From NCBI GenBank assembly GCA_900314765.1, contig OMWN01000010.1, forward strand, positions 2,854 to 66,853: DNA of 64,000 nucleotides. The letters run 5' to 3'. This document shows, piece by piece, positions 1 through 64,000 of the stretch. The stretch comes from an uncultured Selenomonadales bacterium. Lineage in GTDB: Bacteria; Bacillota; Negativicutes; Selenomonadales; Selenomonadaceae. The notes below the pieces were generated by a model. That model saw only the letters and a program-made list of their open reading frames with translations, had not been told where the DNA came from and searched no databases. Numbering within the stretch: position 1 is the stretch's first letter; every line of letters starts with the position of its first letter. The translations under genes and the position numbers were made by a program.

Positions 1-1
1 C

Positions 2-205
2 CTTGCACTCGGCAAGGCGTACCCAACATGCCTCGAGGGCGGTGCAGACATGACGGATGATGAGCTTTTGGCGCATGGCGTCAATGATTCACTCGTGCAT
101 GAGGACTTCATGGTCGGCTCGCGCGAACTCAGCATCGACGGCACGACAAAAGACGGCAAGACCGTGCCCGTATTCAGGCATGGCAATTTTGTCGATTTTG
201 GTTAA
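2..205 (+). CDS. M29-family aminopeptidase (PepS/AmpS-like), C-terminal fragment; 5' end lies outside the window
   Basis: The frame-2 translation LALGKAYPTCLEGGADMTDDELLAHGVNDSLVHEDFMVGSRELSIDG...FRHGNFVDFG* resembles the conserved C-terminus of aminopeptidase T/S enzymes. The ORF is open to the window edge, with TAA at 203-205. Confidence 0.7.
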   Translation, partial: LALGKAYPTCLEGGADMTDDELLAHGVNDSLVHEDFMVGSRELSIDGTTKDGKTVPVFRHGNFVDFG

Positions 206-220
206 TAGTAAATGGCATAG

Positions 221-260
221 AAAAACGGCAGTCACTCGAAAATGAGCGACTGCCGTTTTT
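221..260. terminator. Bidirectional intrinsic terminator between convergent genes
   Basis: ACGGCAGTCaCTC (225-237) pairs with GAGcGACTGCCGT (244-256). It is flanked by an A-run on the 5' side and TTTTT on the 3' side. Confidence 0.8.
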
Positions 261-278
261 GCTGTTTCAATTTTCAAT

Positions 279-1529
279 TCACTTTTTCATTGTAGCGGCG
301 ATGGCGGCACCGATGAGCGATGCGTCGTCAATCGTCACGATGTCTGGCCGCATGTTGAGCGGTTCATCCTTCAAAAGTTCGGTCATCGTGTCGTGAACGG
401 TATTTTGTATGAGCGGAACTTTTTTATAGAGCGAGCCATCGACGGCGATGTGCTGGGGGATGTTGGCGTCTTGGTGCCAAAGTGTGCCGCAGAATATGGC
501 GGCGGCGAGCGCCGCTGAGCGGCGCAGCACAGCCTCCGCGAGATGCATGGCCGCGTCCTGAGAAGCCTCGTCTGTGTCGTCGCCGAGTATGTCGGTCAAT
601 ATCTTTTTGCCTGCATCATTGCCATCGTATATGGCGGCGACGTCGCTGCTCGTCATATTCGGCAGGTCGTCTCGCCTCGTGATGTCGGCAAGCGCGAGAC
701 GCATGAGTTCGCCGATGTAGCGTCCCGAGACCATTTTCTCGAGCTTTTGCTCGTCAGCCCTGTCTGTCTCGTCCTCGAGATGCTGATCGTAGTAGTTCGT
801 GATGACTTTCGTGAAGCCGCCCGCGTTCATGTCGAGTATATCGGCGCGTTCTTTGCCGCCAAACCTTTCGAGATAGCTGACATTGAATCCCGTCGAATAT
901 ATGGAGCTCATGAACGTGTCGCCCACGGTATAGGCCGAGGCGAGAAGCGTTGCGACGGTGTCGTTGATGATTGCGACGGGCTTTATGTTTGATGCGCCAA
1001 TTTTTTCAAGCGATGATGCTAAAAGAGCATTGACTTTTTGCCCCTCGACGCCCTTCACGGCGAATTCCTTTGTCCAGTATTGGAGTATGGCGTCGCCGTC
1101 ATCCGTTGGTTTTGATGGAAATGAAAATGTGTGGCCGAGCATCATCGGTGTCGTGTGGTCATGTCCTGCGGCGTCATCGACGAGCGCGGCGATGAAGTCA
1201 AAAAGCTCGCTGGCTGTCGTGCTTGCACCCGTCAGATTGCCGAGCGGCTTATCTTTTTTCGATACGACAGTTGCCTTGCCATTCGCGAGGCGCACACGCG
1301 CGGCGCGCAGATTCGAGCCGCCGAAATCGAGCGCGAGAAAATCACCCTGTTCGTTGCCACTGGGGAGTCCCACATGCGAGGGGAGCAGATTGAGCGACGT
1401 GCGTTCATCATTTTTGAGCGCGAGCCCGATGTCGTATCGGAGCGCGGCCGCCGTCATCTCGATGTCATCGCGCGAAAGCGTGAATGCTTTTATGGCAGCT
1501 TTTGATTTTTCATCGTCAAAATGAATCAT
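279..1529 (-). CDS. Hexokinase-family sugar kinase
   Basis: 416-aa ORF with LALDFGGSNLRAARV (ATP-binding phosphate-1-like motif) and GHTFSFPSKPT (hexokinase sugar-binding motif). AGGAG lies upstream of the ATG. Confidence 0.85.
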   Translation of the reverse strand: MIHFDDEKSKAAIKAFTLSRDDIEMTAAALRYDIGLALKNDERTSLNLLPSHVGLPSGNEQGDFLALDFGGSNLRAARVRLANGKATVVSKKDKPLGNLTGASTTASELFDFIAALVDDAAGHDHTTPMMLGHTFSFPSKPTDDGDAILQYWTKEFAVKGVEGQKVNALLASSLEKIGASNIKPVAIINDTVATLLASAYTVGDTFMSSIYSTGFNVSYLERFGGKERADILDMNAGGFTKVITNYYDQHLEDETDRADEQKLEKMVSGRYIGELMRLALADITRRDDLPNMTSSDVAAIYDGNDAGKKILTDILGDDTDEASQDAAMHLAEAVLRRSAALAAAIFCGTLWHQDANIPQHIAVDGSLYKKVPLIQNTVHDTMTELLKDEPLNMRPDIVTIDDASLIGAAIAATMKK

Positions 1530-1546
1530 GAAGCTTACATCTCCTG

Positions 1547-1930
1547 TTATTGTCTTTTTATGGCCTCATGGTCGGTGGGCAGTATCTCTATCCAGTAGCC
1601 ATCAGGGTCACTGATGAAATAAATCTCGTGCTCGGGGTACTCAGCGCAGATGCAGTTCATTTGGACATGCAAGAGATGTGCCGCTGCGAAATTGTCAACG
1701 GAAAACGCCAAGTGAAATTCGTTTTCACCAAGGTCGTACGGCGCCGTGCGGTCGTGCACATACGTGAGCTCGAGCTCGTGCTCGGACGACGCGTCGGAGA
1801 GATAGACGAGTGTCTTGCCGCGTATCTCGAGCCTGTGAGTCTCTCTGAGGCCGAGCGCCTCAGCGTAGAACGCGAGCGATTTGTCGAGGTCGAGCACGTG
1901 GATGTTGTTATGAACAAATGAGAAGTGCAT
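1547..1930 (-). CDS. VOC-family protein / glyoxalase I-like (lactoylglutathione lyase family)
   Basis: MHFSFVHNNIHVLDLDKSLAFYAEALGL is a typical glyoxalase/VOC N-terminus. I chose the internal ATG at 1930 because GGAGGA lies 8 nt upstream; the ORF track extends to 1951. Confidence 0.8.
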   Translation of the reverse strand: MHFSFVHNNIHVLDLDKSLAFYAEALGLRETHRLEIRGKTLVYLSDASSEHELELTYVHDRTAPYDLGENEFHLAFSVDNFAAAHLLHVQMNCICAEYPEHEIYFISDPDGYWIEILPTDHEAIKRQ

Positions 1931-1958
1931 AAAATTTCCTCCAGAATTCATAAATTAG

Positions 1959-3335
1959 TTATTTTTTCGTATCCGCATTTTTAGCCTGTGGCTTCTTTGA
2001 GGCAGTTTCCTTGATTTCATCGTGCGGCTCCGTGAGCTCATGGCCGAGGCGCACGAGCACGCGCGTGATGCGGACATTTGCCATTTCTTCGACGATGAAC
2101 ATGCTGTCGCCGGCAGTCGCGTGCTGCCCGATGCGCGGGGGTGCGTCGACTTGCGCGTAGAGCCAGCCGCCGATTGTGTCTATGTTGTCAGACTCTATGT
2201 GCATTTCGAGGATGTCATTCACGTCGTCGAGCGTGAGGCGGGCATCCAGTGAGTATGTATTGGCGCCGCGATGCTCTATGCTCGGGCGCTCCTGATCGAA
2301 CTCGTCCTGTATGTCGCCGACGATTTCCTCGACGACGTCCTCTATCGTTGCCATGCCCGCTGTGCCGCCGTATTCATCGACGACGATGGCGAGCTGCGCC
2401 TTTTTCTGCTGCATCGTCGATAAGAGCCGTGATACGGGCATCGCCTCGGGCACGACGAGCGCACGGCGCGCGAGCGAGTTGAGGTCGGGCTTTTCGCCTT
2501 CGCAGAGCGGGGAGAGCAAATCTTTTATATGAAGAAACCCGATGATGTCATCCTTGTCCTCGCGGCATATAGGGTAGCGCGTCAGATGATGCTCGAGCGC
2601 CACGCGGATATTTTTCTCCATGCCGTCCTCGAGGTACAGGCAGACCATGTCCGTGCGTGGTGTCATGATGTCGCGCACCTCGAGGTCAGAGAAATCGAAG
2701 ACGTTGTCAACGAAGTCGTATTCCGTTTTGTCGATGAAGCCGTGCTTGCGGCTTTCGGCCATGAGGATGCGAATCTCATCCTCGCTGTGGGCGTCGCTTT
2801 GCTCTTTCACGACTTCGAAGCCCGCTGTGCGAATGACGAAATTAGCGACATGGTTCAGTATCCATACGAATGGGTACGTGATATGCTGAAAAAGCAGGAG
2901 CGGCGGCGAAATCCATAAGAGCACGGCGAGTGCCTTTTGAATGGCGACATTTTTCGGCGCGAGCTCGCCGAGGATGATGTGTCCAGCCGTGATGATGGAG
3001 AAGGCGACAGCGAATGAAATCGTGTCAACGGCGGAGCTCGTCACGCCGACGAGCGCGAACAGCGGGCGCAACACGGAGCCGAGGAATGGCTCGCCGACCC
3101 AGCCAAGGCCAAGCGAGACGAGCGTGATGCCGAGCTGTGTCACAGAGAGCGACACGTCCATGTTGTCGACGAGCTTCTGCGCGTACTTCGCACGCGTGTT
3201 TCCGTCCGCGATGAGCTCCGCGAGCTGCGACGGGCGGACTTTTACGATGGTGAATTCAGCCGCGACGAAAAAGCCGTTCAGCGCAATCAGCACGATGATG
3301 AGCAATGAATTGAGCGCGATGGTGAAAGCGTCCAA
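1959..3335 (-). CDS. CNNM/TlyC-family membrane protein (DUF21 + CBS pair + CorC_HlyC domains), annotated generically as hemolysin family
   Basis: 458 aa with four N-terminal TM helices, a CBS-pair region and a C-terminal transporter-associated domain. It uses a TTG start with GGGAGGA 7 nt upstream. Confidence 0.85.
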   Translation of the reverse strand: MDAFTIALNSLLIIVLIALNGFFVAAEFTIVKVRPSQLAELIADGNTRAKYAQKLVDNMDVSLSVTQLGITLVSLGLGWVGEPFLGSVLRPLFALVGVTSSAVDTISFAVAFSIITAGHIILGELAPKNVAIQKALAVLLWISPPLLLFQHITYPFVWILNHVANFVIRTAGFEVVKEQSDAHSEDEIRILMAESRKHGFIDKTEYDFVDNVFDFSDLEVRDIMTPRTDMVCLYLEDGMEKNIRVALEHHLTRYPICREDKDDIIGFLHIKDLLSPLCEGEKPDLNSLARRALVVPEAMPVSRLLSTMQQKKAQLAIVVDEYGGTAGMATIEDVVEEIVGDIQDEFDQERPSIEHRGANTYSLDARLTLDDVNDILEMHIESDNIDTIGGWLYAQVDAPPRIGQHATAGDSMFIVEEMANVRITRVLVRLGHELTEPHDEIKETASKKPQAKNADTKK

Positions 3336-3426
3336 AAATAAATTCCTCCCATGAATTTCGTTAACAGAATATTGATAATCAATTATATCATACGAGTGAA
3401 TTTTTGTGTATGAATTGTATATAAAG

Positions 3427-3470
3427 AAGCCCTCATCTACATCATTACAGAATTCGATGAGGGCTTTTTC
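3427..3470 (-). terminator. Hairpin terminator downstream of topB
   Basis: AAGCCCTCATC (3427-3437) pairs with GATGAGGGCTT (3456-3466). U/A runs lie on both sides, directly after the topB stop at 3475. Confidence 0.65.
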
Positions 3471-3474
3471 GTAT

Positions 3475-5931
3475 TCATTTCAAAACGGGACTACCATTAT
3501 TGTCGTCGTATGTCGCTGTGCAGCGCGGGTAGTTTGTGCAGCCCCAGAAATATCCGTTGCGACCATTGATGCGGCGCAGATGACCTTCGCGGCAGTGCGG
3601 GCAGAGAATGTCACTCGCGCCTGTCGTTTTGTCGTTTGCGCGCGCGAGTTTCTCCATCGGCATGGCAGATGGTTGCTTTTTATATTGACCGCCGTGTCTG
3701 TACGTCGATTTTGATTCTGCCGCCTTGTAGCCAGACGATGATTGACCGCGGTATCGTGAATTATTATTCGTGTCTCTCGCGCGCATGGCCATGTAATCTT
3801 CGAATGAATTGATTTCGCGCGGATAGCTCTGAAAACTTTGGAAATCGGCGGCGTCCTGTGCACTCATCGTGAAGCTGTTGCCATTCGCGTTGGCTTTTCG
3901 CATCGCGAGCGCCATGTCGGGCTTGCCGTCGATGTCGTTCGTCGTGAGTCTGCAGCGTGGGAAATTTGTGCAGCCCCAGAAATCGCCTTTTTTGCCGTGA
4001 CGCTTCTCGAGCACGCCCTTGTGACAGCGCGGGCATTCGTAGCTGCTGGCCGCCGCCATTTTGACGTCCGTTGCTTTTTCGCACATCATCTTCGCGAATG
4101 TGATTTGTTCGCCTAAGAACGCGTCAATCGTGCCGTCTCCCTCCGCCATCGCGTGGAGCTTTTCTTCCCACACGGCTGTCTTGTCGGGGTATGTCATGTC
4201 GTCGGGCAGCACGTCGATGAGCATATCGGCAGCGGGCGTCGGCGAGAGATATTTCTTTTTGCCCGTCGTCGTCATGAATTTTCTTTTTATGAGGTCGTCG
4301 ATGATGGTCGCGCGCGTCGCTTCCGTGCCAATGCCATTTGTTTCGCGGAGCTTTTTCTTCAGTGTCTCGTCCTTGACGTATTTGTGTATCTCCTTCATGC
4401 CTTGCAGCAGTGTCGACGGCGTGAAGCGCGATGGCGGCTTTGTTTCCTTTTCGTCCATCGTCGTGTTTTCGAGCGTGACGCTGTCATTCTTTTTCATGAG
4501 CGGGAGCGTCGCGCTCGCGTCATCGTCGCTGTCGTTTTCGTCGTCATCGTTTTCATTTTTCGTTGCACGTTTCGCTGACGCGTACAGCGCTTTCCATCCC
4601 ATGTCGCGAACTGTGCGTCCGCTCGCCGTGAATTTTTCGTTCGCGAAATCGACGTCGATTTTCGTCTGGTCGTAAACGTGAACGGGATAAAATTGCGCGA
4701 GGTACGCCTGTGCGACGAGAAAATAAATGTTGCGCTCCATCGGCGTGAGCGACGCGAGATTCACGCGCACCGTCGTCGGTATGATGGCGTGATGCGCCGT
4801 GATTTTCTTGTCATTCCACGCGCGGCTCCTGATGGATTGGTCGGCGCCGTTTGCCCACTGGCTCAGCTGAGCGTCATCGATGCCTGTGAGATTTTGAAGA
4901 ATCGTCTTCGACGCGGGTATTTGATTTTTTGGCAGATATTCGCAGTCGGAGCGCGGGTAGCTTGTGAGCTTTTTCTCGTAGAGCTTCTGCGCGGTGTCGA
5001 GCACTTGTTGCGGCTCGTAGCCAAATCGTTTGCCCGCGAGCACTTGAAGCGTCGAGAGCGAAAATGGGAGGCGCTGTTGCTCCTGCTTTTTCTGTTTCGT
5101 GTACGATGATATGATGCCGCGCTCGCCGTTTGCAGCGGCGTCGGCCAGCGCCCTGAGTTTTTCCTCCGCGACGGCTTTGTCTATGAGCCTGCTCTCGGGG
5201 TCGATGCCACGCTCTGTTTCGCTCGGCTTCCACGTCGCGCGGAACGTGCCGTTTTCATGAGCAAAGTCTGCCTTTATGATGTAGTACGCGACAGGCTTGA
5301 AATTTTTTATTTCGCGCTCGCGGCGAACGACGAGTGCGAGCGTCGGCGTCTTGACTCTGCCGATGGGCAGCACGACTTTGTGGCCTGAGCGCCTCGCGGC
5401 GAGCGTGTACGCGCGTGAGAGATTCATGCCGATGAGCCAGTCCGCGCGCGAACGGGCGAGAGCTGACTCCTTCAGATGGACGAAGTCGTGGTTGTCGCGC
5501 AGGTCCGCATTCGCTTCCTTTATGCTCTTTTCGTCGAGTGCGTTCAAAAGAATGCGCAGCACAGGCTTCGTGTTGCCGACGTAGTCGAGCACTTCGTCTA
5601 TGAGCAGTTGTCCCTCGCGGTCAGGGTCGCCCGCGTTCACGATTTCGTCGGCCTTCGCTATGAGCCCCTTTATGATTTCAAATTGCTTTTTCGCGGCGGG
5701 GTCGACCATGAGCTGCCACTTCGCGGGCACGATGGGGAGGTCCTCGGCGCGCCATTTTTTGTATCGCTCGTCATAGTCCTGCGGCTCGAACTGACGCAGT
5801 ATGTGGCCAAATCCCCACGTCACGACGCCGCCCTTCGTCTCGATATATCCGTTGCCGCTTCGCGCTGGTCCGGGGAGACATTTCGCGATCTCTCGTCCCA
5901 TGCTCGGCTTCTCTGCAATATAAAGTCTCAA
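3475..5931 (-). CDS. topB: DNA topoisomerase III with two C-terminal C4 zinc-ribbon domains
   Basis: (M)RLYIAEKPSMGREIA is a Toprim start like E. coli TopB, followed by a type IA core. There are two CPxC...WGCTN(F/Y)PRC zinc ribbons. I prefer the TTG at 5931 because GGGAG lies 7 nt upstream; the ORF track starts at the GTG at 5940. Confidence 0.9.
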   Translation of the reverse strand: MRLYIAEKPSMGREIAKCLPGPARSGNGYIETKGGVVTWGFGHILRQFEPQDYDERYKKWRAEDLPIVPAKWQLMVDPAAKKQFEIIKGLIAKADEIVNAGDPDREGQLLIDEVLDYVGNTKPVLRILLNALDEKSIKEANADLRDNHDFVHLKESALARSRADWLIGMNLSRAYTLAARRSGHKVVLPIGRVKTPTLALVVRREREIKNFKPVAYYIIKADFAHENGTFRATWKPSETERGIDPESRLIDKAVAEEKLRALADAAANGERGIISSYTKQKKQEQQRLPFSLSTLQVLAGKRFGYEPQQVLDTAQKLYEKKLTSYPRSDCEYLPKNQIPASKTILQNLTGIDDAQLSQWANGADQSIRSRAWNDKKITAHHAIIPTTVRVNLASLTPMERNIYFLVAQAYLAQFYPVHVYDQTKIDVDFANEKFTASGRTVRDMGWKALYASAKRATKNENDDDENDSDDDASATLPLMKKNDSVTLENTTMDEKETKPPSRFTPSTLLQGMKEIHKYVKDETLKKKLRETNGIGTEATRATIIDDLIKRKFMTTTGKKKYLSPTPAADMLIDVLPDDMTYPDKTAVWEEKLHAMAEGDGTIDAFLGEQITFAKMMCEKATDVKMAAASSYECPRCHKGVLEKRHGKKGDFWGCTNFPRCRLTTNDIDGKPDMALAMRKANANGNSFTMSAQDAADFQSFQSYPREINSFEDYMAMRARDTNNNSRYRGQSSSGYKAAESKSTYRHGGQYKKQPSAMPMEKLARANDKTTGASDILCPHCREGHLRRINGRNGYFWGCTNYPRCTATYDDNNGSPVLK

Positions 5932-6011
5932 AATTTTCACTCCCGCAAAAATCTCTTCATTACATTTCTCTATGATAATTTATTCTCTGACGCTTCTTAT
6001 GTCAATATCGT

Positions 6012-6040
6012 TTGCAATCGATTATGAAATCGCATATAAT
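6012..6040 (+). promoter_or_regulatory. Sigma-70-type promoter for the SNF transporter/alr unit
   Basis: TTGCAA (6012-6017), 17-nt spacer, TATAAT (6035-6040). It is followed by the perfect 14-bp palindrome CTATGTTAACATAG (6046-6059). Confidence 0.6.
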
Positions 6041-6095
6041 CGTAACTATGTTAACATAGATTTGAAAAGATAAATTTGAAAGCGGTGTTGAATTG

Positions 6096-7466
6096 ATGGA
6101 AAGAGGAAGTTTTTCTTCCAGATTGGGATTCATTCTCGTGTCGGCAGGGTCAGCCATTGGCCTTGGAAATGTGTGGCGTTTTCCGTATATCACGGGCAAA
6201 TACGGCGGGGCGACGTTCGTCCTCATCTATATCATTTTCCTCGCCATCATGGGACTGCCCATCATGGTGACGGAGTTCTCGGTCGGGCGCGGCAGTGTCA
6301 GGAGCATAGCGATGTCGTTTGACGTGCTCGAGCCGAAGGGGACGAAGTGGCACATCTACAAATATTTTGGCATCGCCGGCAATTTTCTTTTGATGATGTT
6401 CTACACGACGGTGTCGGGCTGGATGATATACTATCTGTATAAAATGGTGACGGGCGGCTTCGATGGGCTCGATGTGAATGGCGTGGGTGCCGTGTTCGGA
6501 GGCATGCTCTCCGACCCTGTGACGATGGCTGGCAATATGATACTCGTCGTCGCCTCGTGTGCGGGCGTCTGCTACATCGGCGTGCAGTCCGGCGTCGAGC
6601 GCATCACGAAGTACATGATGATGTGCCTCATGATACTCATGCTAGTGCTTGCGGGCAATTCGCTTTTGCTCGATGGCTCGAGCGTCGGTCTCGAGTACTA
6701 TCTCTCGCCGAGCTGGGATAAATTCATGGAGTACGGTCCGCGCGAGGTCATCTTCGCGGCGATGGGTCAGGCGTTCTTCACGCTGTCGCTCGGCGTGGGC
6801 TCGCTCGCCATTTTCGGTAGCTACATCGGCAAGGAGAAGCGTCTCACGGGTGAGGCTATTTGGGTCATCGTGCTTGACACGTTCGTTGCGCTCACGGCGG
6901 GCCTCATCATTTTCCCTGCGTGCTTCGCGTACGGCGTGAACCCCGGCTCTGGGCCAAACCTGCTCTTCGTGACGTTGCCGAATGTTTTCAATCACATGGC
7001 GTTCGGCAGCCTGTGGGGCGCGCTTTTCTTCCTGTTCATGCTGTTCGCGGCACTTTCGACGGTCATTGCTGTCTTTGAGAATATCATTTGTTGCATCGTC
7101 GAGCTCACGCACAAGGACAGACGCACAATCATCAAGTGGGGCATTCCCGTCATGATATTGCTTTCGCTGCCGTGCGTGCTCGGCTTCAACGTTTGGAGCG
7201 GATTTCAACCGATGGGACCAGGGTCGATGGTGCTCGACCTTGAGGATTTCTTAATAAGCAATAATATTCTTCCGTGGGGCTGCATCACGTATCTCATGTT
7301 CTGCACGTACAAAAACGGCTGGGGCTGGAAAAATTTCATCACGGAGACGAACACGGGCTCGGGTCTCAAATTCCCTGAGTGGGTGCGTCCGTATATGAAA
7401 TATGTTCTGCCGTTGATTATTTTGGCGATTTTCATCAATGGCTACATCGCAATCTTAACGAAATAA
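6096..7466 (+). CDS. Sodium-dependent transporter, neurotransmitter:sodium symporter (SNF/NSS) family
   Basis: GLGNVWRFPY motif near the N-terminus and about 11-12 TM segments. Confidence 0.9.
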   Translation: MERGSFSSRLGFILVSAGSAIGLGNVWRFPYITGKYGGATFVLIYIIFLAIMGLPIMVTEFSVGRGSVRSIAMSFDVLEPKGTKWHIYKYFGIAGNFLLMMFYTTVSGWMIYYLYKMVTGGFDGLDVNGVGAVFGGMLSDPVTMAGNMILVVASCAGVCYIGVQSGVERITKYMMMCLMILMLVLAGNSLLLDGSSVGLEYYLSPSWDKFMEYGPREVIFAAMGQAFFTLSLGVGSLAIFGSYIGKEKRLTGEAIWVIVLDTFVALTAGLIIFPACFAYGVNPGSGPNLLFVTLPNVFNHMAFGSLWGALFFLFMLFAALSTVIAVFENIICCIVELTHKDRRTIIKWGIPVMILLSLPCVLGFNVWSGFQPMGPGSMVLDLEDFLISNNILPWGCITYLMFCTYKNGWGWKNFITETNTGSGLKFPEWVRPYMKYVLPLIILAIFINGYIAILTK

Positions 7467-7508
7467 ATGGAAACAAGATTGATATAAAAATTTTAAGAGG
7501 TGATTTCC

Positions 7509-8618
7509 ATGAGCAATCGTGGAGCGTGGGTGGAGGTCAGTCTCTCCGCCATCAGAAAAAATATTGAGGCCATCAAATCAAAAATAGCCGACGGGGCAAA
7601 GTTCTGCGCCGTCGTGAAGGCCGACGCGTACGGGCACGGCGCCATCGCAGTCGCGCGCGAGGCCGTGAATGCGGGCGCGGACTATCTCGCGGTCGCGACG
7701 CTTGACGAGGCGATAAAGCTACGTGAGGCAGGATTTTTGCTGCCGATTCTCATTCTCGGGCCGACGCAGTCCGTCGAGGCTGACGACGTCGTTCACTACG
7801 ATGTGACGCAGGCCGTATGCACGCGCGAGCTTTGCTATTCTCTTGCGGTCGCGGCGCGTCGCCAAGGGAAAAAGGCGCACGTTCATCTCGCCGTCGACAC
7901 AGGCATGTGTCGCATCGGTGTGAGACCAGAGGAAGCAGGCGCGATGGCAGAGTACATCAGTGGACTCGATGGCGTCGAGCTCACGGGCATGTTTTCGCAT
8001 TTTGCGCTCGCCGACGCGCGTGACAAGTTCGTCGCGAACAAGGCATTCGAGCGCTTCAAAAAGGCAATGAAAGATACGATGGCTCACGGCGTAAAGGTGC
8101 CCATCTGCCATATCGCAAATTCGGCGGCGATACTCGACATGCCGGAGACGCATCTCTCAATGGCGCGCGCGGGTGTCATACTCTATGGCCTCTGGCCGTC
8201 AGACGAGGTGAAGCGCGAGATAGAGCTCGTGCCGGCGATGAGCGTCAAGGCGCGTATCTCATACGTGAAGACGATACATCGCGATGAGAGCGTGAGCTAT
8301 GGCGCGGAGTTCACGGCGCCATACGACATGCGTGTCGCGACGATACCGATAGGCTACGCTGACGGCTACACGAGACTGTTCAATGGCAAGGCCGAGGTCA
8401 GCGTCAAGGGACAGCGCAAAAAAGTGCTTGGGCGCATCTGCATGGATCAGTGCATGGTCGATGTGTCGGACATCGATGATGTGAAGGTCGGCGACGTCGT
8501 GACGGTGATGGGTGAGGGCGGACCGTCGGCTGATGAGCTCGCATCGTGGATGGGCACGATCAATTATGAGATTGTCTGCATGTTCGCGAACAGATTGCCG
8601 CGAATTTACGTCGAGTAA
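7509..8618 (+). CDS. alr: Alanine racemase
   Basis: VVKADAYGHG PLP-lysine motif, a C-terminal beta-domain and typical length. AAGAGGTG lies upstream of the ATG at 7509. Confidence 0.93.
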   Translation: MSNRGAWVEVSLSAIRKNIEAIKSKIADGAKFCAVVKADAYGHGAIAVAREAVNAGADYLAVATLDEAIKLREAGFLLPILILGPTQSVEADDVVHYDVTQAVCTRELCYSLAVAARRQGKKAHVHLAVDTGMCRIGVRPEEAGAMAEYISGLDGVELTGMFSHFALADARDKFVANKAFERFKKAMKDTMAHGVKVPICHIANSAAILDMPETHLSMARAGVILYGLWPSDEVKREIELVPAMSVKARISYVKTIHRDESVSYGAEFTAPYDMRVATIPIGYADGYTRLFNGKAEVSVKGQRKKVLGRICMDQCMVDVSDIDDVKVGDVVTVMGEGGPSADELASWMGTINYEIVCMFANRLPRIYVE

Positions 8619-8717
8619 TGCAAAGAAAATTTAAAGTAAATAGTGATGAACGAACACGCTGAGATAATCATCGTCTGATAAAATATTTGATTCGTTTTGA
8701 GTGAGGGGGCAAGCATC

Positions 8718-9908
8718 GTGAATTTCATCTATATATCGCCGCAGTTTCCACGCACAAACTGGTATTTCTGCGAGAGGCTGAAACGAAACGGCGTGAATGT
8801 GCTCGGCATCGGCGACACGCCGTATGACGCCCTGCCGCAGGAAGTGCGTGACGCCGTGAATGAGTACTACTATCTCGACTCGCTCGAGGACTATGACAAG
8901 GTGTTTCGCGCGGTCGCGTTCTTCTCATTCAAGTATGGCAAGATTGATTGGATTGAGTCAAACAATGAGTATTGGCTCGAGCTCGACGCGAGGCTCAGGA
9001 GCGATTTCAATGTGACGACGGGCGTGAAGCTTCATGATGTGCGCGCCATCAAGAGCAAGGCGCTCATGAAGGCGCAGTATCGCGCGGCGGGCATACCGTC
9101 GGCGCGGCAAGAGCGTGTGCGCGACAAAGCGCAGTGCATGGCGTTCATCGCGCGCGTAGGATTCCCTGTCATCGTGAAGCCGGAGATTGGCGTTGGCGCG
9201 ACGGACACATGGCGGCTCAACAGCGAGAGCGACGTCGATGATTTTTTTGTCGAGAAGCCGGATGAGCCATACGTCATCGAGGAATTCGTCGACGGGAATA
9301 TTTACTCGTACGACGCCATCATCGACTCGAAGGGCGAGCCACTGTTCGAATCAACGACGGTGTGGCCGCCGTCTATCATGGACATCGTGATAGAGGGCCT
9401 TGACCTCGCTTATTACGTTTCGGCAGGCATGCCGGAGGAGCTCAGGCGATATGGCCGCGCGGCCGTGAAAGCGTTCCGCGCGGAGAGACGATTCGTTCAT
9501 CTCGAATTTTTCAGACTCAGCCGCGATCATGAAGGCCTCGGCAAAAAAGGTGCGTTCGTCGGGCTCGAGGTCAACATGCGCCCAGCGGGCGGCTATACGC
9601 CGGACATGATGAACTACGCGCACTCGATTGACGTCTATCAGATATGGGCAGACATGGTATCGTTCGATGAGCGTCGCGTGCCGCCCGCGAGCGAGGAGCA
9701 TTGCTGCGTGTATGCGGGCAGGCGAGACGGCGTCAGCTATTGTCACTCCGAGCAGGAAATCTTTGACCGCTACGGAGGCGACATCATGATGTGCGAGCGA
9801 TTGCCGGAGATGATGGTGCCGCAGATGGGCAGCAAGATGTACACGGCACGAGTAAGTGACGACGATGATGCGCATGAGTTCATCGATTTTGTTGAGACGC
9901 GCGCGTGA
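8718..9908 (+). CDS. ATP-grasp domain protein (orphan carboxylate-amine/thiol ligase), substrate unknown
   Basis: The central region FPVIVKPEIGVGATDTWRL...YVIEEFVDGNIYSYDAI...VGLEVNMRPAGG fits the ATP-grasp fold. I chose the GTG at 8718 because of a GAGGGGG RBS. There is no Ddl-type N-terminal signature. Confidence 0.75.
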   Translation: MNFIYISPQFPRTNWYFCERLKRNGVNVLGIGDTPYDALPQEVRDAVNEYYYLDSLEDYDKVFRAVAFFSFKYGKIDWIESNNEYWLELDARLRSDFNVTTGVKLHDVRAIKSKALMKAQYRAAGIPSARQERVRDKAQCMAFIARVGFPVIVKPEIGVGATDTWRLNSESDVDDFFVEKPDEPYVIEEFVDGNIYSYDAIIDSKGEPLFESTTVWPPSIMDIVIEGLDLAYYVSAGMPEELRRYGRAAVKAFRAERRFVHLEFFRLSRDHEGLGKKGAFVGLEVNMRPAGGYTPDMMNYAHSIDVYQIWADMVSFDERRVPPASEEHCCVYAGRRDGVSYCHSEQEIFDRYGGDIMMCERLPEMMVPQMGSKMYTARVSDDDDAHEFIDFVETRA

Positions 9909-9965
9909 CGCGCAAATGAAATATAAAAGGCGAGACCAAAATTCATGAGTCTGTAATATTACAGT

Positions 9966-10125
9966 GGAAATAACTCGGCGATGCCAGTCCTCATCCACTG
10001 CGCAATTTCGATAGGCTCTAAGGCTGGCTTCCTCGCGGCAAAAGCGAAGACACGCCGCTTCGGAGCCAGCCAAAGAGCCTATATGAAATTGCTAAATTAC
10101 TTCAGACTGGCATCACCTCGGGAAT
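9966..10125 (+). ncRNA. Candidate structured RNA / ERIC-like structured repeat, copy 1 (unclassified)
   Basis: The block folds by eye into a rod with four helices. P1 is 9977-9989 with 10105-10117. P2 is 10003-10009 with 10085-10091. P3 is 10011-10019 with 10074-10082. P4 is GGCTGGCT/AGCCAGCC. It is about 89% identical to 22285-22445, with compensatory changes in P3. TGTAATAT (-10-like) ends 7 nt upstream. Confidence 0.5.
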
Positions 10126-10159
10126 ATCCAAAATTTTATAGGCATGTTTTTACGCAACT

Positions 10160-10187
10160 GGGCGGCTTTCATGTCGCCCTTTTTTTA
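10160..10187 (+). terminator. Intrinsic terminator after structured element copy 1 and the ATP-grasp unit
   Basis: GGGCGGC (10160-10166) pairs with GTCGCCC (10173-10179), followed by TTTTTTT. Confidence 0.75.
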
Positions 10188-10299
10188 TTGTGGTTTTATT
10201 GAATTTTTCATTTTTTTTTGCTAGTATTTTTGACGATAGTTTATGAAATGTGTTGTTAGCAAAATCACTACAAGCTGATGCAAATGGCAACCTGCTTTT

Positions 10300-10360
10300 G
10301 TCCGCCCCTTGAGTGGCGGGGGACCGCCGTAGGCGGTGGTGGGGTGACGGCGAGAGAGTC
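10300..10360 (+). repeat. Solo GC-rich hairpin module related to the MITE termini at 27573-27822
   Basis: It contains CCGCC..GGCGG and ACCGCC-GTA-GGCGGT hairpins and ends in GGCGAGAGAGTC. The right MITE end has GGCGGAGAGGGTC. The module is embedded in an otherwise AT-rich leader. Confidence 0.45.
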
Positions 10361-10429
10361 GTTAAAAATTTGAAATTTAATTTTTCAAAGGAAAAATTAT
10401 AATCGCAAAATCGGAAGGAGCAATCGTCG

Positions 10430-11215
10430 GTGGAAGAAAAGCTCAAGTTGTATGGGTTTAACAATCTCACGAAGTCCCTGAGCTTCAACATTTATGATAT
10501 ATGCTACGCGAAGTCGTCACGCGAGCAGCGGGACTACATCAAATACATCGACTCGCAGTATAATTCGGATAGGCTCACGAAGATACTGTCGCGCGTGACG
10601 GAGATGATTGGCGCGAAGATACTCAACATCGCGAAGCAGGACTACGATCCGCAGGGCGCGAGCGTGACGCTCTTGGTCGCGGAGGAGTCAGCGGCCATCA
10701 AGGGTACGAAGCTCCCGCGTCCGATGCGCGATGCCGTCGTCGCTCACCTCGACAAGAGCCACGTCACGGTGCACACGTATCCCGAGTATCACCCCGACAC
10801 GAGCATTGCGACGTTCCGCGTTGACATCGACGTCTCGACGTGCGGCGAGATCACGCCGCTCAAGACGCTCGATTACCTCATCAGCAATTTTGATTCGGAC
10901 ATCATCACGATGGACTACAGAGTCAGAGGCTTCACGCGCGACATCTCCGGCAAAAAACTTTTCATCGATCACAAGATAACGAGCATACAGGACTACATAA
11001 AGCAGGAGACGCTCGACGCGTACGACGCCGTTGACATCAATGTCTATCAGGCCAATCTTTTCCACACGCGGATGCTCATAAAGGAAATCGACCTCAAAAA
11101 TTATCTTTTCAATACGGACATCTACGAGATCCCGCCGAAGACGCGGCTCGCCATCAGCGACAGCCTGCGCCGCGAGATGATAGAGATTTACAGCGGCCAA
11201 AATGTTTTCGGGTGA
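10430..11215 (+). CDS. speD: S-adenosylmethionine decarboxylase proenzyme (E. coli SpeD type)
   Basis: (M)[26 protein letters not shown]...[24 protein letters not shown] closely parallels the E. coli SpeD N-terminus. GTG start with a GGAAGGAG RBS. Confidence 0.92.
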
Positions 11216-11233
11216 AGGAGGAAATTTTAAAGA

Positions 11234-12691
11234 TTGGAACACGTTTTGTCACAGGAAGATGCTCCGATACTTGAAGCATTGAAGAAAATGAAAAGACGGC
11301 GACTCGTGCCGTTCGATGTGCCGGGTCACAAGCGCGGCCGTGGCAATCCGGAGCTCACAAATTTTCTCGGCGAGGATTGTCTCTCCGTCGACGTTAATTC
11401 GATGAAGATGCTCGACAATCTCTGTCATCCCGTGTCGGTCATTCGCGACGCGGAGAGACTCGCGGCGGACGCATTCGGCGCGGCGCATGCGTTTCTCATG
11501 ATTGGTGGCACGACGTCGGCCGTGCAGACGATGGTGCTCACGGCGCTGAAGCGTGGCGAAAAGCTCATACTGCCGCGCAACGTGCACAGGAGCGTCATCA
11601 ACGCGATGATACTGTGCGGCGCCGTGCCTGTCTACGTGAATCCGGAGATGGACAAGACACTCGGCATTTCGCTCGGCATGAAGGTGAGCGAAGTGAAGCG
11701 CGCCATAGAGGAAAATCCCGACGCGAAAGCCATATTCGTCAACAATCCCACGTACTACGGGATATGCTCGAACATAAAGGAAATCGCACGGCTCGCCCAC
11801 GAGCATGGCATGCTGCTCCTCGCGGATGAGGCGCACGGCACGCACTTTTATTTTCATGACGCGTTGCCGATGGCGGCGATGAAGGCGGGCGCGGACATGG
11901 CAGCGCTCTCGATGCACAAGTCGGGCGGCTCGCTCACGCAGTCGTCTTTGCTCCTCACGGCGGATACCATATCCGAAGGCTATGTGCGTCAAATCATCAA
12001 CCTCACGCAGACGACGAGCGCGTCGTATCTTCTCATGGTCAGTCTCGACATATCGAGGCGGCGTCTCGCGCTTCACGGCAAAGAGATTTTCGACAAGGTG
12101 ATTGGCCTCGTCGAGTACGCGCGCGAGGAGATAAACGCGATAGGTGACTATTACGCGTATGCACGTGAGCTCGTCGATGGCGACGCGGTGTATGATTTCG
12201 ACATCACGAAGCTCTCGATTTTCACGCGCTCGCTCGGACTCGCGGGCATAGAGGTGTATGACCTTTTGCGTGACGAGTACGACATACAGACGGAGTTCGG
12301 CGACATCGCAAATATTTTGGCGTATGTCTCGGTCGGCGACAGGCCAAAGGACATTGAGCGGCTCGTCGCGGCTCTCTCTGAGATACGCAGAAACTACAAA
12401 AAAAATCAGAAGAACATGCTCGAGGCCGAGTACATAAACCCGAGCGTCGTATGCGGACCGCAGGAGGCTTTCTATGCGGACAGCGAGTCACTGCCGATAG
12501 ACGAGACGGCGGGACGTGTCGCGAGCGAATTTGTCATGTGCTATCCGCCGGGGATACCGATACTCGCGCCGGGTGAGCTTGTGACGCCCGAGATACTGCG
12601 GTACATTCACTACGCGAAAAAGAAGGGCTGCTCGATGACGGGCCCCGAGGATATGTATATAGAGCGACTCAATGTGATGAAGGAAGCATGA
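11234..12691 (+). CDS. speA: Orn/Lys/Arg decarboxylase family enzyme (fold-type I PLP), probable arginine decarboxylase (Bacillus SpeA type)
   Basis: FDVPGHKRG near the N-terminus and SMHKSGGSLTQSS (PLP lysine). Its position between speD and speE/speB suggests arginine decarboxylase. The start is uncertain (TTG at 11234 or TTG at 11246). Confidence 0.8.
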   Translation: MEHVLSQEDAPILEALKKMKRRRLVPFDVPGHKRGRGNPELTNFLGEDCLSVDVNSMKMLDNLCHPVSVIRDAERLAADAFGAAHAFLMIGGTTSAVQTMVLTALKRGEKLILPRNVHRSVINAMILCGAVPVYVNPEMDKTLGISLGMKVSEVKRAIEENPDAKAIFVNNPTYYGICSNIKEIARLAHEHGMLLLADEAHGTHFYFHDALPMAAMKAGADMAALSMHKSGGSLTQSSLLLTADTISEGYVRQIINLTQTTSASYLLMVSLDISRRRLALHGKEIFDKVIGLVEYAREEINAIGDYYAYARELVDGDAVYDFDITKLSIFTRSLGLAGIEVYDLLRDEYDIQTEFGDIANILAYVSVGDRPKDIERLVAALSEIRRNYKKNQKNMLEAEYINPSVVCGPQEAFYADSESLPIDETAGRVASEFVMCYPPGIPILAPGELVTPEILRYIHYAKKKGCSMTGPEDMYIERLNVMKEA

Positions 12692-12697
12692 TAATCA

Positions 12698-13567
12698 ATG
12701 GATTTGTGGTTTACGGAGAATCATACGAAAAACGCGCGCTTTTCAATGAAAGTTGACAATGTCCTTTTCACAAAACAGAGCGAATTTCAACGCATAGATA
12801 TTTTCGACACGCCGGAGTTTGGGCGCGTGCTGACGCTCGACGGCTATACGATGCTCACGGAAAAGGACGAGTTCATGTATCACGAGATGATCGTGCATGT
12901 GCCGATGAGCGTTCATCCGAACGCGAAAAACGTGCTTGTCATAGGCGGCGGCGACGGCGGCACGGTGCGCGAGCTCACGCGGTTCAAATGCGTCGAGCAC
13001 ATCGACCTCGTCGAGATAGATGAGGATGTCGTGCTCTCGTGTCAGAAATATTTGCCTCAGACGGCGTCGAAGCTCGATGACCCGCGCGTCGACAAGCACT
13101 ACGAGGACGGGCTCAAATTCATTCGCCATCATGAGGATGAATACGATGTCATCATCGTTGATTCGACGGATCCGTTTGGCCCGGGCGAGGGGCTTTTCAC
13201 GCGCGAATTTTACGGCAACTGCTACAGGGCGCTCAAAGCAGACGGCATCATGGTCAATCAGCATGAGAGCCCATTCTATACGGATACGGCGTATGCCATG
13301 CAGCGCGCCCATGAGCGCATCGTGCAGTCTTTCCCAATAGCGAAGGTCTACGAGGTGCACATTCCGACATATCCGTCGGGTCATTGGCTTTTTGGTTTTG
13401 CCTCGAAGAAATATCATCCGTACAAAAATGTGGACTTTACGAGATGGGAGAGCCAAGGCTTTAAAATGAAGTACTACAATCCGCGTCTTCATGTGGCGTC
13501 GTTCGCGTTGCCGACGTACGTTGAGGATATGCTGAAGGAGGTAGAGAAGCGCGATGAGGCAAAGTAA
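12698..13567 (+). CDS. speE: Spermidine synthase / polyamine aminopropyltransferase
   Basis: LDGYTMLTEKDEFMYHEM, VLVIGGGDGGTVRE and IIVDSTDPFGPGEGLF are canonical SpeE motifs. Confidence 0.93.
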   Translation: MDLWFTENHTKNARFSMKVDNVLFTKQSEFQRIDIFDTPEFGRVLTLDGYTMLTEKDEFMYHEMIVHVPMSVHPNAKNVLVIGGGDGGTVRELTRFKCVEHIDLVEIDEDVVLSCQKYLPQTASKLDDPRVDKHYEDGLKFIRHHEDEYDVIIVDSTDPFGPGEGLFTREFYGNCYRALKADGIMVNQHESPFYTDTAYAMQRAHERIVQSFPIAKVYEVHIPTYPSGHWLFGFASKKYHPYKNVDFTRWESQGFKMKYYNPRLHVASFALPTYVEDMLKEVEKRDEAK

Positions 13568-14441
13568 AAATGTCGAGACATTCCTCGGCTGTGACAAAGA
13601 CTACGACGACGCGCGCATCGTCATCTACGGCGCGCCGTTCGACTCGACGACGTCGTATAGGCCCGGAACACGGTTCGCGAGCCGCGTCATGCGCGCGGAG
13701 TCGTACGGGCTCGAGACATACAGCCCGTATCAGGATGTTGACATTGAGGACGCCGCCATTTTCGACGGCGGCGACCTCGAGCTCTCGTTTGGCAATACGG
13801 AGAAGGCACTCTCTGATATTCATGACTATGCGAAAGGCGTGCTCGCGGACAATAAGCTGCCGTTTCTCATCGGCGGCGAGCATCTTGTGACGCTGCCGGC
13901 TGTGCGGGCGGCGTATGAGAAGTACCCCGACCTCTGCGTGATTCATTTCGACGCGCATACGGATTTGCGCGATGAATATCTCGATGCGAAGCTCTCTCAT
14001 GCGACCGTCATCAGGCGCGTGTGGGACATGTTGGGCGATGGACGCATATATCAATTCGGCATAAGGAGCGGCGAGCGCGATGAATTTTATTGGGCGATGA
14101 GGGATCATCACACGCACCTGCAAAAATTCAATTTCACGGGGCTCGACAGCGTCGTGTCGGAGCTTCGTTCGAGGCCGATTTATTTCACGATAGACCTCGA
14201 CGTGCTCGACCCGTCGTGTTTTCCTGGAACGGGGACGCCCGAGGCGGGCGGCGTGACATTCGCAGAGCTGTTGAAAGCGATTTTCGCCGTCGTGAGGAAC
14301 TCGATGATTGTGGGCTGCGACATGGTGGAGCTCTCGCCGCCGCTCGACGAGAGCGGAGCTTCAACGGCGACGGCGCTGAAACTCATGCGCGAAATGCTTT
14401 TGTGCCTCGAAAAGCCATTCATAAAACCAGAAATCGTGTAA
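13554..14441 (+). CDS. speB: Agmatinase (ureohydrolase family); could equally be an aminopropylagmatine ureohydrolase
   Basis: Arginase-fold metal-binding motifs HFDAHTDL, DLDVLDP and SPPLD. It overlaps speE by 14 nt. Confidence 0.88.
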   Translation: MRQSKNVETFLGCDKDYDDARIVIYGAPFDSTTSYRPGTRFASRVMRAESYGLETYSPYQDVDIEDAAIFDGGDLELSFGNTEKALSDIHDYAKGVLADNKLPFLIGGEHLVTLPAVRAAYEKYPDLCVIHFDAHTDLRDEYLDAKLSHATVIRRVWDMLGDGRIYQFGIRSGERDEFYWAMRDHHTHLQKFNFTGLDSVVSELRSRPIYFTIDLDVLDPSCFPGTGTPEAGGVTFAELLKAIFAVVRNSMIVGCDMVELSPPLDESGASTATALKLMREMLLCLEKPFIKPEIV

Positions 14442-14484
14442 ATTTTATATAGAGGAAAGCAAATTGAAGGGGGAATTTTTACAA

Positions 14485-15684
14485 ATGGGAAAAGCTATGA
14501 TTATCGGCTGTGGCGGCGTTGCATCAGTGGCCGCGCATAAATGCTGTCAGAACAGCGACGCATTTGACGAGATATGCATCGCGTCGCGTACGAAGTCGAA
14601 ATGCGACGCACTCAAGGCGAAGATTGACGGCGGCAAGACGAAGGTGACGACGGCGCAGGTTGACGCTGACAATGTGCCGGAGCTCATCGCGCTCATCGAG
14701 AAGGTGAAGCCAGACGTCGTGCTCAATCTCGCGCTTCCTTACGAGGACCTTCATATCATGGACGCATGCCTCGCGACGAAGACAAACTACGTCGATACGG
14801 CGAACTATGAGCCGCCAGACACGGCGCATTTCGAGTACAAATGGCAGTGGGCGTATCGCGACCGCTACAAGGACGCGGGCATCACGGCGCTCCTGGGCTC
14901 GGGTTTTGACCCGGGCGTCACGAGCGTTTTCTCTGCATACGCGCTCAAGCATGAGTTTGACGAGATAAATTACATCGACATTCTCGACTGCAATGCCGGC
15001 GATCATGGCTATCCATTTGCGACGAATTTCAACCCAGAGATAAATATTCGCGAAGTATCGGCGAAGGGCAGCTATTGGGAGGACGGCCATTGGGTCTACA
15101 CGGAGCCGATGGAGATAAAGCGCGTCTACGATTTCCCAGAGATTGGCCCGAAGGACATGTATCTCCTTCATCATGAGGAAATAGAGTCGCTTGCGCTCAA
15201 TATCCCCGGCATAAAACGCATCCGCTTCTTCATGACGTTCGGCCAGAGCTATCTCACGCATCTCAAGTGCCTCGAAAATGTCGGCATGACATCCATTGAG
15301 CCGATAGACTTCGAGGGACATAAAATCGTGCCACTGCAGTTTCTCAAGGCCGTGCTGCCGGACCCAGCGAGCCTTGGCCCGCGCACGAAGGGCAAGACGA
15401 ATATCGGCTGCATATTCCGCGGCGTGAAGGATGGCAAGGACAAGACGTATTACCTTTATAATGTCTGCGACCATCAGGAGTGCTACCGCGAGGTCGGCTC
15501 GCAGGCCGTATCGTACACGACGGGCGTGCCCGCGATGATTGGCACAGAGCTCATCATGAAGGGGATATGGAAAGGCCCCGGCGTATTCAATATAGAGGAG
15601 TTCGACCCAGACCCATTCATGGAAGAGCTCAACAAGTGGGGGCTCCCATGGAAAGAGAGCTACACGCCTGACCTCGTGGAGTGA
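14485..15684 (+). CDS. Saccharopine dehydrogenase-like enzyme: carboxy(nor)spermidine dehydrogenase family
   Basis: Rossmann start MIIGCGGVASV, about 400 aa, immediately upstream of nspC. I chose the ATG at 14485 because of a GAAGGGGGA RBS. Confidence 0.85.
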   Translation: MGKAMIIGCGGVASVAAHKCCQNSDAFDEICIASRTKSKCDALKAKIDGGKTKVTTAQVDADNVPELIALIEKVKPDVVLNLALPYEDLHIMDACLATKTNYVDTANYEPPDTAHFEYKWQWAYRDRYKDAGITALLGSGFDPGVTSVFSAYALKHEFDEINYIDILDCNAGDHGYPFATNFNPEINIREVSAKGSYWEDGHWVYTEPMEIKRVYDFPEIGPKDMYLLHHEEIESLALNIPGIKRIRFFMTFGQSYLTHLKCLENVGMTSIEPIDFEGHKIVPLQFLKAVLPDPASLGPRTKGKTNIGCIFRGVKDGKDKTYYLYNVCDHQECYREVGSQAVSYTTGVPAMIGTELIMKGIWKGPGVFNIEEFDPDPFMEELNKWGLPWKESYTPDLVE

Positions 15685-15688
15685 TAGG

Positions 15689-16888
15689 ATGACGACGAAT
15701 AAGCTCTGCTCGCAGGATGAGCTCGCGATGCGCCACGCGATGCGCAGGGTGCATGATGAAGTGATGACGCCGTGCTACGTCGTGGATGATGCGCGATTAA
15801 AATACAATCTCGAGATTTTGTCATCGATTCGCGAAGCGACGGGCGCGAAAATTCTGCTCGCGCAAAAAGCGTTCTCGATGTTTCACTTTTACCCGTTGAT
15901 TGCGAAGTACCTCGACGGCACGACGGCAAGCGGACTTTATGAGTCGCGCCTCGGCCGTGAGGAGTTCCGTGGCGAGGTGCATGTCTTTGAGCCAGCGTAT
16001 CGCGATGATGAGTTCGATGAAATCGCGAAAACGGCGGATCATATCGTGTTCAATTCGATAGCGCAGTGGAAGAAATATCGCGACCGCGCGCTCGAAAGTG
16101 GTTGCGTGTGCGGTCTGCGTGTCAATCCTGAGCACTCGACGCAGGACACGCCGATATACGATCCGTGCGCGCCAGGCTCGCGTCTCGGTGTGCGCGCGTC
16201 TGTGCTCGAGCGTGAGCTCGAGAGAGACGCTCATGCGCTCGACGGCATCACGGGGCTTCACATGCATACGCTTTGCGAGCAGGGAGCGGAGCCACTTTAC
16301 GATACGCTGAAAGTGTTTGAAGAAAAATTGGGTGCGTATCTCGCGAAAATGAAGTGGGTGAATCTCGGCGGCGGTCATCACATCACGAAGGATGACTACG
16401 ACCGCGAGCTTTTGAAAAAATGTATTCGCTACATGCGCGGAACATATGGTGTTGATGTCTACCTTGAGCCGGGCGAGGCTGTGGCGTATCATGCAGGCGA
16501 CCTCGTGACGACGGTGCTCGACATCGTCGAGACGGATGGCGTGCCTGCGGCGGTGCTCGACACATCGGCGGCGTGCCACATGCCCGACGTCATCGAGATG
16601 CCGTATCGTCCGCCGCTCTATGGCGCGGGCGAGCCCGATGAGCTCACGTACACGTACAGGCTCACGGGGCCGACGTGCCTTTCGGGCGACATCATCGGCG
16701 ACTACTCATTTGCGGAGAGACTTCACGCAGGCGACAGGCTCGTATTCAGTGACATGGCGATATATTCCATGGTCAAAAACAACACGTTCAACGGTATGCC
16801 ATTGCCGTCGATCATTGCGGTGGAGAATGACAAATGGCGTGTCGTGAAAAAATTTGGTTACGAGGATTTCAAAGAAAGATTATCTTGA
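15689..16888 (+). CDS. nspC: Carboxy(nor)spermidine decarboxylase (fold-type III PLP)
   Basis: TPCYVVDDARLKYNLEIL is an N-terminus typical of CANSDC/NspC. Other motifs are LLAQKAF, NLGGGHH and EPGEAV. It starts 4 nt after the dehydrogenase gene. Confidence 0.88.
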   Translation: MTTNKLCSQDELAMRHAMRRVHDEVMTPCYVVDDARLKYNLEILSSIREATGAKILLAQKAFSMFHFYPLIAKYLDGTTASGLYESRLGREEFRGEVHVFEPAYRDDEFDEIAKTADHIVFNSIAQWKKYRDRALESGCVCGLRVNPEHSTQDTPIYDPCAPGSRLGVRASVLERELERDAHALDGITGLHMHTLCEQGAEPLYDTLKVFEEKLGAYLAKMKWVNLGGGHHITKDDYDRELLKKCIRYMRGTYGVDVYLEPGEAVAYHAGDLVTTVLDIVETDGVPAAVLDTSAACHMPDVIEMPYRPPLYGAGEPDELTYTYRLTGPTCLSGDIIGDYSFAERLHAGDRLVFSDMAIYSMVKNNTFNGMPLPSIIAVENDKWRVVKKFGYEDFKERLS

Positions 16889-16901
16889 GTGGTGATTTCT
16901 G

Positions 16902-17555
16902 TTGAAAGCGAAAAAATTATTGGCGGGCGTCATTGCGTCCATGATATTGGCGATGCCGCTCACGATGAATAACGTGAGTGCAGAGGGCAATGATGAGGCA
17001 AAACCTTCCACATCTATGGAGACGACGCTTGAAGAGCTGGCAAAGCATTTCGACTACAGGGAGGCTGTCAATGAGGCGACAGAGTCAAATGTCAGCGCCT
17101 ACACGATACGCCTCGGCATGGAAGGCGACGACATCTGGTTCCCTGAGCATGAGTGGCTGTTTTTCCGTCCGTCGAATGCGAAAGCAACGAAGTTATTCCT
17201 GCGCGCCATGTCTGCGAAGGCGCCTGTGAAGGAAATGCTCGCGCTCAATATAAAGGATGGCTGCATAAAAAATATCGGCGTCGCATTTTTGACGAACGAC
17301 AACAAGACGGCAGAGGACATATTCGACAGAGCCGTCGGCAATGTTTCGTATCGCATGCCGAACGTGATGCCAAAAGATGAGCCTACTCACTACGAGCGCT
17401 ACATCAAAGACAAAAACGCGACACTCGTCGACATGCGCGAGTGGCTGCTCGACGACCACGGTCTCGCCGTCGTGCGTTACACGAGCCCAACACCAGAGGG
17501 CGGCTCGCTTTTCGACACGCCGACGTACGACACGATTGTCGTGTACAGATATTGA
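16902..17555 (+). CDS. Exported protein of unknown function (signal peptide), last gene of the polyamine transcription unit
   Basis: MKAKKLLAGVIASMILAMPLTMNNVSAEG looks like a Sec signal peptide. I recognise no family. There is only a 13-nt gap after nspC and no terminator until 17560. Confidence 0.6.
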   Translation: MKAKKLLAGVIASMILAMPLTMNNVSAEGNDEAKPSTSMETTLEELAKHFDYREAVNEATESNVSAYTIRLGMEGDDIWFPEHEWLFFRPSNAKATKLFLRAMSAKAPVKEMLALNIKDGCIKNIGVAFLTNDNKTAEDIFDRAVGNVSYRMPNVMPKDEPTHYERYIKDKNATLVDMREWLLDDHGLAVVRYTSPTPEGGSLFDTPTYDTIVVYRY

Positions 17556-17559
17556 AATT

Positions 17560-17589
17560 AATCCCATCGTGAAAACGGTGGGATTTTTT
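17560..17589 (+). terminator. Intrinsic terminator ending the polyamine operon
   Basis: AATCCCATCG (17560-17569) pairs with CGGTGGGATT (17576-17585), followed by TTTTT. Confidence 0.8.
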
Positions 17590-17741
17590 GTGCGCAAATT
17601 CTACAAAATTTTTTCAGGAAAAGAAGAATATTGGATTTTTGTGTCGAAATATTAAACAGTTATAGGAGTTTTTGTGACTTTGATTACAACAGGATTAAGC
17701 AGGAAGCCTTATTTTATATCAGTCATCACTAAGGAGAGATT

Positions 17742-20700
17742 ATGATGAGCAAAAGAAGGAGCAATGCAGAGCTCACAAGCAAAGTGTTGGCAGGACTCGC
17801 GAGCATCGCGGCAGGCACGTTCATTATGGCGCCATTCGCTTCAACGGCTGAGGCAGCCACGGCCGACTACACCTATGTGGATATAGGTAGCGGCACGCAG
17901 ACTGCCAACATCGATGCAAGCACTGGCAACTCGACTGTCGTGGCGCGCGCCGCAGGCGATGCGACGATAAGCGGCGAAGTCAAGGCGGTGAACGCGGCTG
18001 GCACGAATACAGCTGGCGATGCTGTGTACATGATGGTGTCCAATCAAGACATCGATTGGAGCAGGGCAAGCGACAACGGCAGCGGCTTCACGAACATCAT
18101 CGAGAGCATCAACAATTCGACGGCGTCGGCTGAGTTCAGCAATACGGCGTTTAATGCTGGGAATGGCACAATAACGTTTGTGACGGGCGACATAGCGACG
18201 ACGGCGAGTGCTCTTGATGCGGGCGCAAGTGGCAACATATACATCGGACTCTCCGACACTGATGTGAAGGCGCTCGGCACGAACGCAAAAAATCTCAGCG
18301 CATCGGTGACGCTCGATGGTAATAGTAACTTCAGCACGATAACTTCGGCATCCACTTCTAACTCAAATGGATATATTCATTTGACATCACGCGGTACGTT
18401 GAAAGCGGATTCTGCGCAGATTTTTGATAGTTCAGTAGATACAACCACAACAGCAGGTGCAAACCAGAATCCTAGCGCTGTGCGTAGCGATGCCAATGCC
18501 GCCGTTGATTTTGAGGCGGGCACGCTCGAACTCACGGATGACTACTACAATATCGACTACCTCATGACGGCGACGGAACTCATCCACGAGGCCGACAATG
18601 GCACGACAGCTGTGCGATTCAAAAATGGCGCGACAGAGGTTGAAGTGTCAGCTATATCGGTTGATAATAGCTTAAATACTAATGAGGTTACGCTTGGCGT
18701 TTATCATGCATATAAAAGTGCGTATGATGAGCCAGCTTTTTCGAGCAATCAGGCATCAAGCGGACAGATGCGGATTCGTCAGTTTAACTTCACGGCGACT
18801 CCAATAACTGATAAGACGCTTTCATTTTCAGGTGATAACGTAAAGTTTGCGTCGCTTACAGATAATGCGCAGTTGGTGACAGTGAACGGCACGTCGAATG
18901 ATACCGCTTCTGATAAAGTTTCAATAGTTGCGACAAATTATTATGATATTACTAATAGCGTAGAGACAGACAGCACACTGTATTTCGGCCTTGATGGCAA
19001 CACGACAAATATACTTTCTGGCAGTGTTACAGTTGGCCATTCTTCTGACGAGGTAACATTGCAAAATGGCACGGTGGTTCATGATAATTCGTTGCTCGAT
19101 ATTGCTGCTGGCACGCTCAAAGTAACAAATGGAGTGAGCTTGCTTGGTCATGCGACGGCAGAGGTGTCAGAAGGCGCAACGCTCCAGACTGACACAATGA
19201 CGATAAGTTCTACATCGGAAGCGACTAATGGCGCTGAGCTTTCTGTTGATGGTACGCTCAAAGGACTGCACAACGATGGCGTAAAGCTCGATGCTACTGG
19301 TAAGACCATAACGGTAGGTCATTCTAATTCTACTAATTCGACTGACTCCGCAAAAGGCACGCTTATAGTTGATGAAGAGAGTACTTTGACAGGCGCGAGT
19401 ATTTTTGTAGATCCAGCTTGGAATGGAAGCGATACGATCAGTGATGCTTCCAATTTTGCATACGGATCAACTGACCCAGACGATACGAGTACGACTGTTG
19501 ACTATAAATTGACAATAGGACAAAATTCTGTTGGCAGTCTTGGCACGACAAGCACATCGACGGCCGCTAAGCTTTTCGATACGTCCACATATAAGTGGGG
19601 CGATGATGACATCAGTGCCGCGCTGTATCTTGCGAAGCCGACATATCTGAGCAGTGGCTCTGGCGGCATAAAGGTCGACGGCTCACTGACTACAGATAAT
19701 CTTGGTAAAACAGGCTACGAAGCGGCTACGGCAAATAACGCGACGTTTGGTGATAACTCGCTCCTTATGGTCGAAACGAGGGCGCTTAATGGAAATGCCG
19801 CTCTCAATGGAGACGCGAGCAGCACGGTAACAAGCACGCTTACTGTCGGCAATAATGCAAGTTTGCTTCTGTCAGCGGATGTGCTCGGAGATGTCGGCGG
19901 AACAAAGAGCTATGGAATTTATTCTAACTTTACTACTGCAAATAGTACCAATACGACAGATACCAACTGGCTCAATAATACCAACAATATTAGCTTTGAC
20001 AATAAGCTGCTGATGGCATCTAAGGCGCCGGGCGCGAACAACGGGTCAGTCGAGGTCACGCGTCTCTCGACGGCAAGCGTACTGCCTAGCGCTGTGCTTC
20101 CAAATGTCATTGACCATGTGGACCTCACGCGCGACACGACGCACCCGGGCATAAAGTATCTCTATGACGTGACGAGCACGGGACTCACGGACACTGAGTC
20201 CACGGACATGATAAACTTCGCGGCTCAAGCGGGCGAAATCGCTGGCGCAACGGCGACGACCGTGCTAGGAGCGACGGAACTCACGGACACGGCGCAGCAG
20301 CATTTCTCGTGGCTCTCAGGCAGCAAGAAACGCCACGGAGATGACTTCTGGTTCAAATATCTCTACAACAAGACGGACTTCGATGGCCTGTCGCTCGACA
20401 ATTTCCACGGGGCAGACTACGACACGAAGCTCAACGGCGCAATCCTCGGCTGTGATTTGCGCTCTGTCGGCGACTATCGTCAGGGCGTTGCCATCGCCTA
20501 CGGTGATGGCTCGACGGATGGTAGCCTCGCCAATGACGATTACAAACTCTGGACGCTCAGCTATTATGGTAGCCTCATGAGAGACAAAAACAATCTGCTC
20601 TTTGACGTCAGCTATGGCCGTGCTCGTCACGACGTTGACGCGTACTATGCGGGCAGACATTTCGAGATGGAGCCGAAGCACAATATATTCAGCATTGGCG

Positions 20701-21155
20701 TGACGGACGAGTACAAGATTCGCTCCGGCAAGACGAATATCATTCCGCATATTGGCCTGCGCTATATGAATATCAACGCGGACGACTACGACGCGACCAT
20801 CGGCGGCACGCGCGCATTTCACTACGACCCGGGCACGCAGAGCCTCGTTGCTTTGCCTGTCGGCGTTGGCTTCATGAATGTGACGAAGAGCGGCGCTTGG
20901 ATTTATCGCTTCTAGGCTGACCTCTCGTATGTGGGCATCCTCTCGGGACGCGACGCCGATATGGACGTCTCGCTCGCGGGCTACGGCGCGACGGACAATG
21001 TCGAGTACGACATCTCTGACTCGGGATATTTCCGCGGCATGGTCGGGTTCACGGCGAAGCGCGACAACTTCTCATACAACATCGGCTACACGTATCGCAA
21101 GGGCAGCGACACGCAGGGACATCGCGTGATGGCTGGCCTCACATGGAATTTCTGA
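17742..21155 (+). pseudogene. Outer-membrane autotransporter (type Va) interrupted by a single in-frame TAG at 20913-20915
   Basis: A signal peptide ends in FASTAEA. The passenger domain is long and T/S/N/G-rich. The C-terminal beta-barrel strands continue in the same frame across the TAG (..GAWIYRF*ADLSYVGIL..) and end in the OMP signature ..AGLTWNF with a terminal Phe. Confidence 0.8.
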
Positions 21156-21173
21156 CATATTGGCACGAAAAAT

Positions 21174-21212
21174 GGGATGCGGCAAAAATCTTTTGCATCG
21201 CATCCCGTTTTT
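21174..21212 (+). terminator. Intrinsic terminator after the autotransporter
   Basis: GGGATGCG (21174-21181) pairs with CGCATCCC (21199-21206). There is an inner GCAAAA/TTTTGC helix, followed by GTTTTT. Confidence 0.8.
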
Positions 21213-21275
21213 GTTATAATTTTGAACGTACGCAATTCGGTTGGCGGCAATAAATAAAATGGCAGGGTGATTTTG

Positions 21276-22240
21276 ATGGTTGAAAATGCCGAGCTTTACA
21301 AAAAATTTCTTGAGAAAAACAAAATCAACAACTTCGAGATACAGGAGGTCGGCGACGCTCATCACAGTGTGATTTTTCGCTCAATGGTGTCGCATCGCGG
21401 GCAGTACACACCGATTGGCATCATATTCGATGATACGATATACATCATCATCCGCGTGAATTTCGCACCGAAGGCGCTCGATGATGAGAATGCCTACGCC
21501 GTGAGCAATTTCATCATGCGGCTCAATCACGCAAATAAGCTGCTGAAATATTATCTCGCGCCGGACACGTCTGTCATTCTTGATATTTGCATACCGACGT
21601 TGCCAGGACATTTCTCGCCGGAGCTCGTGCAGACACTGCTCGGCGTGGCAGTGCGCGAGGTCGAGGCGCATCAGAGCGAATTCATGAAGCTCATCTGGCA
21701 GGACGCGACGGCTGAGAGCGAGAAGAAAGACGACGCGGCAAAGCCTGATGCGAAGATGGCGAAGACAGAGACGATGGATGAGTCTGTGGCAACAGCGGCG
21801 AATGATGAAGAGACTGAAGATGATGAAGCTGACGCAAGACCAGAAATGAAAGTGGGACGCGTGAGTTATGATAAAGATGATACGGCGTCAAAACAAACCG
21901 AGCAAATCGCGGAGACTGCACAAGTTCAAGAAGCCGTGAAAGCTGAGCAAGAGAAACAGGATGAGCAAGTCGAGCAGACTGGACAAGCTGAGCAAGTCAC
22001 ACAAGCGGAGGCGCTAGCGCCGAAGCGTAGAGTGACGCGCAGGGCGGCGCCGAAGTCGCCGACGATGAAGCGAAGAAAGAGCCAACAAAGACAACTTCAT
22101 CGAAAAAGCAACGGACGCTCGAGGAAATGCTGAAGCTCGCGACGCCCGAGCAACTCATTGAGATGACGAAAAAAGCGACACCCGAACAGTATAAAGCCAT
22201 CACGGCAGAAATCATCAGGCGCAGAAAAGCGAAGCAGTAA
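21276..22240 (+). pseudogene. YbjN-like domain protein with a long acidic low-complexity tail; apparent -1 frame break near 22030
   Basis: The N-terminal ~150 aa resemble the YbjN/chaperone-like fold family (weak call). Frame 0 ends at 22133 in an implausible R/K-rich tail. The -1 frame reads SDAQGGAEVADDEAKKEPTKTT...EEMLKLATPEQLIEMTKKATPEQYKAITAEIIRRRKAKQ* to 22240, which matches the upstream acidic composition. Confidence 0.5.
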
Positions 22241-22284
22241 AGAGAAAAGTTGTCGATAAAAACGCAAAGGTTTTGAAATGAGAT

Positions 22285-22445
22285 GGAAAATGACTCGGCG
22301 ATGCCAGTCCTCATCCACTGCGCAATTTCGACGGGCTCTAAGGCTAGCTTCCTCGCGGCAGAAGCGAGGACACGTCGCTTCGGAGCCAGCTCAAGAGCCC
22401 GTATGAAATTGCTAAGCTCCTTTGGACTGGCATCGCCTCGAGAAT
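22285..22445 (+). ncRNA. Candidate structured RNA / ERIC-like structured repeat, copy 2 (unclassified)
   Basis: It has the same rod fold as copy 1. P1 is 22297-22310 with 22424-22437 (14 bp, perfect). P2 is 22323-22329 with 22405-22411. P3 is ACGGGCTCT (22331-22339) with AGAGCCCGT (22394-22402). TTGTCG-18-TGAAAT lies at 22250-22279. Confidence 0.5.
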
Positions 22446-22460
22446 TTCACAAACGCATAC

Positions 22461-22515
22461 AAAAAGAGGACTGCTCCATTAGCGAAAATCGCTGACGGAA
22501 ACAGTCCTCTTTTTG
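22461..22515. terminator. Bidirectional intrinsic terminator (structured element copy 2 on +, pseudouridine synthase gene on -)
   Basis: AGAGGACTG (22465-22473) pairs with CAGTCCTCT (22502-22510). There is an A-run on the 5' side and a T-run on the 3' side, plus an inner AGCG/CGCT helix. Confidence 0.8.
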
Positions 22516-22518
22516 CAT

Positions 22519-22551
22519 TTAAAATTTTAATTTTAGCTCTGATGATTTTTC
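22519..22551 (-). repeat. Degenerate 33-nt tandem duplicate of the last 10 codons plus stop of the adjacent pseudouridine synthase gene
   Basis: The minus strand reads ..EKSPELKLKF* (gene end, stop at 22552-22554) followed directly by EKSSELKLKF* (22551-22519). All six differences between the two units are G/C to A/T. Confidence 0.7.
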
Positions 22552-23454
22552 TTAGAATTTCAACTTTAGCTCTGGCGACTTTTCTTTGATGTATTGTTTC
22601 ATGTCTTCAGGCAATGGCGCGGTTACCGTCAATTTTTCTTTCGTGACGGGGTGGATGAGGTCTATTCTGTAGGCGTGAAGTGCTTGGCGATTTATTTTGT
22701 CGCTTTTTTCGCCGTAGAGGTCATCGCCAATGAGCGGGTGACCGATGCTCGCGAGGTGCACGCGTATCTGATGCGTGCGACCTGTCACGGGCGCAATGTC
22801 GAGCAGTGTCTCGTCACCGAGCGTCGCCATCGTGCGATAGCGCGTGATGGCAGGTTTACCATCTGCTTCATTCACTTCCTGCTCGATGATGCTGCCGGGT
22901 TTTCTCGCGATGGGCGCGTCGATGATGCCCTCTGGCGGCGTGACGATGCCGCTCGCTATGCCGATGTATCGCCTGTGAAACAGTGCGCCGTCTTTGCCTG
23001 TGAGCTGTGACTGCATGTGCGGCGCCTTCGCGATGAGCACGAGCCCCGACGTATTGCGGTCGAGTCTGTGCATTGGATGAAATATCAGATTTTGGTGCGT
23101 CTTTTCATAGTAGTAAGTCACGCCGTTTGCGAGCGTGGGCTCCGGCTTTTTGTGAGAGACGGGATGGACGAGTAGAGGCGTCGGCTTATTGACAATCAGC
23201 AGATAGTCGTCCTCATAGCGAATGTCGAGCGTCATTTCGATGGGCTCAATCGGCGACGTCTCGTCAAGCGTGCATGTGAGCGTGTCGCCTGCGTGGAGCA
23301 TCGTAAGCGCTATTATCACAGGCTTGCCATTTACCGTGACGGTGCCGTTGTGTTTTATTCTGCGCCAAAGATGAACGGACACGCCGTTTTGCCTGAGAAA
23401 TTTTTTTGCGGGAATTTCGTTCGCGTCATCGGGCAATGTGAATGAGATTTTCAT
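22552..23454 (-). CDS. RluA-family (RluD-like) 23S rRNA pseudouridine synthase
   Basis: N-terminal S4-like domain, HRLDRNTSGL catalytic Asp motif and GRTHQIRVHL motif. Confidence 0.9.
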   Translation of the reverse strand: MKISFTLPDDANEIPAKKFLRQNGVSVHLWRRIKHNGTVTVNGKPVIIALTMLHAGDTLTCTLDETSPIEPIEMTLDIRYEDDYLLIVNKPTPLLVHPVSHKKPEPTLANGVTYYYEKTHQNLIFHPMHRLDRNTSGLVLIAKAPHMQSQLTGKDGALFHRRYIGIASGIVTPPEGIIDAPIARKPGSIIEQEVNEADGKPAITRYRTMATLGDETLLDIAPVTGRTHQIRVHLASIGHPLIGDDLYGEKSDKINRQALHAYRIDLIHPVTKEKLTVTAPLPEDMKQYIKEKSPELKLKF

Positions 23455-24710
23455 TCTGCTTTTTCTTTTGCGTCGCCGCGAATGGCAGCGATGGCGTGTA
23501 TCGCAAGATTGAGAATGATGGCGACAATCGTCGCAAGCGCCATGCCCTGCAGCTTCACTGTGCCAATCGTGATGCTGGCCGTCGATACGCCGATGCCGAG
23601 AACGATGGACGTGAGTATCAGGTTGACAGGATTATTGTAATCGACTTTTGACTCGACGAGAATGCGAATTCCCGACGCCGCGATGACGCCGAACAACAGC
23701 ATGGAGACGCCGCCCATGACAGGCGTCGGTATGCTCTGTATGGCAGCGGCGAGTTTGCCGAAGCACGAGAGGATGATGGCGAATACAGCGGCGCCGCCGA
23801 TGACCCACGTGCTGAACACTTTCGTGATGGCGAGCACACCGATGTTTTCACCGTACGTCGTGTTCGGCGTGGAGCCGAAAAATCCCGAGATGATGGTCGA
23901 TATGCCATTGCCGAAAATCGAGCGGTCGAGTCCTGGGTCCTTCGTGAGATCGGTGCCGACGATATTGCCCGTGACGATGAGGTGGCCGATGTGTTCAACG
24001 ACGACGACGAGCGCGGCAGGGAGGATGATGAGCATGGCGTTGAGATTCCACTCAGGCGTATAGAACGTCGGCAGTGCGAACCACGGCGCATTTGAGATTA
24101 GGCTCCAGTCTATGATGCCGTAGAAGGCCGATATGATGTAGCCCGATACAACGCCGATGAGAATGGGGATGATGGAGAGGAAGCCTTTGAACGCAATCTG
24201 TGAGAAAAGCGTGATGGCGAGTGTGAGTATCGATACGGTGATTGTCGTCGGGTCTGCTTCCTTTGCCGTGAGGCCAGCCATGCCGGCGGCTGTCGGCATG
24301 AGTTCGAGACCGATGACGGCGACGATGGCGCCCATCGCGGCGGGCGGGAAAAGAAAATCAATCCATTTCGTGCCGACGGCTTTGACGATGAGACCGACGA
24401 GGCAGAAAATGGCGCCGACGGCGATGAAGCCACCGAGCGCGGCATTGTAGCTGTATTGCGACAGCACGAGGAACACCGGCGACAAAAATGCGAAGCTCGA
24501 GCCCAAGTATGCGGGGATTTTGCCTTTGCAGAGCACGAGGTAGATGATGGTGCCGATGCCGTTGAAAAGCAGCACCGTGGCAGGATTGATTTTAAATAGG
24601 ATGGGGACGAGCACTGTCGAGCCGAACATCGCGAAAAGATGCTGCAGGCTCAATGGAATTGCTACGGGGATGGGCGGGCGTTCACTGACGCCTATGACAC
24701 GATTTGACAT
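23451..24710 (-). CDS. uraA: Uracil permease (NCS2/uracil-xanthine permease family)
   Basis: 419 aa with about 12-14 TM segments. LQHLFAMFGSTVLVP and FGSTPNTTYGENIGV are NCS2 signatures. Confidence 0.88.
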   Translation of the reverse strand: MSNRVIGVSERPPIPVAIPLSLQHLFAMFGSTVLVPILFKINPATVLLFNGIGTIIYLVLCKGKIPAYLGSSFAFLSPVFLVLSQYSYNAALGGFIAVGAIFCLVGLIVKAVGTKWIDFLFPPAAMGAIVAVIGLELMPTAAGMAGLTAKEADPTTITVSILTLAITLFSQIAFKGFLSIIPILIGVVSGYIISAFYGIIDWSLISNAPWFALPTFYTPEWNLNAMLIILPAALVVVVEHIGHLIVTGNIVGTDLTKDPGLDRSIFGNGISTIISGFFGSTPNTTYGENIGVLAITKVFSTWVIGGAAVFAIILSCFGKLAAAIQSIPTPVMGGVSMLLFGVIAASGIRILVESKVDYNNPVNLILTSIVLGIGVSTASITIGTVKLQGMALATIVAIILNLAIHAIAAIRGDAKEKAE

Positions 24711-24830
24711 TTCATTTGCTCCTTTTGGTACGCATATTAAAATCTAGTCTAATCTATCACAGAATTGACCTTGTTGTCTACCGTTATTAATGATTGCCTA
24801 ATGTATACATTTAGAATCCTAGGGATTCTG

Positions 24831-24859
24831 TGGACAAGTAAACACCTATGATGTATAAT
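24831..24859 (+). promoter_or_regulatory. Sigma-70-type promoter for lysC
   Basis: TGGACA (24831-24836), 17-nt spacer, TATAAT (24854-24859). The palindrome AGAATCC-TAG-GGATTCT (24813-24829) abuts the -35. Confidence 0.6.
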
Positions 24860-24918
24860 AAAGCGCGGTTGATGTAACTTTGTCAATTTGGAATGAATTT
24901 GTATATAGGGGGAAGAAA

Positions 24919-26148
24919 ATGGCACTCATCGTAAAAAAATTCGGGGGAAGCTCCGTAGGTTCTACCGAGAAAATAATGAATGTCGCAAAGCGCGTCATTT
25001 CTGAGAAAAAGCCAGAGGATCAAATCGTCATGGTCGTCTCGGCTATGGGCGACACGACGGATGACCTCATTGATCTTGCAAAGAAGATAAACAAGGACCC
25101 GTATCGCTATGAGCGTGAGATGGATATGCTGCTGACGACCGGTGAGCAGGTCTCCATTGCGCTTCTCACGATGGCGTTCAAGACGCTCGGACAGAAGGCA
25201 ATCTCGCTGACAGGGCCGATGGCGGGCATGCATACAGACTCGACGCACACGAAGGGTCGCATCATGGACATTACTCCGAAGCGCGTCGAGGAGGAACTCA
25301 AAAAGGGCAATATCGTCGTCGTGGCAGGATTCCAAGGCGCAGACGACATCGGCGACCCTGTGACGCTCGGACGTGGCGGCTCCGATACATCGGCTGTCGC
25401 GCTCGCGGGTGCGCTTCATGCGGACAGCTGCGAGATTTTTACGGACGTCGATGGCATATATTCGGCTGACCCACGCGTGGAGCCCGACGCTCGCCGCATG
25501 AAGGAAATCACATACGATGAAATGCTTGAGATGGCGCGCCTCGGAGCGGGCGTCATGCAGCCGCGCTCCGTTGAAATGGGCAAACACATGGGCATTCCGA
25601 TTCATGTGCGTTCGACATTTACGAATAAACCAGGCACAATTATCAGGGAGGACTATACGATGGAAGAAAAAGATTTTGTTATTCGCGGAGTTGCGCACGA
25701 TGCGAAGGTCGCAAAGGTAGCCGTCCTTGGCGTGCCGAATAATCCGGGCATTGCGCGCTCGATATTCATGCCGCTCGCAGACGCGCATGTCGATGTTGAC
25801 ATGATTGTGCAGAGCATCAGGAACATCGAGAAGAATGTCACGGACATGGTGTTCACGATTGCGAGCGATGACCTCGGCCGCGCGAAGGAAATCGTCGACA
25901 AAGTCGCGAACGATCTTAACGCTATCGCTGTGCTCGTCGAGAAAGACGTCGCAAAGGTGTCAATCGTCGGCGCGGGCATGCTCGGCAGCCCGGGCATCGC
26001 GGCGCGCATGTTCGGCGCTTTGGCAGACGCGGGCATCAATATCGATGTCATCAGCACGTCGGAAATCAGCATATCGTGCCTCGTCAAGAAGGCAGACATG
26101 GAGAAGGCCGTCAACGCCATTCATGAAGAATTTTTCCCGAAGAAATAA
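24919..26148 (+). CDS. lysC: Aspartate kinase
   Basis: MALIVKKFGGSSVGS N-terminus, amino-acid kinase domain and two C-terminal ACT domains. GGGGGAAG RBS upstream of the ATG at 24919. Confidence 0.93.
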   Translation: MALIVKKFGGSSVGSTEKIMNVAKRVISEKKPEDQIVMVVSAMGDTTDDLIDLAKKINKDPYRYEREMDMLLTTGEQVSIALLTMAFKTLGQKAISLTGPMAGMHTDSTHTKGRIMDITPKRVEEELKKGNIVVVAGFQGADDIGDPVTLGRGGSDTSAVALAGALHADSCEIFTDVDGIYSADPRVEPDARRMKEITYDEMLEMARLGAGVMQPRSVEMGKHMGIPIHVRSTFTNKPGTIIREDYTMEEKDFVIRGVAHDAKVAKVAVLGVPNNPGIARSIFMPLADAHVDVDMIVQSIRNIEKNVTDMVFTIASDDLGRAKEIVDKVANDLNAIAVLVEKDVAKVSIVGAGMLGSPGIAARMFGALADAGINIDVISTSEISISCLVKKADMEKAVNAIHEEFFPKK

Positions 26149-26203
26149 TTTCCTGATGAAATAATTTCCCTAAAAATATTTTGTGTTATAAGGAGATAAT
26201 CAC

Positions 26204-27451
26204 ATGACGAATTCAATGGTTGCATCTCATGCCGCGGGCAAGGTTCTCGGCGACGCGATATTCGGCGCGAGCGCGGCGGCGCAGGCCGCTGCGGCGAAGT
26301 ACGGCGCGGACAAGGTGACGAACGCGACAATCGGCGCCATCATGGGCGACGACGAGAAGCTCGCCTGCATTCCGACGATGGAGAAGGTGTTCCGATCTCT
26401 GCCGATGAGCGACATCATCGCGTACGCTCCGATTGTCGGTTTGCCGGGCTACCTCGATACGGTTGTAAAGCTCACGTTCGCGGATCAGCAGCCAGATGGC
26501 TACACGGCGGCGGGTGCGACGGCGGGTGGCACGGGCGCCGTGCACAATGCAATCGCGAATTACTCTGAGATTGGCGACAAGGTGCTGACGTCTGATTGGT
26601 TTTGGGGTCCGTACACGGCTCTTTGCCATGAGCAGGGACGTGAGCTCACGACGTATCAGCTGTTCGATGAGGAGCAGAATTTCAACATAAAAGATTTCAC
26701 CGCGAAGGTGACGGAGCTTCTGAAGAAGCAGTCGTCGCTGCTCATCATCATCAATACGCCTGCGCACAATCCGACGGGCTACAGCCTCTCCGAAGATGAT
26801 TGGAAGGCCGTCATCGATGTGTGCAAGACGGCAGTGAAATCGGGCGACAAAAAGGTCAGCATCCTCGTTGACATCGCGTACATCGATTATGCGGGCGAGA
26901 AGAATGAGACGCGCAAGTTCATGAAGTTGTTCGGCGGGCTTCCGAACAACATTTTCGTCATGTTCGCGTTCAGCATGTCGAAGGGCTATACGATGTATGG
27001 TCAGCGCACGGGCGCCATCATCGGTCTTTCGCAGAGCAAAGAAATTGTCGACGAATTTGCCAACGCGAACAAGTACACGAGCCGCGCGACGTGGTCGAAC
27101 ATCAATCGCGGCGCGATGACTGTGCTCACGAAGATACAGCAGGACGCGACGCTTCTGGCGCAGTTCGAGAAGGAGCGTGCCGCTCTCTATGAGACAATCA
27201 AAGAGCGTGGCGCCATCTTCATGAACGAGGCAAAAGAGTGCGGACTCAACGCGCTGCCGTATAAAGCAGGTTTCTTCCTCTCAATCCCTGCGAAGGATCC
27301 AGGCGCCGTATGCGATAAGCTGCATGATGATCTCATATTCCCAGTGCCGCTCAAGAAAGGTGTGCGCGTGGCTGTATGTGCAGTGCCTGCGGCAAAGATG
27401 CGCGGCATGGCGGCGAAAATCAAAAAAGCGTGGGACGCCGTAGAGAAATAA
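26204..27451 (+). CDS. Aspartate/aromatic amino-acid aminotransferase (class I, AspC-like)
   Basis: 415 aa with an SMSKGYTMYGQRTGA PLP-lysine motif analogous to AspC SxSKNFGLYNERVG, and NPTGY. Confidence 0.85.
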   Translation: MTNSMVASHAAGKVLGDAIFGASAAAQAAAAKYGADKVTNATIGAIMGDDEKLACIPTMEKVFRSLPMSDIIAYAPIVGLPGYLDTVVKLTFADQQPDGYTAAGATAGGTGAVHNAIANYSEIGDKVLTSDWFWGPYTALCHEQGRELTTYQLFDEEQNFNIKDFTAKVTELLKKQSSLLIIINTPAHNPTGYSLSEDDWKAVIDVCKTAVKSGDKKVSILVDIAYIDYAGEKNETRKFMKLFGGLPNNIFVMFAFSMSKGYTMYGQRTGAIIGLSQSKEIVDEFANANKYTSRATWSNINRGAMTVLTKIQQDATLLAQFEKERAALYETIKERGAIFMNEAKECGLNALPYKAGFFLSIPAKDPGAVCDKLHDDLIFPVPLKKGVRVAVCAVPAAKMRGMAAKIKKAWDAVEK

Positions 27452-27477
27452 GAGAGAAATAAAATAGCGCGAATCAA

Positions 27478-27516
27478 AATGGTCAGAACCTCATTAAAAG
27501 GCTCTGACCATTTTTC
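27478..27516 (+). terminator. Intrinsic terminator after the aminotransferase gene
   Basis: AATGGTCAGA (27479-27488) pairs with TCTGACCATT (27503-27512), followed by TTTT. Confidence 0.8.
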
Positions 27517-27572
27517 GTTTGTGAAAAAAATGTTGTGCATCGATACGATGTCACAATCAGTAGCAAATACTC

Positions 27573-27822
27573 GACCCTCTCCGCCTCGCATTCGCTCGGC
27601 ACCTCCCCCATTGGAGAGGCTAGCGTTACAGTCGCTGAGATTATTTACATTAGCCGAAGCAGTGCATAAGGAAAAACGTAATTTCATAGTTCCATCGTAA
27701 ATCATGCAACTTGCTGTCTGTAAAGAGAAGGACTGTCGTTCACTTTTTATCTATATCGTAAAGCGTTGCTTTCGCTATGCCTCCCACCATGGGGGAGGTG
27801 CCCCGCAGGGGCGGAGAGGGTC
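27573..27822. mobile_element. MITE-like non-autonomous element with composite GC-rich terminal inverted repeats and an AT-rich core
   Basis: The left end is GACCCTCTCCGCC..GGCACCTCCCCCA (27573-27610). The right end is TGGGGGAGGTGCC..GGCGGAGAGGGTC (27790-27822), which is its reverse complement. There is no credible ORF inside. Confidence 0.6.
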
Positions 27823-27850
27823 TTCATAAACTCAAGAGCTTGTAAGAATT

Positions 27851-29467
27851 TTACTTTCTGAACTTATCCTTGTTCATGTTGATGATTTCCGCCATGAGCA
27901 TTTTGCCGACGATGTCGGGGTGAAGGCCGTCTATGCTGAGGTCGTCGTCGAGCAGCGTGTGTGATTTGTTGTAGAAATACGGCTCGAGGTCGATATAGTA
28001 TTCCTGCTCGCGAATGAACGCGTTGATTTTTTTCATCTTCGTCATCCAGTCTGGGTCAGACGGCGTGTGAAATGCTTTCTCGATGTTGGCGGGATTGATG
28101 GGCATGAGCGTGAGGAAGATGGGACGGATGTCATTTGCGAGGCATTTCTCGCGAATGGTCGTGATGTCTTTTATGATGTCGTCCGCCGTGAGATACGAAC
28201 GCAAATCGTTCGAGCCCGTCATGATGATAAGATTGCGCGGATGAAATGGCAGCACGTCGTCCTCGAATCGCATCGCCGTCGTGTGCGCCGTGTCGCCGCT
28301 CCTGCCGAGATTCAGCGCGGGGAAGTCGAGGTATGTCGTGTAGCTGTACTCCGCATTGAAAGGAGAGTATGAGAGCGCGCCGCCGCCGTGCGTGATGCTG
28401 TCGCCGAACGCCGCAGCGAATACGCCGCCTTTTCGCTCGGGCACGGTGAACGTCGCGATGTCTGAATAGCGGCCAATCGTCTTGCCATTTTTGTCGATGG
28501 CTCTGACGCGCCAATAATATGTGCCCGCGTATGGGCGCGGGTATTCGTCGTAGCAGCTGAACGAATCATCCGCCGTGTGATACCACTCGCGATTTTTTGA
28601 TGGCCCTGTCGCGCTCGCGTCACTTGGTGGCTCTATCATGAGCTCGACTTCGTAGAGTCGCTCATCGTGCATCGGTATCCATTGATAAACAGGATAGAGC
28701 GGCGTCTCCGTGCCTGGCATTTTGTCAAACGTGTTGATGAGCGGATAGTCGGGCGGCGTCAGACTTTTGTCAATCGTGATGGCCTCGGAGCGAGAGAATA
28801 CGCCAATCGGTTTTCTGTCGAGGTCGAGAGCGCGCACGCGATAGTAGAGCGTGCCGCGGCTCGCGTATTCGCTGAGGTCTGCTTGATAGCCGTTCGTGTA
28901 GACTCTGCGCGTGCTGAAAAGATGATTTTTCTCCGACAGCTCGACACCGCCTTCTTTTTCGGGCGGCGCAGACAATATCTCTACTTCATAAATGACGGCG
29001 CGCGGGACGGAGTGCCAGACGAGATATGGCTTCACGCTCGCGGGATTTTCCGCAGTGTAGTGAACGATGGTCACGGGCGCGGGCGGATTTGTGTAATTTG
29101 GATTCGGTATCACGTCGAACGGGCTCGCGAGCTTTCCGAATATGCCGTACGCTGTGACTTGATAATACATGGGAATCGCCGAGGACGGCAACGCGTACTC
29201 CGACGATGATGTGTATTCCTCGAGGAATTTATGATATGTTGGCTCACCATCAACGCGTCCCGTTGTCTTCGAGAATGTCTCGACTTTGTATATGCACGGG
29301 TATGGGAGCTTGTCCCACTGTGCGGTGATGTGGCCGCTCTCCTCCGAGAATGATACTTCGAGCGATGTCGTTTCGTTGATGTTGAAGAAATCCGTTTTTT
29401 CGATGAGAAAGACGTTCAAGACTGTGCATATTGACAAAATGATTGCAAACGCAATATATCGCTTCAT
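27851..29467 (-). CDS. Exported SGNH/GDSL hydrolase with N-terminal Ig/Fn3-like repeats
   Basis: N-terminal signal/anchor. The C-terminal domain has AAFGDSITHGGG (block I) and IDGLHPD (block V). Confidence 0.8.
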   Translation of the reverse strand: MKRYIAFAIILSICTVLNVFLIEKTDFFNINETTSLEVSFSEESGHITAQWDKLPYPCIYKVETFSKTTGRVDGEPTYHKFLEEYTSSSEYALPSSAIPMYYQVTAYGIFGKLASPFDVIPNPNYTNPPAPVTIVHYTAENPASVKPYLVWHSVPRAVIYEVEILSAPPEKEGGVELSEKNHLFSTRRVYTNGYQADLSEYASRGTLYYRVRALDLDRKPIGVFSRSEAITIDKSLTPPDYPLINTFDKMPGTETPLYPVYQWIPMHDERLYEVELMIEPPSDASATGPSKNREWYHTADDSFSCYDEYPRPYAGTYYWRVRAIDKNGKTIGRYSDIATFTVPERKGGVFAAAFGDSITHGGGALSYSPFNAEYSYTTYLDFPALNLGRSGDTAHTTAMRFEDDVLPFHPRNLIIMTGSNDLRSYLTADDIIKDITTIREKCLANDIRPIFLTLMPINPANIEKAFHTPSDPDWMTKMKKINAFIREQEYYIDLEPYFYNKSHTLLDDDLSIDGLHPDIVGKMLMAEIINMNKDKFRK

Positions 29468-29499
29468 TATGTTCTCCGTTATTTTCTCCGTTTATAATT

Positions 29500-29528
29500 T
29501 TGGCTATTTTGGATTTTTATTGTATAAT
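29500..29528 (+). promoter_or_regulatory. Sigma-70-type promoter for cobO-smc
   Basis: TTGGCT (29500-29505), 17-nt spacer, TATAAT (29523-29528). Confidence 0.55.
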
Positions 29529-29587
29529 GATAATTTGTGAGAGTGTGAATAGTATATCATAAAATCGCGGAGCAGGAAGGATATTTC

Positions 29588-30133
29588 ATGGAAAATAAAA
29601 AGACACATGGTCTTGTGATTGTGAATACGGGTGATGGAAAGGGCAAGACGACGGCGGCGCTTGGCATCGCCATACGCGCGTGGGGCGAGGATATGCGCGT
29701 GCTCATACTGCAATTCATAAAGGGCGGCTGGAAATATGGCGAGCTCAAAGCGCTCGCGGCGCTCGGCGAGATAAATGGAAAGCTGCGCGTCGAGCAGTGC
29801 GGTCTTGGATTTTCGCAGCGTGACGGAGAAGACAAGGAGCAGCACAAGAAAGCGGCGCATGAGACGCTTGAAAAAGCGCGCGAAGCGATAAAAAACGGTG
29901 AATGGGATGTCATCATACTCGATGAGATTAATTACGCCGTGAAATTTGGACTCATTGAGAAGAAAGAGATGCTGAGCCTGCTCGATGAAAAACCAGAGAC
30001 GCTTCATCTGATACTCACGGGACGCGACGCCGTGCCGGAACTCATCGAGCGAGCTGACCTCGTGACGGAGATGCATCTCGTGAAGCATCCATTCAAGAGA
30101 GGCATAAAGGCGCAAAAGGGCATAGAATTCTAA
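29588..30133 (+). CDS. cobO: Cob(I)yrinic acid a,c-diamide adenosyltransferase (CobA/CobO/BtuR type)
   Basis: GLVIVNTGDGKGKTTAALGIAIRA P-loop and LDEINYA motif, 181 aa. Confidence 0.9.
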   Translation: MENKKTHGLVIVNTGDGKGKTTAALGIAIRAWGEDMRVLILQFIKGGWKYGELKALAALGEINGKLRVEQCGLGFSQRDGEDKEQHKKAAHETLEKAREAIKNGEWDVIILDEINYAVKFGLIEKKEMLSLLDEKPETLHLILTGRDAVPELIERADLVTEMHLVKHPFKRGIKAQKGIEF

Positions 30134-30145
30134 TGACAGTGGTGG

Positions 30146-33100
30146 GTGTTTTTTTTGCAGCTTAAGCGTTTGGAAGCTTACGGATTTAAATCCTTCGCTG
30201 ACAAAATAACAATAGAGTTTGACAAGGGCGTCACGGCCGTAGTGGGTCCAAATGGCAGCGGCAAGAGCAATATCACGGACGCGATTCGCTGGGTGCTCGG
30301 CGAGCAAAACGTGAGAAATCTGCGTGGCACGAAATCAGAGGACATCATATTCGCCGGCAGCGTGTCACGTCGTCAGCTCGGTGTCGCCGATGTCACGCTG
30401 ACATTCATCAACGAGGGCGATTTGCCGATTGACTACGATGAGGTCGTCGTCGAGCGTAGGCTGTATCGCTCAGGTGAGAGTGAATTCTACATCAATAAGT
30501 CACGCTGTCGTCTCAAGGACATATATGCGCTTTTCGCTGACACGGGCCTCGGTCATGATGGGCTCTCGGTCATCGGACAGAACAAGATTGACGATATACT
30601 CAACAGCCGACCAGAGGAGAGACGCCTTTTCTTTGAGGAAACGGCTGGCATAACGAAGTTTCGCGACCGCAAGCGTGAGTCCGTCAGAAAGCTCGACGAC
30701 ACAGAGAAAAATCTCACGCGCGTGACGGACATCATGCAGGAGATAGAGACGCAGCTTGAGCCATTGGCAGAGCAGGCGGAGCGCACGAGAAAATACAATG
30801 CGTGGAATGAAGAATACAAAGAGTGCAGGATAACGGAGCTGTACAGGAAACAGGAGCGCTCGAGTGAAGCCGAGCGAAAAGGCGAAGAAAAAATCGCCGC
30901 CGCGAGGGATGAAGTCGCGGCGGGCGAGGCGGAGCTCGGCAAAATTGAATCAAATAAGGAATTGATTTCCAATAAAGTCGTCATACTGGAAAAGGATATG
31001 GAGAGCAAAGCGGAGGAACGCGAAAAGCTCCATGACAAAATCGAAGAAACGAAAAGCGAGATACGCGTGCTGACGGAGCGCCAAGAGCAGGGCGATGCGA
31101 ATTGGAAACGTATCACGAAGGAGATTGATGCGCTCGATGATGACGCTCTGAGCACGGAAAGTGAAAAGAAGACGCTGTCCGAGATGGAGACGACGCAAAA
31201 AAAGCGCGTCGATGACATGGCGACACGCATCGCGGCGGAGCGTGAGAAGTCGAAGCGCCTCGAGGATGACATACGCAGTCAGAAGGAGCGCGTGAAAGAG
31301 CTCGCGAAGCAAAAGGAACAGGCCGAAAAGGATGCGCTCACAAAGCAAAGCGCGATGGAGCTCATAGATCAGCGCATAGAGTCCGACACGAAAAGCCGCA
31401 AGGAAGGCAAAGAGACGGCTGAAAGCCTGCGCGCGGAGCTCGAGGACGACAGAAAGGAGCTCAAAGAGCTCACGGAGCGTGTCACTTTGCTTGCCAAAGA
31501 AAATGAAACGCTCACGAACGCGAAGCAAGAGATAAAGGAGCGCATAAAGAAGCTGACACTGGATATGCGCGAAAGACAGCAGACGCTGCGCATGAATCAG
31601 CAATACATCGGTCAGGCGGAGGCGAAGCTTTCGGTTCTCACGCGCATGCAGGAGGCGTATGATGGATTTGGCAGGGCGGCGCGCATGGTGCTCTTGTCGA
31701 AGGAGCGCTGGCGCCATCATGTGTGTGGCGCGGTCGCGGAGCTCATAAATGTGCCGCAAAAATATCTCACAGCCATCATGGTGGCGCTCGGTGCGAGCCA
31801 GCAGAGCATTGTGACGGACGACGCGGTCACAGCAAAAGAGGCCATAGCGCATCTTAAGCGCACGAAGGCGGGCAGGGCGACATTTTTGCCGCTCGATACG
31901 ATTGCACAGCGCGCGCATCCGAATGAGAAAATCAATAAAACGGGCGGCGTTATAGGCTATGCGGATGAAGTCGTTCAGACGGACGAGAAATATAAAAGAG
32001 TCGCTGCTTTCCTTTTGGCGCGAACGCTCATCGTCGATACGATTGACCATGCGCTCGTCATAGCGCGCGAGCATGGCCAGCGCATGAGAATCGTGACGCT
32101 TTCGGGCGAGCTCATAAATCTGGGCGGCTCTCTGACGGGCGGCAGCCTGCAAAGTCACGAGGCGGGATTCATGAGCAGAAGCAGTGAAATCGAGACGCTC
32201 AGGGAAACGCTGAGGCAGAAAAAAGCGGAAAAAGATGAGGCGGAGCGTCTCTATAATGAAGCGACGGCGGAGATGAGCGCGTCTGAGACGCGCGAAAGAG
32301 AGACCGTCGAGAAAAGCGAAAACGTGCGCGTGGCACTTGCTGAGGCGCGTGTGAGACGCGACAAGCTCGCGTCGGACACGGAGTCGAAGGAGACGCGGCT
32401 CGACGCGATAATGACGCTTCAGAAGGAGCAGGAAGAGAGCTTCGCAAAGCTCGAGGCGAGTCGCGTCACGATGGCGCGAGAACTTTTGAATCTGCGCACG
32501 AAGTTGAGCCAAATATCGAAGGACGCCATCGCGGCAGGAGATGCGCTCGATGATATTGAGCAGGACGCGAGCGATTTCAGCAAGTACATCAATAAGCTCG
32601 AGGTCGAGAAAGTATCGCTCGAGCACGAGGCATTGCGGAGCCGCGAGCGCATTCTTTTGAAGGAAAAGGAAATCGCGAGAATCAACGCGACGAAGGCTCA
32701 GAAGCGTGACGAGCTTCAAAAAATAAAAGCGGGCATCGCGCTAGGCAGCGAGCAGATAAAAAAGCTCGAGGCTGAGAATGAAGAAAGCGAAAAAATATTT
32801 GCGTCGATAGACGCAGAATATAATGAGATGTACGCGCATAAGCTCGAGCTCGCAAGTCAAAGCAAGGACAACGACAAAGAGCTCCAGTCATGCCGCAGGA
32901 AACTTGGCGCGACGCAGGAGAGGCTTCATCAGCTCGAGATAGAGCAATCGCGTTTGCACTTCGACACGGAGAAATACATCGCCGAGCTGCTTGATGATTA
33001 TCAGCTCAGCGTCGAGGACGCGGCGAGGCAAGCGCTCGACATGACGGACAAAGCCATACGCGAGAAGATGACGTCGCTCGAGGCGGACATAACGGCGCTG

Positions 33101-33697
33101 GGCACGGTGAATCTCAACGCCATTGAGGAATACGATAATCTAAAAAGCCGCCATGATTTGATGACGAATCAAGTGAACGACCTCAATGACGCGCGCGGGA
33201 ATCTCATGCGCATCATTTCGCAGATGGATGACACGATGACGAAGCAGTTCCGTGCCGCGTTTGTGGATATTAAAAAATATTTTAACGAGATTTTCATCAA
33301 GTTGTTCGGCGGCGGCAAGGCTGAGCTTTATTTGACGGACGAGAAAAATGTCCTCGAGGCCGGCGTAGAAATCGTGGTGCAGCTGCCCGAAAAGAAGCAG
33401 CAGAATCTCTCTGTTCTCTCTGGCGGTGAGCGCGCGCTTACGGTGATTGCGCTGATGTTTGCGTTTTTGAAGGTACGTCCGGCGCCGTTTTCCGTGCTCG
33501 ACGAGATAGACGCGCCGCTTGATGAGGCAAACATCGTGCGTTTTGGTCGCTTCCTGCGCGAATTTTCCAATGAGACGCAGTTCGTCATCGTCACGCACAG
33601 GAAGGGCACGATGGAGGCCGCAGACATGATGTACGGCGTGACGCTCGAGGACGCGGGCGTGTCGAAAATCATTTCCGTGAAGCTGGATGATATATAA
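30146..33697 (+). CDS. smc: Chromosome segregation protein SMC
   Basis: LKRLEAYGFKSFADK and GPNGSGKSN Walker A, long coiled coils, a hinge, and C-terminal LSGGERALTVIAL and FSVLDEIDAPLD. The start may instead be the TTG at 30155. Confidence 0.95.
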   Translation: MFFLQLKRLEAYGFKSFADKITIEFDKGVTAVVGPNGSGKSNITDAIRWVLGEQNVRNLRGTKSEDIIFAGSVSRRQLGVADVTLTFINEGDLPIDYDEVVVERRLYRSGESEFYINKSRCRLKDIYALFADTGLGHDGLSVIGQNKIDDILNSRPEERRLFFEETAGITKFRDRKRESVRKLDDTEKNLTRVTDIMQEIETQLEPLAEQAERTRKYNAWNEEYKECRITELYRKQERSSEAERKGEEKIAAARDEVAAGEAELGKIESNKELISNKVVILEKDMESKAEEREKLHDKIEETKSEIRVLTERQEQGDANWKRITKEIDALDDDALSTESEKKTLSEMETTQKKRVDDMATRIAAEREKSKRLEDDIRSQKERVKELAKQKEQAEKDALTKQSAMELIDQRIESDTKSRKEGKETAESLRAELEDDRKELKELTERVTLLAKENETLTNAKQEIKERIKKLTLDMRERQQTLRMNQQYIGQAEAKLSVLTRMQEAYDGFGRAARMVLLSKERWRHHVCGAVAELINVPQKYLTAIMVALGASQQSIVTDDAVTAKEAIAHLKRTKAGRATFLPLDTIAQRAHPNEKINKTGGVIGYADEVVQTDEKYKRVAAFLLARTLIVDTIDHALVIAREHGQRMRIVTLSGELINLGGSLTGGSLQSHEAGFMSRSSEIETLRETLRQKKAEKDEAERLYNEATAEMSASETRERETVEKSENVRVALAEARVRRDKLASDTESKETRLDAIMTLQKEQEESFAKLEASRVTMARELLNLRTKLSQISKDAIAAGDALDDIEQDASDFSKYINKLEVEKVSLEHEALRSRERILLKEKEIARINATKAQKRDELQKIKAGIALGSEQIKKLEAENEESEKIFASIDAEYNEMYAHKLELASQSKDNDKELQSCRRKLGATQERLHQLEIEQSRLHFDTEKYIAELLDDYQLSVEDAARQALDMTDKAIREKMTSLEADITALGTVNLNAIEEYDNLKSRHDLMTNQVNDLNDARGNLMRIISQMDDTMTKQFRAAFVDIKKYFNEIFIKLFGGGKAELYLTDEKNVLEAGVEIVVQLPEKKQQNLSVLSGGERALTVIALMFAFLKVRPAPFSVLDEIDAPLDEANIVRFGRFLREFSNETQFVIVTHRKGTMEAADMMYGVTLEDAGVSKIISVKLDDI

Positions 33698-33752
33698 GGA
33701 GACGCTGATTAATTGAAGCGTAATCAGTGGTTCCAAAAGGGAGGAAAATAAT

Positions 33753-34682
33753 ATGGGTTTCTTTGATAGGCTGAAAAAAGGTCTTGCGAAGACGCGTCAG
33801 TCACTGACGGCCAAGATTGAAACGACGATACTCGGATATGCCGAGATTGACGACGATTTGCTTGACGAGATAGAGGAAATACTCATCATGGCCGACGTGG
33901 GTCTGCCTACGACTGAGAAGCTGATGAAGTCGGTGCGCGCGGGCATCAAAAGCAAAGAGATAAAGTCTCCGCAGGATTTGAAGCCGTACATAGAGAAGCA
34001 GGTCACGGAGATTTTGAAGCGCGGCGGCGCGGGCATCCGCATGGCGGCGAATGGGCCGACTGTGTTGCTCGTCATTGGTGTCAACGGCGCGGGCAAGACG
34101 ACGACGATAGGCAAGCTCAGCGCGTTCTACAATTATTATGGCAAGAAAGTCATGCTCGCGGCGGCCGACACGTTCCGCGCGGCGGCGATAGACCAACTTG
34201 AGATTTGGGGCAATCGCACGAGTGCGGAGGTCATAAAGCACGAGGAGGGCTCAGACCCAGCGGCTGTCGTTTTCGATGCGGTGAAGGCGGCGAAGGCGCG
34301 CGGCATTGACATCCTGATTGTGGACACGGCGGGCAGACTACAGACGAAGTCGAATCTGATGCAGGAGCTTGAGAAAATAAATCGCGTCATCGCGCGCGAA
34401 ATTCCAGGCGCGCCGCATGAGACGTTGCTCGTGCTCGACGCGACGACGGGGCAAAACGCCATCAGCCAGGCAAAGCTCTTTACGCAGGCGGCGCCCATCA
34501 CGGGCGTCGTGCTGACGAAGCTCGACGGCACAGCAAAGGGCGGCGTCGTCATCGGCATAAAGGACGAGCTCAACATGCCGATAAAATGGGTCGGCGTCGG
34601 CGAGAAAGTAGAGGATTTGCGCCCGTTTGTGGCTGAGGATTTCGCAAAGGCGCTTTTTGGCGAGGAGCAATCGAAAAATTAA
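33753..34682 (+). CDS. ftsY: Signal recognition particle receptor FtsY
   Basis: NG domain with GVNGAGKTTTIGKL, DTAGRL and TKLDGTAKGG. Confidence 0.95.
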   Translation: MGFFDRLKKGLAKTRQSLTAKIETTILGYAEIDDDLLDEIEEILIMADVGLPTTEKLMKSVRAGIKSKEIKSPQDLKPYIEKQVTEILKRGGAGIRMAANGPTVLLVIGVNGAGKTTTIGKLSAFYNYYGKKVMLAAADTFRAAAIDQLEIWGNRTSAEVIKHEEGSDPAAVVFDAVKAAKARGIDILIVDTAGRLQTKSNLMQELEKINRVIAREIPGAPHETLLVLDATTGQNAISQAKLFTQAAPITGVVLTKLDGTAKGGVVIGIKDELNMPIKWVGVGEKVEDLRPFVAEDFAKALFGEEQSKN

Positions 34683-34718
34683 TGACCTACGAACGTATGA
34701 GATTAAGAGGTGCTATAT

Positions 34719-35681
34719 TTGGAAGTTGATATCAGTGACAAGGTGAATGGCGTTTTGAAGTACGGCTTCATCGTGCTTGTCGCCATTGCTGTATTGTGCG
34801 CGGGCGGTGTTTTCTATTACGAGAGTGCGCACAGGACACTCTCGGTGATGGATGCCGTCGTGGCGGGCAACGTCGTCGCGGCGAAGGCGCATGCAAAGGG
34901 CGTCGTGAAGGAGATACTCGTATCGGACGGCGATGATGTCGAGGCGGGCACGGTCGTTGCGCGCATTCATGTGAAGGTCTCGCCCGAGGAAATCGAGAAG
35001 CTGAAGAAAGCCGTCGATACGGCAAAGAACAATCTCGATACGGTGAGAGCAGGCGTGACGGTGACGCGGCCTGTTGCAAGCGGCGGCTCTGTTGGCTCCG
35101 AGGCGGCACGCGCAAGGATGGAGCGCATGAACGAGCTCTATGCTATTGGCGCGGTTAGCGCGCAGGAGCGTGACAATGCGGCCGCCGAGTATCAAGCGTC
35201 TGTGCAGCCGAGCATCTCGTATGAGACGGTGACGCAGGCGTCGAGCCCCGAGGCGATAAAGAGTGCGGAGTTTCATCTGCGGCAGGCGGAGGCATCACTG
35301 CGCGCGGCGGAGCAGGAGTCGGCAGCGACGGACATATACGCGCCCGTGCGCGGTCGCGTGTACATCGCCGATGTGCATGAGGGCGACGAGGTGAAGTCGG
35401 GCCAGACGATATTGAGCGTCGGCGATGCGTCTGGCTTTTGGATCGAGGGATATGTCGACATGAGTCATATAGGCGATGTGTCGCTCGGCCAATTTGTGAC
35501 GTATAAGATTGACGGCCATGAATATCAGGGCAACATCGCTGACATCGAGGAGCCGAAGGAAAACGGCGACGATGATGTGCATGCGGACGATTTCATCGTT
35601 CGCATTCCAATGGAGCAGGGCGGTGGCAAAGATGCGCGCCCAGGCGAGAAAGCGACGGTAAAGATTTCGCTCGACAAATAG
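34719..35681 (+). CDS. HlyD-family / efflux adaptor-like membrane fusion protein
   Basis: N-terminal TM anchor, biotin-lipoyl-like segment (VVKEILVSDGDDVEAGTVVARI), coiled coil and beta-barrel. I chose the TTG at 34719 because of an AAGAGG RBS. Confidence 0.7.
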   Translation: MEVDISDKVNGVLKYGFIVLVAIAVLCAGGVFYYESAHRTLSVMDAVVAGNVVAAKAHAKGVVKEILVSDGDDVEAGTVVARIHVKVSPEEIEKLKKAVDTAKNNLDTVRAGVTVTRPVASGGSVGSEAARARMERMNELYAIGAVSAQERDNAAAEYQASVQPSISYETVTQASSPEAIKSAEFHLRQAEASLRAAEQESAATDIYAPVRGRVYIADVHEGDEVKSGQTILSVGDASGFWIEGYVDMSHIGDVSLGQFVTYKIDGHEYQGNIADIEEPKENGDDDVHADDFIVRIPMEQGGGKDARPGEKATVKISLDK

Positions 35682-35715
35682 AGCGCAAATAATTTTGAGG
35701 AGAGCTGATTCTTTT

Positions 35716-36147
35716 ATGAAGAAAATGAAGGAGAAGGTTCTGCTTTATCAATTTGAAGAAGACAGGCGCATCGCAGTGGAGAAAGTCATGCGCTCACTTC
35801 AAATTGAGACGGTCACATTGCCAGCGGAAAGCTGGCGACAAAAGATTGGGTATCTGCTCGGCATCAAGGGATTTAAGAGAAGCGATGGCGATGAAAATGA
35901 GACATTCGATTTTCCTCATGAAGTCATGTTGCTCTATCATATTCAGGGGAAACAGCTCGACAGAGTGTTGAAAGCCATGCGCGACGCTGGGCTTGCGCCT
36001 GTGAGGTACAAGGCAGTCGTCACGCCGTACAATGTCCTCTGGACGCTGAGAAAGCAATGTGAGACGATGCAAAAGGAACACGCTTATATGGCAGAGCGCG
36101 ATGATAAAGGGAATAACGAAAACAAAGAAGAGAGGGAGCAGAATTGA
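35716..36147 (+). CDS. Small conserved protein, DUF3783-like
   Basis: The VLLYQF...LDRVLKAMRDAGLAPVRYKAVVTPYNVLWTL pattern resembles DUF3783; this is from memory, so a moderate call. Confidence 0.5.
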   Translation: MKKMKEKVLLYQFEEDRRIAVEKVMRSLQIETVTLPAESWRQKIGYLLGIKGFKRSDGDENETFDFPHEVMLLYHIQGKQLDRVLKAMRDAGLAPVRYKAVVTPYNVLWTLRKQCETMQKEHAYMAERDDKGNNENKEEREQN

Positions 36148-37103
36148 TGAAAAAAATATTTGCCTTGATTTGCGTGCTTGTGATGGCTTTCGCGGTGACG
36201 GGCTGCGGCGGCACGGAGAAAAAATCCGATGCGGGCGCGGGGAAAACAGAAAGCAAGGAAATCGTCATTGGTCTCATGCCGGACACGGACTCGATTCCAT
36301 TTCTCATCGCTGAGAAAAATGGATATTTCAAGGAAGAGGGCGTCAATGTAAAGCTTCAGCCGTTCAAGAGCGCGATGGACAGGGATGCCGCCATGCAGAG
36401 CGGCAATCTCGACGGTGCGGTCTCCGATATGCTCGCTGTGGCGTTCGCGAAGGCGGGCGGCTTTGACGTGAAGGTGACGTCGTTCACGGATGGCAGCTAT
36501 CGCCTCGTCGCGGGCAAGGATGCGAATATCAACGCCGTGAGTGCGCTGAATGGCAAGGACGTCGCCGTGTCGAAGAACACGATTATCGAGTATGTGACGG
36601 ACATGATACTCGACGCATCGAAAATGACGGGTGATGATATAAACAAGGTGTCGATACCGCAGATACCAACGCGACTCGAGATGTTGCAAAATGGAAAGCT
36701 CACGGCGGCGACGCTTCCAGAGCCGATGGGAAGCATAGCCGTCCACAATGGCTGCCGTCTCGTCATGAGCTCCGATGACCTCGGCATCAATCCAGGCGTC
36801 ATGATGTTCACGGCAAAGACGGTGGCGGAGCGCGGCGATGATCTAAAGAAAATGTATCGTGCGTACAACAAGGCCGTGAAGTATCTGAACAGCACGAGCC
36901 GCGATGAATATATCGATTTCGTCGTGGAAAAGAGCGGCTTCCCAGCGGCGGCAAAAGAGGCGCTCGTTATTCCGAAGTATCGCGAGGCCGCGCTGCCCGC
37001 TGAAAAGGATGTCAGCGACACGATTGCATGGCTCAATAAAAAAGGTCTCATCAATGAGACGTACAAATATGGCGACATCGTTGTAGACATTTTGAGCAAA
37101 TGA
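36144..37103 (+). CDS. ABC transporter substrate-binding lipoprotein (NMT1/THI5-like, NitT/TauT family)
   Basis: Lipobox LVMAFAVTGCGG and a periplasmic-binding-protein type 2 pattern. It is followed by a cognate ATPase and permease. Confidence 0.8.
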   Translation: MMKKIFALICVLVMAFAVTGCGGTEKKSDAGAGKTESKEIVIGLMPDTDSIPFLIAEKNGYFKEEGVNVKLQPFKSAMDRDAAMQSGNLDGAVSDMLAVAFAKAGGFDVKVTSFTDGSYRLVAGKDANINAVSALNGKDVAVSKNTIIEYVTDMILDASKMTGDDINKVSIPQIPTRLEMLQNGKLTAATLPEPMGSIAVHNGCRLVMSSDDLGINPGVMMFTAKTVAERGDDLKKMYRAYNKAVKYLNSTSRDEYIDFVVEKSGFPAAAKEALVIPKYREAALPAEKDVSDTIAWLNKKGLINETYKYGDIVVDILSK

Positions 37104-37852
37104 TCAGCTTCAGAAATCTTTGTGTCAGCTATGGACGGCAAAATGAAAAACGCGTCGCACTGAATGATGTCAGCATCGACATCCCGACGGGCTCCGTTGC
37201 GGCCGTCATCGGTCCATCGGGCTGCGGCAAATCGACGCTTTTGAAGGCGGCGGCTGGTCTCATCGAGCATGACAGCGGCAGCGCGTTGATAGATGAAAAG
37301 CCCGTAAATCCGCATGAGCAAGTGATAGGCTTCATGCCGCAGAGCTACGGCCTCATGCCGTGGAAGACGGTGCGCGACAATATCATGATGGCAGTGAAAA
37401 TAAAGAAGAGAATGTCATCCGTAAAAAGAGAAGACGTTGATGCGCTCGTACAAAAGCTCGGCATAGAAAATCTGCTTTCGCTTTATCCAGCGGAATTGTC
37501 GGGCGGGCAGCAGCAGCGCGTCGCACTGGCGCGCGTCTTTCTGTTGCGCCCCGACGTGCTCTTGATGGATGAGCCGTTCTCGTCGCTCGATGCAATCACG
37601 CGCGAGGATATGCAGGAGATTTTTCTTTCTCTGTGGCAGGACTGTCATGTGACGACCATCATGGTTACACACTTCGTCGAGGAGGCCATATTGCTCGGGC
37701 AAAAAATCATCGTGCTCTCGAAAAGCCCAGGGCGCGTCATCGCTGAAATCGACAATTCACTTTTTGGCAATCGAAATGCACACGAGAGCGAAGAGTACAT
37801 GAGACTCGCCGAGAGGCTGCACGAGCTCGTGAGGAAGGGGAGAGACGCATGA
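37100..37852 (+). CDS. ABC transporter ATP-binding protein (NitT/TauT family)
   Basis: Walker A GPSGCGKST, signature LSGGQQQR, Walker B LLMDEP. Confidence 0.92.
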   Translation: MISFRNLCVSYGRQNEKRVALNDVSIDIPTGSVAAVIGPSGCGKSTLLKAAAGLIEHDSGSALIDEKPVNPHEQVIGFMPQSYGLMPWKTVRDNIMMAVKIKKRMSSVKREDVDALVQKLGIENLLSLYPAELSGGQQQRVALARVFLLRPDVLLMDEPFSSLDAITREDMQEIFLSLWQDCHVTTIMVTHFVEEAILLGQKIIVLSKSPGRVIAEIDNSLFGNRNAHESEEYMRLAERLHELVRKGRDA

Positions 37853-38586
37853 AAGGCATCGATAAATTGCTGGGCGTCGTCGCTCTCATCGCGCTTTGGT
37901 GGCTCTTGTCCGCAATCGTGAGCAGGCCGCTTCTGCCATCGCCGCTGAAAGTGGCGCAAAATATCTCGTCCATCTTCTTTCAATCGATTTTCGTGCACAT
38001 GACGCACAGCCTCTTTCGCATTTTGCTGAGCCTCGTGCTCGCCATCATTGTCGGTCTGCCGCTCGGCGTCATGATGGGCTATTTCCCACACGCGGAGAGA
38101 GTGCTCGCGCCGATAGTCTATCTCGCGTATCCCGTGCCGAAAATTGCGCTTCTTCCCATCGTGATGCTCGCGCTCGGCGTGGGCGACGCGTCGAAGATTG
38201 TCATCTTGTTCTTGATTGTGTTCTTCCAGATTGTCATCGCCGTGCGCGATGCCATACACGCGATTCCCGATGAGACGTTTTACCCGCTGTTGTCGCTCGG
38301 CGCGTCGTTTTGCGATATTTTCGTCAACGTTTTATGGCCAGCGTCGCTGCCAAAATTTTTCACGTCACTTCGTGTCGCGATGGCGACGGCCATATCAGTG
38401 CTTTTCTTCACGGAGACGTTCGGCACGATACATGGCATGGGCTATTTCATCATGGATGCGTGGCTGCGCGTGAGCTACGTGGAAATGTATTCGGGCATCG
38501 TCGTGCTTTCAGCGATGGGACTCGCGCTTTTCATGATGATTGACGTGATAGAGCACAGAGCCTGCCGATGGCAGTATGTCAAATAA
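37849..38586 (+). CDS. ABC transporter permease (NitT/TauT family)
   Basis: Six TM segments and a BPD-transporter inner-membrane pattern. It overlaps the ATPase gene by 4 nt. Confidence 0.88.
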   Translation: MKGIDKLLGVVALIALWWLLSAIVSRPLLPSPLKVAQNISSIFFQSIFVHMTHSLFRILLSLVLAIIVGLPLGVMMGYFPHAERVLAPIVYLAYPVPKIALLPIVMLALGVGDASKIVILFLIVFFQIVIAVRDAIHAIPDETFYPLLSLGASFCDIFVNVLWPASLPKFFTSLRVAMATAISVLFFTETFGTIHGMGYFIMDAWLRVSYVEMYSGIVVLSAMGLALFMMIDVIEHRACRWQYVK

Positions 38587-38597
38587 GGATAGAAAAT

Positions 38598-41500
38598 ATG
38601 GATACGAAAAATTTTGTTCATCTTCATGTGCATACGGAGTACAGCCTTCTCGATGGAGCGAGTCGTATTCCGGACCTCATCGCGGAAACGAAGCGCCTCG
38701 GCATGAAGGCGCTCGCCATCACGGATCACGGCCAGATGTATGGCGTCGTGAATTTCTACAAGGAAGCAAAGAAAGCGGGCATAAAGCCTATCATCGGCTG
38801 CGAAGTGTATCTTGCGCCACATTCGCGCAAGGACATGTTCGAGGTAGACCACACGCGATATTATCATTTGATTTTGTTGGCGGAGAATGAGACGGGCTAC
38901 AAAAATCTCGTGAAGCTCGTGTCGCTGGCAAATATCGAGGGCACATACTACAAGCCGCGCGTCGACAAAGAGCTCCTGCGCAAATATCACGAAGGCATCA
39001 TTTGCCTGTCAGCCTGCATATCGGGTGAGATACCGCGCGCCATCATACAGGACAATATGCCGCGCGCCGACGCGCTCGTTCGTGAATATATCGATATTTT
39101 TGGCAAGGATAATTTTTTCATTGAGCTGCAGGACCACGGCCTTGCCGACGAGAAGAAAGCGTCAGAGGGTCTCATCGCGCTCGCGAAAAAATATGATGTC
39201 GGCATGGTCGTCACGAACGATTCGCATTACACGCGCAAAGAGGACAGCGATTTCCATGAGATTCTGCTCTGCATTCAGACGGGCAAGACGATAAACGATC
39301 CCAATCGCATGAAGTTTGATTCTCAGGAATTTTATCTGAAATCACCAGAGAAAATGGCTGAGCTTTTTCCCGAATATCCCGAGGCCATGGAAAATACGGC
39401 GAAGATTGCCGAGCGTTGCAACGTGGATTTCGTTTTCGGCAAACATTTCCTGCCGAATTTCCCGTTGCCCGAAGGCATGACCGATGAGGAGTATTTGAGG
39501 AAACTCTGCGAGGAGAAAATCAAGAACCGCTATCCCGATGAAACGCCCGAGGTCAGAAAGAGACTCGAGTACGAGCTTGGCATTATACACAGCATGGGAT
39601 TTGACAGCTATTTTCTCATCGTCTGGGACTTCATCAATTACGCGAGAAAGGAGAAAATCCCTGTCGGCCCGGGGCGCGGCTCCGCGGCTGGCAGCATCGT
39701 CGCGTATATCCTCGGTATCACGGACATAGACCCGCTCAAGTATGCACTTCTTTTCGAGCGTTTTCTCAATCCAGAGCGTGTCACGATGCCGGATATTGAC
39801 GTCGATTTTTGCTACATGAGGCGCAAAGAAGTCATAGAGTACGTCAAGCGTCGCTACGGCGAGGACCATGTCGCGCAGATTATCACGTTCGGTACGATGG
39901 CGGCGCGCGGAGCTGTGCGCGATGTCGGGCGTGTGCTCGGGCGACCGTATGCCGATGTCGACAAAGTCGCAAAGCTCATACCAACAGAGCTCGGCATCAC
40001 GCTCGACAAAGCGCTGCAGGAGTCGTCAGAGTTTCGCACGCTCTACGAGGGCAGCTCGTCCGTGCGCGAGCTCATAGACTACGCGAGGGACATAGAGGGC
40101 CTGCCGCGTCAGTCGTCCACGCATGCGGCGGGCATCGTCATCGCGCGCAATCCGCTGACGGACTATATGCCTGTGCAGATATCAGAGGGCACACTCGTGA
40201 CGGAGTACGACAAGGACCTCGTCGAGGAGCTCGGACTTCTCAAGATGGACTTTCTCGGACTGCGCACGTTGACGGTCATTGGCGACACGATAAAAAATAT
40301 TCATGATGGCAAAGGTAAGGACCTCGATATCAGGATGATACCGCTCAAGGACGAGACGACAGCGAAAATGCTCTGCGACGGCAGAACGGGCGCTGTATTT
40401 CAGATGGAGTCTGCGGGCATGACGCAGCTCGTCAAAGACATAGAGCCGGAGGGATTCGAGGACCTCATCCCGACAGTCGCGCTCTATCGCCCGGGTCCGC
40501 TCGGCAGCGGCATGGTCAAAGATTTCATCGAGGGCAGACGCGGCAAGAAAACCATAACGTATCTTCATCCGTTGCTCGAGCCAATACTGCGTGAGACATT
40601 CGGTGTCGTGCTCTATCAGGAGCAGGTCATGCAGATTGTTCAGCGCTTGGCGGGATTTTCACTTGGACAGGCTGACATACTGCGCCGTGCGATGGGACAC
40701 AAGCAGCCGGAGCTTTTGATGAAGCAGAAGGAAAGCTTCATGGCCGGCACGAAGAAGAACGGCATCGATGATGCGCTTGCCGATAAAATTTTCGAGTTGC
40801 TGACGCATTTTGCAAATTACGGATTCAACAAGTCACACAGTGCGGCGTATGCGCTTGTGGCGTGGCAGACGGCGTATCTCAAGGCGCACTATCCAGCGGA
40901 ATTCATGGCGGCCATGCTCACGAGCGTCGTCGACAGCGCGGACAAGGTTGCCGTTTATCTTGAGCTTTGCCGAAAAATGCACATAAAAATATTGCCGCCC
41001 GACATCAACGCGAGCAAGGCGACATTCAGTGTCGATGGCGACGCCATACGATTTGGCCTTGCGGCTGTGCGCAACGTCGGCGACGCGGCCATCGCCGAGA
41101 TAGAGCGCGTGCGCACGGACAATGGCCCATTCGCCTCTCTTTATGATTTTTGCCTGCGCATAGACATGGGCACGTTGAATAAGAGAGTCATCGAAAGCCT
41201 CATAAAATGCGGCGCGTTTGATTCCGTCGGAGCAAAGCGCTCGCAAATGCTCGCGATTCTCAGCAAGGCGGTTCAGACGGCGGCACAAAATCAAAGGGAC
41301 AAGGCCAGCGGCCAAATCAGCCTCTTTGGCGAGGAGACGATGAACGCGACGGCGGAGATAGAGCTTCCGGACATTCCCGAGGAGCGACAGGCAACGCTCA
41401 TCGCGTGGGAAAAAGAAATCACAGGCTTTTATATCACGGGTCATCCGCTGGATCGCTATCGTTCGCTCATGACGAATTTCTTCCACATAGAGCGCATTTT

Positions 41501-41999
41501 GAATGGCGAGCTGCGTGACGGCAATCTCGTGAGAGTCGGCGGTCTCATAAAGAGCGCGAAACGCATCAACACGAAGAAGGGCGACACGATGTGCTTTGCT
41601 GAAGTCGAGGACTACACGCGCGCCATCGAAGTGATTGTCTTTCCAAATCTTTTTCTGCAAAAGATGGAGCTTCTCGAGCCCGACATGCCCGTCGTCGTCG
41701 AGGGGCGTGTCGATATCACGGACAATGGCGCAAAGCTCATCGCGAATCAGATGTGGTCGCTCGACGAATACAAGCCCGATTATTTCATCACGATTCACGG
41801 CGCGAAGGACACGCCGGAAAATATGACGCAGCTCAAGAATGTCTTTGACAAATATCATGGCGAGCATGTCGTTTACTTGTTCTTCGTCGACAAGCACAAA
41901 AAGATTCGGACGCAGCCAGCGCTTTGGCTCAACGAATCGCCTCACGTGAAAGAAGAGATAGAGAAAATTCTCGGCGATGGCACAGTACGACAACGATAG
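38598..41999 (+). CDS. dnaE: DNA polymerase III alpha subunit
   Basis: PHP domain start FVHLHVHTEYSLLDG, polymerase core, and OB fold near the C-terminus. I chose the ATG at 38598. Confidence 0.95.
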   Translation: MDTKNFVHLHVHTEYSLLDGASRIPDLIAETKRLGMKALAITDHGQMYGVVNFYKEAKKAGIKPIIGCEVYLAPHSRKDMFEVDHTRYYHLILLAENETGYKNLVKLVSLANIEGTYYKPRVDKELLRKYHEGIICLSACISGEIPRAIIQDNMPRADALVREYIDIFGKDNFFIELQDHGLADEKKASEGLIALAKKYDVGMVVTNDSHYTRKEDSDFHEILLCIQTGKTINDPNRMKFDSQEFYLKSPEKMAELFPEYPEAMENTAKIAERCNVDFVFGKHFLPNFPLPEGMTDEEYLRKLCEEKIKNRYPDETPEVRKRLEYELGIIHSMGFDSYFLIVWDFINYARKEKIPVGPGRGSAAGSIVAYILGITDIDPLKYALLFERFLNPERVTMPDIDVDFCYMRRKEVIEYVKRRYGEDHVAQIITFGTMAARGAVRDVGRVLGRPYADVDKVAKLIPTELGITLDKALQESSEFRTLYEGSSSVRELIDYARDIEGLPRQSSTHAAGIVIARNPLTDYMPVQISEGTLVTEYDKDLVEELGLLKMDFLGLRTLTVIGDTIKNIHDGKGKDLDIRMIPLKDETTAKMLCDGRTGAVFQMESAGMTQLVKDIEPEGFEDLIPTVALYRPGPLGSGMVKDFIEGRRGKKTITYLHPLLEPILRETFGVVLYQEQVMQIVQRLAGFSLGQADILRRAMGHKQPELLMKQKESFMAGTKKNGIDDALADKIFELLTHFANYGFNKSHSAAYALVAWQTAYLKAHYPAEFMAAMLTSVVDSADKVAVYLELCRKMHIKILPPDINASKATFSVDGDAIRFGLAAVRNVGDAAIAEIERVRTDNGPFASLYDFCLRIDMGTLNKRVIESLIKCGAFDSVGAKRSQMLAILSKAVQTAAQNQRDKASGQISLFGEETMNATAEIELPDIPEERQATLIAWEKEITGFYITGHPLDRYRSLMTNFFHIERILNGELRDGNLVRVGGLIKSAKRINTKKGDTMCFAEVEDYTRAIEVIVFPNLFLQKMELLEPDMPVVVEGRVDITDNGAKLIANQMWSLDEYKPDYFITIHGAKDTPENMTQLKNVFDKYHGEHVVYLFFVDKHKKIRTQPALWLNESPHVKEEIEKILGDGTVRQR

Positions 42000-42015
42000 G
42001 GCGCCCTTAAAACGC

Positions 42016-42045
42016 TTGACGCTGTCAGTGCGCCGATTATATAAT
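42016..42045 (+). promoter_or_regulatory. Near-consensus sigma-70 promoter reading into the structured insert and rluB
   Basis: TTGACG (42016-42021), 18-nt spacer, TATAAT (42040-42045). Confidence 0.65.
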
Positions 42046-42060
42046 TGAAAAGCAGAAAAG

Positions 42061-42315
42061 CTATGAGTTTGCGTATGATGTAATTTAAAATACACTAAAG
42101 GCTACGGATAAAAATTTTTTCTTCGCTTAATGGCTCACGATGACGTTTTGACTTCGTATGACAGCGGTCTTTCGACCGCTCCTTGTCCGTACAGACGCTT
42201 TTCCCTTTATGTTTGTTGTTCGCCACCCTACGGGTTACGTCCATGCCTACGGCATGGACTAGGCGCTCAGAAAAAATTTTCATCCTTCGCCATTTGTGCT
42301 GCGCAAACTCATAAT
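42061..42315. repeat. ~255-bp inverted-repeat / highly structured element in the rluB leader (MITE-like or structured leader RNA)
   Basis: The outer 12-bp helix is TATGAGTTTGCG (42062-42073) with CGCAAACTCATA (42302-42313). A second 17-bp helix is GGATAAAAATTTTTTCT (42106-42122) with AGAAAAAATTTTCATCC (42269-42285). Internal strong hairpins are AGCGGTC-TTTC-GACCGCT and GTCCATGCC-TAC-GGCATGGAC. Confidence 0.5.
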
Positions 42316-42343
42316 AAATGAACGTAATCAGAGAGGAAATATA

Positions 42344-43117
42344 GTGGAGAGACTTCAAAAAATAATCAGTCATGCCGGCATCGCGTCGAGACGAGCGGCA
42401 GAGCAGATGATCGTCGATGGCCGCGTCAAGGTGGACGGCGTCGTCGTGCGAGAGCTTGGCATCCAGGCAGACCCCGATGTGAACGTGATAGAGGTTGACG
42501 GCAAGAAAATCGAGCGGGCGGAGAGCCCTGTGTATTTTTTGCTCTATAAGCCGAAAGGGTACGTTACAACGGCGAAGGATGAGCGCGGACGCAAAACGGT
42601 GCTCGACCTCGTGTCGGACGTAAAAGAGCGTATATATCCCGTCGGCCGTCTCGACTACGGCACGGAGGGCGCGCTGCTCATGACGAATGACGGCGCACTC
42701 ACGAACGCGATGCTTCATCCGAAAAGCGAAGTGCACAAGACATATCTCGCGCGTGTCGATGGTTTTGTCTCGCTGGCCGAGGTGCAGAAGCTCAGACACG
42801 GCGTCGAACTCGAGGACGGCATGACGTCGCCTGCGCGCGTCAAAATCGTGGAGCGCGACGAGAAAAACGATGTGACGAAGCTTGAGCTCACGATACATGA
42901 GGGGCGCAATCGCCAAGTGAGGCGCATGTGCGAGGCCGTCGGTCATCCAGTGATTAACCTCAAGCGCACTGAGTTCGCAGGGCTCAATCTGTCGGGACTC
43001 AAGCGCGGCGAGTACAGGCCGCTCACGGATAGTGAGATAGATTATCTGTATGAGCTTGGCAATTTGCCGCAAAGAAGCGCATCGCCGAGCGCGGATAAAG
43101 AGAAATCTAAAAAATGA
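42344..43117 (+). CDS. rluB: RsuA/RluB-family pseudouridine synthase
   Basis: S4 domain (RLQKIISHAGIASRRAAEQMI) and catalytic motif GRLDYGTEGALLMTNDG. GTG start with a GAGAGGA RBS. Confidence 0.9.
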   Translation: MERLQKIISHAGIASRRAAEQMIVDGRVKVDGVVVRELGIQADPDVNVIEVDGKKIERAESPVYFLLYKPKGYVTTAKDERGRKTVLDLVSDVKERIYPVGRLDYGTEGALLMTNDGALTNAMLHPKSEVHKTYLARVDGFVSLAEVQKLRHGVELEDGMTSPARVKIVERDEKNDVTKLELTIHEGRNRQVRRMCEAVGHPVINLKRTEFAGLNLSGLKRGEYRPLTDSEIDYLYELGNLPQRSASPSADKEKSKK

Positions 43118-44355
43118 ATAAGAAAATAATCGTGATAGGCGCAGGACCAGCGGGCATGATGGCCGCGACAAAGGCGGCAGAGAACGGCGCGGACGTCACA
43201 CTCATAGAGAAAATGGATCGCGTGGGCCGCAAGATGCTCATAACGGGCAAGGGCCGCTGCAACATGACGAATGCGGCGGACATTCCTGAAATCATAAAAA
43301 ATATTCCCGGAAACGGCGCATTTTTGAACAGCTCAATCAGAGCGTTCACGAATGATGACGTCGTGGATTTTTTTCATGAGCTCGGCGTGCCGACGAAAGT
43401 TGAACGCGGTGGACGCGTATTTCCAGTCAGCGACAAAGCGAGCGACGTTGTGGACGCGATGCTCGAAAGGCTGCATGAGCTCGATGTGAAAATTTGGCTC
43501 AAGACATCGGTGTCGCATATAGCCGTGCGTGATGGCGTAGCGGTCGGCGTGGTGCTCTCGAGCGGAGAGACGATAGACGCCGATGCTGTCATACTGACGA
43601 CGGGCGGCGCGTCATATCCGCGCACAGGCTCGACAGGCGACGGCGCGAGGATGGCAAAGGAAATCGGCCACAGCGTGACGAAACTTTTGCCGGCGCTTGT
43701 TCCGCTTGAGACGGATGAGCCATGGGTGCCTGACCTCATGGGACTTTCGCTCAAGAATGTCAGCGTGAGGCTCATGGCGGACGATGAAAAAATTGCCGAG
43801 GATTTCGGCGAGATGATGTTCACGCATTTCGGCGTGACGGGGCCGATTATCTTGTCGCTTTCACGCACGGCCGTGTTTGCACTCGAGCAGCAAAAAAATG
43901 TGGAGCTCATCATAAATCTCAAGCCTGCGCTGACGCCGGAAAAACTCGTGGCGCGCATCAACAGAGATTTCGCGGCAGCGCAGACGAAAGCGGTGCACAA
44001 CGTGCTTCACGCACTGTTGCCCGTGAGACTCATCGATGTGGTTCTCGACCTTTCGTATATAGACGGCATGAAAAAGACAAACCAGGTGACTAAAGAGGAG
44101 CGCATGAGGCTCGCTGACACGTTGCAGCATCTCACAGTTGCCATCACGAAGCCGCGTCCGATTGATGAGGCAATCGTCACGGTCGGGGGCATTGCGACGG
44201 ACGAGGTCAATCCAAAGACGATGGCGTCAAAGCGCGTGAAGAATCTTTACATTGCGGGCGAGGTCATGGACGTGGATGGATTTACGGGCGGCTATAATCT
44301 GCAGGCGGCATTTTCGATGGGCGCGGCGGCAGGCAAATGGAGCGCCATAAGCTAA
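43114..44355 (+). CDS. NAD(P)/FAD-dependent oxidoreductase, HI0933/BaiN-like (aminoacetone oxidase family)
   Basis: IIVIGAGPAGMMAA dinucleotide fold, GKGRCNMTN motif and C-terminal GGYNLQAAFSMG. Confidence 0.85.
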   Translation: MNKKIIVIGAGPAGMMAATKAAENGADVTLIEKMDRVGRKMLITGKGRCNMTNAADIPEIIKNIPGNGAFLNSSIRAFTNDDVVDFFHELGVPTKVERGGRVFPVSDKASDVVDAMLERLHELDVKIWLKTSVSHIAVRDGVAVGVVLSSGETIDADAVILTTGGASYPRTGSTGDGARMAKEIGHSVTKLLPALVPLETDEPWVPDLMGLSLKNVSVRLMADDEKIAEDFGEMMFTHFGVTGPIILSLSRTAVFALEQQKNVELIINLKPALTPEKLVARINRDFAAAQTKAVHNVLHALLPVRLIDVVLDLSYIDGMKKTNQVTKEERMRLADTLQHLTVAITKPRPIDEAIVTVGGIATDEVNPKTMASKRVKNLYIAGEVMDVDGFTGGYNLQAAFSMGAAAGKWSAIS

Positions 44356-44376
44356 AATATATGGGGGCGGTTCGCG

Positions 44377-45681
44377 ATGAATAAAGTAATAGAGCGCGCT
44401 GAGAGGGGACTTGAGGGTGAAGTCCTCATTCCAGGCGACAAATCCGTTTCGCATAGGAGCGTCATGCTGTCGGGGCTCAGCAACGGCACCGTTCATATCA
44501 CGCATTTTCTGAGGGCGGAGGATTGCCTTTCTACTGCGCGAGGCATGGAGATGCTTGGGGCGAAGATAAAGCATAACGACGATGGCTCTATTGATGTCAC
44601 AGGCTGCGGCATTCATGGCATGATGGAGCCGTGCGGCATCATAGACGCGGGTGACTCGGGCACGATGCTGCGCCTCATGATAGGCATGCTCGCGCCGCAG
44701 CCATTTTTGACGACGTTCACGGGCGACGCCGCTCTTTATCGTCGTCCGATGGGGCGTGTCATTGTGCCGCTCACAGAAATGGGTGCGCAAATCGTTGGCC
44801 GTGATGGCAACAGGCTACTGCCCATCACAATCATACCCGCGAAGAAAAAGTTGCATGGCATCACGTACAAAATGCCTGTCGCGAGCGCGCAGCTGAAATC
44901 GTCGCTGCTGCTCGCGGGCATGTACGCCGAGGGCGAGACGACTGTCATAGACCCGGGAATGTCGCGTGACCATACGGAGCGGATGATGAAGGCATTCGGC
45001 GTGAATTTGAAAATAGACGGCAACAGTGTGACAATCGGCGCCGTCGATGAGCTCAAGGCGCCGGAGACGATGGCGGTGCCCGGCGACATCAGCTCGGCGG
45101 CTTTTTGGATGGTGGCAGCGTCGATCATCGAGAACAGCGATGTGTTGCTCAAAAATGTTGGCGTCAATGTGACGCGCACGGGCATCATCGATATTCTGCG
45201 CGAAATGGGAGCAGACATTACAATATTTGACAAGCATGAGTCGGGCGGCGAGCCGATAGCCGACATTCGCGTGAGGTCGTCGAGGCTTCACGGCGTTTCG
45301 TTTGGCAAGGAAATCATGCCGCGGCTCATCGATGAGATACCCATCATCGCGGTTGCCGCGATGTTCGCTGACGGCGATACGACAATCACGGGTGCGGGCG
45401 AGCTTCGCGTGAAAGAGACGGACAGGCTTCACGCCGTTGCGACGGAGTTCAATAAATTTGCCGATTGCATCGATGAACTTGACGATGGCCTCGTGATACA
45501 CGGTCAAGGCAAATCGCCGAGGCTCAGTCACGCGACATGCAAATCGTATGACGACCATCGCATTTCCATGTCGCTCGCCATATTGGGAGCAGCAGGTGAT
45601 GGCGTCGAGATCGAGCACGCCGATTGCGTGAATATATCGTATCCAACATTTTTTGATACACTCGAGAATATAAGAAAATAA
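44377..45681 (+). CDS. aroA: 3-phosphoshikimate 1-carboxyvinyltransferase (EPSP synthase)
   Basis: LIPGDKSVSHRSVML, DAGDSGTMLRLM and RVKETDRL motifs. Confidence 0.95.
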   Translation: MNKVIERAERGLEGEVLIPGDKSVSHRSVMLSGLSNGTVHITHFLRAEDCLSTARGMEMLGAKIKHNDDGSIDVTGCGIHGMMEPCGIIDAGDSGTMLRLMIGMLAPQPFLTTFTGDAALYRRPMGRVIVPLTEMGAQIVGRDGNRLLPITIIPAKKKLHGITYKMPVASAQLKSSLLLAGMYAEGETTVIDPGMSRDHTERMMKAFGVNLKIDGNSVTIGAVDELKAPETMAVPGDISSAAFWMVAASIIENSDVLLKNVGVNVTRTGIIDILREMGADITIFDKHESGGEPIADIRVRSSRLHGVSFGKEIMPRLIDEIPIIAVAAMFADGDTTITGAGELRVKETDRLHAVATEFNKFADCIDELDDGLVIHGQGKSPRLSHATCKSYDDHRISMSLAILGAAGDGVEIEHADCVNISYPTFFDTLENIRK

Positions 45682-45698
45682 ATTTGAGGTGACATTCA

Positions 45699-46376
45699 GT
45701 GCAGGGACTTGTGATTGCTATTGATGGGCCAGCGGGCGCTGGCAAGAGCACGATTGCGAAAATCGTCGCAAAAAAACTCGGCTATGTCTACATCGATACG
45801 GGCGCGATGTATCGCGCCGTCGCGTGGAAAGTGCTCGCAGAGAAAAAGCTTGACGATGAGATGACGGATGCGTTCATCATAAACGCCGCGAAAAATATAG
45901 ACATCGATTTGAAATATGAAAATGATAAGACCGTCGTCAGAGTGAACGGCACGGACGTGACGAATGAGATACGCACGCCCGAGGTTTCGGGTGCCGTTTC
46001 GCAGGTGGCGAAGTTGCCAGAGGTGCGCGAGAAGATGGTCACGCTGCAGAGAAAAATGGGCGAGAATGGCGCGATTGTCATGGACGGACGCGACATTGCC
46101 TCGCACGTGCTGCCGAATGCGGACGTTAAAATTTTCCTCACGGCGTCGATCGATGAGCGCGCGAGAAGGCGCTGCAAGGAAATGACGGAGAAGGGCTATG
46201 ACGTGTCGCTCGATGAGATAAAGCGCGACATCGCCGCGCGCGACAAGGCGGACACGGAGCGCAAAGTGTCGCCGCTCGTTCGTGTGCCCGACGCGGAGCT
46301 CGTCGATACGACAGGCATGAGCATAGACGAAGTCACACAGAAGATTCTCAGCATCGCCGAGGCAAAGCGGTCATGA
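45699..46376 (+). CDS. cmk: Cytidylate kinase
   Basis: IAIDGPAGAGKST P-loop, YIDTGAMYRA and DGRDIAS. Confidence 0.95.
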   Translation: MQGLVIAIDGPAGAGKSTIAKIVAKKLGYVYIDTGAMYRAVAWKVLAEKKLDDEMTDAFIINAAKNIDIDLKYENDKTVVRVNGTDVTNEIRTPEVSGAVSQVAKLPEVREKMVTLQRKMGENGAIVMDGRDIASHVLPNADVKIFLTASIDERARRRCKEMTEKGYDVSLDEIKRDIAARDKADTERKVSPLVRVPDAELVDTTGMSIDEVTQKILSIAEAKRS

Positions 46377-46981
46377 TAATTTACAACATTCTGCACGTTT
46401 TTTTCTGGCTGCTGTTTTCGATCTTCTTTCGTGCGGAGGCCATCGGCAGAGAAAATATGCCTAAAGATGGCGGCGTCATTCTGGCGGCGAATCATATGAG
46501 CAATTTTGACCCGCCACTTCTCGCGACGTATCTGAGACGTCCCGTCAGCTACATGGCAAAAAAGGAACTGTTCGAGGTGCCAGTGCTCAAGCAAATCATC
46601 ACTGCATGCTTTTCGTTTCCCGTGCGTCGAGGCGCGGCTGACAGAGGCGCCATAAAGGCGGCGCTGAACGAGCTCAAAAAAGGTCGCTGCGTCGGACTTT
46701 TTCCAGAGGGCACGCGAAGCCGTGACGGCAAAACGCATAAGGCGGAGGCGGGTGTCGCTCTCATTGCGGCGATGGCAAAAGTGCCCGTCGTGCCGGCGGC
46801 CATCATCGGTACAAATAGAATTTTTGCGAATGGATCGCTCTTGCCAAAGCTGAAAATCATCTATGGCGAGCCGATGTATTTCACGGGTAAGCACAACAAC
46901 AAGGAAGAATTGGATGAGTTCTCAAAAAAAATTATGGAAGAAATCAAAAAAATGATAAATTTGCATAGCAATAATGGCTGA
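46373..46981 (+). CDS. plsC: 1-acyl-sn-glycerol-3-phosphate acyltransferase
   Basis: ANHMSNFDP (HxxxxD) and FPEGTRS motifs. Confidence 0.9.
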   Translation: MIIYNILHVFFWLLFSIFFRAEAIGRENMPKDGGVILAANHMSNFDPPLLATYLRRPVSYMAKKELFEVPVLKQIITACFSFPVRRGAADRGAIKAALNELKKGRCVGLFPEGTRSRDGKTHKAEAGVALIAAMAKVPVVPAAIIGTNRIFANGSLLPKLKIIYGEPMYFTGKHNNKEELDEFSKKIMEEIKKMINLHSNNG

Positions 46982-47034
46982 AGATATGATATACTGTAAT
47001 ATAAGTTTTGATGAAATGGGTGAAGGATGATTCC

Positions 47035-47862
47035 ATGGAGGTAGTTTTAGCGGAGTATCTTGGCTTCTGCTATGGAGTCAAAAGAGCCATAGGCCTCGCG
47101 AGAAGCGCGGTGCCTATTGGCAATGCCTGCACACTCGGGCCTATCATACACAATCCACAGATGGTCGAGAAACTCGCGAACGAGGGCGTCGGCATGGTGG
47201 AGTCACTGGATGAGATGCCGGATGGCGGTACGATCATCATTCGCTCGCATGGCGTCGGCCCAGCGGTGTATGATAAAATCGAGAAAAAGCATTTGCATGT
47301 CATCGATGCCACATGTCCTCATGTGAAAAAAGCGCAGATGGCGGCTCATGCTCTTGCTGAGGATGGCTGTCACGTCGTCATCATCGGCGAAAAGAAGCAT
47401 CCCGAGGTCAAGAGCATTCTCGAGTGGTCGGGGGAAGACTCTGTCGTCGTAGAGAATGAGGCGGAGGCAGGGAGCATGTCGCCGTGCGGCAAGATGGGCA
47501 TCGTTGCGCAGACGACATTTTCAAGCGACAAGTTTCAGCGCATTGTGTCGCTGCTCCTTTCCAAATCAAACGACATTCATATAGTCAGAACGATATGCAC
47601 GGCGACGGATCAGAGACAGAAGGCCGCGATGGAGCTCGCGTCAAATGTCGATATGATGCTTGTCATCGGCGGCAAGAACAGCGCAAACACGACGAGACTC
47701 GCTGAGCTGTGCTCAAACAAGACAACGACCTATCATCTTGAGACAGCAGATGAGCTCAAAGATGAATGGTTTAATTCTATAAAAAAAATTGGGATCACGG
47801 CCGGAGCTTCGACTCCAGACTGGATCATCAGGGAGGTTTATCAAAAGTGCAAGACGAAATGA
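47035..47862 (+). CDS. ispH: 4-hydroxy-3-methylbut-2-enyl diphosphate reductase
   Basis: GFCYGVKRAI, IDATCPHV and NSANTTRL motifs. I chose the ATG at 47035 because of an AAGGA RBS. Confidence 0.93.
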   Translation: MEVVLAEYLGFCYGVKRAIGLARSAVPIGNACTLGPIIHNPQMVEKLANEGVGMVESLDEMPDGGTIIIRSHGVGPAVYDKIEKKHLHVIDATCPHVKKAQMAAHALAEDGCHVVIIGEKKHPEVKSILEWSGEDSVVVENEAEAGSMSPCGKMGIVAQTTFSSDKFQRIVSLLLSKSNDIHIVRTICTATDQRQKAAMELASNVDMMLVIGGKNSANTTRLAELCSNKTTTYHLETADELKDEWFNSIKKIGITAGASTPDWIIREVYQKCKTK

Positions 47863-48986
47863 CGAACACTAATGAAAATATGGAGGAGATGGAGGCAGCC
47901 CTCGCAGAGCTCAAGTCGCCAAGCAATGGCGACATCGTGAAAGCTCGTGTCGATGAGGTCAACGATAATGAACGCAATGCTACTGTCACGCTCATCGATG
48001 AAGCAACGGGCAACCCGATTTGGGGCGACAGCATTGTTATTTCGGGCAAAGATTTGACTGACAATCCGGATGCGAAAATCAGCGACGTCGTCAAGGTCAA
48101 TGACTTGATTGATGTTGTCGTAGTCGCTCTCTCGGGCAAAGACGGAGATACGAAAGTGTCGAAGACTCGCGCTGACAGGATGACGAAGTGGAAGGAAATG
48201 GATGGCATCGATGAGCGCGGCGAGACAGTGAAGGCTACTGTCCGTCAGGTCGTCAAAGGCGGCCTCGTGGCAGACGTCGATGGCCTGCGCGCATTCATTC
48301 CTGCATCGCAGGTTGACCTTCGCTATGTGAAGGATCTTTCCGTCTATGTTGGCCAGACATTTGACGCTCTTCCGATAGAGTGCGATGTCAAAAAGCAGCG
48401 TCTCGTGCTTTCACGTCGCAATATCCTCGAGAAGGAGCGCGCTGAGAAGCAGGAGAAGCTCTTCTCTACGCTCGAGGAAGGCCAAGTGCTTGACGGCACT
48501 GTAAAGCGCCTTGTCGAATACGGCGCATTCATTGACATCGGCGGAGTCGATGGCCTCGCTCATATTTCGGATCTCTCGTGGGATCGCGTGAAGCATCCAT
48601 CCGATGTCCTCGAGGTCGGTCAGACGCTCAAAGTCAAGGTCAAGAGCTTTGACCCAGAGAAGAAGCGCATTTCGCTCAGCGTGAAGGATACGCTCCCAGA
48701 TCCGTGGTACGATCGTGTCGAGAAGTATCAGGAGAACGAGGAGATAGAGGGTAAAATCATAAAGCTCACAGACTTCGGCGCATTCATGGAGATTGAGACG
48801 GGCTTTGACGGACTGATCCCGATGGGTGAGCTTTCTGACAAGCGCATCGCGAGAGCAGACGAGGCTGTCCACACGGGCGACATCGTTCGCGTCAAGATTT
48901 TGCGTATCGACAAAAATCGCCGTCGCATTTCCCTTTCGATGACGCGCGTTCATAAGGACAAGGATGCAGCGGCTGATGCTGAATAA
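47847..48986 (+). CDS. rpsA: 30S ribosomal protein S1 (four S1 domains)
   Basis: Repeated S1 OB-fold units (G.VK..V..G..VD..G..AF.P, GAFIDIGGVDGLAHISD, FGAFMEIETGFDGLIP). The adjacency to ispH is typical of Firmicutes. Confidence 0.88.
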   Translation: MQDEMTNTNENMEEMEAALAELKSPSNGDIVKARVDEVNDNERNATVTLIDEATGNPIWGDSIVISGKDLTDNPDAKISDVVKVNDLIDVVVVALSGKDGDTKVSKTRADRMTKWKEMDGIDERGETVKATVRQVVKGGLVADVDGLRAFIPASQVDLRYVKDLSVYVGQTFDALPIECDVKKQRLVLSRRNILEKERAEKQEKLFSTLEEGQVLDGTVKRLVEYGAFIDIGGVDGLAHISDLSWDRVKHPSDVLEVGQTLKVKVKSFDPEKKRISLSVKDTLPDPWYDRVEKYQENEEIEGKIIKLTDFGAFMEIETGFDGLIPMGELSDKRIARADEAVHTGDIVRVKILRIDKNRRRISLSMTRVHKDKDAAADAE

Positions 48987-49033
48987 TTTTCGGCAGAAGG
49001 CGATTTGCAGAAGTTTGATTTATGATTGATAAA

Positions 49034-49066
49034 AAGGAGTGATGATTTTTCATCGCTCCTTTTTTC
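49034..49066 (+). terminator. Intrinsic terminator after rpsA
   Basis: AAGGAGTGATGA pairs with TCATCGCTCCTT, followed by TTTT. Confidence 0.8.
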
Positions 49067-49097
49067 GACTATTTTGTTTTTATGAGGATGATTTCAT

Positions 49098-50486
49098 GTG
49101 AAGCAGCATCATTCGGGCAAGGTGCTTCGCGTCGAGCAGGGCAGCATCGCGTCGGAACTTGGCATCGTTCCCGGTGACAAGATAATAGAGATAAACGGCC
49201 AAAGTCTGAGTGACATCATCGATTTCAGCTTCGCCTGTGCCGATGAGGACATAGATCTTTTCGTCGAGCATGGGGACGGCGAGCAGGAACTCATATCGTT
49301 TTCAAAGGATGTCGATGATGAGCTCGGCATAGAGTTCGAGTCTGCCGTTTTTGACGGCATTCGTCGCTGCGCAAACCACTGCGTCTTTTGTTTCGTCGAT
49401 CAGGTGCCGCCGGATATGCGCGGCAGTCTCTATGTCAAAGATGACGATTATCGCTTGTCATTTCTTTATGGCAATTTCGTCACGATGACGAACATGGTCA
49501 AAAACGATATCGAGCGCATCAAGCGGTATCATCTTTCGCCGATTTGCATTTCCGTTCACACGACGAACATGGAGCTGCGCGCGAAGATGCTCGGTACGGA
49601 GCGCGCGTCGCACCTCATGGAGCAGCTTGATGTGCTCGATGAAGCGGGCATAGACTATCACGCGCAGGTCGTGCTGTGTCCTGGCATAAACGACGGCGAC
49701 GAGCTCGACAGGACAATTCGCGACATCATGGAGCGCAGACCGCATGCGCTGTCGCTCGCCATCGTACCTGTGGGGCTCACGAAGTTCAGAGAGGGTTGCT
49801 ATCCTCTGACGCTCTATGATAAAGCGGGCGCTGAGCGTGTCATTGAGCAAGTCGCGAAATGGCAACGAACCGAGCGCTCACGCAGCGGAGAAAAATTTGT
49901 TTATCTCGGCGATGAGTTCTACTTCATGGCGGGCAGGGAAATACCAGCCGAGGATGAGTATGACGGATTTCCACAGCTCGATAACGGCGTAGGGCTCGCG
50001 AGAAATTTTGAGTGTGAGTGGAATGATGCTTTGTTCGAAGATAGTGATGAGGCTTCTTATGATCATCCGTTTAAAATTGCCGTGATATGCGGCACGTCGA
50101 TTGCCCCGTTTTTCGAGAGGCTCACGTCTGCAATCAATATCCATAATCTCCACATTGATGTTGTGCCGACAGCGAATCAATTTTTCGGCGAAAGCGTCAC
50201 GGTGTCGGGGCTCCTCACGGGCGTCGACATCGTGAACGTCATACGTTCGCGCTGTGCCGATGCGGACGGTGTCATCATACCGCGATGCGCCATTCGCGAC
50301 GGTGAAAATGTTTTTCTTGACGATATGACGCTCGGCGAGCTCAGGGAGAAATGCGGCAAGGATGTAAAGACCGCGTTGAGCGGCGGCGAAGTTTATGAAC
50401 TTTTGGCGCATTGGGAGACGGCGGAAAGCTCAGACAAAATGGGTGAGTACGCTTGGCAGAGCAATGCGGCGTATGTGAAATATTAA
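49098..50486 (+). CDS. DUF512 protein (PDZ + radical-SAM-like domain)
   Basis: FCFVDQVPPDMRGSLYVKDDDYRLSFLYGNFVTMTN is the characteristic DUF512-family segment. It has the conserved position upstream of der. Confidence 0.8.
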   Translation: MKQHHSGKVLRVEQGSIASELGIVPGDKIIEINGQSLSDIIDFSFACADEDIDLFVEHGDGEQELISFSKDVDDELGIEFESAVFDGIRRCANHCVFCFVDQVPPDMRGSLYVKDDDYRLSFLYGNFVTMTNMVKNDIERIKRYHLSPICISVHTTNMELRAKMLGTERASHLMEQLDVLDEAGIDYHAQVVLCPGINDGDELDRTIRDIMERRPHALSLAIVPVGLTKFREGCYPLTLYDKAGAERVIEQVAKWQRTERSRSGEKFVYLGDEFYFMAGREIPAEDEYDGFPQLDNGVGLARNFECEWNDALFEDSDEASYDHPFKIAVICGTSIAPFFERLTSAINIHNLHIDVVPTANQFFGESVTVSGLLTGVDIVNVIRSRCADADGVIIPRCAIRDGENVFLDDMTLGELREKCGKDVKTALSGGEVYELLAHWETAESSDKMGEYAWQSNAAYVKY

Positions 50487-50499
50487 GGAGGCGATATAT

Positions 50500-51828
50500 G
50501 TGAGCAAACCTATTGTTGCCATCGTGGGCAGGCCGAACGTGGGCAAGTCAACGCTTTTCAATCAGATTGGCAAGAAGCGCGTGTCCATCGTGGATGATTT
50601 GCCAGGCGTCACGCGCGACCGCATTTACCTCGATGCCGTGTGGCTCGACAAATCGTTTACGATGATTGACACGGGTGGCATTGAGTTCGAGGACGGAACA
50701 TTTGTGAAGGACATCAGGCGTCAAGCCGAGATTGCCGTCGAAGAGGCAGACGTGATTCTCTTTGTCGTCGATGGCCGTGACGGCGTGACGATGACGGACG
50801 AGGAAATATCGAAGATGCTCAGGCGCTCGAACAAGCCTGTGATTCTCGCCGTGAACAAAATCGACAGTCCAAAGCAAGAGAACGATGTCTATGAATTTTA
50901 CAGCCTTGGCCTCGGTGACCCAATACCCATCGCGGCGTCGAACTCGCTCAATTTGGGTGATTTGCTTGACGCTGTCGTCGCGGCGTTTCCAGACACGAGC
51001 GATGAAAATATCGACAAAGATGAAATCAGCATTGCCGTCGTCGGTCGGCCGAATGTCGGCAAGTCGTCTCTCGTGAATGCCGTGCTCGGCGAGGATCGCG
51101 TCATCGTCAGCGACGTCGCGGGGACGACGCGCGATGCCATTGATACGCATTTCACGGAGGGCGACACGAAATTCACGCTGATAGACACGGCGGGCATGAG
51201 GCGCAAGGCGCGCATAGACGAGGCCATCGAGCGATACAGCGTCATGCGCGCATTGAGAGCCGTTGACAGGGCAAACGTCGTGCTCATGGTCATCAGCGCC
51301 GTCGAGGGTCTCACGGACCAAGACAAGAAAATTGCCGGTTTCGTTCACGACTCCGGCAAAGGCGTCATCATCGTCGTGAACAAGTGGGACATCTACGACA
51401 AGGACGAGAAGTCAACATTGCGCTTCACGGAAATGCTGCGCAATGAGTTGCCGTTTCTCCAGTATGCGCCCGTGCTGTATGTGTCGGCGCTGACGAAGAA
51501 GCGCATAGACCACGTGACGGGTCTCGTGAAGTACGTGGCCAATCAAGCGGCACTACGCATACAGACGAGCGTGCTCAACGAGCTGCTGCGCGACGCGATG
51601 CTCGTCAATCCGCCGCCCGCTCATCAGGGCAGGCAGCTTAAAGTTTATTTTTTGACGCAGGTCGGCATCGAGCCGCCAAAATTTGTCATTTTCGTCAACG
51701 AGCCAGAACTCATGCACTTTTCCTACGTGCGCTTTCTCGAGAACAAGTTGCGCGAGACGTTTGGCTTTGAAGGCACACCGATAAAGATGATTGTGCGCGG
51801 CAAGAAAGAAGGAGATGATGATGTATGA
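50500..51828 (+). CDS. der: Ribosome biogenesis GTPase Der (EngA)
   Basis: Two GTPase domains (GRPNVGKSTLFN and GRPNVGKSSLVN) plus a KH-like C-terminus. Confidence 0.95.
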   Translation: MSKPIVAIVGRPNVGKSTLFNQIGKKRVSIVDDLPGVTRDRIYLDAVWLDKSFTMIDTGGIEFEDGTFVKDIRRQAEIAVEEADVILFVVDGRDGVTMTDEEISKMLRRSNKPVILAVNKIDSPKQENDVYEFYSLGLGDPIPIAASNSLNLGDLLDAVVAAFPDTSDENIDKDEISIAVVGRPNVGKSSLVNAVLGEDRVIVSDVAGTTRDAIDTHFTEGDTKFTLIDTAGMRRKARIDEAIERYSVMRALRAVDRANVVLMVISAVEGLTDQDKKIAGFVHDSGKGVIIVVNKWDIYDKDEKSTLRFTEMLRNELPFLQYAPVLYVSALTKKRIDHVTGLVKYVANQAALRIQTSVLNELLRDAMLVNPPPAHQGRQLKVYFLTQVGIEPPKFVIFVNEPELMHFSYVRFLENKLRETFGFEGTPIKMIVRGKKEGDDDV

Positions 51829-52421
51829 CAAAAGTGTTGATTGTCTGCATCGTGGCGTATGTCATCGGCTCTATACCGAATGGGCTAATATTTGGCAAGC
51901 TGCTGTGGCACACGGATTTGCGTGAGCACGGCAGCCACAACATCGGCGCGACGAACGCGTGGCGCACGCTCGGCAAAGGGCCAGGCTTTCTTATCTTTGC
52001 ACTCGACTGTCTCAAGGGCATCATCGGCGTCGGGCTCGGGCTGTGGGTCGCGTCGCCGCTCGCGGCTGTGCTCGGCGGCGTGTTTGCCATCGTGGGTCAC
52101 TCTTGCTCGCTGTTCCTCAAATTCAAAGGCGGCAAGGGCGTGGCAACGGGACTTGGCGTCATCGCCATGCTCATGCCGAAGGTGACGGCCATCGTTTTTT
52201 TGATATGGTTCGTCATTGTGCTCGTCACGCGATATGTGTCGCTCGGCTCCATCGTTGCCGCTGCGTGCGTGCCGATACTCGCATTTTTCTTTGACGAGCC
52301 GACGGAGTATGTCGTGCTCGGCGTCGCCGCAGCAATATTCATCATCGTTCGTCACAGGACGAACATCGAGCGACTCATGAACGGGACGGAGAGCAAAATA
52401 AAAGCGGGACATCGAAATTGA
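51825..52421 (+). CDS. plsY: Glycerol-3-phosphate acyltransferase PlsY
   Basis: YVIGSIPNGLIFGK, GSHNIGATNAWR and FKGGKGVATG motifs. Confidence 0.93.
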   Translation: MTKVLIVCIVAYVIGSIPNGLIFGKLLWHTDLREHGSHNIGATNAWRTLGKGPGFLIFALDCLKGIIGVGLGLWVASPLAAVLGGVFAIVGHSCSLFLKFKGGKGVATGLGVIAMLMPKVTAIVFLIWFVIVLVTRYVSLGSIVAAACVPILAFFFDEPTEYVVLGVAAAIFIIVRHRTNIERLMNGTESKIKAGHRN

Positions 52422-52459
52422 ATCGAAAATAAAAGCAAAAATAAAATAGACTCAGAATC

Positions 52460-52499
52460 AAAAATCATGACACGGAAAAATCTGTGTCATGATTTTTTT
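52460..52499 (+). terminator. Intrinsic terminator after plsY
   Basis: ATCATGACAC (52464-52473) pairs with GTGTCATGAT (52484-52493), followed by TTTTTT. Confidence 0.85.
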
Positions 52500-52500
52500 A

Positions 52501-52529
52501 TTGATTTTTGTAAAGATTGTCTTTAAAAT
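52501..52529 (+). promoter_or_regulatory. Sigma-70-type promoter for the HD-protein/glnS/leuS unit
   Basis: TTGATT (52501-52506), 17-nt spacer, TAAAAT (52524-52529). Confidence 0.55.
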
Positions 52530-52556
52530 AAATAGAATGGAGTGAGGTCTGATAAA

Positions 52557-53318
52557 TTGTCTAAAATTGATGATAAATGCAAAGAGCTTAACCGATGGTT
52601 TCATGATTACGTGAAATCGTTTTACACGAATGATGCGGAAGTTCAGCGCGCCATGCTGATGAAGGAGGAGCACACGTCATACGTTCGCGACGTCGCGCGA
52701 CTGCTCGCGCTTCATCTCAAATTTTCGCCGCACGACGCGACGCTCGCTGAAATCATGGGCGTGCTTCACGACGTCGGACGCTTTCGTCAGTTCACGGTCT
52801 ACAAAACGTTCAACGACGCTCAGTCGTGTGACCATGCAGAGATGGGCCTGCGCGTCATGGATGATGAGCAACTGCTTGATGGCTTTCCCGATGACGATGC
52901 GTCGCTCATACGATTTGCGATACAAAATCACAACAAAAAAGTAATTGCCCCAGCGCCGTCCGAGAGAGCGCTGCTGTTTGCGAAACTTTTGCGCGATGCG
53001 GACAAACTCGATATTTACAGAGTGCTCGAGCCGTTCATCGGTCCGCCCGACGGCACGGGCGTCTCGCCCGATTTTCGCACGCGGTTCGTGTCGGGCGAGC
53101 AGGTGGACTACACGCTCATTCGCACGCAGGATGACAGAAAGCTCGTGAGGCTCATGTGGGTCTACGACGTGAATTTCGTCTGGACACTCAGGCGCATCGT
53201 GGAGCGCGGCTACATAGAGAAAATCATTGACAATCTGCCACATGGCGACGACGAGATCAAGAAGGGCATCGTTCGCCTCAGAGCGTATGTCGAGCAGAGA
53301 TTGAAAGAGGACAAATAA
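52557..53318 (+). CDS. HD-domain phosphohydrolase, function unknown
   Basis: The H...HD motif (VLHDVGRF) and downstream DADKLD are typical of the HD superfamily. The start is uncertain (GTG at 52542 or TTG at 52557). Confidence 0.75.
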   Translation: MSKIDDKCKELNRWFHDYVKSFYTNDAEVQRAMLMKEEHTSYVRDVARLLALHLKFSPHDATLAEIMGVLHDVGRFRQFTVYKTFNDAQSCDHAEMGLRVMDDEQLLDGFPDDDASLIRFAIQNHNKKVIAPAPSERALLFAKLLRDADKLDIYRVLEPFIGPPDGTGVSPDFRTRFVSGEQVDYTLIRTQDDRKLVRLMWVYDVNFVWTLRRIVERGYIEKIIDNLPHGDDEIKKGIVRLRAYVEQRLKEDK

Positions 53319-53355
53319 TTTAAACCATTAATATATGTTGAAGGAGCTAGTAAAA

Positions 53356-55032
53356 ATGGCGGAAAAAGAGACACTTGCCCCGAATTTTATCGAGGCCGCA
53401 ATCAAAGAGGACTTGAAAAACGGAAAGTACACGACAGGAATTCACACGAGGTTTCCGCCTGAGCCGAATGGGTATCTGCATATAGGCCACGCGAAATCCA
53501 TTTGCCTGAATTTCGGCATTGCGCAGCATTTCGACGGCAAATGCAACCTGCGTTTCGATGATACGAATCCGACGAAGGAAGATGTCGAGTATGTTGACTC
53601 CATACAGGAGGATGTCAAATGGCTTGGCTTCACATGGGATGACAGGAAGTTCTACGCGTCGAATTATTTTCCGAAGCTCTATGAGTTTGCCGTTGAGCTC
53701 ATAAAGCGTGGACTCGCGTTCGTTGACGACCTCTCGGCGGATGAGATTCGCGAGTATCGCGGCACGCTGACGGAGCCGGGCAAAGAGAGCCCGTGCAGAA
53801 ATCGCTCCGTCGAGGAAAATCTCAATCTTTTCACGCGCATGAAGAACGGTGAGTTCAAGGACGGCGAGCATGTCCTGCGCGCGAAGATAGACATGGCATC
53901 GCCGAATATCAACATGCGCGACCCCGTGATTTATCGCATCGCTCACGCGAGCCATCATCGCACGGGCGATGAGTGGTGCATTTATCCCATGTATGATTTC
54001 GCGCATCCGCTTTCTGATGCCATCGAGGGCATCACGCACTCCATCTGCACGCTCGAGTTTGAGGATCACAGGCCGCTGTATGATTGGATCTTGGATTCGC
54101 TCGGATTCGATGTGAATACGAGACCGCGCCAGATAGAATTTGCGCGCCTCAATCTGACGAATACCGTCACGAGCAAAAGAAAGCTGCGCCAGCTCGTCGA
54201 GGGCGGCTATGTGTCGGGCTGGGATGACCCGCGCATGCCGACGATTTCGGGATTCCGCCGTCGCGGCTACACGCCTGCATCCATACGCGATTTCTGTGAG
54301 CGCATCGGCGTCGCGAAAAGCAACAGCCTCGTCGATTCGTCCATGCTCGAGCATTGTGTGCGCGAGGACCTCAACAAGAACGCTGACCGCGTCATGGCTG
54401 TGCTCGACCCGATAAAGGTCATCATCACGAATTATCCAGAGGGCAAGACGGAATATGTGCTTGCCGACAACAACCCGATGCGCGATGGCAAGCGGTACGT
54501 GCCGTTCACGCGCGAGCTGTATATCGAGCGCGAGGATTTCGCGGAGAATCCGCCGAAGAAATTTTTCCGTCTGAAGCCAGACGGAGAGGTAAGGCTGAAG
54601 CACGCGTATATCATAAAATGCGAGGAAGTCATAAAGGACGCGGATGGCAATGTCACGGAGCTCCACTGCACGTACGACCCAGAGTCGAAGGAAGGCGGCG
54701 CGACGGCCAACCGCAAGGTGAAGGGCACGCTCCATTGGGTGTCTGTGCCGACGGCGCTGAAGTGCGAGGTGCGCCTCTATGATTATTTGATCAACACGGA
54801 TGAGAACGGCAATGTGCCAGATGATTTCATCGCCTCGCTCAATCCAAATTCGCTCAAGGTTTTGTCGAATGCGTTCATCGAGCCAAGCGTCGCGCTGGCG
54901 GCTCAAGGCATGCATTATCAGTTTCTCAGGAAGGGTTATTTCTGCGTTGACAAGGACTCGACGCCGGAGCACCTAGTGTTCAATGAGGTCGTCGGCCTCC
55001 GTGACACATGGGCGAAGGTACAGAATAAGTAA
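53356..55032 (+). CDS. glnS: Glutamine--tRNA ligase
   Basis: [16 protein letters not shown] (HIGH) and VTSKRKL (KMSKS-like), with typical GlnRS length and C-terminal beta-barrels. Confidence 0.93.
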
Positions 55033-55064
55033 AAATTTATACATAGATGATGGAGGGCAATCCA

Positions 55065-57545
55065 ATGGATAAGTACGCACCGCATGAGATAGAGAAAAAG
55101 TGGCAGGAGATATGGGCCAAGGGCGACGTATATAGGACAGAAGCGAATCCCGATAAGAAGAAATATTACGTGCTTGAGATGTTCCCGTATCCATCGGGCA
55201 ATCTTCACATGGGCCACGTCAGAAATTATTCGATAGGCGACGTCATGGCTCGCTATCGCCACATGGCCGGCTACAATGTCATTCACCCGATGGGCTTTGA
55301 CGCTTTCGGCATGCCGGCGGAGAATGCGGCCATACAGCATGGCGTGCGTCCGTCCGATTGGACGTTTTCCAATATAGAGAACATGGAGCGTCAGCAGCGC
55401 GAGATGGGACTCTCATACGATTGGGACAGGGAGGCCATCACCTGCAAGCCAGAGTACTACAAGTGGACGCAGTGGCTGTTTGAGCTTTTCTACAAGCGCG
55501 GCCTCGCATACAAAAAAGAAGCGTCCGTGAACTGGTGCGACAAGTGCGGCACGGTGCTCGCGAACGAGCAGGTCATAGACGGTAAGTGTTGGCGTTGCGA
55601 CAGCGAAGTACACAAAAAGGACCTCTCTCAGTGGTTCCTCAAGATTACGGACTACGCGGACGAGCTTTTGAAGGACCTCGATTTGCTGAAGGGCTGGCCA
55701 GAGCGCGTCAAGACGATGCAGGCGAACTGGATAGGCAGAAGTGAGGGTCTTGAGTTCAAACTCGATGTGCCGTCGCTCGGCGAGAAACTGGCCGTCTACA
55801 CGACGCGCCCTGATACGGCATACGGCATAACGTTTGTCGCGCTAGCGGCTGAGCATCCAATCATCGATAAAATATGCGAGAATAATCCGAAGGCGGACGA
55901 GATTCGCGCGTTCTGCGAGAAGGCGCGCAATGAGTCGGAGATGGAGCGCACGTCGAGTGAGTCCGAGAAGGAAGGCGTGTTCACGGGCGTCTACGCCGTC
56001 AATCCATTCAACGGCAACAAGGTGGAGCTCTGGGTGACGAACTACGTGCTCGCCGACTATGGCACGGGCGCGGTCATGGGCGTGCCTGCCGGCGATCAGC
56101 GTGACTGGATGTTCGCGAAGAAATATCATCTGCCCATCATCATCACGTGCCAGCCAGAGGGCGTGACACTGAGGCTTGAAGACATGGGTCACGCGTATGA
56201 TGAGAAGAAGGGTGTCCTCGTAAATTCGGGCAAATTCGATGGCATGGAAATGCACAAGGCCATGAAGGCCATCATGGATGAGGCTGAGGCGCAGGGCTTT
56301 GGCAAGCGCCGCGTGAACTATCGCCTGCGCGATTGGCTCATATCGCGTCAGCGCTATTGGGGCGCGCCGATACCTATCATTCATTGCCCGCACTGCGGCG
56401 CCGTGCTCGTGCCGGAAGAAGATTTGCCTGTGAGACTGCCGGAGAACGTCAAGTTCGAGCAGGGCGTCGTCTCGCCGCTGGCTCAGTGCGAGGAGTTCGT
56501 CAACTGCAAGTGCCCGAAGTGCGGCGCCGATGCGCGTCGTGAGACGGACACGATGGACACGTTCATCTGCTCGTCGTGGTACTATCTGCGCTACACCGAC
56601 CCGCACAATGACAAGATGCCATTCGCGAAGGACAAGGCGAATTATTGGGCGCCTGTCGATCAATATATCGGCGGCATAGAGCACGCCATCCTGCACCTTT
56701 TGTATTCGCGCTTCTTCACGAAGGTGCTGCGCGATGCGGGACTCGTCGATTTCGACGAACCATTCACGAACCTCTTGACACAGGGCATGGTCCTCAAAGA
56801 TGGCGGCAAGATGAGCAAATCGAAGGGCAATGTCGTCTCACCAGAGGAAATCATCGCGAAGTACGGCGCGGACACGGCGCGCATATTCATCCTGTTCGCG
56901 GCGCCGCCGGAGCGCGACCTCGAGTGGAGCGAGCAGGGCGTCGAGGGCGCGTTCAGGTTCCTCAATCGCGTATGGCGCATAGTCCTGCAGTTCGAGGACA
57001 AAGTCAAAAGCGGCAAGGATGACTACGATGTTGCGAAGCTCACGCATGACGAGAAGGAACTGCGCCGCGTGCTTCATACGACGATTGCGAAAGTGACGGA
57101 GGATGTGCGTGACCGCTTCACGTTCAACACGGCCATTAGCTCCATTATGGAGCTCGTCAATGCGTTCTATGCGTTCCAAGACGATGAGACCGTAAACGAT
57201 GGCCTCGTGCGCGAGGTCGTGCTCAATCTCCTGCGCATGCTTTCGCCATTTGCGCCGCATATCGCTGAGGAGATGTGGAGCCGCGTCGTGGGCGACAGCA
57301 CGAGCGTCCATGATGAGAAGTGGCCAGAGGCTGACAAAAAGGCGATGATGCAGTCAGAGGTGGAGATTGTTCTCCAGATAAATGGCAAGGTGCGCGATCG
57401 CATCATGATACCGGCCGACATCGACCGTGATGAAATGCAGAAAGTCGCACTCGAGCAGCCGAAGGTCAAAGGATACACGGAGGGCAAGGCAATCGTGAAG
57501 GTGATTGCCGTGCCGAAGAAGCTCGTCAATATCGTCGTCAAATAG
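55065..57545 (+). CDS. leuS: Leucine--tRNA ligase
   Basis: [15 protein letters not shown] (HIGH variant), KMSKSKGN and a CP1 editing domain. Confidence 0.95.
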
Positions 57546-57571
57546 CATGTCGGGTAATATGCTTATGCCAC

Positions 57572-57600
57572 TTGTTTCTCTTCTGCTTTTGGTTTAAAAT
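57572..57600 (+). promoter_or_regulatory. Candidate promoter for the HD-GYP gene
   Basis: TTGTTT (57572-57577), 17-nt spacer, TAAAAT (57595-57600). Confidence 0.45.
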
Positions 57601-57633
57601 GATATATATAAAGAAATGAAGGGAATGTGAATC

Positions 57634-58764
57634 ATGACACAGCGGTGTGATATTTCTGAGTTGCAGCCTGGCATGATACTTGACCGTACAATTTTTGATG
57701 ATAATGGCCGCGTGCTTCTCGAGGCAGGCACGGTCATTACGGACCTCATCATATCCATGCTTCAGCAGCGGTTTGATGGAAGCTATATGGCCGCATTCAT
57801 ACGCTCGCCGAAAAAGGAGCTCGCGGATGTGGTTTCAGCGTCGGACGGTCAGCCTGTCGCGCCTGACCCGAAAGACGATGTGATGCTCGATACGGATTAT
57901 CTTTCTTTATATGACACGGTCATGAGAGAAATGCAGCATCTTCTCGAGGCGGCGCGTGAAAACAAGACGCTGAACCTCGACGAGATCGGCGGCTTCATTG
58001 CGGCGGGTCACATAAACGATATATGCGACGGCGCGAGAGCCGTGACGCAGCTGCACAACATGCAGCGCGACAACGACTATCTGCTGCATCACAGCCTGCA
58101 CGTCGCCATATTGGCAGGGCTCATGGGCAAATGGCTCCGCTGGCCGGCAGAACATCGCGAAAGGCTCCTGTTGGCAGGACTCCTGCACGACATCGGCAAA
58201 GTGAAAATCCCGCAGGAAATACTCGACAAAAACGGCAAACTGAATGCTGATGAACAACAGGCCATGCGCATGCATCCGCAGTACGGCTACGAAATGCTGT
58301 GCGAGAGCGGGCTCGGCTCGGAGCAGTCCATCGTCTACGGCGTGCTTCAGCATCACGAGAGGCTCGACGGCTCTGGCTATCCGTATGGCATAAAGGGCGA
58401 AGAGATCAGCGACTTCGGGCGCATCCTCGCGATACTCGACATGTACGACGCGCTCGCGGCCAATCGCTCATACGATCACAAGAAGTCGCCGTTTGATGCG
58501 TTCGACATCATATTTGCGGATATGATGGCGGGAAAGCTCGACGCGAAGTATGGCGTGCTCTTTGTCAAGAAAATCTGCCAAGCGCTCATCGGCAGCTGGG
58601 TCAGACTCGCGAGCGGCAAAAAAGCGAAAATCGTTTACATCGACCAGAGCCGCACGAGCGCTCTGCCGATTGTCGAGACCGAGGACGGAGAGTTCTGGGA
58701 CATCGCGACGAAAAAAGATGAAAAGATTGTCGAAATGATGACATATCAAGAAGCGTTGAATTAA
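57634..58764 (+). CDS. HD-GYP domain protein (probable c-di-GMP phosphodiesterase)
   Basis: LLHDIGK and HHERLDGSGYPYG motifs. Confidence 0.88.
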   Translation: MTQRCDISELQPGMILDRTIFDDNGRVLLEAGTVITDLIISMLQQRFDGSYMAAFIRSPKKELADVVSASDGQPVAPDPKDDVMLDTDYLSLYDTVMREMQHLLEAARENKTLNLDEIGGFIAAGHINDICDGARAVTQLHNMQRDNDYLLHHSLHVAILAGLMGKWLRWPAEHRERLLLAGLLHDIGKVKIPQEILDKNGKLNADEQQAMRMHPQYGYEMLCESGLGSEQSIVYGVLQHHERLDGSGYPYGIKGEEISDFGRILAILDMYDALAANRSYDHKKSPFDAFDIIFADMMAGKLDAKYGVLFVKKICQALIGSWVRLASGKKAKIVYIDQSRTSALPIVETEDGEFWDIATKKDEKIVEMMTYQEALN

Positions 58765-58852
58765 AAGTTGAAATAAAAATTGAAATAAAAATGAGGTTGT
58801 TTCTTTTGAGCTTAGGCTATAAAATGTACGGTGTGAAAGAAACAATCCGTTG

Positions 58853-58879
58853 GGGCGGATGTGATTCCGCCCTTTTTTT
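58853..58879 (+). terminator. Intrinsic terminator after the HD-GYP gene
   Basis: GGGCGGA (58853-58859) pairs with TCCGCCC (58866-58872), followed by TTTTTTT. Confidence 0.8.
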
Positions 58880-58911
58880 ATAAATAAGTGGTTTTAATAG
58901 AGGTGCTTTTC

Positions 58912-61029
58912 ATGGCTATCGTGCCAAAGCTGAATACGATGACGTTTGACGAGGAAGTGCCGTTCAAGGTGGTGGCCCCTTTTGAGCCGATGGGCGATCA
59001 GCCAAAGGCCATAGACGACCTCGCGCAGGGCGTGATGGCCGGCATGGATGCGCAGGTGCTTTTGGGCGCGACGGGCACAGGCAAGACGTTCACGATCGCG
59101 AAGGTCATAGAAAAGGTGCAGAAGCCGACGCTCGTCATAGCGCACAACAAGACGCTCGCCGCGCAGCTCGCGAGTGAGTTCAAATCTTTCTTCCCGAACA
59201 ATTACGTCGGGTATTTCGTGAGCTACTATGACTACTATCAGCCAGAGGCGTACATCCCATCGACAGACACGTACATAGAGAAGGATGCGTCCATCAACGA
59301 TGAAATCGATGAGCTGCGTCACTCGGCAACGTGCTCGCTGTTTGAGCGGCGCGACTGCATCATCGTCGCGAGCGTGTCGTGCATCTATGGCCTCGGCTCA
59401 CCGGAGAGCTATCACGAGATGGTCGTCTCGCTGCACAAAGGGCAGGTCGTTGACAGGGATGACATACTGAGAAAGCTCGTGTCCATACATTATGAGCGCA
59501 ACAACATCAATCTCGAACGCGGCAAATTCCGCGTCAGAGGCGATGTCATTGAGGTGTTCCCCGCGGGCTACAACAACAGAGCCGTCAGAATCGAAATGTT
59601 CGGCGATGAGATTGACCGCATTCTCGAGTACGATGTGACGACGGGCGAGATTTACGGCGAAAGAACACATTCGATGATTTTCCCTGCGTCGCACTATGTC
59701 ACGTCGGACGACGATATGAAAATCGCCGTCGGCACGATAAAGGAAGAGCTCGACGAGCAGCTCGCGTTTCTCGAAGGGAATGGGAAAATGCTCGAGGCGC
59801 AAAGGCTGAGACAGCGCACGAACTACGATCTCGAAATGATGCAGGAGGTCGGCTACTGCTCGGGCATAGAGAACTACTCGCGCCACTTGACGCACAGGAA
59901 AGCGGGCGAGGCGCCGTACACGTTGCTCGATTATTTCCCCGAGGATTTTCTCATCGTGATGGATGAGTCGCACGTGACGATGCCGCAGCTGCGCGCGATG
60001 TACGCGGGCGACCATTCGCGAAAGGAGTCGCTGGTCGCGAACGGCTTCAGACTGCCGTCGGCATTCGACAACAGGCCGCTGACGTTTGACGAATTTGAGC
60101 AGCGCATCAATCAAATCATATATATTTCAGCGACGCCGGCGGACTATGAGCTCGGCAAGGCACAGCAAGTCGCCGAGCAGATTATTCGCCCGACGGGACT
60201 TCTGGACCCCGTCATCGACGTGAGGCCGCTTGAGGGGCAGATAGACGACCTCATGGGCGAGATACGTGCGCGCACGGCGAGGAATGAGCGCGTGCTTGTC
60301 ACGACGCTCACGAAGAAGATGGCGGAAAATCTCACGGATTATCTCAAAGAAGCGGGCATCAGAGTTCGCTACCTTCATTCTGACATCGCGACGATAGAGC
60401 GCGCGAAGCTCATACATGATTTGCGGGCGGGCGTGTTTGATGTGCTTGTCGGCATCAATCTTTTGCGCGAGGGCCTCGATATGCCGGAGGTGTCGCTCGT
60501 GGCGATACTCGACGCGGACAAGGAAGGCTTCCTGCGTTCGGACACGTCGCTGATACAGATCATCGGCCGCGCAGCGCGCAATGAGCACGGCGAAGTCATC
60601 ATGTACGCGGACCGCGAGACGGACTCGATGAAGCGAGCCATTGACGAGACGAAACGCCGCCGCATGGTGCAGGAGACGTATAACAGAGAGCACCACGTGA
60701 CGCCAAAGACCATCGTGAAGCCTGTGAAGGAGCTCATAGAGACGACGCTAGTCGCCGAAGACGCGGCAGAGTATGTGACGGACGGCACGCGCGGCCACAA
60801 GAAGCACAATATGACGAAAAAGGAAAAGCAAGACCTCATCATGACGCTGACGCGCGAGATGCAGCAGGCGTCGCGCGCGCTGGAGTTCGAGCATGCGGCG
60901 GAGCTGCGCGATATGATATTCGAGCTCGAGGCGTCCATGAAGGAAAAAGGCGCAAAGCCAAAATCGTCTGTGTCGAGCACATTGAGTACGAAGAATAAAC
61001 GCATTGCGAAAGGAAAGAGAAATACATGA
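58912..61029 (+). CDS. uvrB: Excinuclease ABC subunit B
   Basis: [10 protein letters not shown] helicase motif I, DESH, and the C-terminal UVR motif ([11 protein letters not shown]). ATG at 58912 with an AGAGGTG RBS. Confidence 0.95.
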
Positions 61030-63875
61030 ATGAATCAGAAAATGTCATCCGCATTCGTGGCGCGAGAGAACATAATCTGAAAAATATAAATGTGACGATA
61101 CCGCGTGACAAGCTAGTCGTCATAACGGGTTTGTCCGGCTCAGGCAAATCATCGTTGGCGTTCGACACGATATATGCCGAGGGACAGCGCCGCTACGTGG
61201 AGTCTTTGTCATCGTATGCGCGTCAATTCCTCGGGCAAATGGACAAGCCAGATGTTGACTACATAGAGGGCCTGTCGCCTGCCATTTCGATTGACCAGAA
61301 AACGACGAGCCGCAACCCGAGGTCCACGGTCGGCACGGTGACGGAGATTTACGATTATCTGCGTCTGCTTTTTGCGCGCGTGGGTCACCCGCATTGCCCA
61401 AAGTGCGGCAAGCCCATCACGCAGCAGACGATAGACCAGATGATTGACAAGATAAAGGAGCTGCCCGAGCGCACGAAGCTCATGATCATGGCGCAGGTCG
61501 TGCGCGGCAAGAAGGGTCAGCATGAGAAGCTGCTTGACCACATCAGGCGCGAGGGCTATGTGCGCGTGCGGATAGACGACGAGGTATATGACCTCGGCGA
61601 GGAGATAAAGCTCGACAAGAACAAGAAGCACACGATAGAGGTCGTCATAGACAGGCTCATCGTCAGAGAGGGCATGGAGCAGCGCCTTGCCGATTCGCTC
61701 GAGACGGCGACGAAGCTCGGCGGTGGCGTCGTCTATGTGCAAATCGTCGGCGGCGAGCTCTTGATGTTCAGTCAAAACTTCGCCTGCGTCGATTGTGGCA
61801 TCAGCCTGCCCGAGATTGCGCCGCGCATGTTCTCGTTCAATAATCCGTATGGCGCGTGCCCGGAGTGCGATGGCATCGGCAGCCACATGGAGTTTGACAT
61901 GTCGCTCGTCATTCCCAATCCTGAGCTCACGTTCGCGGAGGGCGTCTTTGCGCCGCTGTCGAAAAATCCTGCGTCGTATGCGATGTGTCAGATAGAGGCG
62001 CTCTTGAAAAAATATGGATTCACGCTCGATACGAAATGGAGCGATGTGCCGAAAAAAGTGCAGAAGCTTCTCATCGAAGGCTCTGGCGACGAGGAATACG
62101 AGTTCGGGTACACGAACATGTTTGGCGAATATCGCCTGCACACGAGCGCGTTCGAGGGCGTGATGCCGCTTCTTGCGCGTCGATACAGGGAAGCGGACTC
62201 AGACACGATGCGCGAGTTCTACGAGAATTTCATGACGATAGAACCGTGCTGGGCCTGCCACGGCGCGCGACTGAAGCCCGAGGTGCTCGCTGTGACTGTC
62301 GGCGAAAAAAATATATTCGAAGTGACGAACCTCACGGTCAAGGACTGCGACGCATTTTTCAGTTCGCTTGAGCTCACGCCGCGCGAGCAGAAAATAGCGG
62401 CGCAGATTTTGAAAGAAATACACGCGCGGCTCGGATTTCTCATTCATGTAGGGCTCGACTATCTGACGCTGTCGCGCGCAGCGGGGACGCTGTCGGGCGG
62501 CGAGGCGCAGCGCATCAGACTCGCGACGCAGATAGGCTCTGGTCTCGTCGGCGTGCTGTATATTCTCGACGAGCCGAGCATCGGCCTTCATCAGCGTGAC
62601 AACGATCAGCTTTTGGCGGCGCTCAAGCATCTCAGAGACCTCGGCAACACGTTGATTGTCGTCGAGCACGATGAGGACACGATGTATGCGGCGGATCAAA
62701 TCATAGACATCGGTCCGGGCGCGGGCGAGCACGGCGGCGAAATCGTCGCACAGGGCACGGCAGAGGAGATCATGAAGGTGCCGGAGTCCATCACGGGCCA
62801 ATATTTGTCGCGCCAAAAATATATCCCCGTGCCGAAGGAACGGCGCAAGGGCAACGGCAAATTCATCGAAGTCGTTGGCGCGGCGGAGAACAATCTCAAA
62901 AATATCAATGTGAAGTTCCCGCTCGGCGTGTTGACGCTCGTCACGGGCGTGTCGGGCTCGGGCAAATCGACGCTCGTCAATGAGATATTGTACAAAGGCA
63001 TAGCGGCGCGGCTGTATCACGCAAAGGGAAAGCCAGGCCGCCATAAGGCCATCAAGGGCCTCGAAAATATTGACAAAATCATAGACATCGACCAATCGCC
63101 GATAGGCAGGACGCCAAGGTCGAATCCTGCGACGTACACGGGCGTGTTTGACTACATTCGTCAGCTTTTTGCCGCGACGAACGAGGCGAAAATGCGAGGC
63201 TACATGGCGGGCCGCTTCAGCTTCAACGTCAAGGGCGGCCGCTGCGAGGCGTGCAAGGGCGACGGCATCATAAAGATAGAGATGCATTTCCTGCCGGACG
63301 TCTACGTGCCGTGCGAGGTCTGCCACGGCGCGCGGTACAACAGGGAGACGCTCGAGGTGAAATACAAGGGCAAGACGATTTCCGACGTGCTGAACATGAC
63401 AATAGAAGAGGCCGTTGAATTCTTTGAAAACGTGCCGAGGATAGCGAACAAGCTCAAAGTCATACAGGACGTCGGGCTTGGCTATGTGAAGCTCGGCCAG
63501 CCCGCGACGACGCTGTCGGGCGGCGAGGCTCAGCGCGTGAAGCTCGCGACGGAGCTCTCGCGCCGCTCGACGGGCAAGACGCTCTACATTCTCGACGAGC
63601 CGACGACGGGACTGCATACGGCGGACATCGCGAAGCTTCTGTCGATACTTCATCGCCTCGTCGATGGCGGAGATACGGTCATCGTCATCGAGCATAACCT
63701 CGACGTGATAAAGACGGCTGACTACATCATCGACCTTGGGCCAGAGGGTGGCAACGCGGGCGGCACGATTGTCGCAGAGGGCACACCTGAGGAGATTGTC
63801 AAGGTCAAAAAATCATACACGGGGAAATATTTGAAGCCCATGCTGAAAGAAAAATTTCCTAATCCGAAAAAGTAA
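61026..63875 (+). CDS. uvrA: Excinuclease ABC subunit A
   Basis: Two ABC modules ([18 protein letters not shown]; LSGGEAQR twice) and zinc-finger cysteines. It overlaps uvrB by 4 nt. Confidence 0.96.
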
Positions 63876-63884
63876 GGTGGCAAT

Positions 63885-64000
63885 ATGACAGACATTGTCG
63901 CTGAGAAGCTGGCGCTCCTGTCGACGTCGCCCGGCGTCTATATTATGAAAAACGCGCAGGGCAAAGTCATTTACGTCGGCAAGGCCGTCGTGCTGAAAAA
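63885..64000 (+). CDS. uvrC: Excinuclease ABC subunit C, N-terminal fragment (continues beyond the window)
   Basis: [34 protein letters not shown] is a GIY-YIG domain start. Confidence 0.85.

Follow-up and report, generated by a model that had tools for sequence, protein, structure and literature searches.

In C. leptum, a dehydrogenase and a decarboxylase (CAPADH and CAPADC) turn agmatine into N1-aminopropylagmatine, leading to spermidine, and AdoMetDC and an aminopropyltransferase make spermine (Li 2025, PMC11999265). In that study, N1-aminopropylagmatine was about 150-fold more abundant with the dehydrogenase/decarboxylase pair of C. leptum than with its A. tumefaciens counterpart, the C. 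leptum pair made no spermine, and the aminopropyltransferase was a specific spermine synthase. Spermine was likewise obtained with each of the three other aminopropyltransferases tested from genomes with both routes, and that of Sporomusa ovata, the sole Negativicutes enzyme tested, gave spermidine efficiently and no spermine. This work and that of Ostlund 2026 (PMC13683441) treat enzymes and not an operon as such; 'cluster' and 'operon' are absent as words from Li 2025, which does not list the C. leptum ureohydrolase among its tested proteins. Synechocystis sp. PCC 6803 likewise leads agmatine through carboxyaminopropylagmatine (CAPA) and N1-aminopropylagmatine to spermidine, with CAPADH Slr0049, CAPADC Sll0873 and the ureohydrolase APAUH Sll0228, and in some Firmicutes the CAPA pathway co-occurs with genes for AdoMetDC and spermidine synthase (Xie et al. 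2023, PMC10599626). Synechocystis, however, lacks a SpeD/SpeE module, makes no spermine in this way and does not hold these genes in one six-gene operon. In Thermus thermophilus and Thermococcus kodakarensis, speE and speB are paired, agmatine is the aminopropyl acceptor and an agmatinase homologue acts on N1-aminopropylagmatine, but the dehydrogenase/decarboxylase pair that depends on aspartate beta-semialdehyde (ASA) is missing. The CASDH/CASDC of A. tumefaciens, Brucella abortus and Paracoccus denitrificans and the CANSDH/CANSDC of Vibrio cholerae belong to the same two families and share the ASA chemistry; these genomes rely on ODC or diaminopropane instead of ADC, and their enzymes carry I/D or V/V/D residues where the locus described here has N/E.

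The cluster and its relatives

The DNA analysed here, a window of 64,000 nucleotides, comes from an uncultured rumen Selenomonadaceae bacterium. Six co-directional genes at 10430-16888 form a polyamine cluster with the same genes, order and orientation as the hybrid system of C. leptum DSM 753 (PMC11999265; PMC13683441), and the following features were read in and around it.

10398..10403, + strand: putative operon -10 box, a perfect TATAAT, 27 nt upstream of the speD start (a candidate from reading the sequence)
10430..11215, + strand: speD, 261 aa, GTG start with GGAAGGAG Shine-Dalgarno; TIGR03331 equivalog, 424 bits against a cut-off of 256
11234..12691, + strand: speA/adc, B. subtilis-type arginine decarboxylase, 485 aa; PF01276 (225 bits), PF03711
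12698..13567, + strand: speE, polyamine aminopropyltransferase, 289 aa; NF002010, 398 bits against 260
13554..14441, + strand: speB-like ureohydrolase, arginase fold, 295 aa; PF00491, and TIGR01230 at 278 bits against 174; overlaps speE by 14 nt
14464..15684, + strand: CASDH/CANSDH-like, saccharopine-dehydrogenase-like gene; PF03435, PF16653, and NF043000 at 412 bits, below the cut-off of 800
15689..16888, + strand: NspC/CASDC-family decarboxylase gene (PLP, alanine-racemase fold), assigned to carboxyaminopropylagmatine decarboxylase; TIGR01047, 453 bits against 409
16902..17555, + strand: orphan ORF, 217 aa, with a Sec-type signal peptide, 13 nt 3' of the decarboxylase gene and ahead of the terminator
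17560..17585, + strand: intrinsic-terminator-like hairpin, 11-bp stem and T-run, the first strong terminator on this strand

The intergenic spacings are, in order, +18, +6, -14 (overlap), +22 and +4 nt, the +22 becoming +43 nt if the dehydrogenase starts at the more likely ATG at 14485, which would give 399 aa. Shine-Dalgarno-like GGAGG/GAAGG motifs lie upstream of the gene starts, and five of the six genes pass curated profile cut-offs. No good -35 at canonical spacing was found for the TATAAT, and a promoter scan matched TTGAAA at 10370 with AAAAAT at 10392-10397, the scan count not being above that of shuffles. The first-pass annotation had described six tightly packed genes with no internal terminator before 17560. 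Both points hold: neighbouring genes overlap or lie no more than 43 nt apart, and within the cluster the + strand terminator scan gave only a weak 5-bp stem inside speB (14162-14175); the transcription unit probably ends at the hairpin 17560..17585. Its six gene identities also stand, save that its 'SpeA-type' decarboxylase is the short B. subtilis AAT-fold enzyme and not the AR-fold SpeA of E. coli. The orphan exported ORF is probably co-transcribed with the cluster. It had no match in Pfam or NCBIfam, turned up neither in 40 other genomes of the family nor in the related loci, and is outside the conserved cluster.

Of 80 related loci, 35 have the identical six-gene order, and they come from different families of Bacillota, so that the arrangement is not due to chance. 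Among these 35 are C. leptum DSM 753 (L030), Schwartzia, Anaerovibrio, Megamonas and Selenomonas bovis, as well as Blautia, Lachnospiraceae, Acetobacterium and Peptococcaceae. The ORF lengths in L030 (284, 399 and 376 aa) and the unbroken run of accessions EDO61987-61992 link this cluster to the C. leptum proteins that were tested. The products of the window are 80% (speD), 72% (adc), 73% (speE), 64% (speB), 83% (dehydrogenase) and 61% (decarboxylase) identical to their C. leptum counterparts, and agmatine-type dehydrogenase residues and the SpeE clade are common to both. The complete both-route gene set (CASDH/CASDC pair, AdoMetDC and aminopropyltransferase) is present, all four genes being adjacent and ordered as in L030. 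Several differences should nevertheless be kept in mind: C. leptum is a monoderm gut Oscillospiraceae and the present host a diderm Selenomonadaceae of the rumen, the window has the extra orphan ORF at its 3' end, and the genome also encodes a lysine/ornithine decarboxylase of the Selenomonas ruminantium type. Moreover, the dehydrogenase, decarboxylase and aminopropyltransferase of C. leptum have been assayed, whereas the system of the window is known here from orthology and motifs.

Given this likeness, we are fairly confident that this cluster is orthologous to the hybrid polyamine cluster of Bacillota known from C. leptum, which starts from agmatine and leads to spermidine and spermine. The first-pass annotation had named prior characterisation of the six-gene arrangement in relatives as a point against its proposal; the arrangement is present in relatives, and the C. 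leptum cluster enzymes are already characterised. By orthology, the AAT-fold SpeA would decarboxylate arginine to agmatine, CAPADH would join agmatine and aspartate beta-semialdehyde with NADPH into carboxyaminopropylagmatine, and CAPADC would decarboxylate the latter to N1-aminopropylagmatine, from which the single SpeB-like ureohydrolase would take off urea to give spermidine, bypassing putrescine. In parallel, SpeD would provide decarboxylated AdoMet, with which SpeE would aminopropylate agmatine, feeding the same N1-aminopropylagmatine pool, and spermidine, giving spermine. All of this would be expressed from one transcription unit with translational coupling, bounded by a promoter near 10400 and the terminator at 17560. 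The two chemistries share agmatine, N1-aminopropylagmatine and spermidine, and would thus be complementary modules and not redundant routes from putrescine to spermidine. In this system, most of the flux to spermidine should run through the ASA-dependent pair.

The AdoMet-dependent module

The speD product belongs to the E. coli-type (long) pyruvoyl S-adenosylmethionine decarboxylases (TIGR03331). Its residues 105-119 form a motif beginning AHLDK, and the LDK-SH processing motif is present; the serine in this motif is presumably the pyruvoyl-forming residue, as judged from the cleavage site of E. coli SpeD. SpeD thereby has the features predicted for a functional, self-processing pyruvoyl AdoMetDC.

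SpeE is syntenic with C. leptum EDO61989, and the two enzymes fall into one clade of the SpeE tree with a support of 100/100. These data support the prediction of orthology with the C. leptum spermine synthase, which can also use agmatine as aminopropyl acceptor, and we infer that the organism would produce spermine. It is possible, though unlikely, that the agmatine/ASA module works as proposed and that SpeD and SpeE make only spermidine and no tetraamine, the cell simply having two interchangeable aminopropyl donors. The putrescine used by SpeE would then come from lysine/ornithine decarboxylase, or the reaction would pass via N1-aminopropylagmatine. Indeed, the S. ruminantium-type decarboxylase of this genome can provide putrescine, which SpeE could convert to spermidine, and the only Negativicutes aminopropyltransferase tested, from S. 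ovata, gave spermidine without spermine. The structures closest to SpeE are spermidine synthases (1IY9 and 1INL, 279-283 bits). The sequence motifs do not part spermine from spermidine synthases either: SpeE carries GGGDGG and VEID, matching a pattern common to bacterial spermine synthases, but the D-G-G/E pattern was present in every SpeE examined, the non-cluster clade included, and does not discriminate. Against this reading, the syntenic C. leptum enzyme, at 73% identity, is specific for spermine, and the three other aminopropyltransferases tested from both-route genomes all gave spermine. Moreover, the SpeEs of other Negativicutes families are only 45-49% identical to that of the window and separated from it by long branches with 100/100 support, and those families have dispersed genes and the putrescine-type I/D dehydrogenase motif. 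By taxonomy and length, we infer that the S. ovata enzyme belongs to this separate, dispersed-gene clade.

The proposed agmatine module

The speA/adc product is, as far as its sequence tells, a short 'ancestral' AAT-fold arginine decarboxylase of the B. subtilis SpeA type that would supply agmatine. Its C. leptum counterpart is the gene cited by Li 2025 as AAT-fold ADC, and its presence within the operon agrees with the correlation of such gene sets with ADC and not ODC in that study. An S. ruminantium ADC of the same class has been characterised biochemically (Liao 2008, cited in PMC8503589). The second speA paralogue of the genome, which adjoins tmk, is of the YaaO type and 37% identical, and is distinct from the operon gene.

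The best PDB matches of the dehydrogenase were 4RL6, 4INA, 8DEB and 8H4Z, the last, from the Synechocystis pathway, at 541 bits. In the numbering of the window ORF, its residues N114/E116/H237/E238 correspond in the alignment to N105/E107/H228/E229 of 8DEB, and NEHE occupies the recognition columns in 90 of 95 aligned homologues, C. leptum included. The exceptions with an I-E-H-D pattern were found only among the five dispersed-gene Negativicutes homologues, which come from five other families. Ostlund 2026 (PMC13683441) proposed, as a hypothesis, that N105/E107/E229 in B. fragilis numbering form the agmatine recognition motif, and reported for the C. leptum dehydrogenase a kcat/Km 811-fold higher with agmatine than with putrescine. 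The N/E/H-E motif and the C. leptum orthologue thus support a carboxyaminopropylagmatine dehydrogenase (CAPADH) in the window. A putrescine-type CASDH was considered and rejected, as it would need Ile and Asp at B. fragilis positions N105 and E229, which are occupied in the window by N and E. The NspC-type decarboxylase, which matches the C. leptum enzyme 9EAF (PMC11866407) at 520 bits, is assigned on this similarity as CAPADC.

The speB-like gene is the only arginase-fold gene of the genome, in single copy, and its product has the Mn-ligand motifs GGEH, DAHTD and DLDVLD. E54 (in LETY) and R139 (in DAHTDLR, two residues past the Mn-ligand Asp) are invariant in all 49 of 49 cluster homologues; the pair is common to 3PZL, a biochemically shown APAUH, and 3LHL, and is missing in 3NIO, 1WOG and 1GQ6. 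In Xie 2023 (PMC10599626), conservation of E60 and R151, as numbered in Sll0228, was confined to APAUH orthologues; the alignment that equates E54 with E60 was made to 3PZL and did not involve the Synechocystis enzyme. The gene is therefore predicted to encode an N1-aminopropylagmatine ureohydrolase (APAUH). No agmatine deiminase was found in the genome, so that no other exit from agmatine is evident.

These residues bear directly on a more classical scheme, in which SpeA and SpeB would make putrescine, and SpeD/SpeE and a true CASDH/CASDC would each convert it to spermidine. The family names point that way (TIGR01230 'agmatinase', NF043000/TIGR01047 'carboxynorspermidine synthase/decarboxylase'), and earlier kinetics (PMC10413350) found the C. 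leptum dehydrogenase active with putrescine, with a quoted Km of about 5 mM. We nonetheless consider this scheme highly improbable, given N/E/H-E instead of I/D in the dehydrogenase, the agmatine preference of its 83%-identical C. leptum orthologue, an NF043000 score far under the cut-off, and the APAUH-type E/R pair of the ureohydrolase, the Synechocystis APAUH leaving agmatine unhydrolysed (PMC10599626). Practically negligible is the suggestion of the first-pass annotation that norspermidine or another second triamine is made, from 1,3-diaminopropane by the ASA module as in Vibrio: the name of the NspC family would fit, as would 'carboxynorspermidine synthase' as the top NCBIfam match of the dehydrogenase, but a Vibrio-type CANSDH was rejected for this gene (NEHE in place of Val/Val/Asp, 412 bits against 800), diaminopropane supply would take DABA aminotransferase and decarboxylase, no group-II PLP decarboxylase (PF00282, diaminobutyrate decarboxylase family) was found in the 98%-complete genome, and the cluster has its own arginine decarboxylase and ureohydrolase. 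By contrast, the hybrid pathway that the same annotation preferred to simple redundancy, agmatine first and a triamine extended to a tetraamine, is supported by the C. leptum orthologues and by the agmatine-type and APAUH residues.

Possible envelope polyamines and the family

Selenomonadaceae have cadaverine or putrescine, the product of a separate lysine/ornithine decarboxylase, bound covalently to their peptidoglycan. It is conceivable, if very doubtful, that their operon does what the C. leptum version does not: SpeE might aminopropylate cadaverine or another envelope-destined diamine, or the spermidine and spermine of the operon might be an envelope constituent, with a role for the lineage-specific exported ORF that closes the operon. 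The grounds for this idea are the joint presence of these traits in one genome and the place of the ORF.

To conclude, the agmatine-based route to spermidine and spermine is the reading that we favor for this locus. The hybrid pathway, the agmatine specificity of this clade of dehydrogenases and the spermine-synthase activity of the accompanying aminopropyltransferase were already published in 2023-2026 for enzymes of the same syntenic cluster, and the annotation names are outdated for this clade: 'agmatinase' should read APAUH, 'carboxynorspermidine synthase' CAPADH, and 'spermidine synthase' probable spermine synthase. Negativicutes have two arrangements, the clustered agmatine type of the window and a dispersed, putrescine-type set in other families, which may explain why the S. 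ovata enzyme behaved unlike the others in Li 2025 (PMC11999265). Rumen Selenomonadaceae are likely to be producers of both spermidine and spermine.

Organisation and surroundings of the cluster

All six genes of the cluster (10430-16888) lie on the + strand in the same direction, and their ORFs, profile identities and spacings confirm the packed unit proposed in the first-pass annotation. The features of the region are as follows:

10160-10179: terminator-like hairpin upstream of the cluster, in the divergent tail of repeat copy 1, at the edge of the repeat
10398-10403: perfect TATAAT upstream of speD
+ strand: speD, long E. coli-type AdoMet decarboxylase (TIGR03331, 424 bits against a cut-off of 256)
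+ strand: adc, 485-aa AAT-fold Orn/Lys/Arg decarboxylase of the short B. subtilis SpeA type (PF01276 and PF03711)
12698-13567, + strand: speE, polyamine aminopropyltransferase (NF002010, 398 bits against 260)
13554-14441, + strand: speB, arginase-fold 'agmatinase' (TIGR01230, 278 bits against 174)
+ strand: saccharopine-dehydrogenase-like protein (sole NCBIfam match carboxynorspermidine synthase, 412 bits, far below the 800-bit cut-off)
+ strand: NspC-type decarboxylase (TIGR01047, 453 bits against 409)
17560-17585, + strand: strong hairpin with T-run, 3' of a seventh ORF (16902-17555)

The intergenic spacings are, in gene order, 18, 6, -14, 22 (or 43) and 4 nt, and a GGAGG- or GAAGG-like motif precedes each start in the cluster. 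Homologues and a better Shine-Dalgarno motif place the dehydrogenase start at ATG 14485, giving a protein of 399 aa, the same length as the Clostridium leptum enzyme. The claim that no internal terminator precedes 17560 also held, the only + strand terminator-like site within the cluster being a weak 5-bp stem inside speB. In the otherwise AT-rich leader, a GC-rich double-hairpin island (10300-10360, +) lies about 70 nt 5' of speD; the fold of 10270-10432, itself GC-rich, is only modestly more stable than that of shuffled sequences (z = -2.2). An Rfam scan of 9800-17800 at E <= 1 returned no riboswitch or leader family, and the IS009 match in this interval (18.5 bits against a gathering score of 117) was dismissed as chance.

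The seventh ORF (217 aa, +) carries a Sec-type signal peptide (…LTMNNVSA/EG), begins 13 nt past the decarboxylase gene and stops 5 nt short of the terminator hairpin. Pfam and NCBIfam gave no match for it, and it was not found in 40 further genomes of the family, one of them a same-genus genome that is 82% complete, nor in any related locus; it appears to be a lineage-specific addition to the operon. A repeat of about 200 nt that can fold into a hairpin occurs in two copies (9960-10190 and 22280-22520), which are 87% identical overall and near-identical across their first 170 nt, and which flank a 12-kb block containing the polyamine operon and an autotransporter gene. Recent acquisition of the cluster between these repeats was rejected, since the cluster is conserved within the family: of 18 other family genomes, 15 carry the dehydrogenase, and several show the speE-speB-dehydrogenase-decarboxylase adjacency.

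Distribution in Bacillota and correspondence with Clostridium leptum

The presence of both spermidine routes in some Firmicutes was reportedly first noted by Hanfrey and colleagues in 2011. Our scan of species-representative genomes, with arrangements called by tblastn using the window's proteins, yielded 80 related loci (L011-L090). The full order speD-adc-speE-speB-dehydrogenase-decarboxylase is found in 35 of them, including Clostridium leptum DSM 753, Anaerovibrio, Megamonas and Selenomonas bovis, but also Blautia, other Lachnospiraceae, Oscillospiraceae, Acetobacterium and Peptococcaceae. Fifteen others, mainly Ruminococcus-like MAGs, have speD-adc-speE-dehydrogenase without a ureohydrolase gene in the cluster, and 21 contain the dehydrogenase-decarboxylase pair alone; these include named Bacillaceae genomes and two loci from Selenomonas. 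These counts establish the six-gene arrangement as a widespread, conserved unit. Among named organisms, Schwartzia succinivorans is the nearest relative, its proteins being 72-90% identical to those of the window. Across the 80 loci the dehydrogenase is unusually conserved between Bacillota classes, at 81-89% identity to that of the window, compared with only 50-72% for the decarboxylase and 57-77% for the ureohydrolase.

Using deletion strains of E. coli as hosts for the C. leptum genes, Li et al. 2025 found that the dehydrogenase/decarboxylase pair produced N1-aminopropylagmatine at about 150 times the level of the A. tumefaciens pair, without spermine, and that the aminopropyltransferase is a highly specific spermine synthase (PMC11999265). 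They proposed the sequence arginine, agmatine, carboxyaminopropylagmatine, N1-aminopropylagmatine, spermidine and spermine, with agmatine, N1-aminopropylagmatine and spermidine as intermediates common to both modules (PMC11999265). The accessions of these proteins are consecutive (ADC EDO61987, APT EDO61989, carboxyaminopropylagmatine dehydrogenase EDO61991 and decarboxylase EDO61992; PMC11999265), and the listed lengths of 284, 399 and 376 aa match ORFs of the C. leptum locus L030, so the characterised enzymes are encoded by this syntenic cluster. The six-gene arrangement had thus already been characterised in a relative, a circumstance that the first-pass annotation had counted against its own proposal. 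In gene order, the window's proteins are 80, 72, 73, 64, 83 and 61% identical to those of C. leptum. The CAPA pathway itself was defined by Xie et al. in 2023, who showed 4RL6 (S. pneumoniae) to be a carboxyaminopropylagmatine dehydrogenase and 3PZL (T. volcanium) to be an aminopropylagmatine ureohydrolase, and noted that AdoMetDC and spermidine synthase are also encoded in some CAPA-pathway Firmicutes (PMC10599626). In Li et al. 2021, firmicute clusters are drawn around characterised short-form ADCs, including that of Selenomonas ruminantium, and the figure legend names speA, speB, speD, speE and casdh (PMC8503589).

Other polyamine genes of the genome

Elsewhere in the genome, contig C6 (66500-74243, locus L105) encodes a 413-aa S. 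ruminantium-type lysine/ornithine decarboxylase (514 bits to 5GJM). Its gene adjoins that of a DegS-like histidine kinase and is followed by a second AAT-fold decarboxylase of the YaaO type (506 aa, 37% identical to the operon's enzyme), directly upstream of tmk. Selenomonadaceae are described in the literature as attaching cadaverine and putrescine to peptidoglycan, and the C6 lysine/ornithine decarboxylase, apart from the operon, presumably supplies both. A second, small SpeD homologue resembling the B. subtilis enzyme (158 aa; contig C9, L104:3437-3913, -) is a solitary gene flanked by a DUF815 ATPase gene and an unknown ORF. At 76.1 bits it barely reaches the TIGR03330 cut-off (75.65), and it may be either another AdoMetDC or a homologue neofunctionalised to arginine or ornithine decarboxylase, as described by Li et al. 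2023. On contig C83 (9325-9738, -), a 549-aa ORF with a weak Spermine_synth match (51 bits) is possibly a membrane-fused spermidine-synthase-like protein. Neither a second arginase-fold gene nor an agmatine deiminase was found in this genome, which is 98% complete.

A predicted agmatine-based hybrid pathway

The catalytic efficiency of the C. leptum dehydrogenase is 811-fold higher for agmatine than for putrescine, and a recognition loop has been proposed in which agmatine enzymes carry N105/E107/E229, putrescine enzymes Ile and Asp, and diaminopropane enzymes Val/Val/Asp (Ostlund et al. 2026, PMC13683441). In the window's dehydrogenase, N114, E116, H237 and E238 align with N105, E107, H228 and E229 of 8DEB. 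This N-E-H-E combination is present in 90 of 95 aligned homologues, including those of Schwartzia and C. leptum, while the remaining five, all from other Negativicutes families (G024, G026, G028, G029 and G030), are of the putrescine type, I-E-H-D, and only 45-47% identical to the window's enzyme.

The ureohydrolase retains the GGEH, DAHTD and DLDVLD metal-ligand motifs. Its E54 (within LETY) and R139, two residues past the metal-ligand Asp (DAHTDLR), are common to 3PZL and 3LHL, missing in 3NIO (guanidinobutyrase), 1WOG and 1GQ6 (proclavaminate amidinohydrolase), and invariant in 49 of 49 cluster homologues. With the Glu equivalence drawn through 3PZL, they fit the E60/R151 pair that Xie et al. 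2023 reported as restricted to aminopropylagmatine ureohydrolases (PMC10599626).

The decarboxylase matches the crystal structure of its C. leptum counterpart (9EAF) at 520 bits, SpeE contains GGGDGG and DSTDP, and the long SpeD, which matches no solved structure, carries the segment with the serine predicted to become the pyruvoyl group, a site we take from what is known of E. coli SpeD. Judged by these motifs and the score against 9EAF, none of the six proteins looks inactive.

According to Li et al. 2024, all bacterial spermine synthases share an Asp in the GGGDGG motif, a Gly at +2 from it and a Glu in motif 3. The window's SpeE matches this pattern, but so does almost every sequence in our tree (Asp with Gly at +2 in 67/67 aligned SpeE; Glu in 66 and Asp in one), so the pattern was rejected as a predictor of spermine synthase and cannot settle the product. 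In a maximum-likelihood tree, 62 cluster-associated SpeE, including those of the window and C. leptum, separate from five dispersed Negativicutes sequences, both groups having 100/100 support and long branches. The main rival explanation, that SpeE of the window's lineage makes spermidine only, draws on the Sporomusa ovata aminopropyltransferase, which made only spermidine. That enzyme (WP_021166903, 278 aa), however, probably belongs to the separate clade with dispersed genes and a putrescine-type dehydrogenase, whose SpeE ORFs range from 275 to 281 aa when plausible starts are chosen, with no ORF of exactly 278; we consider this rival unlikely. A classical reading through putrescine alone is poorly supported. 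Also poorly supported is norspermidine as the product of the aspartate-semialdehyde pair, raised earlier as a second triamine, since the dehydrogenase lacks diaminopropane-type residues and a search of the 98% complete genome found no PF00282 decarboxylase.

The explanation with the best support is that the window's cluster is probably an orthologue of the published hybrid cluster. Gene content, synteny, motifs and clade membership come from our own analysis, and all catalytic steps are transferred from orthologues. SpeA would convert arginine to agmatine, the dehydrogenase and decarboxylase would form N1-aminopropylagmatine from agmatine and aspartate semialdehyde, and the ureohydrolase would release spermidine from it; SpeD and SpeE would transfer aminopropyl groups from dcAdoMet onto agmatine and onto spermidine, the latter reaction yielding spermine. 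The six-gene cluster, a putative operon, is real, and the reasoning of the first-pass annotation reached essentially the published model.

In the five other Negativicutes families, speD, speE and the dehydrogenase gene are scattered in the genome and the SpeE clade is deeply separate. Together with the I-E-H-D dehydrogenases, this indicates that Negativicutes hold two different configurations of 'both routes'. Our results go slightly beyond the published work in that SpeB of the cluster carries an invariant aminopropylagmatine-ureohydrolase signature, the window's operon has an orphan exported ORF at its 3' end, and the recognition-loop motif cleanly divides the two gene organisations within Negativicutes.

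Follow-up and report, generated by a model that had tools for sequence, protein, structure and literature searches.

The hairpin at 22293-22445 of the window (the whole 64,000-nucleotide stretch of DNA analyzed here) is best read as one member of a lineage-specific, non-coding family of dispersed palindromic repeats resembling MITEs, ERIC elements and REPINs, and we put the probability of this reading at roughly 0.7. The repeat has a core of 153 bp, or about 170-195 bp with its end pieces, and its sequence surroundings suggest that the family resides between the genes of an uncultured rumen member of the Selenomonadaceae near Schwartzia. Copies occur in unrelated contexts, tend to sit just past stop codons, vary in occupancy and maintain their pairing. 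Because the scattered copies are present in some strains and absent from others, the element behaves less like a dedicated gene for a regulatory RNA than like a miniature mobile element. The family is new within a well-known kind of bacterial repeat.

One hairpin repeat, two copies in the window

A repeat search found one repeat family in the window, with two copies at 9968-10133 and 22288-22453 that are 87% identical and 12,320 nt apart. Both sit among housekeeping genes, at a spacing of about 12 kb. We defined the core as 153 nt in each copy, and the parts of the predicted fold are as follows.

9973..10125, plus strand: copy 1 core hairpin, 153 nt; MFE -77.9, z -9.2; 189 bits with covariance model R1
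22293..22445, plus strand: copy 2 core hairpin, 153 nt; MFE -83, z -7.7; 190 bits with R1
22294-22310 with 22424-22442, plus strand: copy 2 P1, in a consensus structure of 53 pairs
22311-22322, plus strand: copy 2 internal loop, 5' strand TCATCCACTGCG
22322-22339 with 22394-22412, plus strand: copy 2 P2/P3
22342-22352 with 22382-22391, plus strand: copy 2 P4
22355-22359 with 22374-22378, plus strand: copy 2 apical stem

Aligned with MAFFT over these 153 nt, the cores differ by 17 substitutions and no indels (88.9% identity), close to the first-pass annotation of this DNA, which had counted about 16 substitutions over about 150 nt and no indels in the core. Each copy is predicted to fold into one long hairpin, with an MFE of -83.0 kcal/mol for copy 2, against -51.0 +/- 4.2 for its shuffles, and -77.9 kcal/mol for copy 1. 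No shuffle of either copy matched the native fold energy.

The differences that had first drawn attention to this element are real. In P3, ATAGGCTCT/AGAGCCTAT of copy 1 becomes ACGGGCTCT/AGAGCCCGT in copy 2, so that two adjacent pairs switch from U-A/A-U to C-G/G-C (alignment columns 44/113 and 45/112). In copy 2 all 14 bp of P1 (GGCGATGCCAGTCC/GGACTGGCATCGCC) are matched; copy 1 has a C.A mismatch at 11/147. The 5' strand of the internal loop is the same in both copies, and the opposing strand carries five differences (TAAATTACTTCA vs TAAGCTCCTTTG).

Further copies in one rumen lineage

The family has at least six distinct loci, two in the window and four in rumen metagenome contigs, with pairwise identities of 83-95%. 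The four were reached through peptide clusters or with R1, a covariance model built from five sequences.

L007 2064-2224: copy between a chemoreceptor (MCP) gene and secA; R1, 161 bits
L007 4993-5145: copy between secA and prfB, on a 46-kb contig found via a peptide cluster
L008/L009: copy 3' of a gene, found via a peptide cluster
L037 15594-15754, also in L040: copy between rmlA and rmlC; R1

The gene contexts are unrelated, comprising polyamine synthesis, secretion, rhamnose synthesis and a hypothetical gene. For five of the six copies, a stop codon lies 0-62 nt upstream, and the copy is in sense orientation relative to the gene which that codon ends. On L007, one copy (L007A) sits in a divergent promoter region, contains five mismatches without compensation and appears to be decaying; the other (L007B) is followed by a different repeat motif and has no obvious terminator. 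Since a single sample yielded L007, L037 and L042, and these have this species' other repeats in common, the six loci are probably paralogues in one species or in very close relatives. As expected of MITEs, the copies are dispersed through intergenic DNA of one lineage (six loci), are shorter than about 400 bp (a 153-bp core, ~176 bp in L037), and hold neither a transposase gene nor conserved coding sequence.

The element matches no Rfam family, whether 6S RNA, Y RNA or riboswitch. Rfam 15 gave no match at the gathering score over the whole 64-kb window, and at E <= 10 the region 22200-22560 gave chance matches alone, all below 19 bits. The first-pass annotation had asked whether the invariant loop strand is conserved across species, and searches with an exact sequence gave no sign of it: an 18-mer spanning the loop (CCTCATCCACTGCGCAAT) had 8 matches among 185,579 species genomes (one genome each) and 14 in JGI metagenomes, all of them chance matches with the rest of the element absent, and 0 in IMG/VR viral contigs. 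A blastn search of plasmids and phages gave no match. In relatives, R1 detected no element in ~44 kb of rluA loci (62-70% protein identity; L033-L035 and L050), where synteny differs from that of the window. Given these absences from relatives' rluA loci and reference collections, the family seems confined to this lineage, as judged from a few sampled relatives and, for the big collections, from an exact 18-mer.

Proteins flanking the element recur in cattle-rumen metagenome assemblies and in one MAG. The rluA-family protein has one relative at 97% identity and the next at 70% or less, the best named relatives being Schwartzia at ~63%. From this single protein, and from an autotransporter gene that is also present, the organism is probably an uncultured Selenomonadaceae of the rumen. 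Strain variants of the window covering 24-44 kb contained no extra copies.

An open reading frame runs through the element, and the family as a whole indicates that it is spurious.

22283..22495, plus strand: ORF across copy 2, 70 aa, spurious

Its start ATG is lost in L007A and a stop interrupts it at codon 42 in L008. The substitutions between copies 1 and 2 fall evenly on its three codon positions (5/6/6). These results uphold the earlier judgment that the element is non-coding, and no intact frame under purifying selection emerged of the sort that a small protein would show. The peptide (MPVLIH...) matched only 2 clusters among 5.8 billion proteins, and it was these that led to L007 and L008. 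A protein search with a chimeric query assembled from the five remaining frames gave no match, and was probably swamped by random word matches.

Sites filled in some strains and empty in others

L037 and L040 have a filled rmlA-rmlC site; in L036, L038 and L039 the site is empty. The filled allele carries ~176 bp, consisting of GACAAAGTG, the core and TGTCACAAACTCAT, inserted after base 1 of the rmlA stop codon. The gene ends TTA TAA in the empty allele and TTA TGA in the filled one, with a product of 292 aa in both. This left-end motif also overlaps the stop codon of secA (T|GACAAAGG, where the stop is T+GA). The rml copy lies within an operon and has no space for a promoter of its own between stop codon and hairpin. 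No terminator-like sites were called around it, and its sole plus-strand promoter-like match is at its 3' end, directed towards rmlC, whose ribosome-binding site follows ~60 nt further on.

The copy 1 locus is polymorphic in another way. In the window, L041 and L059 its flanks surround the hairpin; in L051, L056 and L042 they surround an unrelated ~250-bp inverted-repeat element, bounded by ~60-nt inverted ends. In an alignment of the window with L051, the shared left flank ends at TGTAATATT (9951-9959) and the shared right flank resumes at about ATCCAAAAT/TTCATAAAC (~TTTTACGCAAC). Contig k141_514137 has copy 2 (L062), with copy 1 replaced by the ~250-bp element (L051). Two points are unusual here: insertion at or inside stop codons, and the alternation at one site of two unrelated repeats that have an end motif in common.

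Copy 2 is present in all contigs that span its site, and no empty allele was seen among them. Five Logan contigs stop 26-28 nt into copy 2; L006, L040, L057 and L058 end within a copy, and L055 starts within 1-2 bases of the core's end. Short-read assemblies break at the element because it is a multi-copy repeat, which explains assembly fragmentation at these points in this uncultured rumen lineage.

Filled and empty sites among close relatives, as expected of MITEs, are therefore found at the rml site, with the alternative repeat at the copy 1 locus as a second case, and intergenic sites that differ between strains have been identified. The two rml alleles show further differences at neighboring positions, and an exchange of alleles or a deletion could therefore explain this polymorphism in place of a recent insertion.

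Element ends and insertion sites

Beyond the core, short pieces recur next to several copies.

9960..9972, plus strand: junction piece on the left of copy 1, made up of ACAGTGGAAATA and one further base, where the window starts to diverge from the alternative allele
22264..22292, plus strand: probable left extension of copy 2 (GCAAAGG..AAATGAG..GGAAAATG), boundary approximate and inferred
22446..22458, plus strand: probable right tail of copy 2, TTCACAAACGCAT, matching the end of the L037 insertion, TGTCACAAACTCAT

The left motifs G[A/C]CAAAG(G), ATGAG and GGAAAATG recur in L007B (GACAAAGGATAAATGAGGTT), L037 (GACAAAGTG, where the inserted DNA begins GACAAAG) and copy 1 (GACCAAAATTCATGAG), and are found beside some copies, not all. 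On the right, the tail of copy 2 also resembles TTCATAAACTCAT, which adjoins the ~250-bp repeat family. A right-hand motif, T[C/T]ACAAAC.CAT, is present in some copies alone and likewise adjoins that family, which hints at a common target or a common mobilizing activity. The 17-bp P1 constitutes a sub-terminal inverted repeat, and the outermost pieces (left GACAAAG..ATGAG, right TCACAAAC.CAT) are partly complementary and vary among copies. Flanking duplicates are T[T/C]AT (or AT) in L037, CCAAAATT at copy 1 and AAACGCA at copy 2, and follow no single rule. No transposase was seen beside any copy in ~100 kb of lineage DNA.

The two repeat families have in common the end motif T[C/T]A[C/T]AAAC.CAT and one chromosomal site, occupied in different strains. 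A rather unlikely extension of the mobile-repeat reading is that the hairpin repeat and the ~250-bp element are two cargoes of one enzyme, which would insert hairpin DNA at or inside stop codons, with the first bases of the element, GA, rebuilding the stop. Such an enzyme would represent a new Negativicutes mobilization system, and the resulting RNA hairpins could also tune the stability of operon mRNA. The common motif and insertion site offer a handle for finding the mobilizing enzyme.

Pairing is kept, with no plus-strand signature

The first-pass annotation had proposed that selection acts on RNA or single-stranded DNA structure rather than on a peptide, and had asked whether additional homologues preserve the helices through further covarying pairs. 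They do. Across seven distinct sequences, standard pairs account for 94.3% of pair cells, and six pairs have changed on both sides, compared with 3.1 +/- 1.0 in column shuffles (3/500 have as many). For the covariation score the values are 0.119 vs 0.073 in shuffles (0/500 reach it), and covariation is almost nil in shifted registers. P3 passes through a three-state series (ATAGGC/GCCTAT, ACAGGC/GCCTGT, ACGGGC/GCCCGT), with L008 as a C.A intermediate. Because the double changes exceed those in shuffles and P3 forms this series, we conclude that the pairing of the hairpin is being kept.

The signal is not specific to a plus-strand RNA. An A.C mismatch on one strand is a G.U pair on the other, and the plus strand has 14 G.U cells vs 10 A.C cells. 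The reverse complement folds better in 7/7 sequences, by a mean of 6.7 kcal/mol, and unpaired columns are no more variable (11/47) than paired ones (31/106). In the internal loop, 1/12 columns vary on the 5' strand vs 5/12 on the opposing strand, a difference that is not significant over the seven sequences (Fisher p = 0.155). The earlier proposal thus stands for the lack of coding and the conservation of pairing, and lacks support where it would require selection specifically on the plus-strand RNA.

Covariation above the shuffled level allows for some selection on pairing, possibly at the RNA level. Template-switch correction of quasi-palindromes can also yield compensatory changes, without selection. 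Compensatory changes between two hairpin copies alone do not prove a functional RNA, as palindromic mobile repeats produce a similar pattern. They occur often in REPINs, a form of mobile DNA that folds into hairpins (Bertels and Rainey, PMC3116915), and so by themselves are no proof here.

How the repeat may move and act

We suggest that the repeat spreads, or recently spread, as DNA, aided by an enzyme encoded elsewhere. The hairpin would be kept since mobilization needs paired ends or a single-stranded DNA hairpin, and template-switch correction may help to maintain it. The copies come after a stop codon and ahead of the next signal, and for this reason they are probably co-transcribed, which would place a long double-stranded RNA hairpin in a 3' UTR or in an intercistronic stretch. 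Such a hairpin could incidentally block 3' exonucleases or attract RNase III/RNase E, altering the stability of the neighboring message. MITEs and ERIC elements are often found at gene 3' ends, are co-transcribed and affect mRNA stability or processing (PMC3184786). If this repeat does the same to its neighbors (rhamnose synthesis, polyamine synthesis, secA-prfB), some of the variation in expression from strain to strain would stem from it. Copy 2 itself would be a fixed insertion, placed between the stop of a 37-codon ORF and a pre-existing bidirectional terminator, and without RNA-gene signals of its own.

There are other ways to account for these copies. First, the repeat could be a domesticated cis-acting module of 3' UTRs and intercistronic regions that sets the half-life or processing of the upstream mRNA, for example as an RNase III site or an exonuclease block, its mobility being historical. 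RNase III cuts long near-perfect helices, and those of the element (P1, 17 bp; P2-P4, ~30 bp stacked) would suit it. The sense orientation of five of six copies at 0-62 nt past a stop codon also fits, yet orientation is informative for only the three copies between co-directional genes, and the genes concerned are unrelated. Copy 2 is fixed in all sampled strains, but a copy is absent in some strains at two loci; compensatory changes are present, but the minus strand folds better than the plus. We consider such a module rather unlikely as the explanation of the family. It is possible for fixed copies such as copy 2, where it is compatible with a mobile repeat and not opposed to it.

Second, the copies could be genes for stand-alone or trans-acting sRNAs, each with its own promoter and terminator, in which the loop strand TCATCCACTGCG serves as a seed or protein site. 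The first-pass annotation held a stand-alone or trans-acting RNA, or a structured 3'-UTR module, to be more likely than a riboswitch, and noted a promoter (TTGTCG-18-TGAAAT) upstream of copy 2 and the following hairpin downstream.

22461..22515, no strand assigned: bidirectional terminator-like hairpin common to the convergent genes, with an A-run before the stem and a T-run after; outside the repeat

The promoter is weak: its -10 lacks the A at position 2, a consensus scan calls none, and the proposed -10, TGAAAT (22274-22279), falls inside the probable left extension of copy 2. The hairpin is present, with a 13-bp stem (AAAAAGAGGACTG/CAGTCCTCTTTTT) read from the sequence; a simple terminator scan misses it because its loop exceeds 8 nt. 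It is not conserved beside other copies. The next gene is convergent, as had been reported (an RluA-family synthase, 22552..23454, minus strand), and copy 2 lies between the stop of the 37-codon ORF and the terminator shared with this gene. The 37-codon ORF is an annotated gene in several assemblies.

In keeping with sRNA genes, terminator-like hairpins stand 3' of copy 1 as well as copy 2, several copies have an AT-rich -10-like hexamer 8-15 nt upstream, the loop strand hardly varies (1/12 columns variable) and covariation exceeds that in shuffles. A promoter and terminator do not accompany every copy, however. The L037 copy starts inside the rmlA stop and runs on to the rmlC ribosome-binding site with no terminator, L007B has no obvious terminator, and L007A is in a divergent promoter region; nor is the copy 2 promoter called by the consensus scan, and flanks are not conserved among copies. 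Furthermore, the loop asymmetry is not significant (p = 0.155), the plus strand has no folding advantage, and no homologue with the loop 18-mer appeared in the 185,579 species genomes or the JGI metagenomes. Taken with occupancy that varies between strains across six dispersed loci, the rml copy without signals of its own and the variable flanks make a stand-alone sRNA family distinctly unlikely.

The remaining readings, a small protein (MPVLIHCAIS...) encoded by the 70-73-codon ORF through both window copies or a 6S-like RNA mimicking an open promoter with its large internal loop, are barely credible, since the ORF loses its start in L007A, is stopped in L008 and has no third-position bias, and since the superficial likeness to 6S RNA, a rod with a large internal loop (here ~12 x 12 nt), comes with no Rfam match, 6S included, at E <= 10 and with a multi-copy, strain-variable presence that does not fit 6S RNA. 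The first-pass annotation was right to doubt a riboswitch, which is rejected for want of anything downstream to regulate and of an Rfam match. An integron attC site is rejected also, as no core contains GTTRRRY and the copies lie among housekeeping genes.

Comparison with known repeats

Among known systems, the catalogued families of bacterial stem-loop sequences, obtained by genome-wide clustering, are similar in being repeated, intergenic and stem-loop-forming (PMC2267715). The present family differs in having an uncultured host and in not occurring in the reference collections that were searched.

REPINs, which are mobilized by RAYT transposases, are also hairpin-forming repeats of ~100-150 nt with conserved arms, in which compensatory changes are common and copy sets differ between strains (PMC3116915). 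They are thought to move as a single-stranded DNA hairpin (PMC3116915). Unlike REPINs, the present element is not made of two short REP palindromes, has no GTAG/CTAC in any core and has CGTC/GACG only sporadically and internally, without end tags. Its copy number looks lower than is typical of REPINs, and no RAYT gene was seen in the ~100 kb of lineage loci examined.

Correia elements (Neisseria), RUP and BOX (Streptococcus) and other MITEs resemble this repeat in size (100-200 bp), in the stability of their predicted folds, in having both filled and empty sites among close relatives, and in inserting beside genes, where they may affect transcripts (PMC3184786). Their terminal inverted repeats and target duplications are defined, and some have a known parent insertion sequence; the present repeat has no clearly established counterpart to any of these.

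ERIC/IRU elements of the Enterobacteriaceae, imperfect palindromes of ~127 bp classed as MITEs (PMC3184786; PMC2759123), make a further comparison. The present repeat has no sequence similarity to ERIC and belongs to a different phylum (here Negativicutes), and its junctions fit no single rule, in contrast to the flanking TA and clear target duplications of ERIC-type elements. In other respects the two are alike (PMC3184786; PMC2759123): both are small, non-coding and palindromic throughout, both are intergenic and often at gene 3' ends, both vary in presence between strains and contain chance ORFs, and both have a hairpin that is co-transcribed in ERIC and probably so here.

Probable insertion within stop codons

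In two of the six copies of the hairpin element, the stop codon of the upstream gene is TGA (L037 15588-15590 and L007 4972-4974, both on rumen metagenome contigs), made up of a flanking T and the GA that opens GACAAAG, the left end of the element. On L036 (15588-15590), where the rml site is empty, the codon is TAA; the filled allele on L037 has TGA. Because the TGA is composed in this way and the empty allele reads TAA, the element appears to have inserted within the stop codon, leaving protein length unchanged.

A -35-like hexamer, either TTCACA or GTCACA, lies in the element's right tail; copy 2 has TTCACA (window 22446-22452). Outward hybrid promoters are known from other small mobile elements. 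At L037 15752-15781, a consensus scan paired the hexamer with TATAGT in the flanking sequence at a spacing of 18 nt, directed toward rmlC, a candidate outward promoter that is only a consensus match.

Copy 2 and its surroundings

In the apical region of copy 2 (22355-22384), an alternative helix of 5 bp grows to 7 bp (GAAGCGA/TCGCTTC) through two substitutions, A→G at 22361 and C→T at 22375. Since this helix and the consensus-fold stem GCGGC/GCCGC are mutually exclusive, the tip of the copy 2 hairpin may have two competing folds.

Upstream of copy 2 (window 17742-20915 and 20931-22240) lie an autotransporter-like gene of 1057 aa and hypothetical genes specific to the lineage (74, 285 and 37 aa), whose products had no match in Pfam; the 285-aa protein carries a long tail that is acidic and of low complexity. 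This block is a lineage-specific insertion, as relatives at ~62% identity instead carry a fructose-bisphosphate aldolase gene beyond the 3′ end of rluA, the RluA-family synthase gene.

Other repeats

Besides the hairpin element, there is a second dispersed repeat family of ~220-250 bp.

Members of the second repeat family
window 27573-27822, between convergent genes
L007 6537-6776
L007 9695-9936
L008 734-970, 26 nt from a hairpin copy
L051 1977-2195
L042 1-62

Its inverted ends (~40-60 nt) read GACCCTCTCCGCC, then TCGCATTCGCTCG or CCTGCGGG, then GCACCTCCCCCA-NNNN-GGGAGGC. Often CTTCATAAACTCA, which is similar to the hairpin element's right tail, follows one end. In other strains, this family sits at the copy-1 site.

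A G-rich motif, GTCCGCCCCTTGAG-TGGCGGGGGACCGCCGTAGGCGGTGGTGGGGTGAC, occurs at window 10301-10348 (+), ~80 nt upstream of a speD-like gene, and at L007 ~5193-5293 (+), upstream of prfB, where a hairpin of ~55 nt is inserted after CCGCCCCTTGAG. No Rfam family matched the motif, which could be a structured leader or a REP-like repeat. Within it, a short palindrome surrounds GTAG (ACCGCC-GTAG-GCGGT), and a GTAG-centred palindrome is also a feature of REP sequences.
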